This document shows, piece by piece, positions 1 to 64,000 of a stretch of DNA of 64,000 nt. The notes beneath the pieces are model-generated. The model made no database searches. It was not told the origin of the DNA and worked only from the letters and a program-made list of their open reading frames with translations. The position numbers were made by a program, and so were the translations under genes. Where the stretch lies: positions 124,001 to 188,000 of the forward strand of contig BCKZ01000023.1 of NCBI GenBank assembly GCA_001600815.1. The letters run 5' to 3'. How positions within the stretch are numbered: the first letter of the stretch is position 1; each line of letters begins with the position of its first letter. This DNA comes from Alloascoidea hylecoeti. Lineage: Eukaryota.

Positions 1-1
1 T

Positions 2-1048
2 CGAAAAACTTTGGCAAAAATCAATGAATTAGAAGATAAATTAATTAAAATTGAAAAAATTAATAATCAAAGAGAAACTGATTTAAATAATGCTCTAAAA
101 CGTGCAAATATTGAAAATAGTAAATTAAGATGTATTATAACAAAATTAAAATCAGAAATTTCAATATTAAAAGATTTACCATCATCAACATTAAATATTT
201 CAAAAAATATAATTAATAATGGTAATTTATCACCAATTACAATTGGTTCAAAATCTCCATTAATTTTATCTGATGAAGATAATGAATCAACAATGACAAC
301 TACAATTGATCCTAAAAATATACCAATGCATTTAGCAATTGAAGATAGGAAAAGATTTAGAGATTTAGATATGTCATCATCATCATCATCATCAACAACA
401 ACGATTTTACCAAAATCTCCTGAATCAATTGATTGTCCTGTTAATAATTTAGAATTTGATCAACTATTAATAACTCCTCAACATAATCAAGGAAATGATA
501 GTAATAATAATAATGATTTATTAAATGATTTAGAATTAGATTTACCAGTTTTGAAAAAACAAAGATTTGATTCAACATTAGAAACTGAGTTTAATGATTT
601 TTTTACATTAAGACGTTCAATTTCTGAAGATAAATCAATTATTAATTCAAATTCTTTGGATATGTCATTTAGTTCTTCTTTAAGATTAGAACGTGCAACT
701 TCTGAACCAACTGTCAATGATAATGATGATCCTATATCTTTTAATGATCATATTTCATTATTTTTAAATACTGATGATGATTCATTAGTTGTTGATGTTG
801 ATACAAAAAATGGATCTTTTGAACATTGTGGATTTTGTACTAATGGTGGGATATGTCTTTGTGCAGATGAAATTGAATCTCAAAGATTAAAACTTGAAGA
901 AAATATAAAATTAGAAGAAAATGTTAATGATTTAATTAAAGAAGAAGAAACTTCAAATGATTGTGGTTTAGGTTTAGGAACGTTATTGACAATAAAAGAA
1001 GAAATTGAACCAGAAGTTTCTTTTACAATGGGTACACTTGTTACATGA
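2..1048 (+). CDS. HapX/Hap43-like bZIP iron-responsive transcription factor, 5'-partial
   Basis: Frame is open from the window edge. Leucine-zipper/coiled coil (KINELEDKL...LKSEISIL) and the Cys-rich motif CGFCTNGGICLC typical of HapX/Hap43. Confidence 0.75.
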   Translation, partial: RKTLAKINELEDKLIKIEKINNQRETDLNNALKRANIENSKLRCIITKLKSEISILKDLPSSTLNISKNIINNGNLSPITIGSKSPLILSDEDNESTMTTTIDPKNIPMHLAIEDRKRFRDLDMSSSSSSSTTTILPKSPESIDCPVNNLEFDQLLITPQHNQGNDSNNNNDLLNDLELDLPVLKKQRFDSTLETEFNDFFTLRRSISEDKSIINSNSLDMSFSSSLRLERATSEPTVNDNDDPISFNDHISLFLNTDDDSLVVDVDTKNGSFEHCGFCTNGGICLCADEIESQRLKLEENIKLEENVNDLIKEEETSNDCGLGLGTLLTIKEEIEPEVSFTMGTLVT

Positions 1049-2746
1049 AATCTTAGATGTTTTCGTTTACAGTTTTGAATTATTTTCACGGAGAAATTTA
1101 ATTGGAATTTCAAAGAATGATTCTTGGATGGATTTTTTATTAACTTTGAGTTTTTTATTTAGTTGTTTTTTCTTTTGCAATTGATTCAATAATTCCAATT
1201 CCCTTCTTTACAAAGTATACGAGTACGAATCACTTTTATGATAAATCTTTTTTCTTTTCTTCTTTTTTCTTTTCTTTATTTTTGACTTTTTTTTTTACTT
1301 TTTATTTCTTTCTCTTTATGGTTTGTGTAAGGAAAAAATTGTCATTTGTTATAATAAATGGATGGTCTACTTTACGATCTTGATATGATATCATCAATTG
1401 AAAAAAAACTTTCTTTAAAAAACGATCTTATCAAAATGTATGAACGCGGTTGTTTCAATAACTTTCTCTTCTATTTCTTTTTTTTTACTATTATTATTTT
1501 TACTTGATTTTCAATTTTCTTTTTTATTAACTATACATGTAACTTGTTACAATTTTTTGTATCAAAATTTAAAAACGTCAAAATACTTTATGCCCTGCGG
1601 ATCCGGAATCGGTATCACAGAACAACAACAACAATATATAGCAATCCAATTCCGCGGGATATTTTATATTTCTCCTTTAGGCCTCTTCATTCAAATACAA
1701 ATATCTTTATAAATAGCTTTTTGATTGAATTTGAAATTGGTATTCCCTTCCGGATATGGAAAAAGAAACGAACAAATGAACAAAACAAAACAAAACAAAA
1801 CAAAACACCAAAAAAAAAAGAACTATGCACTTTTATATCATAAATCTTGTTAATATTTTGTATGAAGCTCATGATCATGATTGTAATGACTAAATGAAAA
1901 GCAAACAACAAAAAAAAAATAGAAGGAAATTTTCTAAAGTAATCTTATAATGTTTATAAACAATTCATTTTTTTTTTTGAATTTGTTTTAATATTTTTAT
2001 ATAATTTATGTTTATGTTTATTTATTTTTCATCATGATATTATCTATAATTCTAGGCCCTATATATATATGTTACATATATAAATATACTATAGATTGTT
2101 TCAAACAGTTAAATTTTCAGTCGCAATTATGATTAACAAGAATAGATACTCGATGTCGATGAAATCAAGATTGGACATAGGAAGGACAATTATTATAACA
2201 TGTTAATATTAAACATTGTTAATAACTAAGCGCTAAGCACTAGCCTGTATTTACGGACGGTTAGAAAAGGTTCATCCGGATTTAATTTCGATAAATTATC
2301 ATTAATTAATTATTGTCTTTTCTTAAAATCGAACAAATCCATGTAAATTTAAGTGAAATTATAAATAACCATATTGTAATTAAATGCATATTTGAATTTT
2401 GTGGGGAGATCCAATTAATTGGAATGGGAAATAATTTTAACATATGTGCAAGATTGATATGTAATTATAATTGTGTGATTATTCTTTCTAGAAAACCAAT
2501 CGAAATGTAAAATGGACACACTTCCATCAATTAAATTAATATTGGTGTCTGGAGAAGAAGATTATATTTTAATTAAAACATCTGATCGTAACTTCCGGAT
2601 TCCTTTTGATTGAACATGTAAATTGTACGAGAGTATCGTTGATTGATCTTAATAAAATTTAAAATTTAAATTGTAACCTCCTTTTTTATTACGCTTAAGT
2701 TTGTAAGATCAGAAACTTTATTTGGAACTTGTTAGTACAAAGGAAA

Positions 2747-3439
2747 ATGATGTCTTTAGTTGGTTTGCGTACACGTCTTGTTGGTACTCCCCTGAGAGGT
2801 ATGAGATTATCCAGTTGAGATTGAAAGTTTATTGAGTTCTAACATAAATTAAACATGAATAGTACTACGTCGTCCATCATTGATTCTTCTAAACTTAGGC
2901 GAAAGACAATTACAAACAAAATTAGCCACAAGAAAGTGAGTTAGCATTATATTTCTCCAAATATACATATTACTAACAGGAAGATACAAAGTGTCCACGT
3001 TAATGTTGTAAAAGCAAGTGTTGCACAAGAAGAACAAATCCTTATTGAGCAACGTAAAAATCGACCAAGTACTCCTCATCTAACGATTTATCAACCTCAA
3101 TTAACTTGGATATTATCAAGTTGTCATCGATGCTTTGGAGTAATGATGGCGGCCACATTTTATGGAGTTACATGTTCGTACGCAGCAGGATATATTTTAA
3201 ATCTTGGAGTTGATGCTTCTTCAATTGCAACTTTAATTGGAATCACTTTTTCTCCGTTGTTGATTTTAGCTGCTAAAGCTTCGTATGCTTATTTATTTGC
3301 GTTTCATGCACTAAATGGCCTACGACATTTAACATGGGATGCTGGTAGAGAATTGACAGTCAAAGGAGTTTACAGGACTGGATATATCGTTATGGCCGGA
3401 ACTGTTATCTTGGGCACTTATCTTGCCCTTTTTGCTTAA
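2747..3439 (+). CDS. SDH3: Succinate dehydrogenase cytochrome b subunit, 3 exons (2747-2798, 2863-2935, 2980 or 2992-3439)
   Basis: Splicing GTATGA..AG (2799-2862) and GTGAGT..TACTAAC..AG gives an Arg-rich mitochondrial presequence, then QRKNRPSTPHLTIYQPQLTW and FHALNGLRHLTWD. Confidence 0.92.
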
Positions 3440-3658
3440 ATAGTAATTAAATATAAATATAGTGTGATTACATAAACACCCGTGCACCCCATCGAACACG
3501 ACTCGCTTCCAAATTTTTTAGAAATGTATTGTTAAAGAAACCTTCCAAACGGCAAATTATCTTTTATTAATAACAAACCTGAAGAACTCATCCAAAATAC
3601 CAAAACCTGAAAATTTAACAAATTAATTTATTTTACCCATTTGAATATAAATAAATAA

Positions 3659-6600
3659 ATGAGCGTGGAGATTCCAACAACTCCTAAACGCGTCAAGGTG
3701 TACCAGTTAAGTCAAGAAGTCTGGATCGACCACGGAACAGGTTTTTGCAACTGTAATATTATCGACAATCAACCTTTTATCGTAGTCACTAATGAAGTTG
3801 ATAATGATAAAGTCATATTAAAAACCCCGGTGGCTGGTGATACTCAATATCAAAAACAACAGGACACACTGGTTGTGTGGACAGAACCTGATAGTAGGGA
3901 CATGGCATTAAGTTTTCAAGAAGCTGAAGGTTGTTCAAATGTTTGTGAATTTTTAGTTTATGTTCAACAGCATTTTTGTCCAAATATATCTGTTGTTGCT
4001 TTAATATCAAGTGAAACTGAAGGTGATATAACTGAAGTTATAGCAGGCCCTGGGGTTTTCCCTCCAGAACCTGACCTTGATAATCTAGATATTGTTTTAG
4101 ATATATTATCACAAACTGCTTTATCACAATATACAAGAGAATCTTCAATACGTTTTTTAATAGGCACGAATTATATTCAATTACTTGTTGCTTTATTTTC
4201 AAAAGCTGAGGACTTACATTTGATTTCAGCCTTACATTACCTTAACCGGATAACGAAAACATTAAGTATGATCATCATTTTTATGTATTTTTACTTTTTA
4301 AATTTTATCCTACTAACATAAAATCATGTATCTAGTAATGTTAAATGAAAGTCCTATTATAGAACAAATGCTACTGGATGAAAATATTATGGGTGTAGTC
4401 GGAATACTTGAATGTAAGTTTTCATTCATTTTTTTCTTTATTCTTTTCAGTCTATTTTTAGACACTAACCTTCTTAAAATATATAGATGATCCAGATTTT
4501 CCTAAACATAAAGCTAATCATCGAGAATATTTATCTCATGAAACAAAATTTAAAGAAGTTATTCCATTTCCTGATCCATCAATTAAAGAAAAAATTCAAT
4601 CAACTTTTAGATTACAATTTTTAAAAGATGTTGCACTTGTTAGATTACTTGATGAATCAACTTTTTCATTATTATCTTCTATAATATATTTTAATCAAGT
4701 TGAAATTATAAAATATTTACAATCATCTGAGGAATTTATTGATAATTTAATTGGATTATTTACAAATTCGAGTATTAAAAAAAATGATAAAGAAAATGAT
4801 AAACACGATAACAAAAATGACAAAGAAGAGGATACTCTAAATGGAAATGAAGATGAAAATAAAGATAAGAATAAAATTAAAGATGAAATATATCTTAATA
4901 CTAAAAGAGATGGCGTTCGTCTATTCCATCAATTCGCATCAATTGCCAAAAACATCCAACCAGTTCAACGAACGACTTTATTCGAAGCATTTATAAAAAG
5001 AGGATTATTTAAATTAATAGATTTTGCTCTTAACGATGAAGATGCTGATATTAGGACATTAGGAACTGAACTTGTTGTCTCCGTAATTGAACATGATGGA
5101 TTATTATTTCTTGGTGTTTATAATGAAACTGAAAATCTAACAGAAGAAAAATCAACTGATTCAAAACCTACTAATTCAAAATCCGAAGAAAATTCAACAA
5201 TGATAAACTCAACCCCGAATCCAAAAATAAACTCAAAAGTAAACTCAAAAATAAATTCAGATGAAGATATAATAACATTATTAAACATATTAATAAAATT
5301 ATTAATAAATGAAAAGAAAATTGGTTTAAAAAAACAAGTTAGTGATACTTTAAAGACTTTACTTGATCCAATATTTTATGCTTCAAATTCAAATAATATG
5401 AATGATTTTTCAACCATTGCTTTAATTCAACCTGATAAAATCGAAAATTCAATTATAACTAATGAACGATGTATTACTTTATTTTATAAATTTTCTGCAA
5501 TAAATTTATTTCAACCACTTATTGATTTACTACATGATAATACTACTAATACCAACACTATTACTTATAATAATAATACAATAGATTTTACTAATTTACC
5601 AACAAGAATATTATATATTCAATTATGTGATTTAGTAAATTTCATAGCCAAAACTCATTCAATATCATCAAGATCATTTATATTAGAAAATCATATTATT
5701 CAATCACTATCAAAACTTTTAAATGTTAAAAATACACTTTTAAGACTTTCATCAATTCAAGCATTAAAAACAATAATTAAACTTGGTGATGATTTTTATA
5801 CAAGATATATTTTAACAAAAAAAATATTTAAATCAATTATAAATTTATTAATTGAAAATATTAAATTAAATAATATAATTGGTTCATGTATTTTAGAATT
5901 ATTTGAATTTATTAGAATGAATAGTAATAATCAAGAATTAAAAAAAAATATGAGATTAATTATAATTCATTTAGTTGAAAATTATAAAAATGATTTAAAA
6001 AATCTTGATAATGTTAATGTTGGTGAAGAATTAATTACAATTTATAATAATATGAATCAAGAAAAATCAAGATCTCTTAGTTCATATAATAGTACAACTA
6101 CTGGTAAAAGATCATCATATAGAAATTCATCAAGTTTAATTGATAGATTTGGAGTTGGGAAACCATTGGTTGATTATGATAGTGATGATGATGATGAAAT
6201 TACAACTAAAAGACAAAAATTAGATACAAGAAGTGATTCTGAAATTATAGACTCAGAAAATACACCAAATTTAGGGGATAAAAGATTACGAAGGAAATCA
6301 TGGTCAATATTTTCTAAAAGAGGTCCTTGTGCTAAAAATGATGGAATTTCAACTGTTACAACTGCTCATTTAAATAGTACTATTGAGAAATCTGATAGTG
6401 ATGAAGAAGATGTTACAAAAGGTATAAATTTAGAAGAAAAGTTGGATGAAGATATATTAGGCGATTTGAAAAAATCACCATTGGAAAATATCACTTCTAT
6501 TAATGTGGATGAAAATACTTCTAGTGCTTCAGAACTACGGTCATTATTCACACCAGAAGAAAAGGATGATGAAAAAGTAAAAGGAGAAAACGAAGAAGAG

Positions 6601-6666
6601 AATAAAAAAGATGATGAAGAAGAGAATAAAGAAGAAAATGAAAATGAAAATGAGAAAACAAAAACA

Positions 6667-6699
<33 letters not shown>

Positions 6700-7146
6700 G
6701 AAAATGAAAATGAAAAAGAAAACGCGAAAGAAGATGACGATGAAAATGAAAACGAAAGAGAAAATGAAATAAAAAATGAGAAGAAAAAAGAAAAGGAAAA
6801 TAAAAGTGAGCATAAAAAAGAAATTCAAAATGAAAATGAAACGCCGACACTTAATGGAAAATCATCACCAATCAAATTCAACTTTTCATCATCGGATGAA
6901 CAAAAAACTACATTCACAACTAATGGTACAATAAGTTCTAGAAATCGTAGTAAATCTCCACTTACACATACAAAACCGCACAAGGAGAGGCATATATTAG
7001 GGGTGAAATCTCGTAGAGATACTCCTCAAAAGAATCCTATAACGAAAGAAAAAGAGCATGATAAATTCCGTGATTCCTTAAAGAAGAAAATGAACCATGC
7101 AGCGAAGATTTTTGGTATTAGAGATAAAGATAAAGATAAAAAATAA
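3659..7146 (+). CDS. PSY2: PP4 regulatory subunit 3 (Psy2/SMK-1), exons 3659-4265, 4336-4413, 4487-7146
   Basis: EVH1-like N-terminus (KRVKVY..WIDHGTG, YQKQQDTLVVW, MALSFQEAEGC). Spliced GILEYDPDFPKHKANHREYL motif, GT-AG introns with CTAAC branch points, long acidic low-complexity tail. Confidence 0.9.
6630..6840 (+). repeat. Coding hexanucleotide microsatellites (GAAAAT)n and (AAAACR)n giving EN and KT dipeptide runs
   Basis: ENENENEKTKTKTKTKTKTKENENE in the PSY2 tail; tandem aaaacg/aaaaca and gaaaat units are visible. Confidence 0.85.
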
Positions 7147-7482
7147 TATCTATTTTTTATTTTTATTTTAATTTTTGAAATTCTTTCGTGTTTCTGGAAC
7201 TATAGATTATATTTTTATATTTTTATACTTTTTTATCTTTTATGATTTGTACTTTTGTTTTTTAAAATATTTAGTGCTTTTTATTGATTTGGATTTGATT
7301 TTCATGTGAATTTAAATTTGAATTTGAATTTGGTATATTTAATATATTTACGATATGGCATTTGTATACACGTGACTTACATTTCCTTCGAAAGTTTCAA
7401 ACCTTCTAACTCTCCTCTTCTTTCTTTCTTTTGTTTATCTTTTTTTTTTCTATTTTGGTTGTCTCTTCGAAATCCTTTAAAA

Positions 7483-9371
7483 ATGCCAGTTGCAAGAATC
7501 CCCAGCAGTTTCAGTGCCATTTCACTATCAACAGACACAGCTTCTTCAGTTGTAAGTACCCTTTTAAGGGGTGGAGGTTAAAACATGGATGTCGCCTTTA
7601 TAATTCAAAACACAGATGTTGAATTCCCGGCCAAATTTGGTTTGATCCGTCCACTAACTTTTTTTCCACAGCTTCGAAGAAAGAAGGATATCAGAAAAGG
7701 TATTCCTTTCAATGTTATGATTTGTGGTGCTGCTGGAACGGGCAAATCAACATTTATCAGAACACTTTGCGATGGAAGAGATCCAGTGGTTCCAATGAGA
7801 ACTACTAGAAAGTCTTTGTCTTCGGTTTTAGAAGAAAAAAATAGTTCAAACAAGTTGACCAGAATTACAAGTCAGGAGGATTTACTTAATGTTCCAACTC
7901 CTTTGTATTATAAGGCTGATAGCTTTTATGCCGCTAAAGTAAATGAGGAGCCCGGGATTAATATTACCGAAACTAAATATAGTAAGGGATTTTTTTTTTC
8001 ATTCACCTTTTTTTCAGTAATCTAACCATTTATTCCTTTAGTGCTCAATGACGAAGATGGTTCAAAATTGGATTTGACAATAGTTGAGGCGCCTGGTTTT
8101 GGTGATAATGTCGATAATGAGTCTTGGTTAGTAGTATATTTTTATGCATAACCTTTTTTGCATCAAACTAATTTTTATCTTAATCTAGTTTTAAAGAACT
8201 AATTAAGTATTTACATGATCAATTTGATGAATTGTTAGTTGAAGAGACAATGGTTCGTCGTAATCCAAGATTTCACGACAAACGCATACACGTAATTTTA
8301 TACTTTATTGAGGCTACAGGGCATGAATTACGTGAATTAGATATTTCTTTTCTTAAACAATTGAAAGCTTATTCAAATATTATTCCAATAATAAGTAAAG
8401 CTGATTCTTTTACGCCAACTGAACTTGGTGAATTTAAAAAAACAATTTTGGAACAATTAGATGAATTAAATATTCCATTTTATAACTTCCCTTACGATGA
8501 GGAAGTTGATGATGAGGATACTATCGAAGAAAATATGGCTTTAAGAGCGCTATTGCCATTTTCAGTTGTTTCGAGTGATCAATTTTATAAAATTGGTGAA
8601 GAAGTTGTTAGAGCAAGAGAATATCCTTGGGGTCTTGTTCAAGTTGATAATCCAGAACATAATGATTTCGTTTATTTAAAATCGGTTCTTTTTGGATCTC
8701 ATTTACAAGATTTGAAAGATTTAACACATGATTTCTATTATGAAAATTACAGAAGTGAAAAATTAGTTAATATGACTGGTAATGATGAAGAAGATGAATC
8801 AACCCCTACACTTAGTAAACAAATTTCATTTAATGTTGATTTTAATAATGGTGATAGTTCTCCCGTTGAAAGTCGTAATCGTTCAAAAACTAATGTATCA
8901 TCAGCCGTTTCAGAAAATCCAGAATCTGTTGTTTCTGACGAAACTAAAGGATCACAGGGAATTTCAAAACGACAAATTATTAATATTTCAAATACTTTAC
9001 CTTATCAATTAAAGCATGAACAATTAAAATCGCAACAAGAAAAATTAAAAGAAATTGAAGCTAAATTAAAAGCTGAATATGAATTAGAAACTAAACAAAT
9101 GGAAGAGAAACGAAATGAAATTCGTCGTAGACAACAAGAATTAGATCAATTAAAGAAAGAACAAGGAATTAATTATTTCCAACGTCAACGGTTAGATCCA
9201 GGTAATGATCAAGGAGGTTCTTTAGAAGCTTCAACTACTGAGGGTTCTACAGAAACAACAAAGGCAACTGAAAATGGACCATATTATAAATTGAAATTAT
9301 CTGAGGATAATCCTCGTATGTCAACTGCTTCTTCAATTTATCCAGATAATATACCTAATGCTTATCAATAA
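7483..9371 (+). CDS. SHS1: Cdc11-group septin, Shs1/Sep7-like, exons 7483-7551, 7672-7981, 8042-8126, 8189-9371
   Basis: Three in-frame GT-AG introns. Polybasic RRKK, G1 CGAAGTGKST, G4 SKAD, septin unique element RAREYPWG, long C-terminal extension with coiled coil. Paralog identity (SHS1 vs CDC11/SPR28) is less certain than the family. Confidence 0.75.
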
Positions 9372-11751
9372 TTCAAATGATTTTGATTTATGACATTCAA
9401 CACGATTAGTACATAGAACTTTAACTTTTGGAATTTTGTTGAATGACTGTTTATATTTTTTTATTGATATTGTTAAAAAAGATAAAGTTAACTAACATAT
9501 TTAAACCATTATAATTAGTACGTTCATGATTTGATTGCTTCTATTATGTAATTATACACTAGTACTTTAATAGTAATAGTTTTTAATCTTATAATTTCTC
9601 GTTAGTTTTTAAGTGCAGTCATATTATATTTCTTCATTCTCTCGTTTATAAATTTGAAAAAGGAGAAATCTGGACCTTCCATTTAAAGTTAATATAATAG
9701 TGGGTTTAGAAACTGAATGATTTGTTATGTGAGTACGCATCGATACCATGGGAAATATAAGCTACAAATAATTAACTCCACAATGTCCACATCGTGGTAT
9801 AACATATTTCTCTATGGCGCCCTCGTAAACCATCTCCATAGTCTAGAAACCCAATTGTAACATAATACACGAAATTGACAAATGAAAGATATCATCATTA
9901 AAAGAAATTTAGTTGGGCCTGTTTTATTCTTTAACAGTATTTGTTTATACTCGGTGCTTATAGAAAGTTGAAAGAAAGATGAGTTTAGGCAAACAATTAC
10001 ATACAACCACATAAATGTAGTATCAAGTATTCGATCAGCTTAATGACGGTAGATCAGCATGAGCCTTGAACAGTGAATCTAATAATGGTCGAGCATTTTT
10101 CTTCCTCGCACCCCAGTACCATACAAACTGAATGAAGAGCTATGATAAGTTAAGTAGCTTTGTAGAGATTTTGATATCCTTCGATTCAGTATGTTTGGGC
10201 CAAGGAATTTACATTTTTTTATCATTTACACTTATTTATGAAAATTATCTTTAATATAAATTACAATATGATTACTATCTAACTTCTAGACATTCTTACA
10301 AGTATGAAAGTGATGATTATGTGACAAGAAGAAAGTTTGTACTTTTCACTAGATAATGATTAGAGATAGCTTATAAGGCAGGCTTATAACAAAAAACGTA
10401 TATTAAAAAACAATAAGAACTGGGAATGTATATATTATACTAAATATCCATTAAATATAGCTACTACATTATTAATTGTTGTAGCTAAAAGAAACGACTG
10501 ACAATATTAAAGATCAAACTTAATATAAAGTAGATAATATATTAATGACGTATTAACAAATTTAAATGTTAATTACCAGGAATTAATTTGATTATAAAAA
10601 TTCAAAAAGAAATAGAAAATTTTAAATCATTTATAATGATAATTTCCAAAAAGAAGAGTGTAATTATTGAATGAATATGCATATAACGTTAGTTAGCATA
10701 ATAAATTGAATTCACAATAATCAAAAAACGATGAGGCTATAGTTAGTAATATTAGCTTTAAAAGAAAAATTTCCATGAATAATGAGATAATCAATGATGA
10801 ATGAGATTTTTAATGTGCTATTAATAAAAATAAAGTACATTTCTTTGAATTATCTCTCTTAAATAGAACAAATTTTAAAAATCAAAAAATTTAAACTGCT
10901 ATAGAGAGAGAGATAAAAGAGAAAAAAATATATATAGATAAAAAAAATTAATAAATTAAAACAATAATAATGTTTGTAAAACTAAAAAGATATAATAATA
11001 GTATTTTATTTAATTTATTTTGATGAATCAATTGAAATATAATAATAATAAAAGTAAAAAATTTAATGTGAATGCCGATTTCTACCAACATGATAAAAAA
11101 CAAGGGGAATAAATAATCAAAAGGAAAATATAGAAATAAATAAATAAAAGGTCCCTAATGATCATAATGATATGTAAAAAAATTTAAAAAATTTAAATAA
11201 CAAGGGTAAATTATATATAATATTAGATGAAAAATGTTTATTTGTGTCCATAAGCGCAATCAATTTAAAATAACAAAACAATAAAAGAGATAAATAAAGT
11301 CAAAAGAAGTAGAAAAAAAAAAAGGATTGTTGTCTGTGTTGTTAATGAATATTAATAAAAAGGATGTTGTGTTTTTTTTTTTTTTGCTTTTTTCTGAAGT
11401 TTTTTATGCTAAACAATAAACAAAGTTATATGACTATTAATAATATGATTGATCAAGAATATAAAAACAATATAAGAAAATAAATGTTGTTTTTTTTTTT
11501 TTGAATAAATTTAAAATAATAATAGTAATGTCCTATCGTAATAAAAAGAAAAAGAGTAACTTTGTGAATGGAATCATGCGAAAGGAAATTAAAAAAGAAA
11601 GAAAAAAAGTGGTAAAAGTGAGCATTGAAAAAGTGCATCATCATTTATAAATAACAATATAATCAACAAATATTAATGAAACAAAAATATATATATAAAA
11701 CGAGAAATAACACAATCAATAAAGATTGCAAATCTGGTAAGATTATGATAA

Positions 11752-13884
11752 TTAAAATGGAAGCTGACCTAAACCTTGACTTGGAGTAGATACAGGTAAT
11801 TGATTAATCTGTTGTTGTTGATTATTTGATCCAAATCCTAAAATTCCAGAGTTTATAGTCTGTTGTTGAGGTTGTTGTGAATTAAATTGAAATCCATTCA
11901 AATTAACATTATTATTAATATTTGAATTTGATGAACCAATGTTACTAATTGAACTACTATTATAACCAGCAATTGAAGAATGTCTAAAATTACCAACAGA
12001 TGGTCTATTTAAACTTCCATTAATATTTGAATTTAAACCATAAGAATGATGACCACTAATACTGCCATTAGTTGAATTATTACCATTTGTATTATTACTT
12101 CTTACACCTAAAGGATTTTTTGAAAAAGATAATCTAATACCACCTTTAATACTATTTGTTAAAACACTGCCATATAATTCATTCATCGCTCTTGTTGCAT
12201 ATGCAACATCATCAAATTCAACAAAACACATTGGACCATTTGTTTTATTTCTAAAACATAATCTTTTATAACCTAATTGTGTTTGAAAGATATTTTTCAA
12301 TTCATCTTCAGATGTATTCATTGGTAAATTACCAACGTATAATGTATTACATGGTGGATTTTGATCAGCTGGATTTGCAGCAGGTGGTATACGATTTGAA
12401 GAATGTTGTGAATTTTCAACTATTGGAGTAATTTGTGGTAACATATGATTAGTTAACTGATTAGATGATGATGGATATCCAGATACAGAAACTTGTCTCC
12501 TTCTATCCCATAAAACAGGAGCAGATTGAGGGGTTGGGATATTTGAATTTGTAGAAGAAAGATTGGTGGTATTAATACTAATACCCATTAATCCATGACG
12601 GGGACTTATAGATTGGTTTGGAGGTGGCACAATTGGAAGTTGAGAATTTGAATTTTCTAATGAATTTTCCATTGGATTTGGATTTGAAGAATCTAATTGA
12701 ATATTATTATTTGAATTTGAATTTTGGTTTAAATTTGGATTTGGATTTGAATTATTGATTGCCCAACGAAGTCGATCTCCTATTAAATCACTATATTCTT
12801 CATCATCCTTCTTTTTAGATTCCAATAAAATTGATTTCCCTGAAATTAATGGTGGGAAATGAGAATTAATGTTAGTTTGTAAATCATATTGAGAATTTGG
12901 TGGAGATGAATTTGTTGGAGAAAAAAAATCATTAGTTGGAGAATTTGATTGCTGATTTGTTGACGAATTTGAAGGTAAAGTAGTACTTGTTGAAAGCGGA
13001 GGTAAATCATTATGTGGAGAAAACACAAAGCGAGAAATTTTTTGTTGTTGTGAAGAGTTATTATGGATTTGATCATTGTTTAAATGATTAGTACCACCAT
13101 TTAAAAAGTTTGAAGAAGTTGAAGAATGTTTTACAATTTCCGCTTTCAAAGGCAAAAGATCGATATCATTTGAAATAAAACCATTAATACTTTTAATTTT
13201 ATCAAAATTAACAAAATCATTAAAAATATTACATTTTCCATCCAGTTCATTCAAAGCCATGGACAAAGCACCGTATGAAGAAAAACGAGCGATTCCATAA
13301 ATATTTGAAGGAGTTGGGTTAATGGAATTCTCTGGGGTCATAGAAGTTGATTTATGGGAATGAGAGTCTGAGACAGAAGCTGAAACCGAAGCTGAGGACT
13401 GGTCAGAAGAATAAAGATCGGTCGAGACCAGGTCGTGTCCCAAAGCAAAAATACACCTAAACTCTCTCTGGGTGATATCCCTTGGTAAGTTGGAGATTTT
13501 CAGTTCGTACAGTGTTGGAGAAGAAGCACTTGTGGAGGTTGAAGTGGAGTTTGTCTGAACGTTCAGAGAGAATCGTCGCATCGGCTGCAATAGAGACGCA
13601 GGCGTGGTCTGGTCCATTTTCGCAAGCCAGTCTTCCGGGTACTCGTGGGTCGGAGACAGGGGCATTTGGTAGAAAGGGGGACGCTCCGTCGGGAGAGGAG
13701 CATGCCAAAAGCCGGCGGAGGCTGAGACGGCGACGGAGGGCTGGGGAGCCGCGGGGGGCGGGGGGCCATTCAGGGTGGGGACGGCGGACATACAAGATTG
13801 GATGTTTTGGTGTTGGATCAGCAGGGAGGCGGACGAGGACGAGGACGGAGAGGGCGGACGCGATGTAGAACGGGACGAGGACAT
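11752..13884 (-). CDS. WHI3: Whi3/Whi4-like RRM RNA-binding protein
   Basis: C-terminal RRM preceded by [25 protein letters not shown]1 [23 protein letters not shown]. Degenerate N-terminal RRM and N/Q/S-rich linkers. Start placed at ATG 13884 (MSSSRS). Confidence 0.88.
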
Positions 13885-16689
13885 AAGAGGGCAAACGCTG
13901 TGCGGAAGCGGTGACGCGTACTTTTTTAGTGGGAATTGGGAGTTTGGATTTGGAAGTTTGGATTTGATTTGGGATTTGGAAGGGAAAAAGGAAAAAAAGC
14001 AACCTTCAGAGGCTCCTTTTCCGGCGCTCGTAGTTCTAGACTCGGTAGCTGCATGCATTCGTCCTGCGGACCCGCATACGCACACAGGGGACCGCGTGTG
14101 CCTCGCTGCCCCTGGCCCGTTTAAGGGCTTTCAGGACTTCCTCCATGCACCTCCGCAGCCCAACCGGTCCAAAAATGGCCCCAAACGGCTCCAGATGTGT
14201 GCACGTGCGATGGTACATGTGCGGAGTGGTTGTGTGCACAGCAGTAGCCTAGCCACAACGCCAATGTCGCAAAACCTGTAAATGTGCCTCTGCATCTCAC
14301 TATATTGTACAATAATACTGCAATTGACATCTTCAAAATTTCTGTTGTGATCTGAAAGAAGTTTCAGAATATAATATTCCTCATATTACTCCTACTATGT
14401 GTATTTATCATCTCTTTGTTTGTGCTCTATAGCGCTAGCTGTAAAATTTAAGCTAGTGGAGATCAAAAATTATCAGCGCGCGGTTTTGAATCTCAATAAG
14501 TTTAGATTTTAGATTATAATCAGAGTGTACAAAACCTGGACGCGTGGTACTGGTATTAGATAAGAATTCAAGTTGATCCTATCTAAGTCCAGGATATTGA
14601 TCGGTGTGAGTACGAGGGCACATAAAGAAATGCTTCTGCATAACAAAGACCTTTCGACCCACGTGTGCCTTATTTCCCCATTAGGCCACTGAGAGAATAG
14701 GAGCAGTAGTGGAACCCATGCAACCTTCTTGGTTTTCTGAGGAATCTGTCCTCGGGAATCCATGCTAACTGCCAATTTGCCAATATCGTTCAACCGAGTC
14801 ATCTATAATATGACCACAGAAGAGTAAATTAGATAATAGATATCATATATATATATCCTAAATGAAAATCATCTGCTAATACCCGGCCAATTGATTATTG
14901 ATTATATTACTTTGTTATTCTATTGGGCTATATATTATTCAATTAATTTCCTGTGTAATTAATATTTTGTCTTATTACCACAGAAATTTGTACGCTCTCA
15001 AAATAACAACATAATTATAAATGTTTTCATTTTGTTTCTTGTCTTCTTATGAAATATGGTTTAAAATTGATCCATTTTATCTCATTTTGTCCACCAGTAG
15101 CCTTTTGTTTCAAATAACGGAAGCAAACGGCATTATTATTAATGCTGCCACTTTACTTATTCAACTAGGAGCTGGTATCTTGGGTGTCGATGGTCTGTTG
15201 CAACTATCGATATCTAACGTTAACAGGAAAAGAGATACAGCGGAAAATGGCGTGGTGAAATTAGATATCGATATATTTAAACTAGTGGGTGCCAAAAAAA
15301 AAAAAAAAAAAAAAAAAAACCACCAACTACCTAGGCGCCTAATAATGTATTGTATTATGGTGTGAGACTGTGTGCCACTGAAAATGAACAAAATGTTTCG
15401 GCAGCGAAATTCTGCTTTCTAGAAAATATTCATGCAATTGTGCATACCACGCCATGAGGAAATATCCTAGCAAACATATGCATTCGATCATCCATATAAA
15501 GTAGATTTTGCTGATTTTGTATGCTGGTCACGTGATTATCTGCAAGCGTGACCTCATTTTTCAACTCTTTGCAATTGTTTATGCTGGATGCCAATATGCA
15601 CATAGTTGAGAAATAGGGACAAAAGATAAGTGGAAAAATTTATTTGAAACAATAATATTTAGATTTCCTATTTATCTACCTTTTTATCATCTTTAGTATA
15701 TAGATGAATTGATTTTGGTTAACACTTTCAGTAAGGGAGGTTGAATTTTTTTAGTTTTCCTAAAAGTTGTTCATTTTCAGTGGCATGCACTATATAAATA
15801 TTCAAGCTTGATCTGGCATTGTCTAATGCGTACCTGCAGTAATATATACTTAATCATATACATAAGTAGGTTATTATTATAATCTTAAAATTGTAAAAAA
15901 AATCTATATACATATGCATATTCCTATAAAAGGATCATAGAGAGGGTATATAATAAACTGTAGCCAACATACACCCACTGGTCAGCGGTCATTCTTGGTG
16001 TAAGGTTGCAACTATTTATCACTGGTGAACTCTTTGAACCTTAATGCATATGGCTTTTAAGACGTTGTTAATACTGTTATCGTTAACGTTGTAAACGTTG
16101 ATTCATTCGTTTGAAAAAAATTGAGTACTGGTGGTGTCAACGTCACCTCTCTGCTGCAAAGATTCAGGCACGCTAAGTCTTGGGACCGTTCCACATGATT
16201 TCAGTGATTCCACATATTTCAATTTGTTGCAAACTATAAGTTATATACTTCTGACTTCTAATACATGAAGTTCAATTTCAAACTCTAAAATTGGTATGTA
16301 TTTTCGCCTCTTTAACAGAAAAGGTTCAAAGTTGCAGTAAACAGTGAATAAAGTAGGTCACGGCTGAGATCCTCAGGAACCATATATATATTTTGGGCAT
16401 GATTTCCGCTTAACTTTAATTATAATTAAGCAGTGACAATGGCATACACACCTATTTGAAAAATGAAATAGCAATGTGGGTAGAGAGTTTGGGATTGGGT
16501 TAATAACTTATATAAGGTTATATCAGGCCTTATGCCCATATGAAATTTTGTCAATTGCAAGAATTTAAGAGTTGAAATATTAATTATAATTACATAGAAT
16601 ACTGTCAGGTTCTCATAAATCATAGCTATAAATAGTAAGTAAATAACAACCCGGTTTCTGGTCGACCAGCTTAACTATGGGTCATAACC

Positions 16690-17160
16690 GCCTAACCACT
16701 GATTGACGAAGAAAAGTGGTTATCACCATTTCTCTTCAAATATCTTCCTACCGGTAGTCAATCCAAACTGTTCAATTCGGTTTATCAACATTACCTACAC
16801 CGAACTGTTTCCGTTTTTTTTCGTCCGTACCAAGTAAACCCTCCTGTCATATATATTGTAGAAGATCATCGACGTGCATTTTTACACCGGAGGAACTTCG
16901 GATTCTAAGAAGTGAGCTATTTGTTGATGTTGCAAACCCGAAGTTGTAATGGCAGTTTTTATCAACTATTTTCACACTCACCTCAGCCCATCCAAAATCA
17001 TTCTAATGCCCCTTTCTTTGATTTATTGAAAGATTCGGCTTCATCTCTTCTCGGGGTCAAAAATTTCTGCTCTGTAGTGATTCCAATGTTGCATAGTGGT
17101 TCTTTAGGCTTTCTTACTTTTAGGGAACCTGGTTTTTGAGATGTATGGGTGTAAATGTCA
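16690..17160 (-). pseudogene. Possible MULE (Mutator-like) transposase relic
   Basis: Broken minus-strand frames give LIKTAITTSGLQHQQIAHFLESEVPP...IFYNIYDRR and PLFFVNQW, loosely resembling MULE N-terminal motifs. Many stops. Confidence 0.3.
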
Positions 17161-18068
17161 CTGTATAACTCAGGTTACTAGTTTCGGGTTGAAGGCTAAA
17201 ACAGTTTAGTATGGTCAACGAGGCTTGCACGTGCACTCTAATCATCATTAGATCGATGTAGATAATTATTCTTCAACTATAAAACTGCTCTATCCTCGCT
17301 TATATCCTCACAAACACATGCAAGTTATACAGCTCTACATATAGTCGGAGATATTCTTTAATTATAATTAATATATATACTATTACATAGCTGCCCTATT
17401 TATAGTATTCGAATTCTAGAGTGAGTTGAATATAACAAGTGACAACCGTATTGGTTCTGAAAATCATCTTGGCTGAACCACCCCATGCCAAATGCTCGTA
17501 AAATCTAAGTTTATAAAATAAATACTACCAGATTCTCCGGATCCCGTATCTCACTGAAGATTAGTACCTTTTATATTTATAATGATATAAAGGTGGTACA
17601 TGTATTACAGAAACCGAATACAAGCTAACAGTAAACTCTCTCAAAATTATCTGCCCTGGTTTGGCGTGTCACAATTGGTTTCTGTAATACGATTAAATAC
17701 ATTGATATTTGGTAAAGTTTAAAAAATGTTCTAGTGATGTGCGAATGGTTGTTATTCAACTCAGTGAATTCACCCTATACCGTAGCTATAATATACAGAA
17801 TGAAGGCTGAAACTGATATTAATAGTAATAATACTACATCATTAAGCACTTGTATACCAAAAATCAGCTAATTAATGGCAATTACAATTGGATGATACTT
17901 TACGCTTAAGCTTATATATATTAGCTGTAATCGTAGCTATAGCTATATCTGTAAAAAAAAAACAAGTTTAAATGTATAGATACAAAATGTAAAGTAGAAC
18001 TGGCACAGCAGATAAGTTTATATATTTACAAAATGATTCATGAATAGTTTCATTACAGTTGATCAACC

Positions 18069-18326
18069 TTAAAGCTCAACAATATATCCAGGATTACTCT
18101 TACGAGCAAGATGTTCTTCAGCCCGTGTTTTTGGTTCTGTAACAATTTGCACTTTGACAAGCTCTTTGACCCTAAAAATCATCCCAGCTGATATAGGTGT
18201 GACCTTTTGGTAAACAGTATATCCAGTGTGTCGTAGGCCTAGTGCTACTAATGTTTTGACGATTTTAGGTCCCAAGCCAATGGACGATCGGTGTTGTGTT
18301 ATTCTATAGTATAGTGGTGCAACCAT
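18069..18326 (-). CDS. MRPL33: Mitochondrial ribosomal protein uL30m
   Basis: YYRITQHRSSIGL...LVALGLRH...AGMIFRVKELVKV...RKSNPGY. Confidence 0.92.
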   Translation of the reverse strand: MVAPLYYRITQHRSSIGLGPKIVKTLVALGLRHTGYTVYQKVTPISAGMIFRVKELVKVQIVTEPKTRAEEHLARKSNPGYIVEL

Positions 18327-18573
18327 TTTCCTTTGTATGGTTTTATTAAAGTCGTAAGAGTTTGTTGAGTATCCAAATATAAGATCTTAAGAAGGATTGA
18401 TTGGTTGACAGAAAATTAAACATCTGGAAGGTGAAATTTAATCAGCGTCCGGGTAAGTGAATAATTGATACGATACACCCATGCATCACACAATTGGTAA
18501 TTTCGCGTCGTTTTCGTGTTGGCTATGTTTAAACGCACTTTTACAAATTCAATTTTAATTGAAATCCTTAGAA

Positions 18574-20631
18574 ATGGACGAGGACGAGGAAGAGATTGAA
18601 GAATCGAAGGTAATAAATCTTTTATTTTCCTGTGATTTAATTTTCAGAACTAATCCCATTTTAGGTTTATAATTTCAAAGAAGTGATCCTCTATGTTATT
18701 GACGCTTCTCCATCGATGCTAGCCAAAGGACCTAACGATGGACTCAGCAAAGTCGAAATGATTTTAGAAAGTGCCTATGAAGCTATGAGAAATCTTATAA
18801 TTAGTCATCCTGAAGGTGTATTTGGAATAACCTTCTTTAATTGTGCTTCTAACTGGGAAGTCGAAGAGTCTACACCTGGGATTTCTCATTTGATAGATCT
18901 AACTCCATTGGCGGCTGAAGGGCTTAAAAAGATCAACGAAACAATTGAAGGTAGGTGAAGCTTTATTGGTTTTCTCCATATCTATATGATACTAATAAAT
19001 CTAAGGACGTGCAACTAGCATTATTTCGTCAAAAGAAGCGGTGTCGCTGCCTGATATATTTTCAGTCATTAAAGATCGATTTCGTGATAGGTATGTTTCT
19101 AGTTTTTTTATGGTGTGGTGAACTAGTTTCTCTAATAACTATAATAAGATTGAATAATCGACATAATCGCAAAGTATTATATTTCACTGATAATGATGAT
19201 CCCCACAATAGCGATGAGAGCCAATATAGAGCAACCAGGAATATCGCAAAAGATTTGGATGATGAAAAAATCAACATCTACCCATTTCTTATCAATCCTA
19301 ATGAGAATAAAGTATTTGATATCACTAAATGCTATGAGGTATGTACAAACATTGAAAGTTCATATAAATTTCTCTGATTACTCACAGCCAATTAGGAAAT
19401 ATTTAGGGTCAATGCAACAGACGAAGATGGTATTTTTGTGGGACCTCTAGTTAAATCGGTAAATACAAAACAACTCAAATCGCTCATTGATTATCGGAAT
19501 AGAGTTAAAAGGACCACATTTGTCGCATTGTTAGAAATAGGCCCCAATTTAAAAATTGAAGTGAAAGGTTATACTCTCTATAATCGTTTAACTAAAACTA
19601 AAAAGTGTTACGCTTATGCCATGGGTGATGATATAAAAATTGTCCACGCTAAAATGAAACCATTCTCGGCAATAACAGGGAAGGAAGTAGATGAGAAAGA
19701 TATTAAACGCACATTTTCTGTCGGTGCTGAATTTGTTCCCTTTTCCCAAGAGCAAATGGAGAAGATTAAAGAATTGGAAATAGAGACTCCCATAATTCGT
19801 ATAGTCGGATTCAAAAAATTGAAAAATGTACTTAAGCCCGGTTATAATACTAAAAGCAGTCCTCTTATTTATCCAATAGATACAAATTATCAGGGATCGA
19901 CTAAAGCCTTTTCTTGTTTGCACCAAGCATTGATTCAAAAGGGCAAAGTAGCTATTGCTTGCGGAGTTCTTAGAAAGAATTCAACTCCAGTAATGTATGC
20001 ACTAGTACCTTCTTCATCAACCGTTGATACCAATGAAAGCAGTTCAGATCAATATTCATCTTCGCCGAATGGGTTATTCATGATAAGACTACCGTTTATT
20101 GATGATATTCGGGCGACACCTGAATCTTTTGTTGTAGCTGAAGCCTCTGAAGAATCAATTGATGCTGCTAGAGCTGTTGTATCCAAATTGATTTTTAAGA
20201 ATGGATATTCACCTCAAAAATATCCAAACCCTGGAATTGATTATTTCTATCAAAATCTTCAAGCCATAGCCATTGACGAACCATTAATAACTCAAATTAA
20301 AGATCGTTCATATCCTAAATATAACAATATCAGGAAACATGCTGGTACTCTCCTCGAAAAGTGGAACGAGGAGATATCAAATGATTTGAATGCAAAGGGT
20401 AGTCTCTTTCAAGACGTGCTTCCCAAGAAAACAGCCAAACCAAAATCAGATAAACAAATTGGGCGACCAGAATTAACCACTGAACTAGCTATTGAAGCTA
20501 TAGAAAACAATTCCTTATCAAAATATACAGTGAAACAGTTGATACAATGGATGGAAAGTATTGATTTAAAATATAGATCAAAACTAAAGAAAGATCTCAT
20601 AGACACAATCGAAAGGCACTTCTCAGAGTGA
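18574..20631 (+). CDS. KU70: Ku70 DNA end-binding protein, exons 18574-18609, 18665-18950, 19006-19090, 19149-19338, 19396-20631
   Basis: Four in-frame GT-AG introns. vWA start VILYVIDAS, FTDNDDPH, Ku core GSTKAFSCL, LPFIDDIR, YPNPGI, C-terminal SAP-like helix pair (LSKYTVKQL...KKDLIDTI). Confidence 0.92.
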
Positions 20632-20999
20632 TGAATATTGTGATCATAATAATATAGCATACCAAGTACCAACACTTAGGCAATAATAAGCATATATTTT
20701 ATAGTATCACTTCTTCAAAAGATGAGTTTTAAGGTGGTTAAGATTGATCGTAATCTTTAATCTATAATGATAAAATATGTAATAAACTTACATTTAGGTA
20801 TACCGGTATAATGGGTCTCTTTTTCATAGACCCTAGGAAAGAGTACATTATTCAATTAATATCAATGCGTTAAATCGTAGAAAAGCCAGTCCTTCACACC
20901 ACACTATTAATAAAGTGATGAGATTAAGTGAATTTTACTATGCAAAATACCATTTTTAATAATCTATGCTTGTGGTTGAAATATAACAATAGTAGGAGT

Positions 21000-21250
21000 A
21001 ACATTTTTTGTCCGCGAACTGCTTTCTGATGGTAAGTGTGTTGTTTTTTGAGGATACCATAACTAGTTTTAACTGCATTCGCTCAGATAACTCACTAAAT
21101 TATCATAGTCTCCCTGTCTCTTTGCTCTTAAGCGAATCGGAGAGGTAAGAGGTACACCCTGTACGTTGAGATGACTTCAATCCGTTAACGCGTTACTTGA
21201 TAATCGTGATCGGGATATACTCAAACCTTTGTGATATAGCCTATACTAAA
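21000..21250 (-). pseudogene. pogo/Fot1-like transposase N-terminal HTH relic
   Basis: Minus strand AISQRFEYIPITIIK*RVNG resembles VSKKFSVPRSTLNDRFNG of the element at 48969. Confidence 0.35.
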
Positions 21251-21845
21251 TAATTCCGCTCTCTGAAAACTAATTCAAATATCATGCATAGTTTCACGCT
21301 CTTTATTGAAATAATATGTTAACCAATATTAATAGTAAAGTGAGGGAAGTGAGGGCCAATCTTTCTTAAGCTTTGACTGATGTTTCATTTCATTATATGT
21401 TTAAAAATTACTGCAGCTTTCTAAGATGCTTACTTATAATATTGTGTAAATAAAAGCTTAATTATAAGTCATATACGGCTGAGTTTGACTAATTACTTAT
21501 GGTAATTGGTAATTGGTAATTAGCAGTGTTTTTTTACCTCTCAAAATTAAAACTTTTTCAGATTTATTAATATATGAAGTATATTATAATTATATATTGA
21601 ATTTTTATAAACAAAAGATTTTATAACACAAAAAAATATGCAAAGAGAAAATATGTATAAGCCTTATAAAATGTTTTAGGTAATAATGCTAGACCCCGAA
21701 TATAATTTTAACATTTCATATCCTATAAATAAATATAATCATAAATGTTGGGCCCCTCAATTATTCTAATTATAATAATAGTACAGGAATATCAATATAA
21801 AGGGAAAAAGGAAAAAGAAACAATTATAAAAATAAAATTTGAAAT

Positions 21846-23681
21846 TTAATCGGAATAATCCTCTTTACAAAGCTTGGCTCTAATTCTAGGTCCAAATTTG
21901 TAGAATAGAAGAGGAATGCAAACCATTGCCATTGAAATAAAAGCGAGTAACCAACTTGCCCACTGCAAGCCTAGTTTATGATACATTTGTGTTGTAAATA
22001 GTGGAAAAGCAGCACCTCCAGCAGATCTAACGAAAACTTTGGCAGCTAATGCAGAAGCAGCATATTTGGCATAAGCATCGATGATATAATTGTTAACCGA
22101 GTAGTAAACCATAACCATACCATAACCAAAGGCCAAACCAGCAGATGCAGGTCCTACCCAAATTATATGTTTATATGAAGTAGCACCAAGAATCCAAAGT
22201 GCAATTGGAATAAATGGAGCTCCAATCATTGCTCCGATAAGACGATCTTCAGGTATTGGTTTTCTTTGCTCGGCTAAAGCCATATATTTTTTCTCAACAA
22301 CTGGCGTAGTCATCAATGCAAAACAGGCACCCAAAACAATTGGAATGAACATTAAACCAATAATACCATCATTATAATTGTAAAGTTCACCAAATACTAC
22401 TGGATAAGCACAGAAAAAAGCATATAGTAATGAGTAGATCAACACAACATATAAATTCATGAGATCCAAAACAACTTCTGTAGCACAAAGATATAAAGGT
22501 CTAATCAAACATGTTTGTATGATCTCTTTCAATGACATCTTAACCATCTCCTGTTCTGTCATGATTTTAGGATTTCCTGTTTCCTCTCTCAATTTAGCAG
22601 CTCTCTTCTTCAGAATAACAGGCGCGTATGTTTCTGGGATTAAACCAACTAGAATAAGCATAACACCTGCAAAGGCCATATTTACCCAGAAGAATAAATC
22701 TAATCTTCCACTACCAATATTGATCCAACCACAGACAATTGGACCAACAACAGGGCCACAATATGGAGCAGCTGCAAAATATGCAATGGCCATACCTCTA
22801 GTTTTCTTGGGAAACATATCAGCAATTGTACCGCCAACTAAACTTAACCCAGAACTTGAGAAAACACCACAAAGAAATCGACAAACCAATAAGCCACCAA
22901 TATTTGGTGACAACGCACATGGAATATTAAAAATGACGTAAAGACTAAGTGAAATGATATAAACAGGTCTTCGCCCTATGAGTTCTGATAATGGAGACCA
23001 GATTAATGGACCAACAGCAAATCCTAACACCATCAGAGAACATGTTAAGATCGCAACTTCTTGAGAGACATTGTATTTTTCACTGATTAAACTTAAACCA
23101 CCAGTTACGCATGAGGAACCAAAAGCAACCGCCACTACTAGACCTGAAGCTATCATAGTATAGGTCCATTTCCAAGCGGATGACCAATTTTGTGGATTTT
23201 CAGGATCATTGATTAAAAAGGTAACAAATTCAGCCTCGGGGTCTACTTCTGTTTTCTGTTTTTCTAGATCTGATTCGGCTTGAGCTGTTATTGTGTGTAC
23301 TCGTGCCAAACCGGATCTTGCTGTTCGGACACGACCTAAACTTTGTAATGTTTGAGCTGGGACGAAACCTGTTGTAGTCTCCATTGTGTATTCTTCGGGG
23401 AACATTGGATCCTGTGCACCATTTATTGTGACATTAGCATCTGGAATTGAAGGAACATTAGTAAGTCCCATTTCTTGTAAAGATTTTGCTGTTTCCGTTC
23501 GATATAGTGATAGTCTATTTGAGGATCGGCTACCTACTTTTGAGATTTGTTGGTCTAGGTCACCTTCGACTAACGGAACAGGATTGATCCCTTGCGATTG
23601 TAAACTTGAAGTATCTGAATGATCATCTGATGATGGTGATCCGTACTTTTGATTTGATGTATTTGAAGATATGGACTCCAT
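21846..23681 (-). CDS. MFS DHA1 polyamine/drug:H+ antiporter (Tpo2/Tpo3-like)
   Basis: About 12 hydrophobic segments; DPENPQNWS, WSPLSELIGRR, PETYAPVIL and AASALAA DHA1 motifs; N-terminal FPEEYTMETTTG as in Tpo2/3. Confidence 0.9.
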   Translation of the reverse strand: MESISSNTSNQKYGSPSSDDHSDTSSLQSQGINPVPLVEGDLDQQISKVGSRSSNRLSLYRTETAKSLQEMGLTNVPSIPDANVTINGAQDPMFPEEYTMETTTGFVPAQTLQSLGRVRTARSGLARVHTITAQAESDLEKQKTEVDPEAEFVTFLINDPENPQNWSSAWKWTYTMIASGLVVAVAFGSSCVTGGLSLISEKYNVSQEVAILTCSLMVLGFAVGPLIWSPLSELIGRRPVYIISLSLYVIFNIPCALSPNIGGLLVCRFLCGVFSSSGLSLVGGTIADMFPKKTRGMAIAYFAAAPYCGPVVGPIVCGWINIGSGRLDLFFWVNMAFAGVMLILVGLIPETYAPVILKKRAAKLREETGNPKIMTEQEMVKMSLKEIIQTCLIRPLYLCATEVVLDLMNLYVVLIYSLLYAFFCAYPVVFGELYNYNDGIIGLMFIPIVLGACFALMTTPVVEKKYMALAEQRKPIPEDRLIGAMIGAPFIPIALWILGATSYKHIIWVGPASAGLAFGYGMVMVYYSVNNYIIDAYAKYAASALAAKVFVRSAGGAAFPLFTTQMYHKLGLQWASWLLAFISMAMVCIPLLFYKFGPRIRAKLCKEDYSD

Positions 23682-26600
23682 TTTGAATCAAATATATATA
23701 AATAAATAGATGCGACCTTAAGAAAGTCTATTAATGCTATATTGCAAATATTAATATTGTGTAGTATAATGAGAATCGACAAGGGAATTGCTGACATTAT
23801 ATACCCAGCCTTAAGGAATAGACGGCATAATCTCATTAATTTCTGTTGCTAATTTTACCCTAGAAAAATTTTCTATCCAAACCTAAGTTTTTCAATGAGG
23901 CCATCGAGCCGTATTCCGGTATTGAAGAGGGAGTAAAAGTAATAAAAGGGTGCAGTTTTCAAAGTCGCGCGGCAAAAACGGCCGCATGATTCACCTGCAG
24001 CTGCACAGATAGGCCAGATGTTGCAGGGACCATGGACAATAAAAATTAATCCGTATCTAATCGAGTGTTTCAAAACTTTGGCCACTCGACTGAATCGAAC
24101 AGCAAGAAGGTATCCAAAAGTGTGTAATGTGTATATGGTATTTATTCTTTAATCAATTTTTTTCTCATCAGCAAGAAAGTGTTGGGAGAGGTTTTAAAGG
24201 TGTTAGAATTTGTTGAGAAAAAGGGCAAATGCGATTATGATCAATTGCGCATAGCAACTTATTATAATATGGCTGGATGTAAAATAAAAAGGTTAATAAG
24301 CCGCGTCTTTAATTAAGATCAAGTCCCTGCAGATGCAGTTATTCGTCACTCACTCACAATATTAATTAATATTTACTGTGGATGTTGTACAACATATATT
24401 ATTAAATGCCATTTTATGGTAGAATATCCGTAGATTAGAGACAATCATGATTGGAAATGGATTTCACATCGACGTATCCTTAAATTTTATATGAAACTTC
24501 AAAGACATTTAGTGTAACTGGATATGAGATACACGAGCTCATAAATTCCATAATGTTTCACTCGGGCATCTATGAATCAAATTAATGTAAATATAATACT
24601 TTTCAGGTCTAAAATCATTGTATACGATATAAATGTATTTTCGAAGTAAACTATAGCTAGTACTATCTCATCCAACTAATTAATTAACTATAACTGATAC
24701 GGCTTCCTTGTTTATTATAAAACTATTATTTCGCATTTCTCAATTTAGCTATTAGGCTCATATTTGGATAATTATTTACTTATAGTCTTATATACTAATT
24801 ATATAAGTTTCCAATATAATTATATAGATATTTTCTTTTGTTAAACGTTGTGAGACAATAATTGGTTTGCATGGTAAATAATATTAATATTTTACATTGA
24901 TATATATTTGAAAGTTTTTATTCTAAAGATATAGCTACACTATTAATCAAAGCATACATAAAAGATATATAGACCCTCTTTTTATTATAGGGTAAGTTTA
25001 ACAAGTTACGTATCACCAACTGCATCTTATAAATTTTTAACCTTTCTCAGTTTCTAGGGATTCTTTTGGTTTTGTTATACGGCATTATGGCATGGATTCT
25101 AGGTATTTTAAAAAGTTAAGTTTTACGGAGCATGAAACTTCGAGATGATTTTCTGAACTTGCACGTAACTTACCGTGTATATAATAGTATAACTTATATA
25201 TATATACGTTTATGAAAATTTAACATTCCATTTCCGAGAGTGGTTAACTGTTGTCCTTTGACCTTAATATATTAGCTGTGAAATAGTGCTAACTAAGTGT
25301 AGTAATCAATATTGACAGCTGCAGAGTGCAGACTCATCTGTGCTCCTGCTTTAGATTAATATTATATTGCTAACGTTGTAATAAGTGCTAATAACCTTAT
25401 AATATTAATTATTAATTAATTAGTATTGAAGCAAATAATTATAAACGTGCTACACAAACACATTGTATCATGGTCATTGGCCAGCTGTAATTCATCGAGA
25501 ATCGAGATATACATGTACGGTATATGAATTTTGAACATGAATTGTTTCTTTTTTATTTTGGAAACAATAATGTGTATAATTCCCTTAACATTCCATTGCC
25601 AAATCCAACAGAATAAGCCATAGTTCACAGTTCATAACTTTACAGGATTATAACTAATCTAGATCTATACCCAACTACCATTACAAAATTACGAATACAA
25701 ATATTGACCATTGTAATCGCCAGCTATGGTTAATTATTTGGCACCAACTGCTCCTTGCTAATTAATAATACAATTGCAATATGTACTGCACACGCGAACC
25801 AATTTTAAATATCCTTAAGCTCACATAATAAAGAGTATAGATACTAGCACTAGAACTAGATAATAAGTTTATTAACAGTGGATATTAAACATATCGCCTA
25901 TTGCAAATTGCAATCAATCGCAATTATATGACATTTAATTATATAAGTACACTGCAATATAATTAATATAACCAATAACTCAACTATCCACACTCTGGAG
26001 TCTAATATTAATTGTACATGATTGTATGTATGGTTGGTAACTTGGCATATCGGGACTAATTATAAAATTAATTATAAATCTTCGTGGCAAGTTTTCAATT
26101 GCGGTATAGCTAGCGCTTAAGCTTCCAATCGAAAGTAACTAAGACATATTGGGTTTATAGGTATGTTTTGTACTCGCCAGAACATGTGGTGGCCGATATT
26201 TCAATGGTTGTAATTATGAGAATTGTAATAAATATAGTAGTTGCAACCCAATAAATTAATTGAAGCCCATATAATGACAAGGAATTCATAGACGTATAAT
26301 TATTTATAGATAAATCTTATATTATTTACCATTAGTCTATAACTAATAACAATATTATTTGCAAGAAAATTTGCTGTTTCCGATTATTATTATTGTTCCT
26401 TGATATCGACCGCGATCGCAAATGGATCCTTTTCCCCCAGGGTATATATGCAAATGCATTATATATGGAGTGCAGTCGTGGAAGCTTATTAGAACTTAGA
26501 AGGGTAAAAAAGAAGAGAAAAGGAATATATATTAATACATTTCGGCTTACAATACATTGTAATGCTATACCGGTATAAGTTATCAGCCGAAATTAATTAC

Positions 26601-27399
26601 GTGCGTATATCAATTAACATATAGTGGTAAACCCTGTAATTATGACTGATATAGGTAATCACTTGCATACATATATGTATGGAATATACATATGCATCTG
26701 AAAAGATAAGCTATGGTGAATCGTTCCACTGAATATAAACACCAAATATATAACGTCATTTATTATCATGTACTTAATTGATGATATTTGCTATTCTATC
26801 ATATTTCACGGTCATATTTCACGGTTGTCGAATCTTCAGCCGTAGTTGCAGCATAAAGATTCAAAAGTAAATACAATATTACTAATTTACTATTAAGTAT
26901 CAAGATCAGATTATTTATTTTAAGTTGGAATTATGTCATATAACTTATGCTTGTAGAAATTTTGGAATGGAGGTTATGACTTTCCGTATATAGATTCTAT
27001 ATTTTTATTTATAATAGACATAAGTTATAAATAAAAGCTGTATGTGTAAATGATAATACACGTGCACCAGCTGCAGGTATAGAATATAAGCTATGAGTTT
27101 TATATGATATGAAAAATCATGTGGAATAATTGGATTTTTAAGCATAAGTGTTAACTATGTAACGTTCACTTTTCATATTAAATATGTAATAGGATAAAGG
27201 TATATATTAATACATCCTTAAATTTATCCTTAAGCTGAAGGAGTTGACATCGAAGTTTTTGCAATTGAAAGAAAAAAGTTGCCAATTAGCTTATTTTTGC
27301 AAGAAATTTAAGAAAGTACATATGCATTGATCATATGGTATATGCTAAAACCAGTTTTGCACATCTAGCGGCATCTATAAAGTCTTTTTATAACATTTT

Positions 27400-27530
27400 A
27401 TAATGGAGTCACCCACATCTTGACTTAACATTTATCAATTTTAATGAAGTCTTTTCCAGTTTCTTTTGCCTTCGACACCAACCCTGCTTCTGTAGATAAT
27501 AACTAAAAATTGCACTCAAACTAGTATCAG
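27400..27530 (-). pseudogene. IS630/Tc1-like transposase HTH relic
   Basis: Minus strand SYYLQKQGWCRRQKKL resembles the T-I-x-R-x-L-x-x-x-G-W-S-R-K motif. Confidence 0.3.
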
Positions 27531-28189
27531 CAATATATATCCGAGTAAAATAATAATATTAATGAAGGTACAATCTTTTCATTCTTTCAGATATATTTAT
27601 AAGTCTTCAATACTGATTAACCTATAGCTATAATTATATATTTCTCAATTAATTATTCTTACGTACCACACAGAAGTGTTATTTTCTAAGCCTAGACACT
27701 TAACTTGTTATTATTAAATTGTTGCAATTAGTGTATATTATTTAGAGAAAGATTAGTGGATTAGCTAGATGGTCTTCTTTTAATATTATATATAGCGCTA
27801 TGCATATACATATGCATAGGCTCTTATCATAAAACGATTGTATATACATATGTAGGTCCATCTAGGAAATTACCCGATTGCAACCACTTAAAAAAGGTAT
27901 CATCAGTTTTTAATTAATTAGCTTTAAAACAAGATTTTGGTAACGGTATAAGTTATAACTCAATGTAATAATTATATTTATAAGTTATACAGTGTTTCGA
28001 CTTAATCTCAGCAATTGGATCAAAGTAAGCTTATAATTATAATTATTAACGTTGCAATTGAGAACGATCCGGATTATGTATTGGATCAAAATTTATCCGG
28101 AATTTACATACATATCTACCGGGAACCACAATACCCAAAATTTAAGATTTGAAAATTAATAGTTTTGTACACAAATACGAAACACGAAA

Positions 28190-29197
28190 ATGAACAGATT
28201 TTCAGGTGGATTAGCAGGAACTTTACTTGGCGGTGGAATAGCTTCCTATTTTCTTGGTTTCGGCCATTCCAAACCTGAACCGGTTCAAGTTGAGGTCCTC
28301 CCTCCAGTCGCTGCATTCGGTACTGGCGGTGATCCTGACAAGTCCACCAATCATAACTCCAGCGTTCCTGTTGTCCCTGTTAAACCAGGAGACTTCTTCA
28401 AATATGGTAATCCTGGTCCTTATCACGATGTTCAGTTTCATAAAGAATTCATAAGCTGCTATGATCGAAGAATGAGAAATCCTGCTTGGGTAATCGAACA
28501 CTTAACACCTGAATCTATTGCACGTAATGGTCATGTCGATAGGAAATACAGTATTTTTAAAGAAGACGAATCCATACCACTTCAGTTCAGAGCACGGCTA
28601 GTTAATTACTTCAGAAGCGGCTACGATAGAGGTCACCAGGCTCCAGCCGCTGATGCTAAATTTTCTCAAGAAGCGATGAATGAAACTTTTTACCTAACAA
28701 ATATTGCACCACAAGTCGGTGAGGGCTTTAATAGGGATTATTGGGCTCATTTTGAAGACTTCTCAAGGAGACTTGTCAAAAAGTATAATAATGTTAGAAT
28801 TGTTACTGGTCCATTATATTTACCTAAAAAGTACCCTGATGGGAAATTTAGAGTTAGCTATGAAGTTATTGGAAATCCTCCAAATATTGCAGTTCCAACC
28901 CATTTCTTTAAATTAATTGTTGCAGAAAATCCGATTAACGATCCAAATAGACAAGAAGTTGCAGTTGAAGCATTTGTTCTACCAAATGAAAGAATATCAA
29001 ATGCCACAAAATTGACCGAATTTGTCGTCCCCATCGAAGCATTAGAATCCTCATCAGGATTAGAATTGTTAAAAAATGGAGAGAAAAATAAAATGAAATC
29101 ATTATGTAAAGAAGTTGATTGTAGCATTATTGTTAGAGAATTTCAAAAATCTCTTCCTGCTCCAAACCAACCTTTGGCCCTTCCTGCTCCTAAGTAA
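28190..29197 (+). CDS. NUC1: Mitochondrial endonuclease G
   Basis: DRGHQAPAAD active-site motif, ETFYLTNIAPQVGEGFNRDYW, AVPTHFFK. Confidence 0.95.
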   Translation: MNRFSGGLAGTLLGGGIASYFLGFGHSKPEPVQVEVLPPVAAFGTGGDPDKSTNHNSSVPVVPVKPGDFFKYGNPGPYHDVQFHKEFISCYDRRMRNPAWVIEHLTPESIARNGHVDRKYSIFKEDESIPLQFRARLVNYFRSGYDRGHQAPAADAKFSQEAMNETFYLTNIAPQVGEGFNRDYWAHFEDFSRRLVKKYNNVRIVTGPLYLPKKYPDGKFRVSYEVIGNPPNIAVPTHFFKLIVAENPINDPNRQEVAVEAFVLPNERISNATKLTEFVVPIEALESSSGLELLKNGEKNKMKSLCKEVDCSIIVREFQKSLPAPNQPLALPAPK

Positions 29198-30489
29198 TCC
29201 CATAAATAGATATGTATTTCATTGTAATTAGATAAATTAGTTCACAAATTCTAGACTCAAATATTGCAACTATCCTCTAATATTACTATATATTATAAGG
29301 AATCATACATATTAATAAATTATAAAGATATAATACATCAATTTTAACACTATATCGCTACCGCTATTAATATTAATATCCATCATAGCTCCATGATCAA
29401 CAATATAAAACTTTATAGCTTATACCTATATATTATAAATTCGTGATTATAAATATATCTATATTTAAAAAATGAGAATGAGACAGTTATTGTTTCATGG
29501 ATCAATTCTTCCTATAACCAATTGCAATTCTATAGCAATTATATATTCCTTTTGAAGTTTTAAAAAAAAATATATCTATCAGGAACTTATATGCGCGTGA
29601 GTTTTCAGATTTAGCAAAATCTGTAACATTAATTAGGACATTAATCATTAGACTCACAGTCTCTTGAATAGTATGTTCCATCACTTTTGAGCTAAAATAT
29701 ATAATTAAACATATTTATACGCCAACTCTGCTTTATTTATGCAGCTATCTAATTAAGGTAGTTGAATTCAAAAATGTATTTAAAGATATACGAGTATAGC
29801 TAGATATCGCAGACCCTCAATTTATGTCTCTAGATAAGATATATGTAATTATAATTAGTAATTATTAAAACTTTTGAAAATGAGTATGTATGTAAAGTGG
29901 CTTTAATTTACATAGAAGCCTATACCGGTACATGCTACTGTCCAAGAATCAACGCCTACATACCAAAATATATCATCTTGGTAACAAATGTAAGGAATGA
30001 AGCTGTTAATTTTTTATTATTGGGAATAAATTGCTATTTGAAACCCGAAGGTAAGAGTTATTTATAGTATCGAAGATAAATGGTGAATATAAAAACTATG
30101 GTGGATATGAATAAACCAGGAATACCATAGTGCCAGAATCTTAACAACAAACGTTAACTCTTTAAAATGAATTAATGATACAGATTTTAATTTGTTTTGA
30201 TTGAATATCATAGAATGTTTAAAATTCGACGTTTATCTGATTGTATTGATACTAATGATTGATCATGAGTAGCCTAGTATTATTCATATAATACACTTAA
30301 GCTTACTATTTGCAGCTTTATTGTAAGCCCTATGTCTTCGCATTCTTTTTTATAACCTGCATTTGTATTTCAAATAAAGATCAATATTCATTCCTACATA
30401 TGCATGTAGATAGATTCATATAAGTTTATAATTAATTATTGAATGTAATTTTGCTTATCGGTTGCCTTGAAATAATTTACTTATTAAGT

Positions 30490-30620
30490 CGTAGGAACTG
30501 AAGGCCCATATGATATTCTCGATCGGTAGCCCCCTCGATTGATATTTGAGCATTGTAGGGAGTTACTTTTTATTGTTTATTCTGTTTATTGAACCACTTT
30601 AGCCAATGAAGATGTATTTA
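30490..30620 (-). pseudogene. Tc1-like transposase C-terminal relic
   Basis: Minus strand KWFNKQN...PYNAQ...LPIENIIW matches the WF...P..SPDLNPIENxW layout. Confidence 0.45.
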
Positions 30621-31134
30621 TGCCTCTGTTTCTGATACTTTTCTGAGCTGTACGGCAATCTTTTTCTGTCCAGTAGTTTTTAAATAATCAAGTCTAATAG
30701 ATTTTATCAATTCAATAGTTTCTACTATTTTTGGACTTCATGGCCATGCCACGAACCTCTGTTAATACGTCCAATGAGACCAGACAGATATCAGCCGGGA
30801 TGGCAGTAAAGCATTGGGTTAGCTACAGTTCCACAGTAACTGTAATATATATTAAGTGGCAAGTGCACATGAAAGACTCAGCAAGAGATAAATATTTATA
30901 GTTACATATATATAACCTTATACCTATAACTTATAACCATATAAATAACTCAATTGAAAATCCTTAATAATTTATAAGAACCATCATATCCAAACAGTGT
31001 GACAAGCTGCCACACGCTCTAATTTAAACTTAATCAATCTTTTTTTTAACAATCATTACGAGTTTTAAAAATAAAATTTGATAAATATCCCAATGTCCCA
31101 AGCAAATAAAATAGTTTTTTTTAAAATCCCTCCA

Positions 31135-33399
31135 TTATAATACTTCCTCATCTTCATGTTTTGTAAGGGTTTCTAATTGAAATAATGCTGTTTTAGTTCT
31201 GTTTCTAACATCTAAGACAGAATCATTAGAAACATCGACTAATTTTTCCTTGAAGCCACAAGTGATAAGAAAATCTGCACGAACTTTACAAGCATCAATA
31301 GATCGATCGTCATGATTTTCTACCCAGGTGAGATTAGTAACGAACCAACTTATCGCAATTCTAAGTTCAGAGTTTTCAAATTTTAACAATTCGCAAATTT
31401 TTTTTAAAAGATCTTTTTGCTGAATGATAATATCACGATATGTATAAGATGTGGACGCAATATTGACCAAAATGTAAACCGTATTAGCAATTATTGGTGA
31501 GAATACTTTATCTAACTGAACCATTGAAGTTGAATAATCAAGTTTTGATTTTAACATTGCAAAGAAATTATCTATACCAAATTGATCGAAGAGATATTTA
31601 ATATGATTAGAACTTTTCACTGTTATATTTTTGATAAAAGCTAACGCTTGTTCTTGTACACCTAAATCCTTATCATTACATAATTCTATTAACAGCCTGG
31701 AAGGAAGTTGTTCCATAACAAGATCTTTAGTTTTACTGTCGAACCCATAGACAAGATGTTTCAATGCCCAAACAGAGTTAAGCCTTAAAGGAGAATATGA
31801 AGACTTTATACCATCAACAATTAATGAAATTACTCCTTCTTCTACCAATAAAGGTTGCAACGTTCCGAATTCAAGAATAATGTTGCAAAGAGAAGCCATT
31901 GCAGCTGATTTGACATCAAGAGTTTCAGGATTTAGGTTTGACCATGGGTTACTTCCTAGAGTTGCACTGTCTCTCGATTCACTTTGCCTCGAAGAATTTT
32001 CGCTTTCGTTCTCACTTTCACTTCCACTTTCCAGTTGACCCTCTGAATCTTGTTGATTATCTGGAAGTGATAATAATCCAAGAATACCATATACTATGTC
32101 ATTTTTTTCGAGTGTTGTTCGCAAAAGTTGTACACTACGAGATAAAGACCTGAGAACATAGCATGCGCCAATTGTAACTCGTCGTATGGAAGCAACTTCA
32201 GAGCGGCTTAATTTAGATGTTTCGATCACAGGAGCTCTCACAATGATATTTATGACCAGATCAAACACGCCTGAACCAACAACCAGGAGGCAGCGACTAT
32301 CATTATTTAAACAAATAAAGGCTTCCGCTAATAGTCCATTGGCAACAATTTGGGAATTTATTGGGTGTGTATAGTCAAGGCCTTTAATTGTGTCTGCGAT
32401 TTTTTTGATAAGGCCTGCTTCTGCAGCAAGATCAGCTAATCTAGGATTATCTTTGCAAAGCACTGCCAATGCTTTATAGACTCTGTGATCCACTGATTCG
32501 GCCGTTGTAAATGAGTTTACCATTGTAACAAGTTCCGGTAATATTGGTTGCACCATTTGTTCCTTTCGAGAAATTATAGTAAGAAAACTAGAAAGTTTAG
32601 ATAGAAGTACTACGGCAGCAAGACGAATTTCAGGTGTGGTAGCACGTAGAAGACCGTAGAGACCTTTCATAAAAAGGCCTGGCCTAATAGAACCATTCGA
32701 ATGTGGTGCTTTAATATCAGCTGATGAGCTCCCCGATGTTTGATTTCGTGTAGGATTAAATGGCGATAATAAAAAAAGAGCTTGATCTTCTGTGATTAAT
32801 TGAGAGAACGCAAATAATAAAGATACGAGAGGTATCATATTAGGTCTATATTGCAATAGCATCATTCCAATTCTTTCCATTAAAGGTTCCCCCAGGGAAT
32901 CCATTTTATTAATGAACTGTTTGCTCGATGCTAACAATTGGCTTGCATGATATAAGAGGTTTGGAGAAGTATTAGGGGAAGACAGAATGGATTTTAGAGT
33001 ACTTATCAGAGAGGTACCTTTCACATCAACTGTAATATCAGGGTCTGAATTTAATATTGAGCATAGTGATCGAAATGAAGTTGTCAATAATTCTTCATTT
33101 TCTTTTAAGTTGATTACTGAGAGAATGGCATATATTGTACGATGCTCCATCATCAGGCTAATCGCTTTACTATCGCCGTAAGCCAAACTACCCAGAATTA
33201 TACTAATTTGAAGTTTAACATTGCTCTCTGAAGTATGTTTTAGCAAATCGAGGAGAATAGGAAATGATTTGTTGTGCAATAACTTTTTTTTTTCTTCTTC
33301 ATGGCCGATGACAGCGTGTTTCAGCCTAACTAAGGATAATACTTGGTCTTCTGGAGACTCGTTAATGATCGCTTCTAAACTCTGATTTGTGACCACCAT
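31135..33399 (-). CDS. VID28: Armadillo-repeat GID/CTLH subunit (Vid28/ARMC8)
   Basis: LVRLKHAVIGH, GACYVLRSLSRSVQLLRT, LRLNSVWALKHL, VQEQALAFIKNI, ARM repeats. Confidence 0.85.
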   Translation of the reverse strand: MVVTNQSLEAIINESPEDQVLSLVRLKHAVIGHEEEKKKLLHNKSFPILLDLLKHTSESNVKLQISIILGSLAYGDSKAISLMMEHRTIYAILSVINLKENEELLTTSFRSLCSILNSDPDITVDVKGTSLISTLKSILSSPNTSPNLLYHASQLLASSKQFINKMDSLGEPLMERIGMMLLQYRPNMIPLVSLLFAFSQLITEDQALFLLSPFNPTRNQTSGSSSADIKAPHSNGSIRPGLFMKGLYGLLRATTPEIRLAAVVLLSKLSSFLTIISRKEQMVQPILPELVTMVNSFTTAESVDHRVYKALAVLCKDNPRLADLAAEAGLIKKIADTIKGLDYTHPINSQIVANGLLAEAFICLNNDSRCLLVVGSGVFDLVINIIVRAPVIETSKLSRSEVASIRRVTIGACYVLRSLSRSVQLLRTTLEKNDIVYGILGLLSLPDNQQDSEGQLESGSESENESENSSRQSESRDSATLGSNPWSNLNPETLDVKSAAMASLCNIILEFGTLQPLLVEEGVISLIVDGIKSSYSPLRLNSVWALKHLVYGFDSKTKDLVMEQLPSRLLIELCNDKDLGVQEQALAFIKNITVKSSNHIKYLFDQFGIDNFFAMLKSKLDYSTSMVQLDKVFSPIIANTVYILVNIASTSYTYRDIIIQQKDLLKKICELLKFENSELRIAISWFVTNLTWVENHDDRSIDACKVRADFLITCGFKEKLVDVSNDSVLDVRNRTKTALFQLETLTKHEDEEVL

Positions 33400-33413
33400 C
33401 GCTCAACTTTGTT

Positions 33414-33423
33414 TCCACGTGGA
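33414..33423. promoter_or_regulatory. CACGTG E-box (Cbf1-type) in the VID28/MET10 divergent promoter
   Basis: Palindrome tccacgtgga ~275 bp upstream of the MET10 ATG; Cbf1 sites are typical of yeast MET promoters. Confidence 0.45.
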
Positions 33424-33696
33424 GTTACGGGGGTTTAATTGTAAGGAGATGGTTTTTGGTTACAATTCATGTGACATGACACAATAATAAGAAAATACAA
33501 GCCCGAAGTAAAAGCCCGGACAGCTTTTATTAACAATAGGGAGTATCGGGTTTCCAGGTGTGGGGTGACCCGCAGCCACAAAATGAGCCACACCGGGCTG
33601 AAAAATAAGGCTAGTGCTATAAATGTGACAAATTTCCCATCAAACTTTTCATTAGAAATATCATTTCTAGATCTGACATTACTGACTATTATAAAT

Positions 33697-36600
33697 ATGG
33701 TGCCGTCAATTGATACCAGATCAAGATCCACCTCTCCAGAAGGGAAATCTGCTTCTGCTTCTTCTCTTCCGTTTCCATTTGGTGAACAGACAGATATACA
33801 CACTCTCTTGGGGAATACTATCACCACAGGCCAAACTTTAGTTGAACAATCTTTGTACTCTGTGGCTAAGCACATTTTTGCCTATGACGCCGAGACCTTT
33901 CAGTTTGGCAAAGAGATCTCAAATTGGGCAAAACGGTCAACCAAAAACCCTCAAGGTTTAGTACCCGCATTCACCTCTTTGGAAACTCGGGCCGGTGCTG
34001 GTTCAGGTCTACTTGGTTATATTGAGTCCCAAGCAACTACTGCTCACACTCCAGTTTTGGGATCATCTACTCTGTTAGAATATTTTAAGCCAACACTTGC
34101 TCAATACGCTGCTTCAAATGAAGATTTACCTCCACTGCATTTTGCATTGGCTGCCATTGGTTATAACCAGACAACCCAGTCGCTTATTACCGACTATGCA
34201 ACACCAATAAATGTGGCTAGAGATCTTGGGTTGAGTTTGATAGCATCTACTTCATTCAATGATGTTCAGCATATCACTGTTTTTGCTTCTGTTTTGTCTC
34301 TGATTACTCCCGTTGTCCAAGTCTATGATGGTATTCATTATCTCAGGGAGAGCGTTAATGTTGAAAATGTCCTTCACACAGGAACTATCTCCGATGCCTA
34401 CCAAAAACTTATCGGACATGTCGATGATCTCAGGGCAATTGACAATCCACAACAACGTGTTGCTTCACTTCTCAACCTTGTTAACAATTGTTTCGGGTCC
34501 TCATATCACCCATTTGAATACTTTGGTAGTAAGGAAGCTGAAACCGTAATAGTTTCTTTTGGATCATCCGAATCTACAATTACTTCAAAAGTTGTATCAG
34601 CTTTAGGTGCCAAAGGTATTAAGGTTGGGTCCGTATCTGTTAGAATTTACTTCCCTTTCTTAGAGGCTGAATTTGTATCATTACTCCCACCGACTGTCAA
34701 AAACATTATTGTTTTAGGTCAAGTTGGATCTGAGACAGATGTCACCGATGTTGCGGTTCATTCTGCCTTGTTCACAGATGTTACTGCCTCTTTGCTTTTA
34801 ACTCAAGGTTTCGACTTCAGAGCAATTCCTGATATTATCGATCACAAATATTCTACCAATGGTTCATTTATTGAATCCGATATTCTTGAGGTTCTTAATC
34901 AAGCCGATGCAAATATTAGCATTGAAGAATCTAAAGGTAACTTCATATTCTGGAATGTTGATGACGCAAACACACTCAATGTCCCAAATAGATTAGCACA
35001 TGCTTTATCTTTAGAAAATGAGAATAGAAACATTGATTATATTACTACATTTGATAATGTTGCATTGGCTGGTGTTGTTCAAACAGAGCTTCGAATTTCA
35101 GATAACTATATTCCTGCTCCTTCTTCCCATATCGAGAATGCAGAAGTTGTCGTTGTTTCTTCACCTAAGATTTTGGAAGTATTTGATGTTTTGGAAAATG
35201 CTAAAGTTGGGGGCACTGTTCTATTGTCAACTTCATATACTACTGAAGAACTTGAACAAAAGATTCCTTTCACTTTTAAGAAAACTGCTTTTGATAAAGA
35301 TATCAAATTATTCCTTTTAAATCATGAAGCTATTGGAGAACATCCAGAAACGGCTGGAAAAACTGAAAGTATGGTAGAACAAATTGCATTTTGGAACATA
35401 ATTAAACCCGAGTTAGGAGAGAAAATTGCACACAAAATTTGGTTGAGTAATGGTGACGATATTGAACTTGTTGCTGCTATTTTAGTAAAGTTGGGTGAAA
35501 AAGTCGTAGGTGACGCTTTAAAACAATTCCCTATTCCCGAAACTTGGTCTAAGATAGAGGATACAAATGCTGATGCTAAAAATAATGAGGATTCAACCAC
35601 TGTTGATGATGAAAAAAAGGAGGAGGCAGTTGAAGAAGCTATCACTTGTCCTTCTATAGCTACCCCAACAAGTTTCAGTGTATCTGACAAGAGTCTTTAT
35701 AATGCTCCAGTACCTGAGGTCAATTCTTGGATAGATATTGCTAAGAAGCTCGCTTTCCAAGAAGCTTATAATCTTGAAAAACCGTTGAGACCAGATTTGC
35801 CAGTTAAGAATTTTATTGTTAAGGTAAAGGAAAATAGACGTGTTACTCCGGACTATTATGATCGTAACATTTTTCACATTGAATTCGATACCACTGGAAC
35901 TGGTCTTAAGTATGAAATTGGTGAAGCTCTTGGAATCCATGGAAAAAATAATGGAAAAAATGTCCAGGAGTTCTTGGACCTTTATGGTTTAGATCCATCC
36001 AAAGTTGTTACTGTACCTTCAAGAGATGATCCAGAGATATTGGAGTCAAGAACGGTATTCCAATCATTTTCCGAAAATCTTGATCTTTTCGGTAAACCTC
36101 CAAAACGTTTCTACGAATCTCTATCTAAATTTGCTACAAATGAAGTTGAAAGAAAACAACTTGAGAAATTGGTATCTCCTGAGGGTGTGGATGAATTAAA
36201 AAAGCTTCAAGAAGTAGAATTTGCAACTTATGCAGATGTTTTTGAACAATTTAAGTCTGCAAGACCTCCAGTTGAAGAACTTATATCGTTGATTGCACCT
36301 TTGAAGAGAAGGGAATACTCAATCGCTTCCTCTCAAAGAGTTCATCCAAATGCAGTTCACTTACTTATTGTAGTTGTTGATTGGATTGACAAAAAGGGTA
36401 GAAAGAGATTTGGTCATTGTTCAAAATATATCTCGGATTTAAATATTGGCGAAGAACTTGTTGTTTCTGTTAAGCCATCTGTTATGAAACTACCCAAGTT
36501 AACTACAGCTCCTATTGTAATGAGTGGTTTAGGTACCGGTCTTGCTCCATTCAAAGCATTCGTGGAAGAAAAACTTTGGCAGAAACAGAATGGACATGAG

Positions 36601-36969
36601 ATTGGAGATATTTATCTATACTTAGGATCTCGTCATAAGAAAGAGGAATATCTTTATGGTGAACTTTGGGAAGCCTATAAAGATGCGGGAATTATCACTC
36701 ATATTGGTGCAGCATTCTCCAGAGACCAACCTCAGAAGATTTATATTCAAGATAAAATTAGAGAGAGTATGGACAGCTTAGTTGGTGCCATGATTGAAAA
36801 GAAGGGTTCATTTTACCTCTGCGGTCCAACATGGCCGGTTCCGGATATCACTGCAGTCCTTTCGGATATCATTGTGAAGGAAGCCAAAGAACGAGGTGTT
36901 AAGGTCGATACTTCTAAAGAAATTGAGGCTTTGAAGGAAGCGGAAAGATATATTTTAGAAGTTTATTAA
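33697..36969 (+). CDS. MET10: Sulfite reductase (NADPH) flavoprotein alpha subunit
   Basis: PFOR-like N-terminus (LETRAGAG), FAD-binding RREYSIASS, NAD-binding GLGTGLAPF, C-terminal ERYILEVY. Start placed at ATG 33697 (MVPSID). Confidence 0.95.
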   Translation: MVPSIDTRSRSTSPEGKSASASSLPFPFGEQTDIHTLLGNTITTGQTLVEQSLYSVAKHIFAYDAETFQFGKEISNWAKRSTKNPQGLVPAFTSLETRAGAGSGLLGYIESQATTAHTPVLGSSTLLEYFKPTLAQYAASNEDLPPLHFALAAIGYNQTTQSLITDYATPINVARDLGLSLIASTSFNDVQHITVFASVLSLITPVVQVYDGIHYLRESVNVENVLHTGTISDAYQKLIGHVDDLRAIDNPQQRVASLLNLVNNCFGSSYHPFEYFGSKEAETVIVSFGSSESTITSKVVSALGAKGIKVGSVSVRIYFPFLEAEFVSLLPPTVKNIIVLGQVGSETDVTDVAVHSALFTDVTASLLLTQGFDFRAIPDIIDHKYSTNGSFIESDILEVLNQADANISIEESKGNFIFWNVDDANTLNVPNRLAHALSLENENRNIDYITTFDNVALAGVVQTELRISDNYIPAPSSHIENAEVVVVSSPKILEVFDVLENAKVGGTVLLSTSYTTEELEQKIPFTFKKTAFDKDIKLFLLNHEAIGEHPETAGKTESMVEQIAFWNIIKPELGEKIAHKIWLSNGDDIELVAAILVKLGEKVVGDALKQFPIPETWSKIEDTNADAKNNEDSTTVDDEKKEEAVEEAITCPSIATPTSFSVSDKSLYNAPVPEVNSWIDIAKKLAFQEAYNLEKPLRPDLPVKNFIVKVKENRRVTPDYYDRNIFHIEFDTTGTGLKYEIGEALGIHGKNNGKNVQEFLDLYGLDPSKVVTVPSRDDPEILESRTVFQSFSENLDLFGKPPKRFYESLSKFATNEVERKQLEKLVSPEGVDELKKLQEVEFATYADVFEQFKSARPPVEELISLIAPLKRREYSIASSQRVHPNAVHLLIVVVDWIDKKGRKRFGHCSKYISDLNIGEELVVSVKPSVMKLPKLTTAPIVMSGLGTGLAPFKAFVEEKLWQKQNGHEIGDIYLYLGSRHKKEEYLYGELWEAYKDAGIITHIGAAFSRDQPQKIYIQDKIRESMDSLVGAMIEKKGSFYLCGPTWPVPDITAVLSDIIVKEAKERGVKVDTSKEIEALKEAERYILEVY

Positions 36970-37269
36970 ACGAAGTTAATATTAATATATTGTGTTGGTA
37001 TGTTTAAGAAGCTTGGTGAATTAGTTAGTTCTATAGTTATCATTGTAACCTTTGACATAAATCACAATCAATATACTATTTACATTGTCAGAGTTAGAAT
37101 GTAAAATATATTTATGAATTCTAATGAATTCAGAGTTCAACAACTACAATGTCTAATTAAAATGGACAAACACATTAAGTGGGAATTGCAATAGATTAAG
37201 GATATAAGGATACATAGTAAAAATTATTCACTAATTATTTTTGATATTTGAAAATGATATTACTTAAAA

Positions 37270-38110
37270 TTAATCTTTTGTCTTTTGTGTACCTCTAAGC
37301 AGACCTGTTCTTCTAGCTGCTATAAGACCAGCCTTTTGACCTGGAACAGCACCTCTGCTTATAGTTGAAGCCTTACCAATATGTTGATGATTACCACCAC
37401 CATGGGGATGGTCGACTGGATTCATAGCAACACCACGAGTCTTTGGCCATGAATTTCTCTTAACTCTGTATTTATGGAAAGCACGACCAGCTTTCAACAA
37501 TGGTTTGTCAATACGACCACCACCGGCTACAACACCAATAACACCTCTAGCACTTGAAGAAACAATCTTCTTGGCACCTGATGGGAGCTTAACTCTAGTT
37601 TTACCTTCATCTAAATTGTGACCAATGACGGTAACATAGTTACCAGATGTTCTACCTAAAGCACCACGATCACCAGCTCTTTCTTCGACATTGGTAAGAA
37701 TGGTACCTTCTGGAACAGCTCCAAGGGGTAACACGTTACCAATGTTTAAAGAAGCTTTTTTACCGGCATAGATGAATTGGCCTGTGTAGACTCCTTCGTT
37801 GGCAATAAAGGTCTCTTCTCTGAGTTTGTACTTGTAAGGATCACGGAAAACAACTTTGGCTAATGGAGCACCTCTACCTGGGTCGTGAACAATTTGTTTG
37901 ACAACACCACGGATGTAACCGTGACGTTCAGCATAGTCGAGACTTCTAAGTTGGGCAGCACCTTTTCTAAGTCTGGTGTGTGAAGTGAAAATTGAGCCAG
38001 CACCCTTTCTTTGATTTCTGATAACACGACCTATGAACCGAAAAAAACGTTAATTACCCTTGAAGATTCTCATGTATTCATATTTTTTGTTTTGTTTGTT
38101 ACATACCCAT
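37270..38110 (-). CDS. RPL2: 60S ribosomal protein uL2, exons 38110-38107 and 38030-37270
   Basis: ATGG|gtatgt...tag|GTCGT splices to [14 protein letters not shown]-terminal [15 protein letters not shown]. Confidence 0.97.
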
Positions 38111-38233
38111 TTTTGATGTGTTTCTTGTTTGATGTTTAATTTCGTAGATTTAATTGTAATGATGTTTGAGTCCTTGAAACTTGCACTTCCTATTCCGGTA
38201 AACGCAGTCATAGTATAAATCTTGTAAGATTGT

Positions 38234-38253
38234 GCCCTAATTTATATCACGTG
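38234..38253. promoter_or_regulatory. Tbf1 (TTAGGGC, minus strand) plus Cbf1 (TCACGTG) site pair upstream of RPL2
   Basis: gccctaa at 38234-38240 and tcacgtg at 38247-38253, ~125-140 bp upstream of the ATG. Confidence 0.6.
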
Positions 38254-38917
38254 CTATATTATTAGACTATCCGTCAAATATCATATATACAATGGCAATA
38301 TCTAAAGTTACAAGCTGAAAGTCTATATGGGTTAAAGCTTTAGTTTATAACTAACGATCGCTATAAAAATATTTGTTGAAACTTATAAATTTGAATATTG
38401 CAATTGTTTTACGAATAAAAACTTTTATTTACTCTTAGCGCTTTCAAACTAATTATAAAACTCCCAATTCCATTTTAAATATAGATCATGATGCGCAGAA
38501 GCTGGAATCAATTTATCAATCTATCATATTAATAATAGTATTAATATCATTTAATATATCAACTATATATATAAGCTATTATAAGCATATTTTTTTTGTT
38601 AAATATGATAAATCCTCTTTGCAATTTCCTGTAAGGCTTCGTGATGATAAGTATAATAGCTTTTATTTAATTTCCCGTGAATGGATCATATGTGACGTAT
38701 TGAAAATCCCAGAAAAATGACTTGAAAACTAATTACAACTTTAAGATCATGACAAAAAAGTAAATAGCTAAAGATCTACAATACCATGAATCCATGATCA
38801 TATGTATATTTACAAAAATAGAGGATGACAAGGAACAATGAATAAATCTTATAAAAAATTAAAATATATAGTGGATAATAGTATACAAAAATGTTAATAT
38901 ACAAAAATAATTAATAA

Positions 38918-39652
38918 TTAAATTTGGAATGTAGCACCATTTTTCTCTTCCTTTGATTTGGCGTGATGAAGTTTTGATAAAATTTCTGACAATCTCAAAG
39001 AATGCTTTTTTTCGTGTGAAAATGCTCCTTCTTTTGGACTTAACGCTCCAGAAATATGAGTTTTAGATCCTTTTCTTGATAAAGCAGGAGATACTGTTCG
39101 CGATACAGTTTCATGCCGTATAAGTTCTTGGATCGAAAATTGAGAAGAATTTCTTGAAATGGTAGGAGAACCAGGAGGTGATACAATTACAGGCTTGTTT
39201 GTTTTTCGATTTGGATAGTTTGTTGGAGAGGGAAATGGATGAGAGTCATCATATTGTGGGTGAAATACACCCCGAGGTTGGGCACCAGCCATGGGTGGTT
39301 TCATTTTTGGATTGGCAGACAATTTTTCCGGGATAATCTCACTAACCTTAATAGCTGTGATCTGCTTCAGATCAGATAAATCGTGCAAAAACGATTGGCT
39401 TTCTTCATCATGTAGAGCAAATGCATCCGCTTTAAGAATGTTAATTCCAGATAAGATTTCAATTAAATCTATGGAGGTATCCAATAGATTGTCAAGATCC
39501 AACCAGGCTCTTTCAGCCTCGCGTTGTTTAGTGTTGGCATTTCTTACAAGCAATAAGCAAGCTTGTGAAGAGTGAACTGCAGATTCATGGAGTCTCTTGA
39601 GGACACTTTTCAAATTGTTTTGCGTAGTAACTGAATCTGAAATAGAAGTCAT
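38918..39652 (-). CDS. Hypothetical protein, 244 aa (helical N-terminal half, S/P-rich C-terminal half)
   Basis: Long uninterrupted ORF; ATG at 39652 in A-rich context, TATA-like tataaaa upstream (~39725). No family recognised. Confidence 0.65.
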   Translation of the reverse strand: MTSISDSVTTQNNLKSVLKRLHESAVHSSQACLLLVRNANTKQREAERAWLDLDNLLDTSIDLIEILSGINILKADAFALHDEESQSFLHDLSDLKQITAIKVSEIIPEKLSANPKMKPPMAGAQPRGVFHPQYDDSHPFPSPTNYPNRKTNKPVIVSPPGSPTISRNSSQFSIQELIRHETVSRTVSPALSRKGSKTHISGALSPKEGAFSHEKKHSLRLSEILSKLHHAKSKEEKNGATFQI

Positions 39653-40369
39653 TGTATTGATTGTATTGATTAGATCGAATGTAATATGATGGGATATAAA
39701 AACTGAGGGTTTTGAATAGCTTTTTATACCAAAAGCGGCCGAAGAATAAAGTTGATGCTCTGGCCCGAGGCATATTATTAATGTTTGTGCAGGGTAAGCA
39801 TGCACCGTGGGATCCGATCCGATGACCTTCCGCATCTTTATTGACTGTCACTGGATCAAGCTTGGGTAGTTTTTATGATAACCCTAATTTTACCCAGACG
39901 CATGTCACACTCTCGAAGTGGAATTGATACCGAACTATCCACCCGATCCGTTCTAAATGATAGAAATATTTACATAATCACACCTTCATCGTAACGTAAC
40001 ATTCATACCATACCTAACATACAATTATCATTATAACAAGACAATACAATTGGACTGATTAGACTTATTTGGCTGATTTGAAAATTAAATAAACGAACCA
40101 AATCGAAATATAAATGATAAATGGATATTTTTGGATCAGAGAACTCAAACGTGAAACGACCATACTAAAACACTTCAAATAGTCTAGGATGGTGCACATT
40201 AGAATGGTCATATGCATACGGCTTTGACCAAATAATCTGTGAGCTCATGTATATTCTCCACTCCTCAATCCCTGAAGTTCCTGAACATTGAGAAAACATA
40301 TTAAAACGAAAATTAATAGCTTTTTCATCAAGGAACAGAGATGCTAGAATCGTCAATTTCTTGAACAAA

Positions 40370-40870
40370 TTGCATGTAACCCAAAGCAGATTGTTAGAGA
40401 GAATGGTGTAGGCTCCTCAGCGATGACAAACGAAGAATCACAATTGTTTACAAAATTAGAGGAAGATATACTTACTGATTTATTGGTTTATTGCGTTATA
40501 ATGGGTGTGGGGATTAATATGGAAGCGTGATGTACTGTATGAATTTATGAAGCGATTTACCAGATACACACAACAGTCTAAGACGTGCTCACCACCAAGA
40601 CAAAAGCCGCCAAAATGAAATATAAACGCACACTATATGAATTTAAAACAGATTTAAAAATTTATTGATAAAATCCACAGATAATAAATGTTGAGGCTCT
40701 CACATCAGATTAATACTAGCTTCTCTGCATCGATATCTATGAAGATGATCATGATCTTGAATCTTGGTATGGTACCCTTGAAATTTTGATTAGCGAAGAT
40801 CACTGTAAACCAGCTGACTTTCATAATTTTGATTAAACTGGATTCTACCCTGGTGAAACAGTTAACTATT
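40370..40870 (+). pseudogene. pogo/Fot1-like transposase relic (N-terminus to first catalytic Asp)
   Basis: QLFTKLEEDILTDLLVYCVIMG (40441) and EDDHDLESWYGTL...DFHNFD*TGF (40741-40845) parallel LTPLEEQELV and EDPKYIREWY...ICNLDETG of the element at 48969. Confidence 0.7.
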
Positions 40871-41189
40871 GGGAAGTTTTCATGCCGGGTGGGGAATCAA
40901 AACCACCGCAATTAATCGAATAAAAATGGCCGCAATTGGGATCCGATTGAATTTCTGTAGTAATTAAAACTGTATATTAGCTACACAAGAAATAAATGAA
41001 ATGATAGTGTAATAAAATAATAATAATCTGATAATAATTAATCAATTGACCAGCTATGCATATTATCAGATGAATTTTCCCAAACTTTCAGGAAATCATC
41101 CTCTCTTTATTTGTAGAATTCTACATAACTTTTACAGCTATTTCCAGCTTTGCCTCCTGCTACAGAATGTAGCACACTCCTCTTTTTTT

Positions 41190-41490
41190 TATTTATCTAG
41201 TGTTGTTTAGGCTTCTTTGGACCGGGAATTGGATAGATCCCAAGTCTATTAATGGAATGGGTGTTCTTGTGATAAAAATCATTGGTGTGATCTAGGGGTT
41301 CCTTGAAAAACCTGCCTGAAATTACTGCACAAGGCTGTAATGAAGAGTACTATAGGGGACCCAAAAGAATCTGATTCGTTTTCTTATAAGAGGAATTTAT
41401 TAAAGAATGGAAGAAGAGATAAATTTAAAGTTTTCTACAATACACCTCTAGCCACTGATCTACAGAACATGGAAAGGTTGGCCGACCTAT
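41190..41490 (+). pseudogene. Tc1-like transposase relic
   Basis: GFFGPGIG, then FIKEWKKR and KVFYNTPLATDLQNMERL, a degenerate WPPxSPDLNPIENL. Confidence 0.4.
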
Positions 41491-41813
41491 GAAATTAGTA
41501 CCCTCCAAATTAATATAAAAAGCTTAATAATATTATTAATTAGAAAGGTTTCCCAGAGAAAAAAAACCTTCAAACACATTCAAAATTAAAAGTATTACAA
41601 TATTAAGTAGAATCTATAGTTACAATATTTGGTTTTTAAAATTAAATTGGTGATCGTGATGAATACTGTATATGTGCATAGTCCAAGAAATTTGAAGAAA
41701 TGGTCAAAATTAAGTGGATCTACTAGGTATGATATTGATGTACGGATGTATCATGTGCATTCAAAAATTTCCACCTCCAAATCCCCTGTAGTTGGAACAG
41801 ATACCTAGAAATA

Positions 41814-43250
41814 ATGTCGTTAACAAGGGCATTTGCAATCTCCCGAGGACTGAAAGGAGCCATTTCCCCCTCAATTGTAAGACAAACCAATGTCTTGAGA
41901 CCTAACTTATTGTCTGCTTACCGTGGATATGTTACAGAGAAAAATAGTAAACCTCAACCAGATTTAAGCAAATCAATTTTAACCGATGATTTACTTGCTA
42001 GAGCTGGTGTTGATCCTGATGAAATCAAACAGTCGCAGGAAACTGCAAAAAATAGTGGAGATTCATCTGAATCAACTTCAGGTACAGATGGTAACTCGAA
42101 CCCAGAGTGGAAGGAAACAGCTAGAAAATCAACACATAGATCTTCTGCAGAAATCAGACGTGAAAAATATGCCAGGTTTTCCTATCTTTTTACCCTAGCT
42201 GCATTGTTAGGAGGCACTGTTTATTTCGCCAGAGATTGGGACAACGAAGAGGAAGCTGCGAAGCATCCAAATATTCCACCTGGATATAGTCCTAGCTCAA
42301 TGTACCACAGAATTAAAGCCAGATTTAATGGTACTTTTGATTATTTCTCTGAACCTGCTTATCCAGATTTGCTTCCACCCCCACTCCCAGTAGAATATCG
42401 TCGACCATTGACACTTATTATAGGTTTGGAAGATCTATTAATTCACTCGGAATGGACGAGAGATCATGGTTGGAGAACCGCTAAAAGACCTGGTCTTGAT
42501 TACTTTTTAGGGTATTTATCACAATATTACGAAATTGTTGTATTCTCATCAGCTTATCAAATGTACTCTGAAAAGGTTGTACAAAAATTAGATCCCTACG
42601 GGGCTTACATTTCTTATGCTTTATTTAGGGAAGCAACTCGATATGACGATGGAAAATTGATCAAAGATCTTTCGATGATGAACCGAGATATAGGAAGAAT
42701 AATTGGTGTTGACACAGATCCTAATGCTTTCTCTTTACAACCCGACAATGCAATTCTATTGAAGCCTTGGGAAGGTACTCAAGATGATAAAGAATTAGTT
42801 AAACTAATTCCATTTTTGGAGTGGTTAGCTGTTCAACCACCTAAAGATATTAGACCCATTATGGAAACTTTTAAAGGTAAATATATACCAGAAGAATATG
42901 CTCGACGTGATGCCATAGCACGAAAACAATTTGAAGAGGACTGGAAGAAAAAATCCAATAATTGGTCTTTAAAACTTTTAGGGGTTCAATTATCAAAGCC
43001 TAAAATGCCCCAGGATTTTATTCGAGAACAAGCTCAAAAACAATATTTAAGTTTCCAAAAATATATTAAAGAAAATGGTGAAAAGATGTTAAAGGAAGAT
43101 CAAGAGAGACAAAAGGAGATTCTTGGTGAACAGAAACTCACTTTAAATAAAATCGTTACTGAAGGTATGCCAAAACCTGAAGATATAATGGCGGCTCAAC
43201 AGAAAAAAGAACAGGAAGCAGCTGCAGCTGCAGCAACATTGGCCAAATAA
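41814..43250 (+). CDS. TIM50: Mitochondrial import translocase subunit Tim50
   Basis: Presequence, single TM segment, LLPPP, NIF domain HSEWTRDHGWRTAKRPG. Confidence 0.96.
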   Translation: MSLTRAFAISRGLKGAISPSIVRQTNVLRPNLLSAYRGYVTEKNSKPQPDLSKSILTDDLLARAGVDPDEIKQSQETAKNSGDSSESTSGTDGNSNPEWKETARKSTHRSSAEIRREKYARFSYLFTLAALLGGTVYFARDWDNEEEAAKHPNIPPGYSPSSMYHRIKARFNGTFDYFSEPAYPDLLPPPLPVEYRRPLTLIIGLEDLLIHSEWTRDHGWRTAKRPGLDYFLGYLSQYYEIVVFSSAYQMYSEKVVQKLDPYGAYISYALFREATRYDDGKLIKDLSMMNRDIGRIIGVDTDPNAFSLQPDNAILLKPWEGTQDDKELVKLIPFLEWLAVQPPKDIRPIMETFKGKYIPEEYARRDAIARKQFEEDWKKKSNNWSLKLLGVQLSKPKMPQDFIREQAQKQYLSFQKYIKENGEKMLKEDQERQKEILGEQKLTLNKIVTEGMPKPEDIMAAQQKKEQEAAAAAATLAK

Positions 43251-44129
43251 AACCATATATAGTACCAACGATGTCCAATGCTTTTCGTTGTAGTTGCCAA
43301 TTGATTCTTTTAAAATTGTATATACTTATATGGTAGCGTATAATGATTCATTATATGTGTATCATAAATATTTTATAGATGACAGCATAATAAACAATAA
43401 TGCAATAATTGTAAGTAAAAAAAGTTATTTCGATATCGATACATACATTTAATTGTTAAATATAGTCCTCAAAAATATGGTAAACTTCAATTTCAGTTTA
43501 AAAATATAGTCTTACCGATATAGTATAAATAATATATTTATTTTTTGCCCTTAGCTTTTCTTTTTAATACTCAAATCATTAATGTTTAAATTCTTAACAT
43601 TTTTTTATTCATTCTGAATATAAGGCCTTAAGTAATGGGACTCCCGTCTTTCTATTCAGAACCATATCATTCTAGGGTTCTAGGGTTGGCCAAGATACAT
43701 ATATTGCATATTGCAACATTGATATTAATACTGCAATTATAGATATCTATTTCTAGCTGAGCATTTAATTTGATTGCACAGGATGTTTAATATAGTAATC
43801 TTAGGGAACAACTCGTTTTGGTTTCGGATTTCTTGATATTTCGATGATTATGTAATAATATAGTAATAATAACCGGGTAACTAGGGTAACTTAACCACAC
43901 TAGACGGGTAATCCGAACGCATCCCTAGTAGGCCCTATAAGGTAATATATGCTATTTTCTATGTATTAATTTATAACTAAGACAAATGTTTCCGATGTCT
44001 TATTCCCTTTTCATAGCAAGTACAGTCACTTCGGTCATTCTGGTTTACTAATCATCAGACACTCCCACTTTCTTTCGTGAAGTATAAAATTTAATTTTAA
44101 TCAACACCACTATTCATCATCTTGCCACA

Positions 44130-44960
44130 AAATAACTCTAATTCAAAGGGGATAAAAGAAACTTGTCCAATGGAGAGGTTTCGCAATATAAAACAAAAAC
44201 TTTAAGTTTTTCGGGAAGATGAAATATTACATACTACACATTTGGGAAATGGTTAAGCACGGCTGCGCTATTGATAGATTGATAGATAGCTATAGGGATT
44301 ATTTCGGTTTATTAATGAGTATATCCAAACGCCAATTAATTCAAATTTACCCTGTTTTAGATACCATGATTATTTTTAGATCAATAAATGTCCTAAATTT
44401 ATGATCTAAAGATCCGAGAGATGAAGAGAGGGAAAAATGGGTCGTTATTTCCTCACAAACTTAGAATTCGCTCAAGCTATCCGTACTGCTACAAATTTGA
44501 TGAATAATTCTGCTTTGGTTGCTATTTATCAAGCTGGTGAAAATATTTATGAGTTATTTGATAAAGTTACTATTCTATATCTTGGTAGACAAATTTATTT
44601 TGGACCTGCTACTAAAGCTAAAGGTTACTTCGAAAGAATGGGATGGAAGTGTCCTCCAAGAATGACTAGTCCTGAATTTTTGACATCTGTCACAGATCCT
44701 AATGGTAGATATCCAAAGAAAGGAATGGAAGATAAAGTTCCTCAAACTGCTGAATAATTCGAAGAATACTGGTTAAATTCCCCTGATTATCAAGAATGTT
44801 TGGCTGAATATAATGAATATGTTACCATCCATACTACGGATTTGATCATAGAATGAATTTGCTTCCCTATCTTAGATAGTCATAGATCACATACAAATAT
44901 AATAGATACCTGCAAGAAACACACGATAAATTTAAATATATATTCCGGAGATCTCACAAG
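44130..44960 (+). mobile_element. Decayed pogo/Fot1-like transposase relic interrupted by a host ABC-transporter fragment
   Basis: ILDSHRSHTNIIDTCKKHTINL at 44869 matches the LILDGHxSH..C..H.I.L second-Asp motif. The upstream side has weaker N-terminal-like segments (EMVKHGCAI; NVLNL*...EKWVVISSQ). Confidence 0.5.
44461..44853 (+). pseudogene. Internal fragment of a PDR-family (Snq2/Pdr5-like) ABC transporter
   Basis: LEFAQAIRTATN..VAIYQAGENIYELFDKVTILYLGRQIYFGP..PEFLTSVTDP..KVPQTAE*FEEYWLNSPDY; one TAA at 44755; no other part of the gene nearby. Confidence 0.9.
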
Positions 44961-45089
44961 CTCTCGAAGTTTCTTGCTTCTCTCGATTTAAATTTTATTT
45001 ACATGAAGCAATTCAGGAGTTTTATTCGAGACAAAAACACACAGATTTCAAAGGATAAACTTCTTGGTATGTATGCATATAAGCACTTG

Positions 45090-45420
45090 TAGTGGTCTTG
45101 TACCTATAAAGAGGAAGAAACTTAACCTTAAATAAGAAAAATATCACATGTAGTTTGATATACTACCAAATAGTAGTGCCACATACCCATTATACAGCTC
45201 TCGATTCTCCCTAACAAGCTACAGGATAAGGAAAGCATTCTGGTTGAACATGAAAGAGACCCAGAAGGTAAATGAAAAGGACTTGCAGTTAATCAGGGTG
45301 TTGATGTCAGCGGAAAAAGATGTGGCAAATAAGACTCAACTTAATGGAGGAGGTGTCCATGCATGGGAGGGACTTTACTCACTGGGGAAAGTTTTGCTCT
45401 AATAGAGCGCCTGAATAACG
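45090..45420 (+). pseudogene. Tc1-like transposase relic
   Basis: KTQLNGGGVHAWEGLYSLG (45331-45387) resembles the Tc1 GGGSVMVWG.F...G motif. Confidence 0.5.
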
Positions 45421-45759
45421 CATTACCTGATTCTCTATTTGAAGATCTATGGAATATATAACTTATACATTTTTTTATTCACTTCTCTAATTGTTAGGAA
45501 ATCTTCAAAAATGTCTTGATTTTCGATTTTCCGTTCCGAAAGGAATGCACCTTCGAGGGAATACCTTAAAATTTGCTCAATTTACGTATGAATCTTCTAT
45601 GATATTACAATAAAGCATGAAAGATTAAAAAATGAAATGTAACGTTAATAGTCATTAAGATAATAATATAGCATAACTTATATATATGTGATTATAATCA
45701 AGATTTATAATATGCAACAAAAAAGTTCAGTATTCGAAACTGGAGTATCAGTGTATATA

Positions 45760-46629
45760 TCAGATACTATGTATCGGGTTACTCTCATGTTTTGAATTTT
45801 TTAATTCCATGGGAACTTCAATTATAGTATAGTCTTGACGTAATCTTTGCCGTTTCCTTGAATTATTAAAATGTGTTCTATAATGCTGCATACAATTATC
45901 CTGCCGAGAAAACTTTGCATCACAGCCTTTAAAAGAACAAGTAAATTTCTTCTCACCAGTATGAATCCGTGTATGTCGGGACAAATGGCCTGATGTTGTG
46001 AATGTTTTCTTACAAGTATTACAAATATACTTGCGCAAAAAAGGTACCTTTTTCCCTTTACCTTTTTTAATGGAATCACTTCCAATAGTATTTGAAGCTT
46101 GAGCTTCCTTTTCTTTTGGATGAGAACTATCCCTCAGTGGTTCCTGTATTAATGGTGAATCCAGAGAGGTGGAAAGAGTAAAAGCACCCGCACTCACAGG
46201 ATAGCCGGATCTCACCTGATTGACCGCTTGTGGGACTTGAGCAGGGGCAGGAATTGTGTGAATAAAATGTGAGTTAGAGGGTTGTAAACCTGATAGAGCT
46301 ATTTGTATTGGTATTCCACTCATAGTATAAAAGATTTGGGGAATAGCTTGCACTGTCGTCCGTGTTTGGAGCTGTGGGACAAAATTTGTGTTTGGTCCGT
46401 TAAGATAAGAGTAGGAATATCCTTGCTGAGCAAATACCAACTGTTGTTGTTGAAGGCCTATCGTTGTGTTTGGAGGTGACTGTAGTTGGAAGAAACGAGG
46501 AAGACTTGGGGTTATCTGAGATATCGGAGGTGAAGGGTGCGTAGCAACCAGAGCTTGAGATGTGGAAGATAGCACATTGCTAATGGGAGGGAGAGAAATT
46601 TTATGAAGTGATTGATCAGAGCTCATCAT
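45760..46629 (-). CDS. NRG1: Nrg1/Nrg2-like C2H2 zinc-finger repressor
   Basis: RKYICNTCKKTFTTSGHLSRHTRIHTGEK...C...FSRQDNCMQHYRTH; N-terminal LPPI motif. Confidence 0.85.
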   Translation of the reverse strand: MMSSDQSLHKISLPPISNVLSSTSQALVATHPSPPISQITPSLPRFFQLQSPPNTTIGLQQQQLVFAQQGYSYSYLNGPNTNFVPQLQTRTTVQAIPQIFYTMSGIPIQIALSGLQPSNSHFIHTIPAPAQVPQAVNQVRSGYPVSAGAFTLSTSLDSPLIQEPLRDSSHPKEKEAQASNTIGSDSIKKGKGKKVPFLRKYICNTCKKTFTTSGHLSRHTRIHTGEKKFTCSFKGCDAKFSRQDNCMQHYRTHFNNSRKRQRLRQDYTIIEVPMELKNSKHESNPIHSI

Positions 46630-47103
46630 TGAGTTATCAAGTACTGTTGATTATCTTCCAGTAATAAACAAGATAAATTGGGAGGTGAGAAAAAAAAGGG
46701 AAATAGTGACTATTTGTATTATTCATGCATGCAGCTTATTCTCGGGTCCTTTCTTGCCGCACCCGAATAGAGTTTACAAGCGTTCACAAGAAATCTTGGC
46801 GACCCTTGTCGCAAAATTGTCACAAATTTTAGGAGGTGGTAATTAAATGCTTTTTCGGCTCAAAGTCTGTAATTGTGATGATTTTGGGGCTTCATATTTA
46901 CTACTCAATCTTTAGCAGCCTTGTTTGAATGAGCTTCCCGAACAAACATTCTTCACTGTTATCCTAGTATTATCTTAAATATCTCAAGCACACATACCCC
47001 AAAGTTTAAAATGTCAACTTTTTCTTAAGAATTAATTCAATACGGCTTCACTCTTAATTATGTCTGTTGGTAGAATAGCGTATATATGAAATATCATAAC
47101 AGG

Positions 47104-47400
47104 CTATATATATTTAAAAGTTTCTCTTATGGAAAAAACGGGGGCTATGCTATGATGAATATAGGTGTGGGAAGAATAAACAGCTGCAGGGAAACAGATG
47201 CACCAATTACCCCTTTCTTGGCAACGCTTAGCTATAGAACTCGAAATTATCTTTAGTAATAGATTCTTTACCATTACCAATCTGATCAGTTGATTTTCCT
47301 TTTTATAGTTCCAACTTCGATTGGCTTGAGATAAACTATAATCCAACCACTCACATAACATTGTAGTATTTAGAGTCAGATGGCAACAAACTTAATGCTT
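47104..47400 (-). pseudogene. pogo/Fot1-like DDE domain relic
   Basis: EWLDY...IRLVMV...CQERGNWCICFPAAVYSSHTY...PVFS follows the WL..F / RLLI.D / C....I...LP.HSSH / VF pattern. Confidence 0.45.
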
Positions 47401-48366
47401 AAATGTGAAAACACATGAAAAAGCTTAGTATCTAAATAATGTATTATATCCATATAATTATTATCTTGACAACTGCAAGCCTTACACTACACCGGTATAA
47501 CTGTAATCAACGGTAGTCTAATAGGATTAGAGCCGCGGGTGTGGTTGTCTTGAAGCTATTAATGTAGATCACGATTAATTATAAGAATTCACGTGTCCAT
47601 TACACAAGTTTATATTTACTATACTCTAAGAAAATTTTAAAGGGAGTTAACGTCGGGCGTAGCAGTATTGAGTTTTTCTAAAATCCACGTCATGAAATGA
47701 TTAAATATGATGTTAAGAACAATTGGGTTGTAATATCTAAATATAGAAATCTTGCGGTCTTTTGGAAAATAATAAGTTTCTAATTCTCATAAACTTTCAA
47801 ACCCCCTTTTGGTGTAATTAACTAATTTTATTAATAATTGTTTTGCAATTTCTTATGCTCATGAGGCTAATTTTTTGTTTGAGGTTCTTCAAAAAAAGCT
47901 TGGTAAAGCATATATTTATTATTATAATTATGGTTGTTAAGGGATCTACGCAGGAAAACTTGGCAACAATACATGCATAATTACCATAACTATTACAAAT
48001 TAAGATTAGATAATGGAAAGCTTAAGGCCTTAGTATCAAGAGTTTAATTGCATAGATAAGGCCGCATATGTATGTGAACCAACTCAGCCAAGATTGCCTC
48101 AGTAATAGACTAATGAAAATCCTATTTATCCGCACCCGGATCGAAATAGCAATATTTAATATTAATAATAGATAGATGAGAAGTACCACTACTAATGCTG
48201 ATCCTACTCAATCACATTCGGATCGAAATAATAATCTGTAATATTATTGATAGACATATACGGAATTAGAACAGTGGTTGGAAAAATGGTATGATGGTAT
48301 TTATACGTACACATGACTTCATAACTATACGCATATGCATATTTGCATGGTGTTATACTACATTTA

Positions 48367-48735
48367 TAAATGAGAATTTAAATTTGTTCTGAAGATTCTA
48401 TGGAAAAAGAAACTGATTATAAATAGCCCTAAACATAAGTTACATTCAAAAACAATGTTAAATTTCAACATGAATGTAATATGTATGTACCGTCCGGTCT
48501 GTAGATACCGGACGGTACTAGGATTCCGGACACAACATAATTGATATTTTCAACCACCATTTTCTTAACCCAAAAATTAATATAAATTAAATTTAATACT
48601 ATCACTAAAATCTATTTAATCTCGTAATTCTGATAATGATTTTTCAATATACACCTTTTGTGTTTTCTGTTGTGGAGTGGGATATTTTCTCCGACTTAGA
48701 GTATTTAGATTATTAGATTCAGCAGCATCAGTCTT
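48367..48735 (+). repeat. Left terminal inverted repeat
   Basis: Reverse complement of the right arm: mismatches at 48371, 48425, 48455, flipped 8-bp spacer 48499-48506, perfect over 48507-48692, then diverged with a 9-bp indel. Confidence 0.95.
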
Positions 48736-48968
48736 TCAACATAATTTTCGGTATCTATTATTAGCTGGAAATTTTTTATTCGGGTATCATTGGATGAGTT
48801 GAAGTTCATATGATATATTAGAATTAGTTTTATGGAACCTACTGTCGTAAGTTGCGAGAAATAGGGTGGTTTGAGGAATTATGACCAGCCATCCCAAAAC
48901 GCGATAATCGGGAGCATATAAAAGTACTTCGTCTTTCAATCGTCACCAAACCTCCATCATAAGTTCAA

Positions 48969-50556
48969 ATGGCTCATACAAGATTTGTGCAGAATGAGAA
49001 TCAGCGTCAGAATATGTTAGTCGACGCGGCTGTCGATTATAAGCGAAAACACATGAATCAGTCGTTCCGGAAGGTTTCTAAAAAATTCTCTGTTCCAAGA
49101 TCAACTTTAAACGATCGTTTCAATGGTTCATCATCACACAAGGATTCCCACATTTTTCAAATGGTTCTAACACCCCTTGAGGAGCAGGAGCTTGTTTTGG
49201 AGGCTGTTGTTTTTCTCGAAAAATGAGTGTGCCGCTAATTTAAAACAGTTTCGTGAGATAGTGGATGATCTGGCAATTATCATATGCCTTTTATGTCCCA
49301 ACATACCACCTTGTCATACAAAAAGGCGCGTAAATTAGATGCCTATAGGTTCTTGAGTGAGGACCCCAAGTATATCCGCGAATGGTACACACTGCTCCAT
49401 CAGGCTAGCAAAACAACACCAGAATCTCATATTTGTAACTTAGATGAAACTGGTACCCAGCTTGGCGTCACTGATAAAGGGGAAAAGTGATTTGTGTCCT
49501 CTACTCAAAAGAAGTTTGCTCAAATTAAATTCCCGAGAGGAAAGCTCATCTCGTCTGTCGAATGCGTGTGTGCCGATGGTTCCAGGACTGCTCCACTCAT
49601 TATATTTAAAAAAAAGGAGGATGATGATGTCTCACCTGCCTGGGTACCTGATAATGAAGATAAGATATTAAAGAATTAAGTATTTACATGTTCCGGTTCT
49701 GGTTATATAAATGGAGATTTGATGTTAAGACGGTTACACGAATTACTTCCCATATTGCGAAAAAGGACTCATTATTTTATTAGACGGGAATTCTAGTCAT
49801 ATCTCATTTAGACTAGTTATGGAATGTATTAAATATGATATTCGACTCTTTATATTGTCTGCGCACACCAGCCAATCGACGCAGATATTAGACGTCTCTT
49901 GTTTTGATCCTCTTAAAAAGGGGTTGAAAAACATCTATGACGAAATCCTAGTAGATAAACCCAATAATAATAGGGCACAAAAAGGAGAATTCATTGAAAT
50001 ATATAAGAAGGCCAGATCTGATCCAATAACAGCTGGAAATATTCGTTCTAGTTATAGGGCAACCGGAATATACCCATTTGAGCCAGAGAAGATTTTATCG
50101 AAACTTGGAGAAGTTTGGGTGGCAGAAAACGAGGAAGAACAAACGAAAAAATCCGAGAGAAATTTCATTTTATATAAAGATTTTGAGGGAGAATTAAAAT
50201 CCGAAACGTTTGTGAACGAAGCTCAACGATGTTGGAAAGGCTGAAAATATATGATGTATCGGAGGATGAATTTCGTATTTGGAAGAATTGGCTTGGGGGT
50301 GCAAACAGGCTTTATTATAAAATACATCCACCAATATTCTTGAAGATCCCTTAAAAACTATCCGGAGTGGACTTAAGACTTCTAAGAGGGGAAAGCACTC
50401 ATAACACATAATTCCCCTGAGATAACGAAGAGAAATGCATGTCGTGAGATTGGTGCTGCTGAGCTAAATACACTAAGTTGGAGAAAATATCCCACTCCAC
50501 AACAGAAAACACAAAAGGTGTATATTGAAAAATCATTATCAGAATTACGAGATTAA
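48969..50556 (+). pseudogene. Fot1-like transposase, frameshifted with stops
   Basis: HTH (FSVPRSTLNDRFNG), LTPLEEQELV, ICNLDETG, VECVCADG..APLIIFK, ILLDGNSSH-(35 aa spacing)-QILDVSCFDPLK, NIRSSYRATGIYPF. The 3' end at 50556 is inferred. Confidence 0.9.
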
Positions 50557-50805
50557 ATAGATTTTAGTGATAGTATTAAATTTAATTTATATTAATTTTT
50601 GGGTTAAGAAAATGGTGGTTGAAAATATCAATTATGTTGTGTCCGGAATCCTAGTACCGTCCGGTCTGTAGATACCGGACGGTACATACATATTACATTC
50701 ATGTTGAAATTTAACACTGTTTTTGAATGTAACTTATGTTTAGGGCGATTTATAATCAGTTTCTTTTTCCATAGAATCTTCAGAACAAATTTAAATTCTC
50801 GTTTA
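50446..50805 (-). repeat. Right terminal inverted repeat
   Basis: Partner of 48367-48735; contains the palindrome at 50654-50685. Confidence 0.95.
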
Positions 50806-50940
50806 CAATTAAAATTAAAGATGATGAGATTATGTCGTGGTTCGAAGAGAATATTGATAGAGTGACCTGCATATGGTCCGGATCTTAACCCAATATTGAG
50901 AAGGGGTGAAAAAAATCGTCAACAAAATATACCCTAATAT
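50806..50940 (+). pseudogene. Tc1-like transposase relic abutting the right TIR
   Basis: IMSWFEENI then *PAYGPDLNPI (50863-50895), matching WPxxSPDLNPIE. Confidence 0.7.
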
Positions 50941-53900
50941 TGTATCTCGAATTCCGAAGATAATATATGGTAAATGAACTATTGAAAAAATGGTAGTGCC
51001 CACTGGCCATGTGAGAGATACAATTCATCCTAATATGCCGTAAATCACATAATTAGAGAGGGAAATCTGGACCTTCCATTTCACCCATATAAACTATTTC
51101 CCTAATATAATAAAATTTGTGTAATCTGTGACTCAATTAACATCTCAGAGGTGGAGTAATCTGTTTTGACACTATGTCTGGAACGTATTGTATATATATA
51201 TATATATATATATACATATATTAGTACACCATTTTCCGTCTGTATATATTTAATTATATAGTACCATAAAAAAAAATTAAATATGAAAAAACTGGAGCCA
51301 CGCATGTTGAAATATTAACAGTGGAGACACTGGAGAACACTAGTTCCCAGTATATGATGGATCACCTCTACAATAAAAGTGCACAAAAGGGAAGAATCGA
51401 CAATCTGGCCATGAACGGTCGCCTTCTTTGAGTATTATTAAAGATTTAAGATTTAAGATTTGGCAGCAGAGCTGAAATAAAATTGTAGATGAGGAAAATA
51501 ACCGCTATCCTTTTCTTTTTGATGTTATATTCCTCTCTTTAGTTCTACACAGTTTTAGTCTTATAAATATAAGTATAGGCATATATATTTAGTAGTATAA
51601 TTTTACCATACAAATAGTTATAATAAATACAGAAGCATACAATAACTTTGCCTTACGAGTAGTTACTAGTATATACTGGTTTTATAATCGAGAACAAAAC
51701 TCACATCGCGATTAAAAGTTTCAACGAGTAATTTCCAAATATGACACTGTGTATATAGTATATATATTTACTCTATATGGATACATACATATGCATATGT
51801 GGATATAGAATAACTATATATGAGAGTGCACTGAATAAAGTGGGAAAAATGAACTAAATTGATTTTATTTAGCATTTATTTATTTGTACATTCATTCAGA
51901 ATTGTTATTTATGGTTATTGATGCCTGGTAGAGCTAGTACTAGTATCAAAAATGGGTGTTAACCTGTTGAAAAAAGCTCAACATGGTTAAGAACTCGGAG
52001 GTCGAACTTCGATCACTCACCTAATTAAGTATTGTATGAATGCTGTGAGTGCATACTGTTGCATATGCATGTGAGACGGAGTAAGGAAAAGACCATACAC
52101 CGACCGCCTCAATGCAATTCGGTAAAATAAAGTTAGAACGTATTAAATTCTATTGGCCATTTATAATTGTTGTTAGTGGTTGATTGTTCGGAATCGAAAA
52201 AGGAGTGTTGGGAAAAATGCCCATATGCCCTTTTATTAATTATAGTTGTGATCTTCTGTTCATCGGGTTAAGTGTTAAGTGTCAATACTTTCCGGTATAC
52301 GGCTATAACAATAAAGTTTTTCCAAAGCTGATGTTGGAAATTGGAAATTATCGTTAAAAGTATTTTTTTAATACCAGTTTAAGAATATTCGAATGCATGA
52401 ATGAAAGGTTAGTAGTTTAGAGCTGAAAATTAGAGATATTATTAGCAAATTATAAATATTAATGTAACGATTTTGATGCTAGCTACAGATGTATTTATAG
52501 TAGTACAATGTAGATATAGAGATGTGCACCCGCTTATTTCAGAGGTTAACTCATGAGTTTTGAACGAGCTCAGGCTCAAATCAGGGTCACAAGCTGAGTG
52601 TGAGCTGAGAATGAAGCCTACTACAAGTGCTTAGAATATGTGGAATAGCAAGAGGGTTATTTATTGAACTGAGCGTTCTCTACATTCAATATTTGTCAGT
52701 TCAATATGCATACAAGAATCTAGCTTCAGCTTTTATTCATAATTAGTATGTAACAATTATAATATCTATTGGAAACTTTAATTTCATATTTTTACTCTCA
52801 ATTAAACTTGCAAGACTTATAAATGATGCTTAATTTGATACGAAATCATATATATAATTACTCCAAAAATATCGCAAAAATATCCGAGATTAAACTAGAA
52901 AATCATCAATTTAAATTCAATTGTTATTCTTTTTTCGGCCGTGGATATCTTTCAATTGCAATTATGTTTTGTTTAAAAACATTTTCCAAAATTAAATTGA
53001 ATAAGACACTCCAAATTATATAGTTTATAATATTTTTCTGCATAACTGATAATTGGAATATAATTAACGCAATTGGGACTAAGCCTAAACTTGAGTAGTG
53101 CTAATTGGGTACACGTAACTACATACATTATACGTATAAAGTCGGAATTGCAATAAATAGTAATGTCATAAATTCATAATTAAACTTAACTTGAGAGAGC
53201 GGAATAAGTAGATCTATATATAGTTATATAATAGTTGGAACTAAGTCCCTTCACAAGAGTATTATATGTATTGTAGCGGTGATATCGATGCTATTTATAA
53301 ATCACACTACGTATTAATTTCAATTGCAGCAGTGACTTCTTGAAGTTGAATTATAATTAGTTTTGCGCCGTTTCCACAAAACTTTAAGCTGTAAGTCCAT
53401 TAGCTATAACTAACTATAAAAACAACTCACATGAAAATGAAAATCCCATAATCACGATTGACAACCCCTTTTATATATTTGTAGATTTGGCAGATAACAA
53501 AATTAATATAATGTATCAGGTATCACGTATTCTAGATGGAGGCCGGCATATAATCCTAGGCCTATATTTATTGTTGACCACATTAAATGACAATGCTAGA
53601 TATAGGACAATACTTCTGGAATAGATATCGATGCATATGATTATGTGAATTTAAAATCGATTGCTATATGAATTAAGTCACAACGTCTATACCCTTGTAT
53701 AACAAAGGTAAAATGGTAAGCATATACCAGTTTTATTGGAATCTGATAGAGATTACCTCATTATATAAACATATCATTCTAATACAATAGTTAGGAATAA
53801 ACTTATTATACCAAACTTAGAGAGATATAGGAAATCATAAGTGCTCGTGCACATGATATAACTTGATTCCCAAAATGTATCTTGATAGGTATGTCTATAC

Positions 53901-54237
53901 TAGGATATAAATACATCACAAAAAATATAAAATGAGTCTTGTAGACGTACAATTATCAAATTAAATGAACATGAAAGTCGATTGTTAGCAGCTGTGAGCC
54001 GAATGAATAACAAATGTACATAATGATTTTGAAACCCAGCTTCAAAAAAAAAAAAAAAAAAAAAGATTAACTTTAATTCAAAAAAATATGATAATATTAG
54101 GTAATATTAATGAAGAATGACAATTGCAAGGAACAAATACATTTCGAGTTTGAGACGACCCTATGAAATGGGCGTGTATAATTATTAATATGATTAATGT
54201 GTGTAACTTCAAATTAAGAAAGGCTCGTCAATTTGGC

Positions 54238-55671
54238 TTATGCCTGAATGGCTTCTGCTGGTGCCTGTTCCTGATCTTTGACTTCTTCATTTTCATCATT
54301 ATTAGTAGAACCCTCATCTTGGGGGGCCTTTTGTTTTCCATCATTTGGATCAAATTGAATAGGAACAGCTTGCTGATCAAAATCATCTTGACCACTCCAA
54401 TCCAATTTTTTATAACCGATCTTTCTAGTCCGATCACTACCTTTCAGGTATCTGCTCTTTTCAAATCCCCAATCTTCTTGAACATCAGCAAAACCTTTAT
54501 CCCATGATGCTAAATAAGCTGCCTTCTCCTTGGCTTCCTGCTTCTGTCGTTCTTCTTCTTGTGCCATCCATGCCATATGCTTTAGATCATCAGAAGAAGG
54601 CTCGTAAATATGCCATATAGTATAATGTGGCAGTCCAATAACAGATAATCCCATTCGTCTACACATTTTTCCTAATCCTTCTGTTTCCGCATGTTTTTTG
54701 AACGAAAATGCAGGGAAATGCGCGCCGTTTCTAAAAACACTTGCTTTGGCTAAAATTGAGACACCACCAATTCCATCAAGCTCATACTCCAATTCAGGGT
54801 CCCCATAAGGGTCTCTGAGATACGCTAAATGAGGCCTCCAAGTATTATAATCTGGGTAGCCTTCAACAATCACGGCATCTTCACTCAATGATTCTGCTAA
54901 CTCTCGCCCACCATCACTTTCTTGCCATGAATTCAAGTCATATGGTTGCATGTTTCCTAACCAGTCTGGCAAAGGTCTCCAAACATTGGGAACAATAACA
55001 TCTTTGTTATGGTGCATCAAATCTTCAAGGATAGTTGGTGGTACAGTTTCAACATCGGCATCCCTCCAGTAGACCCAGGAATGATCAGGCCGTAAGGCGA
55101 CACTCCATAGCCAGTTTCGAGCTCTTGCCATCAACTTTCTTCTTGGTCCCTGAGCTTGAAAACCATGTCTATCCGAGAATGACTGACCAACAATAGCACC
55201 AAAATCCTTTTCATAAATATCAATACTTCCAAATCTCTTTGTTGTATCGGGGTCAGACTGAACTTCCTTCAGATGTGCTATAAGGTGACCCATTGTATCA
55301 TCTTTGGAATCCGAGACTAAAAATGCCAGATCAATACTGTTGTGTGGATAAGTCAAGTTCTTCATGTGCCCAAAAAACATTGGCAAGTGCGAGGCAGCAT
55401 CTCTCAAAGGAACACAAAACAAGACTCGTTCGCTCCTCTCCCATCCAACACCAGAGCCCTGAGAGTCCTTGAGGTCATAAAACGTAATTTCTGTTGATTC
55501 ATCAAATTTGGGTTCATAAAAATTATTTGAAGGGGAACCTGTACCGAAAATTATCAGGCCTAGGGTGAAGGATGCCAACGTCACTAACACGATAATTGAG
55601 AGCACCGCCCTAAATGTCCCTATCCGTATCTTAGTACCATTCGAAGGTCTAAAGGCCGAGTTCACATCCAT
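54238..55671 (-). CDS. ANP1: Golgi mannan polymerase II subunit (GT62)
   Basis: Type II TM, LFCVPLRDA, GQSFSDRHGF.AQGPRRKLMARARNWL, WRDADV, WHIYEPS. Confidence 0.95.
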   Translation of the reverse strand: MDVNSAFRPSNGTKIRIGTFRAVLSIIVLVTLASFTLGLIIFGTGSPSNNFYEPKFDESTEITFYDLKDSQGSGVGWERSERVLFCVPLRDAASHLPMFFGHMKNLTYPHNSIDLAFLVSDSKDDTMGHLIAHLKEVQSDPDTTKRFGSIDIYEKDFGAIVGQSFSDRHGFQAQGPRRKLMARARNWLWSVALRPDHSWVYWRDADVETVPPTILEDLMHHNKDVIVPNVWRPLPDWLGNMQPYDLNSWQESDGGRELAESLSEDAVIVEGYPDYNTWRPHLAYLRDPYGDPELEYELDGIGGVSILAKASVFRNGAHFPAFSFKKHAETEGLGKMCRRMGLSVIGLPHYTIWHIYEPSSDDLKHMAWMAQEEERQKQEAKEKAAYLASWDKGFADVQEDWGFEKSRYLKGSDRTRKIGYKKLDWSGQDDFDQQAVPIQFDPNDGKQKAPQDEGSTNNDENEEVKDQEQAPAEAIQA

Positions 55672-56175
55672 TTTCTCGAAATGATGACTATTTGCCGTTA
55701 ACTTTGCGGTCTCGAACAGTTTGAGAGTGTTGGAGATTAAAACAATACAATATCAATAACGTAACGTAGTAATTTTTAAACTTCACCCTCCCGGTACCTT
55801 TCCGGAAGTAATTCCTACAACTTCCGGCGAATTCCCGTGAGGTGAAGTGATGACTACGCGATGAGATTTAGATTAGTAATCAGAACTTTTATTAAATCTT
55901 AAAATTCGTTAGAAACCATATACGTGATAGATAAAAAAAAGCACGAGCAACCGAAGGAAGTTAAGCTTCCTCAATTATCGGGCCCGGCGCAAATATATAA
56001 AAAGATGTGTCATCTTAACTACATGATTTCATAAAACAAAAATATACCCCAAAATAATCCCAACCCCATTTAATGCCAATTGTAATTCTACCCAAACAAG
56101 CCACAACCAAAGAGTAAATAAAAAGAATAGAAAGAAAAAAAAATATCATAAAATAAGAATCTTAAATAGATCGAA

Positions 56176-56663
56176 TTATTTCACCTGGACCATTTGGTTA
56201 ACCTCAAGAATGAACTTGCCCTCCTTGTATCGTTGCTGTCGGTCTTCTGATTTGCAATATTTCCAACCCACTACCTCCCCACATTGATGGCACAATATAT
56301 CTCGCACTAGATATTGACCAGTGAGCATACCTCTACTTTCAAGGCCGGACTCCACAATATTAACCCTAATATTAATGTTAGAAATCAGTTTCCGGTCACA
56401 GGTGGAAGCAGAATAATTATAACATACACCTTATTCATTAACAAGGCATTTCCATGTTTCCCTGTAAAGTTCTAATGTCATAGTATTTCGTTTAGCAACA
56501 AATTCGTGTTTCAAAAGAGTAGCTTCCGATTAAGGACAAGAAAATCACTTACGCCTGAGATAACCTGGTTGGAAACCGAGAGATGTGTGCAGCAATTCTT
56601 ACAGCCGTAGATAACGACACCTTTTTCTGTGGGATCCAAATACTTTGAATATCTAAGACCCAT
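56176..56663 (-). CDS. MOH1: Yippee-family zinc-binding protein, 114 aa, exons 56663-56553, 56471-56428, 56365-56176
   Basis: Splicing GTAAGT..TAG and GTATGT..TAG gives MGLRYSKYL...[11 protein letters not shown]...NFTGKHGNA...[21 protein letters not shown]...YKEGKFILE; 345 nt in frame. Not in the ORF track. Confidence 0.93.
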
Positions 56664-59600
56664 GGATAGCTAATTCGACTTCTTAAAAAAATGGAATAAA
56701 GGGGTTAAAGTGGCGGAATAACGTATGTTGAGTAACTAAACGGTGGGTACTCAGGTTGGAAAGGAAGATAAAAAGAGAGGGTGAGATGGTTGCTTTAAAT
56801 AGTAGGTAGGCTGCGGTCATAACTCACTCTCAGTAGATCACTTACACAATACACCCGGTGTACTGCATATTTGGAACCATTCCAGTTCTCTATTCCACTG
56901 TCTAGGTATTAATTAAATTTAGTTTTCCTAATTTGTTTTAAATTCAAACGTTAACTTGAACCCATTTTGCTCTCAAAACTTTGGGACTATCTGAATAAAT
57001 AAATAAATAATGTACTGCTTTCTCAATCTGATCGCTTTAGCAACTTTCTCTAGTCCCGATATAGTATAACCTTGCAACGAATGCATCTAAAGAGTCCGAT
57101 TATCTACGCTCCTTATAAAAAAAGAAGGATCATGTCTAATTATAAGTTATTCAACATTACCGGTAATTTATCGTTTCATCCTAAAATCCTAGACCCATTT
57201 ATATTAATATATAACAGGCTTCTGATTGATATAGCTTTATATAATACCATCAAAGAGGTGAGTAGAAGTTGATTGCTCAACTTTTAGTTATCGGTCACCA
57301 AGCGCAATTTTATACACCTAAGCAATACTATTCTTTATCTTAGCAAATCAGCGCCCAAAGCAGAACATCTGAAGAATTTTGCCGATGCGACACACCCATG
57401 CTCATCCGTGATCCTCCTATATTATAGTTGCATTTTAAAATTATAATGTAGTTTGTTTAAACCACATATAACTTATATGTATTATATTTATTAATTATTA
57501 GTTTCTAGAGATATCGATTATCTAAGTTAAGCTTAGACCAAACAGGATTTCTTAAGAGATTTCTGTTTATCAGCTATGGTAGATGCACCAAACCTAGTTC
57601 TCAAAACTCGTTTACAACTAAACTCCCCTGTGATATCAGCTATATATTTCATGTTTAAAAATATAACTAAAATTGCGTGCCTGTATGTGTTACGTCAGTT
57701 AATTTCTAGTTTACCCACATGAAGCAATTTCTCACTTTTAGTTAAATTTGGATTCGAATATTTTAAGTTCTTTAATTTAAAGGAAGGAGAGGAGAACTAG
57801 TTTCGTGAAACCAAGGTTACTGAGAAACGAAGTAAGTGGAGTTATCTAACGTCAACGAGAACATCTTATTCTGGGTACACCTTGGTAATGGATATTCATC
57901 TCGATTGCGATAGTAATCCGGTTCTAACGGAATACATATTGTAACTATATACGATTAAAAATCTGGAGAATAATAATGATAATGACTGTAAATGTAAAGA
58001 ATTAGTAGTCTGAGCCTGAGCTCGAGGGTTTCAGCGTACCGTTACTAGTTATGGGATCTATAATAATGATTATATATTACTATTGATATTTTAATACTAA
58101 TGTTCGTATATATTATATCTGTTAAATTATAGGTGAGGAAAGGAAGCTTTTAATTGCCTAAACCCGATTTGGAAAGCTTAAATATTCAGAAAGAACTAAC
58201 CCAAGTCCCCAACACGTTTATTCAATTTTTAGTACTGCTACACTAGTTAACATCGTGGAAATTGAGTGGGATGGGAACTACACGTATATAGACTCAGTTT
58301 AGATTCTTATCGTTAAAAGCTTGTGAATATGATAATCATTAACATTCTCAGCTTAAACTTAAATTACTCTAGATATCTTTCAATTTAACCAGATTCCTTT
58401 AAAAGGGTTAGAATTCTTCTTTTCTAAGGCACATGCCAAACGTTCACGATCATCTATCAATTGCAATTATAATTAATAGCTATACTAAATGAAGTCAGCA
58501 TGTAGCTTAACCAACTGTATTGGACCGTTTCACATTGTGACTGCAAATTTAAATCCAAACTTCTATAAAACTATATTTTATATTTCTCAAAAGTTAACTG
58601 ATAATATATTGTAATTTCAGTTGATTAATCATGATATAACTATAGTCTAAACAACTCCCTTGATACTTCACACTTACAATGCTTCTCTTATCTGATAACA
58701 GATATGTAAATATAAAGTATATCGTGAGATCATGATATATGTTATATGCATGGAAAATGAGAATATTGTCATTTAAAATATACGTATAAACTGAACTCAA
58801 AGCTACATCTCGTGAGGTAGACAACTAACAACATTCTCAGAAAATATTAATACAATGATATTAATTCTCGAGCCATGGTCATTACCAAATCCAAATCTAA
58901 TACATCAGAATACTACAAGCTTCTTATCCTTTCGTCGTTGGTGATGGAAATATCAATAAAAAGGATTATAAATACATTAATGATAAACTTAATATTAATG
59001 CCCCAATTCTAGTTTTAGGTGGTTGCAATAAATCATATCTGAAATGGAATTACTTATTAATATTGCTATAAAAGTAAAATACTGGGCTGATTGTACACTT
59101 TCTGTTAGAATAAGCTCAATCAATGACAATTTGTAAGCATATTTGCATGTTTGTATATTTGCCGTTGTACTGTTTCAATAGTAACATTAACATTAATTTC
59201 ATGCAAATTTATATACCATATACTGATCATGAAGTAAACTAGTTGTTTAAATTTATTTCAAGCGTAAAAAGGGATAGCAATACCCTTAATTGGGTGATAT
59301 GGATTATATATATATTATTCTCCACTCTTTTAATATAAGCTTATACTGTACAGTGTATATGAATAACATACACTCTAAATCAACTTACTTTTCATCTTAT
59401 AAAAATCTATAATTTTCAATGGTTATGAGCTCTAATTACCTTAGTTTAGGACTCCTATTATATTTCCGTGCTGCTATGTCAGGGTATAACATATATTGTA
59501 TGCCTGGGAATTATTATTGATGATAAACCGTATATCTAAGTGTTACATTATAGATTGATTACCTAACTTACATTCTTGGATTCCCTCCTTCAATTGGGAG

Positions 59601-60087
59601 TAATTGGAACACTAAACACTCGTAAGTATATTTACTAGTCAGTATGATATTTATGTACCATCAGTCTGAAAGTTACCTTTAAGACAAAAAACTCATAACC
59701 CCATCACAATATTATATCATGTGTCTCAGCATAGGTAGGTCTAGGTACAAGTCCAACAAAGGTTTAACAGAGATCTGTCAGAGTGGATTAAATTGATAAG
59801 ATTTATTTATCGCAATATATTAGTTATATATTAATATCGTCCAATTAAAAAGTAGAGAAACCCCATCTTGATATCACAGAACCACAGGTAACCAAGTCTA
59901 CAGGTAATGATAAACTTAAGCTTTATCCAAATACTATTCAATTCAATTAAAATTTCACTTTAATTCTCTGTAAACATAATAGGGTCTTGTTGGGTTGAAC
60001 CATGGATACGGAAATGTGTCTCCACGATTCTACGATTTCCATCAGATAGCACACCTCCTTTGAAATGAGAGAGTGATTTCCCGGAGA

Positions 60088-61207
60088 TTAATTCAATATA
60101 GACACATACACCAAGAAGTTGGGCAATATCAGAATATGGAACTGGAACAAATTTTGACCCATAAATAACTTTGGCAGAAACTGAGCTGCAGGTAATTTCA
60201 TCACTCTTTTAATTCCAGCCTCAATTTCCACCCCTAAAGTTGGAAAGAATTGATGTAAATTCTTATATTTTTTTAAGACGCCTAGAATAATTAGTAAACC
60301 AGATTCAAATATTGAGAATTCTCTATAAAGATCTTTGGATTGTTGAATGCATATCTCGATCTTGCACGTGTAATAAAAATTCCAATACTTCGAGAAGTAG
60401 GTACCCTCATTACTGGTATGCATAATGCACCCACATAGGCGGAAAGTTCTGCGCTACCTATAGCCATGATCTCAGGAAACTGCCCTAAATCGAATTGTTC
60501 GTTGCACCATTCTGGTAAATTTACAATAGTTGATAATAATCCAACTTTAGTTTGTCCCCCAGCTTCAGATATTTGACTTCCATCTTCGTTCAAAGATTCT
60601 TTAGCAGCAACATTGTCAGTATAATTGGATATCAGTTCATCAGTATTAAGAATGGTAAATCGATTCTCCAACATTAATTGCGAATGTGTTAAACCTGTAG
60701 CATTAGCTATTGCACCTACAAATAGGCGCATGATGTTACTGGAGTCCTTCTCAGCTTCCAATAAAGCGAGGCAAATTCTAATAGGAAGATTACATGTGCC
60801 ATCATCAATAAGAACTTCATTAATATGCGGCTTATTAGTAGGAACAAGTTCTTTTTGTTTGAAGATAAATGTTACATTATAAGTCCTTCAAGAAGAATCG
60901 AAGGATGTGGATCAACAGGGTCCATGTCTCTTTATATTAGCGGTAAGTTTAGAAGGTTATCCGTATCTGTTCTCCTCTCCCTTTGCATTTACAGAATGGG
61001 GATTCTACTATTTAAATACCATTTAATCGGGTGATATGATTAATTGACTATTTCAATAAATAAATCTTATCAATTTGATCAATTCGAATAAGGTAGTGTT
61101 AACCCTTTGTTGGACTGGCAGCCTATAGGTTCTTCGTCCATAATTCTGTTTCTACATAATACACAAAAATCCCAAGTCATAATATTTAATTCAGTTTGAT
61201 TCATCAT
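60088..61207 (-). pseudogene. Unidentified disrupted coding sequence
   Basis: Consecutive long frames (~60890-60291 and 60423-60088) joined by frameshifts, stop-interrupted 5' part, paralogous copy at 59750-59870. Confidence 0.5.
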
Positions 61208-61239
61208 TATATCTATAATAAAATCAAAGCGATCATAAG

Positions 61240-61490
61240 AAAGCTATTTAGACACAACAAATAATGTATCTATTATTGATTATCCAGCACAATTGCAAGG
61301 CATAAGTCCCATTGAAAATGCATGGCACAAGCACAAACTTTGCCAGAAAAATAAGCACACATAGTCTGCTATAATGAAAGGTGGTTCCGAGAAGGCAGAG
61401 AATCCTCTTTCAAAAGTATTTCCAGAGTTATGGGATCTGCTATATCAATCACCTTTTGGCCGACTTATCGCATCCATGCACATGCTAACT
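61240..61490 (+). pseudogene. Tc1-like transposase C-terminal relic
   Basis: IIDYPAQLQGISPIENAWHK...WDLL...RLIASM matches WPAQSPDLNPIENxW...W...LI.SM. Confidence 0.7.
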
Positions 61491-62006
61491 AATTCCCAAA
61501 CGCAAACAAATTTATTAATCGCTCGTTATTGTGTTGACACAAATAGGGGATAATCTATGAAAACCCCCATCAAAAAGATGACTAAAATATCATAAAGTTC
61601 ACTGAATATTTGCTTTTTGGTTCGCCAATTACTTTCAGGTGTTTTTGCTAAATGGGGTCCAAGAAAACTGCTAAATTAAGGGGTTTATGTTTACATTTTT
61701 CAAATACCGCGGCGTGCCACCAAGTACACCACCACTAAGTAATGGTTTGCTAATTTCTTTTACGCACTCAAATATAGTAAGATGTTAAGCTTAAAGTGAA
61801 TTATGGAATTATGTTTGTTATAGATGAAGCTTATCTCACTTTGATTGATCTGTGATATAGCGATAAACATTCAGGAAATGTTTCAATTGACGCACGATAT
61901 AGATTTTATTGTATTAATATTCATTTAATTTGAATTGTAATCGTAAAAGTAATAAATAATATATTTTTAGAACGAACATAAACTATAAATCTATATCTAT
62001 CGTGAA

Positions 62007-63659
62007 TTATAACTTGGCCCTTTCACCATAGCCAATGATCTTATCAGTCTTATTTACATTTGATCTATCCCTTAAGAATCTTCTTAATATTTTTCCACTA
62101 TTACTTTTTGGAATAGCATCAATTACTACTAAACCACCCCATAATCGTTTATGTCTTGCAACTTTTGCATCAAACCAAGTTTTCACATCTAAAGGATCAG
62201 TGTTAGGTTTTAATACAACGTAAGCACGTGGAAGTTCAGTACCTTCTTCTGGGACATGAATACCAATAACTGCTGAATCTGCAACTCCTGGATGTGATAA
62301 TAGGATTCCTTCCAATTCAGCTGGAGCAACTTGATGACCCTTTGATTTGATCAATTCTTTAGCTCTATCAACTATATAAAACAATCCTTTTCTAATAACG
62401 GCAACATCACCTGTGATTAACCATCCTCCTGGCATTAGAGTCTCCTTTGTTGCTTTTTCATTTCGCCAATAACCTTTCATTATATTTGGACCTCTAATCC
62501 AAAGAACACCTCTTTTGCCTTCTTGTGCATCTACTCCAGTATCTTCATCAATCAATCTAGCTTCACAAGAAGACGTCAAATCACCAATTGTACCTGGATT
62601 ATCCGGATGTAAAATATAATTAGTCATATGTGCAATTGGAGATGTTTCAGTTAAACCATAACCTTGAATAATTACCAATTGTCTTCCAAGTCTATCTCTA
62701 ACTTGATTTGCTAATAATTCAGATAATGGTGCGGCACCTGAACATAAATGAGTTACATTTTCAGCAATTGATTTTTTATATTTATCAACAATTGGATGTT
62801 TTGCAAGTAATACAAAAATTGGTGGTACTATAATTGCAGTATTTGCTTTATAATTTTGAATTGCTTCTAAAAATTTCACGAGATCAAAGGATTCTAGAAT
62901 AATAGTTAATGAACCAAGATAAATTGTAATATAAACATAAACAGTTAAACCAAAAATATGAGTCATTGGTAAAACAGCAACAGAGATAGTATCAGTATTA
63001 AAAGTTGATGAATTTGATACTGTTGCTTGTTGTGTATTACTTGTCATATTAACATGAGTTGTCATTACACCTTTTGGATTACCTGATGTACCAGAAGAAT
63101 AACAAAGATATGCTACTTTATCTAATGCTTCTTCTTTTGATAAAACCATTGGAGAAATTCTATCATTTGGTCCTAAAGTTTTAATATCTTCAAGAAGTTG
63201 TTCAATAATTATAATATTTTGATCTTTTACATTTTTCTTAATCTTTTGTGCTTCTAAAACTTTTGGTAATAAATTTTTTGAAGTAATATAATACTTTGAA
63301 GTTGAATTATCTGCTTGAAATGATAATTCTTCAGCAGTATACATAACATTTGCAGGACTAATTATACCACCAAGTGATAAAATACCATGATGAATTGCAG
63401 CTGTATATAAATGAGAAGTAGCTGTATATAATACAACATCTTCATTTAAAAGTTTATATTTATTCTTTAATACCCATGCGATTTTTTCAGTAGTTTCAAA
63501 TAATTGTCTTGGTGTTAAACCTTTACCGGTATTTGGATCAATAAATATAGTTTTATCCAATAATTTACCAGTTGCTCCGGTACGAACAAATTGAGCAGCA
63601 TTACCATAGTAAGTGTCAATATCTGGGAATGGAGATTTATATATTTTTTCAGTTGTCAT
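62007..63659 (-). CDS. Peroxisomal 4-coumarate-CoA ligase-like acyl-CoA synthetase
   Basis: AMP-binding YSSGTSGNPKG, QGYGLTETSP, TGD, DRAKELIK, SGKILRR; C-terminal AKL (PTS1). Confidence 0.92.
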   Translation of the reverse strand: MTTEKIYKSPFPDIDTYYGNAAQFVRTGATGKLLDKTIFIDPNTGKGLTPRQLFETTEKIAWVLKNKYKLLNEDVVLYTATSHLYTAAIHHGILSLGGIISPANVMYTAEELSFQADNSTSKYYITSKNLLPKVLEAQKIKKNVKDQNIIIIEQLLEDIKTLGPNDRISPMVLSKEEALDKVAYLCYSSGTSGNPKGVMTTHVNMTSNTQQATVSNSSTFNTDTISVAVLPMTHIFGLTVYVYITIYLGSLTIILESFDLVKFLEAIQNYKANTAIIVPPIFVLLAKHPIVDKYKKSIAENVTHLCSGAAPLSELLANQVRDRLGRQLVIIQGYGLTETSPIAHMTNYILHPDNPGTIGDLTSSCEARLIDEDTGVDAQEGKRGVLWIRGPNIMKGYWRNEKATKETLMPGGWLITGDVAVIRKGLFYIVDRAKELIKSKGHQVAPAELEGILLSHPGVADSAVIGIHVPEEGTELPRAYVVLKPNTDPLDVKTWFDAKVARHKRLWGGLVVIDAIPKSNSGKILRRFLRDRSNVNKTDKIIGYGERAKL

Positions 63660-64000
63660 ATTTTAAAATAAATAAATATTAATTTTCAATAAAAAAGTAA
63701 TTGTTTGAAATTGAAGTTGTATAATAAAAGGATATTTGCATCTAATTATATATCGCGGATTCTAATTAAAGTTATGTTTTTAAGGGTGATAAGAAAGTGG
63801 GGTAGTAATAAAATTAATTATCTTACGGTTACTTTTTGTTTTCATTTTCATCTGTTCTCGCTACTTATTGCACAATTAACAATTCACAAAAGCATAGTTA
63901 ATTAATTATTAAACCATACAATACAACCTCCATATCGGAGAGGTGGTTTGGCGGACAGGATTGTTATATTTTACTTCCAAAAAGATAGTGTTTTTTAATG

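What the first reader, a model, noticed from the sequence alone, without database searches (positions are those of the whole stretch)
48487..50685. lox/FRT-shaped 12-8-12 sites in both transposon arms, with the spacer flipped relative to the inverted repeat
Seen: GTACCGTCCGGT-ctgtagat-ACCGGACGGTAC occurs at 48487-48518 and 50654-50685. The flanking DNA on both sides is inverted, so the right copy should read atctacag on the + strand. It reads ctgtagat, so the two asymmetric spacers are in direct orientation. Known: 12-13 bp arms around an 8-bp asymmetric spacer is the geometry of tyrosine-recombinase sites (loxP, FRT); FRT sits inside the long inverted repeats of 2-micron plasmids; direct sites excise a circle; flip/flop loops also mark hairpin-end replication. 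Inference: this DDE element may carry a second, recombinase- or hairpin-based handle that could excise a ~2.17 kb circle containing the transposase. The mundane alternative is one template-switch micro-inversion of a GC-rich hairpin loop. No recombinase gene was seen in the window.
Basis: partly seen in the sequence, partly recalled or inferred. Interest (0 to 1): 0.82.

Follow-up and report, generated by a model that had tools for sequence, protein, structure and literature searches.

The report
Flipped hairpin loop in transposon end
A decayed cut-and-paste transposon in a fungal chromosome has a small GC-rich hairpin at each tip, and the 8-base loop of one hairpin has turned over, most likely through an ordinary DNA copying slip and not because the hairpin is a recombination site.

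Summary
The 32-mer (12-bp stem, 8-nt loop, 12-bp stem) occurs exactly twice, at 48487-48518 and 50654-50685. It sits in register inside a 341-bp inverted repeat. Its loop reads the same on the + strand in both arms, so four of the eight loop positions break the repeat, and they do so exactly as a reverse complement would.

The element is a pseudogenised pogo/Fot1-type DDE transposon in an AT-rich fungal nuclear region: HTH_psq plus DDE_1, six in-frame stops and a frameshift.

Public contigs show the family is multi-copy and that its mobile part starts at TA|CCGTCCGGT (48488/48490). The hairpin is therefore the tip of the family's end. The outer 118 bp of the repeat belongs to this locus only.

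The left-arm loop orientation is shared with other copies. The right-arm orientation sits only on single-copy contigs of this locus. No tyrosine recombinase was found in 100 of 100 window ORFs of 75 aa or more.

Best reading: one loop inversion by template switching within the hairpin, a known mutation class. Nothing supports the recombinase or circle idea. No whole genome or raw reads were available, so the evidence on other copies is indirect. Interest is low.

The parts
48367..48368 (.). TA at the outer edge of the whole inverted repeat. Its mirror partner is 50804-50805.
   Evidence: sequence print. Position 48366 no longer pairs with 50806. TA is its own reverse complement, so it cannot be told apart from the last 2 bp of the repeat.
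48369..48486 (.). Left outer inverted repeat, specific to this locus and not part of the multi-copy family.
   Evidence: three mismatches to the right arm (48371, 48425, 48455); covered by one contig per run at about 1.3 times the flank depth (X2: 78.6 against 59.9-61).
48487..48518 (+). Left 32-mer: stem 48487-48498, loop CTGTAGAT 48499-48506, stem 48507-48518. TA lies at 48488-89 and 48516-17 around a 26-bp core, 48490-48515.
   Evidence: In one search other copies join this locus at 48485/48488 (loose ends, and the joint 48896 to 48488). The contig end at 48525 shows that the 30-mer 48496-48525, which holds this loop orientation, occurs elsewhere in the genome.
48519..48708 (.). Left inner terminal inverted repeat of the multi-copy pogo-like family. 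It carries a second CCGGAC motif at 48526-48531, 18 bp after the one in stem 2.
   Evidence: 2 of 190 mismatches to the right arm, and the motif positions; depth 12-40 times the flanks.
48963..50244 (+). Transposase pseudogene: HTH_psq remnant at 48963-49226 and the C-terminal half of DDE_1 at 49729-50244.
   Evidence: HTH_psq 20.5 bits against a cut-off of 20.4; DDE_1 32.9 bits against 22; tblastn to five 540-571-aa homologues runs in two frames; six in-frame stops in 48963-49766, then a frame change.
50464..50653 (.). Right inner terminal inverted repeat.
50654..50685 (+). Right 32-mer. Its loop at 50666-50673 reads CTGTAGAT on the + strand, so it is flipped relative to the repeat. TA lies at 50655-56 and 50683-84.
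   Evidence: X1 record 7 (50636-50800) has 0 differences at depth 10.9, against flank depths of 11.8-12.3. It ends at the last 31-mer that still holds a flipped loop base.
50686..50803 (.). Right outer inverted repeat, specific to this locus.

Best explanation
The two 32-mers are the terminal hairpins of one decayed, non-autonomous copy of a multi-copy pogo/Fot1-type (Tc1/mariner-IS630 group) DNA transposon in a fungal chromosome. In the family each end reads, from outside to inside, TA, CCGTCCGGT, CTGTAGAT, ACCGGACGG, TA, CTAGGATTCCGGAC and onward. The two ends were originally perfect mirror images, loop included.

In this copy the 8-nt loop of the right-hand hairpin was later inverted in place. 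The likely mechanism is as follows. When the DNA is single-stranded during replication or repair synthesis, the 12-bp GC-rich stems snap back. The polymerase then switches template across the hairpin, copies the loop from the complementary strand, and switches back. This is the 'loop inversion' class of template-switch (quasipalindrome) mutation.

The stems are palindromic, so only the loop changes, and only at its four non-self-complementary positions. The result looks like two lox/FRT-shaped sites in direct orientation, but it is a mutational scar and not a recombination target.

Shown: the sequence facts, the transposon family, the multi-copy status, the position of the family terminus, and the single-copy status of the flipped-loop contig. 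Inferred: which arm flipped, and the mechanism.
For: 1. The inversion is exact. Four of eight loop positions differ and all four match the reverse complement. Both 12-bp stems are identical, and the flanks differ at only 5 of 309 other positions.

2. The substrate is right for a snap-back: a perfect 12-bp stem of 67% GC in a window whose 2-kb bins run 23-40% GC. It is the only such hairpin in the window.

3. The element is a TA-flanked pogo-type transposon pseudogene.

4. The family is multi-copy. In X2 the depth is 232-2431 across the element (48428-50674), against about 60 in the flanks.

5. Other copies meet this locus at 48485/48488. One contig has a loose end before 48485 in each of the 4 runs, three contigs have one before 48488 in X4, and there is a joint from 48896 to 48488 in X2 and X4. 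All are laid on the left arm, so they carry the left-type loop.

6. Contig 10 of X2 and X3 ends at 48525, so its last 31-mer starts at 48495. The 30-mer 48496-48525, which holds the left-type loop, stem 2 and the inner repeat, therefore recurs elsewhere in the genome (my graph reasoning).

7. The flipped state is real in the reads of X1. Record 7 (50636-50800) has 0 differences at depth 10.9, against flanks of 11.8-12.3. It ends exactly at the last 31-mer that contains a flipped base (50666). The flipped 31-mers are therefore single copy.

8. In X1, X2 and X3 the depth of bin 50675-50781 (12.2, 6.27, 1.29) is fully accounted for by the listed contigs of this locus. No end from another locus carries the right-type loop (my arithmetic).

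9. The depth of contig 10 in X2 (78.6) matches a collapsed contig in which the left-type loop is present on one arm only: 1.29 times 60 is about 77. If both arms carried the left-type loop the figure would be 1.51 times 60, about 90 (my arithmetic).

10. Loop inversion at hairpins is a documented mutation class.
- PMC8794818 (passages read): 'loop inversion only', 69 cases, enriched over simulations.
- PMC12371153 (passages read): small inversions of 4-50 bp in plastid DNA, facilitated by hairpins.
- PMC7954356 (passages read).
- Yeast and E. coli quasipalindrome work (abstracts only).
Against: Everything about other copies comes from one lay of k=31 Logan contigs. Such contigs drop rare variants, pop bubbles and are filtered. 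Only part of each table was shown: 40 of 341 'other letter' rows, 24 of 212 loose ends and 32 of 987 pieces.

I never saw the sequence of another copy's end. Neither the whole genome nor raw reads were available (all four runs are contigs).

X1 may be the sample the window was assembled from, so its agreement is not independent. In X1 the depth of record 7 (10.9) is lower than my collapsed-contig expectation of about 15, so the depth arithmetic is noisy.

X2 and X3 show a contig with right-arm SNP alleles joined to the left-type loop. I read this as bubble collapse, but it could mean those strains lack the flip. For X4 the right-hand bin leaves 38.4 depth units unexplained by the listed pieces.

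The mechanism itself is inferred from the product only.
Confidence: 0.72

Rival explanations
1. The direct-loop arrangement is the inherited state of this element or subfamily. Either the flip happened in a master copy, or the TA-26 bp-TA unit is a 30-bp direct repeat at both tips, and several copies share it. It would still be a mutational relic, but not private to this locus.
For: One search shows contigs, not reads, and only a fraction of its rows. The family evidently varies near the tip: position 48495 differs in other copies, judging by where contig 10 ends. Subfamilies with other tips could have been missed at the 88% likeness threshold.
Against: The X1 contig carrying the flipped loop is at single-copy depth and is not broken by branches from other flanks. 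In X1-X3 nothing from other loci is laid on 50675-50685. At least five ends from other loci are laid on the left-type arm and none on the right-type arm.
Confidence: 0.12
2. The flip is an assembly, polishing or library artefact at a palindrome, and the true right arm is a perfect mirror of the left.
For: Palindromes are prone to such errors. X2 and X3 (organism A, two other studies) give a contig with right-arm SNP alleles but the left-type loop, and nothing is laid on the right hairpin's outer stem. X1 may be the window's own source.
Against: A de Bruijn contig cannot hold 31-mers that are absent from the reads. X1 record 7 links the flipped loop to the outer flank with 0 differences at single-copy depth. 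The depth of contig 10 in X2 (78.6) fits the left-type loop being present on one arm only (about 77) better than on both (about 90) (my arithmetic).
Confidence: 0.08
3. The 32-mers are working targets of a site-specific tyrosine recombinase (lox/FRT-like), or loops that flip through a hairpin or cruciform intermediate. This would give the element a second way to excise as a 2.17-kb circle or to invert its loop reversibly. A variant: the TA-flanked 26-bp core, which carries the family's terminal 9-mer at both of its own ends, is cut out and put back the other way round by the transposase.
For: The geometry fits: 12-bp inverted arms around an asymmetric 8-bp spacer, in direct orientation. TA lies on both sides of the 26-bp core at both ends. 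A possible difference between X1 and X2/X3 at the right arm could be read as ongoing flipping.
Against: No recombinase domain was found in 100 of 100 window ORFs of 75 aa or more. The site is simply the tip of a pogo-type end. The arrangement looks private to one decayed copy. From general knowledge, not tested here: Tc1/mariner-type transposases are not known to use hairpin intermediates, and 26 bp is too short to pair two ends. Direct sites with an active recombinase would delete the element.
Confidence: 0.04

Closest known systems
Hairpin-loop micro-inversions by template switching: quasipalindrome or 'loop inversion' template-switch mutations, and the small inversions in chloroplast non-coding hairpins
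   Same: A short segment (8 nt here; 4-50 bp in plastids) between perfect inverted repeats is replaced by its exact reverse complement, with length kept and stems untouched. Passages read in PMC8794818, PMC12371153 and PMC7954356.
   Different: Here it lies in the terminal inverted repeat of a nuclear fungal DNA transposon. The partner arm serves as a built-in reference, and the product mimics a pair of directly oriented recombinase sites. The event itself was not observed.
pogo/Fot1 (Tc5-type) transposons of the IS630-Tc1-mariner group
   Same: DDE_1 catalytic domain and Psq-type HTH. Five homologues of 540-571 aa all carry DDE_1; HTH_Tnp_Tc5 reaches Pfam's cut-off in 3 of the 5 and HTH_psq in 1. 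Terminal inverted repeats are flanked by TA, and the family is multi-copy. Family reviews PMC7325037 and PMC7386202 were seen as search listing and abstract only.
   Different: Best full-length relatives are only 35-40% identical over the DDE_1 part (tblastn; 37-40% by phmmer). The repeats are long (219 bp for the family part, 341 bp at this locus). A perfect 12-8-12 palindrome sits at the very tip. This copy is a pseudogene.
loxP (Cre) and FRT (Flp) tyrosine-recombinase sites
   Same: Two inverted arms of 12-13 bp around an asymmetric 8-bp spacer. The reference geometry of loxP and FRT is recalled, not checked in any call.
   Different: There is no recombinase gene in the window, and the site is a transposon tip. 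The direct orientation is confined to one copy, and no recombination product is shown.

Membership tests
pogo/Fot1-type DDE transposon (IS630-Tc1-mariner group) | DDE_1 (PF03184) catalytic domain | tested here: met
   49729-50244 scores 32.9 bits (cut-off 22), E = 6.1e-8, but matches only profile positions 78-177; 4012 library proteins at E <= 0.001; homologues carry full DDE_1.
pogo/Fot1-type DDE transposon (IS630-Tc1-mariner group) | N-terminal CENP-B/Psq-type helix-turn-helix DNA-binding domains | tested here: inconclusive
   HTH_psq scores 20.5 bits against a cut-off of 20.4 (barely passes). HTH_Tnp_Tc5 was not detected in this copy; in the homologues HTH_Tnp_Tc5 reaches Pfam's cut-off in 3 of 5 (two more lie just below it), and HTH_psq in 1 of 5 (a second lies just below).
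pogo/Fot1-type DDE transposon (IS630-Tc1-mariner group) | Terminal inverted repeats flanked by a TA target duplication | tested here: met
   341-bp inverted repeat. TA lies at 48488-89 and 50683-84, next to the family terminus inferred, and also at 48367-68 and 50804-05. Caveat: TA is palindromic and lies inside a larger inverted repeat, so duplication cannot be proven at this locus.
pogo/Fot1-type DDE transposon (IS630-Tc1-mariner group) | Intact transposase reading frame (autonomous element) | tested here: not met
   six in-frame stops in 48963-49766 and a frame change before 49729; about 425 codons against 540-571 aa in the homologues. This is a decayed member.
Tyrosine-recombinase target site (loxP/FRT type) | Inverted 12-13-bp arms around a 6-8-bp asymmetric spacer | tested here: met
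   12-8-12, with a spacer that is not self-complementary.
Tyrosine-recombinase target site (loxP/FRT type) | A cognate tyrosine recombinase encoded by the element or the genome | tested here: not met
   0 of 100 stop-to-stop ORFs of 75 aa or more in the window match an integrase or Flp family. The cut-offs were E <= 0.001, 0.01 and 0.1. The rest of the genome could not be searched.
Tyrosine-recombinase target site (loxP/FRT type) | Recombination products: circle junction, solo site, or both orientations | not testable with these tools
   The site is 32 bp and the only public data were k=31 contigs. A circle junction or solo site creates no new 31-mer. There are no extra copies of the 32-mer in the window, and none in metagenome contigs or genome contigs.
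Hairpin-loop inversion (template-switch mutation) | The inverted segment is the exact reverse complement, keeps its length, and is bounded by perfect inverted repeats that stay unchanged | tested here: met
   stems 0 of 12 and 0 of 12 mismatches. The loop has 4 of 8 mismatches, all as predicted by the reverse complement.
Hairpin-loop inversion (template-switch mutation) | An outgroup shows the ancestral state, so a single event is seen on one lineage | tested here: inconclusive
   the left-type loop recurs in other copies, and the right-type loop is seen only on single-copy contigs of this locus. These are contigs, and no sequence of another copy was seen.

The most novel reading that the evidence does not exclude
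The palindromic tip is a working part of this pogo-like family and not only a scar. Each end carries a TA-flanked 26-bp unit that has the family's terminal 9-mer at both of its own ends. Loops would then be turned over repeatedly, either by hairpin or cruciform processing or by the transposase cutting at the inner and outer TA. Loop orientation would be a polymorphic, possibly strain-variable state of the ends, and the possible X1 versus X2/X3 difference would be the first hint of this.
Probability: 0.05. Interest if true: 0.6.

Novelty: new member of a known kind. Interest (0 to 1): 0.17.

Why it matters
It matters mainly as a caution. A palindromic hairpin inside a transposon's inverted repeat, after one loop inversion, looks just like a pair of directly oriented lox/FRT sites. 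Geometry alone should not be read as a recombinase target.

It is also a clean nuclear, eukaryotic example of a template-switch loop inversion, in which the partner arm of the same element serves as an internal reference.

The unresolved side issue is how the inverted repeat at this locus came to extend 118 bp beyond the family's ends. That may bear on how long transposon repeats grow.

Tried and rejected
- Whole-genome search for other copies: no genome is held for this window.

- Exact 32-mer pattern, spacer left free: 0 hits in metagenome contigs and 0 in genome contigs.

- Relatives of the 171-aa DDE_1 piece in metagenome contigs: 382 pattern matches, none confirmed by tblastn.

- Word-index protein search of the same piece among longer proteins: 463 candidates, none at E <= 0.001. 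The exhaustive HMMER search did find relatives, but only two short fragments are close (82% and 75% identity). The rest are 41% identical or less. I therefore did not try to compare the tips of relatives' repeats.

- Other copies or solo sites in the window: blastn of the element against the window found only itself.

- Earlier notes of this scan: no notes on this genome and no look-alike windows.

- A multi-copy MITE as the source of the outer 118-bp repeat: rejected at the level of these data, because its depth fits the two arms of this one locus.

- A 32-bp target duplication around an inner element: rejected, because the DNA outside the 32-mers is inverted, not direct, and other copies include the hairpin.

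- Four independent substitutions in the loop: rejected on probability (counts).

- RIP-like mutation bias between this copy and the other copies: none evident in the change counts (C>T 38, G>A 45, T>C 32, A>G 35 in X1).

- Parts of the stretch without contig cover in single runs, for example 48425 and 48455 in X1 and X4: not used as evidence.
Full report
**1. The observation.**
The 32-mer GTACCGTCCGGT-CTGTAGAT-ACCGGACGGTAC is present exactly at 48487-48518 and 50654-50685, both on the + strand. With up to two mismatches allowed there are two matches in the 64-kb window, and none in 100 dinucleotide-preserving shuffles.

The two copies lie in register inside a long inverted repeat in which position p pairs with 99172-p. 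Mismatches between the arms, counted:

| Segment | Mismatches |
|---|---|
| Outer part 48368-48486 | 3 of 119 |
| Stem 1 | 0 of 12 |
| Loop 48499-48506 | 4 of 8 |
| Stem 2 | 0 of 12 |
| Inner part 48519-48708 | 2 of 190 |

Similarity is lost beyond both ends. All four loop mismatches are what a reverse complement of the loop gives, and the other four loop positions are unchanged by inversion. Given about 1.5% divergence elsewhere, four independent substitutions producing this are very unlikely (my arithmetic, roughly 1e-5 or less).

The 32-mer is the only GC-rich perfect hairpin in the window with a stem of 10 bp or more. It folds at -14.5 kcal/mol as single-stranded DNA, z = -3.86. The window's GC content runs 23-40% in 2-kb bins.

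**2. What the element is.**
Between the arms lies a broken transposase gene. A Psq-type helix-turn-helix remnant sits at 48963-49226 (20.5 bits, cut-off 20.4). The C-terminal half of a DDE_1 domain sits at 49729-50244 (32.9 bits, cut-off 22).

An exhaustive HMMER search with the DDE_1 piece found 4012 relatives at E <= 0.001. Only two short fragments are close (82% and 75% identity), and the rest are 41% identical or less. Five full-length relatives of 540-571 aa all carry DDE_1. HTH_Tnp_Tc5 reaches Pfam's cut-off in three of the five and HTH_psq in one. This is the pogo/Fot1 (Tc5) architecture. tblastn lays these relatives on the element in two reading frames.

The frame from 48963 has six in-frame stops and then shifts. 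This copy is therefore a dead, non-autonomous pogo/Fot1-type element.

The surrounding ORFs are ordinary fungal nuclear genes: Anp1, septin, Ku70, PP4R3, a succinate dehydrogenase membrane subunit, ribosomal proteins and others.

**3. Where the hairpin sits in the mobile unit.**
No whole genome is held, so other copies could only be studied through public runs. Five runs from three studies hold the stretch or part of it. Four hold more than half of it: one wood-decay metagenome (X1) and three runs of 'organism A' (X2-X4). All are kept as k=31 contigs.

Flank depth is single-copy (X2: 59.9 and 61). The element interior and the inner repeat are 4-40 times deeper (X2: 232-2431), so the family is multi-copy.

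The outer part of the repeat (48402-48486) is covered by one contig per run at only about 1.3 times the flank depth. Contigs from other loci diverge from this locus at 48485 (one contig in each of the four runs) and at 48488 (three contigs in X4). One contig joins 48896 back to 48488 (X2, X4).

The family's terminus is therefore TA(48488-89)|CCGTCCGGT. The hairpin is the very tip of the family's inverted repeat, and the outer 118 bp belongs to this locus only.

TA also follows the 26-bp core (48516-17; mirrored at 50655-56 and 50683-84). A CCGGAC motif occurs three times per end, once inverted in stem 1, once in stem 2 and once 18 bp further in. This could reflect transposase binding sites, which is an inference.

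**4. Is the direct-loop arrangement a family trait or private?**
This rests and on my reading of how k=31 contigs end.

- (a) X1 record 7 reproduces the right arm (50636-50800) with 0 differences at depth 10.9, against flanks of 11.8-12.3. It ends at 50636, so its last 31-mer is the last one that still contains a flipped loop base (50666). It is also not broken by branches from other flanks. The flipped-loop 31-mers are therefore single copy.
- (b) Contig 10 of X2 and X3 (48372-48525) ends where its last 31-mer starts at 48495. The 30-mer 48496-48525, which holds the left-type loop, stem 2 and the inner repeat, therefore recurs elsewhere, preceded by a different base at 48495. The left-type loop is the shared one. 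Family copies probably have an imperfect stem 1.
- (c) In X1, X2 and X3 the mean depth of bin 50675-50781 (12.2, 6.27, 1.29) is fully accounted for by the listed contigs of this locus. No end from another locus is laid on the outer stem of the right-type hairpin. At least five ends from other loci are laid on the left-type arm. If the family norm were one left-type and one right-type end, the two types should be equally common.
- (d) Contig 10 carries the right-arm SNP alleles (C at 48425, G at 48455) with the left-type loop. These SNPs are more than 31 nt from the loop, so a k=31 graph cannot phase them, and I read the contig as a bubble-collapsed mix of the two arms. Its depth in X2 (78.6) matches that expectation with the left-type loop on one arm only: (61 + 2 x 36 + 27)/124 = 1.29 times 60, about 77. 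With the left-type loop on both arms it would be 1.51 times 60, about 90.

Caveats on this section:
- The same arithmetic overestimates X1 record 7 (expected about 15, observed 10.9).
- X4 leaves 38.4 depth units unexplained in the right-hand bin.
- Contigs drop variants, and most table rows were not shown.
- X1 may be the window's own source.

My conclusion is that the flip is real in reads and private to this locus's right arm. That conclusion is indirect.

**5. Mechanism.**
The product is an exact in-place reverse complement of a loop between perfect stems, with length preserved. That is the signature of a template-switch 'loop inversion'. The literature support is:

- Mönttinen and Löytynoja (PMC8794818, passages read) list 'loop inversion only' as a mutation pattern explainable by a single template switch: 69 cases, enriched over simulations.
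- The plastid literature describes pervasive small inversions of 4-50 bp facilitated by hairpins (PMC12371153, passages read).
- Short-range template switching and quasipalindrome conversion are described for primates, yeast and E. coli (PMC7954356, passages; others as abstracts only).
- One of those abstracts (bioRxiv 10.1101/2023.08.09.552703) states that such errors are far more frequent during double-strand-break repair.

That last point suggests the loop flip and the extension of the repeat into the flank might stem from a single repair event. This is speculation, and nothing here tests it.

**6. The recombinase or circle reading.**
The 12-8-12 geometry does resemble loxP and FRT (their geometry is recalled, not checked in any call). 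No integrase, Flp or other recombinase domain was found in any of the 100 stop-to-stop ORFs of 75 aa or more in the window: 19, 79 and 2.

The site is the TA-flanked tip of a TA-targeting element, and the direct orientation appears confined to one dead copy. Circle junctions and solo sites cannot be tested with k=31 contigs, because the 32-bp site leaves them without a diagnostic 31-mer. The 32-mer is absent from the metagenome and prokaryote genome collections. I put this reading, including a variant in which the transposase flips the TA-flanked 26-bp core, at about 4%.

**7. Unresolved.**
Two things remain open:
- The origin of the locus-specific outer 118-bp inverted repeat. Either the element inserted into the central TA of a single-copy palindrome of about 236 bp, or a flank was copied during repair.
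- Whether the X2/X3 strains carry the flip.

**8. Earlier notes of this scan.**
Two unrelated bacterial cases (e1-3867351, e1-4374548) reached the same kind of conclusion for flipped hairpin loops in small mobile elements. They are analogies, not evidence for this locus.

**9. Verdict.**
Interest is low.

Noticed in passing
window 48369-48486 and 50686-50803: The inverted repeat at this locus extends 118 bp beyond the termini of the multi-copy family, and public contigs cover it only at about the depth of this one locus. Either the element landed in the central TA of a single-copy palindrome of about 236 bp, or one flank was copied to the other side during repair.
   Followed up: partly
window 48495 (mirror 50677): The contig ends imply that other family copies carry a different base at 48495. 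The family's terminal stem would then be imperfect, whereas both hairpins of this locus are perfect.
   Followed up: partly
window 48492-48531 (mirror 50641-50680): The motif CCGGAC occurs three times per end: inverted in stem 1, direct in stem 2, and direct again 18 bp further in. These may be transposase binding sites.
   Followed up: no
window 48109-48259: Two copies of a 69-nt unit, 74% alike and 82 bp apart, lie just upstream of the element.
   Followed up: no
window 51180-51260: An AT-dinucleotide microsatellite forms overlapping palindromes just downstream of the element.
   Followed up: no
window 49488 and other positions in 48577-50598: At many positions every contig laid from other copies reads another base than the window. 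For example, 49488 is T in the window (part of a TGA stop) and C in 5-12 contigs per run. This copy therefore carries private disabling mutations, and less decayed copies may exist in the genome.
   Followed up: partly
window 33475-36969: A 1164-aa ORF combines pyruvate:ferredoxin-oxidoreductase-type domains (PFOR_II, POR) with FAD_binding_1 and NAD_binding_1 domains.
   Followed up: no
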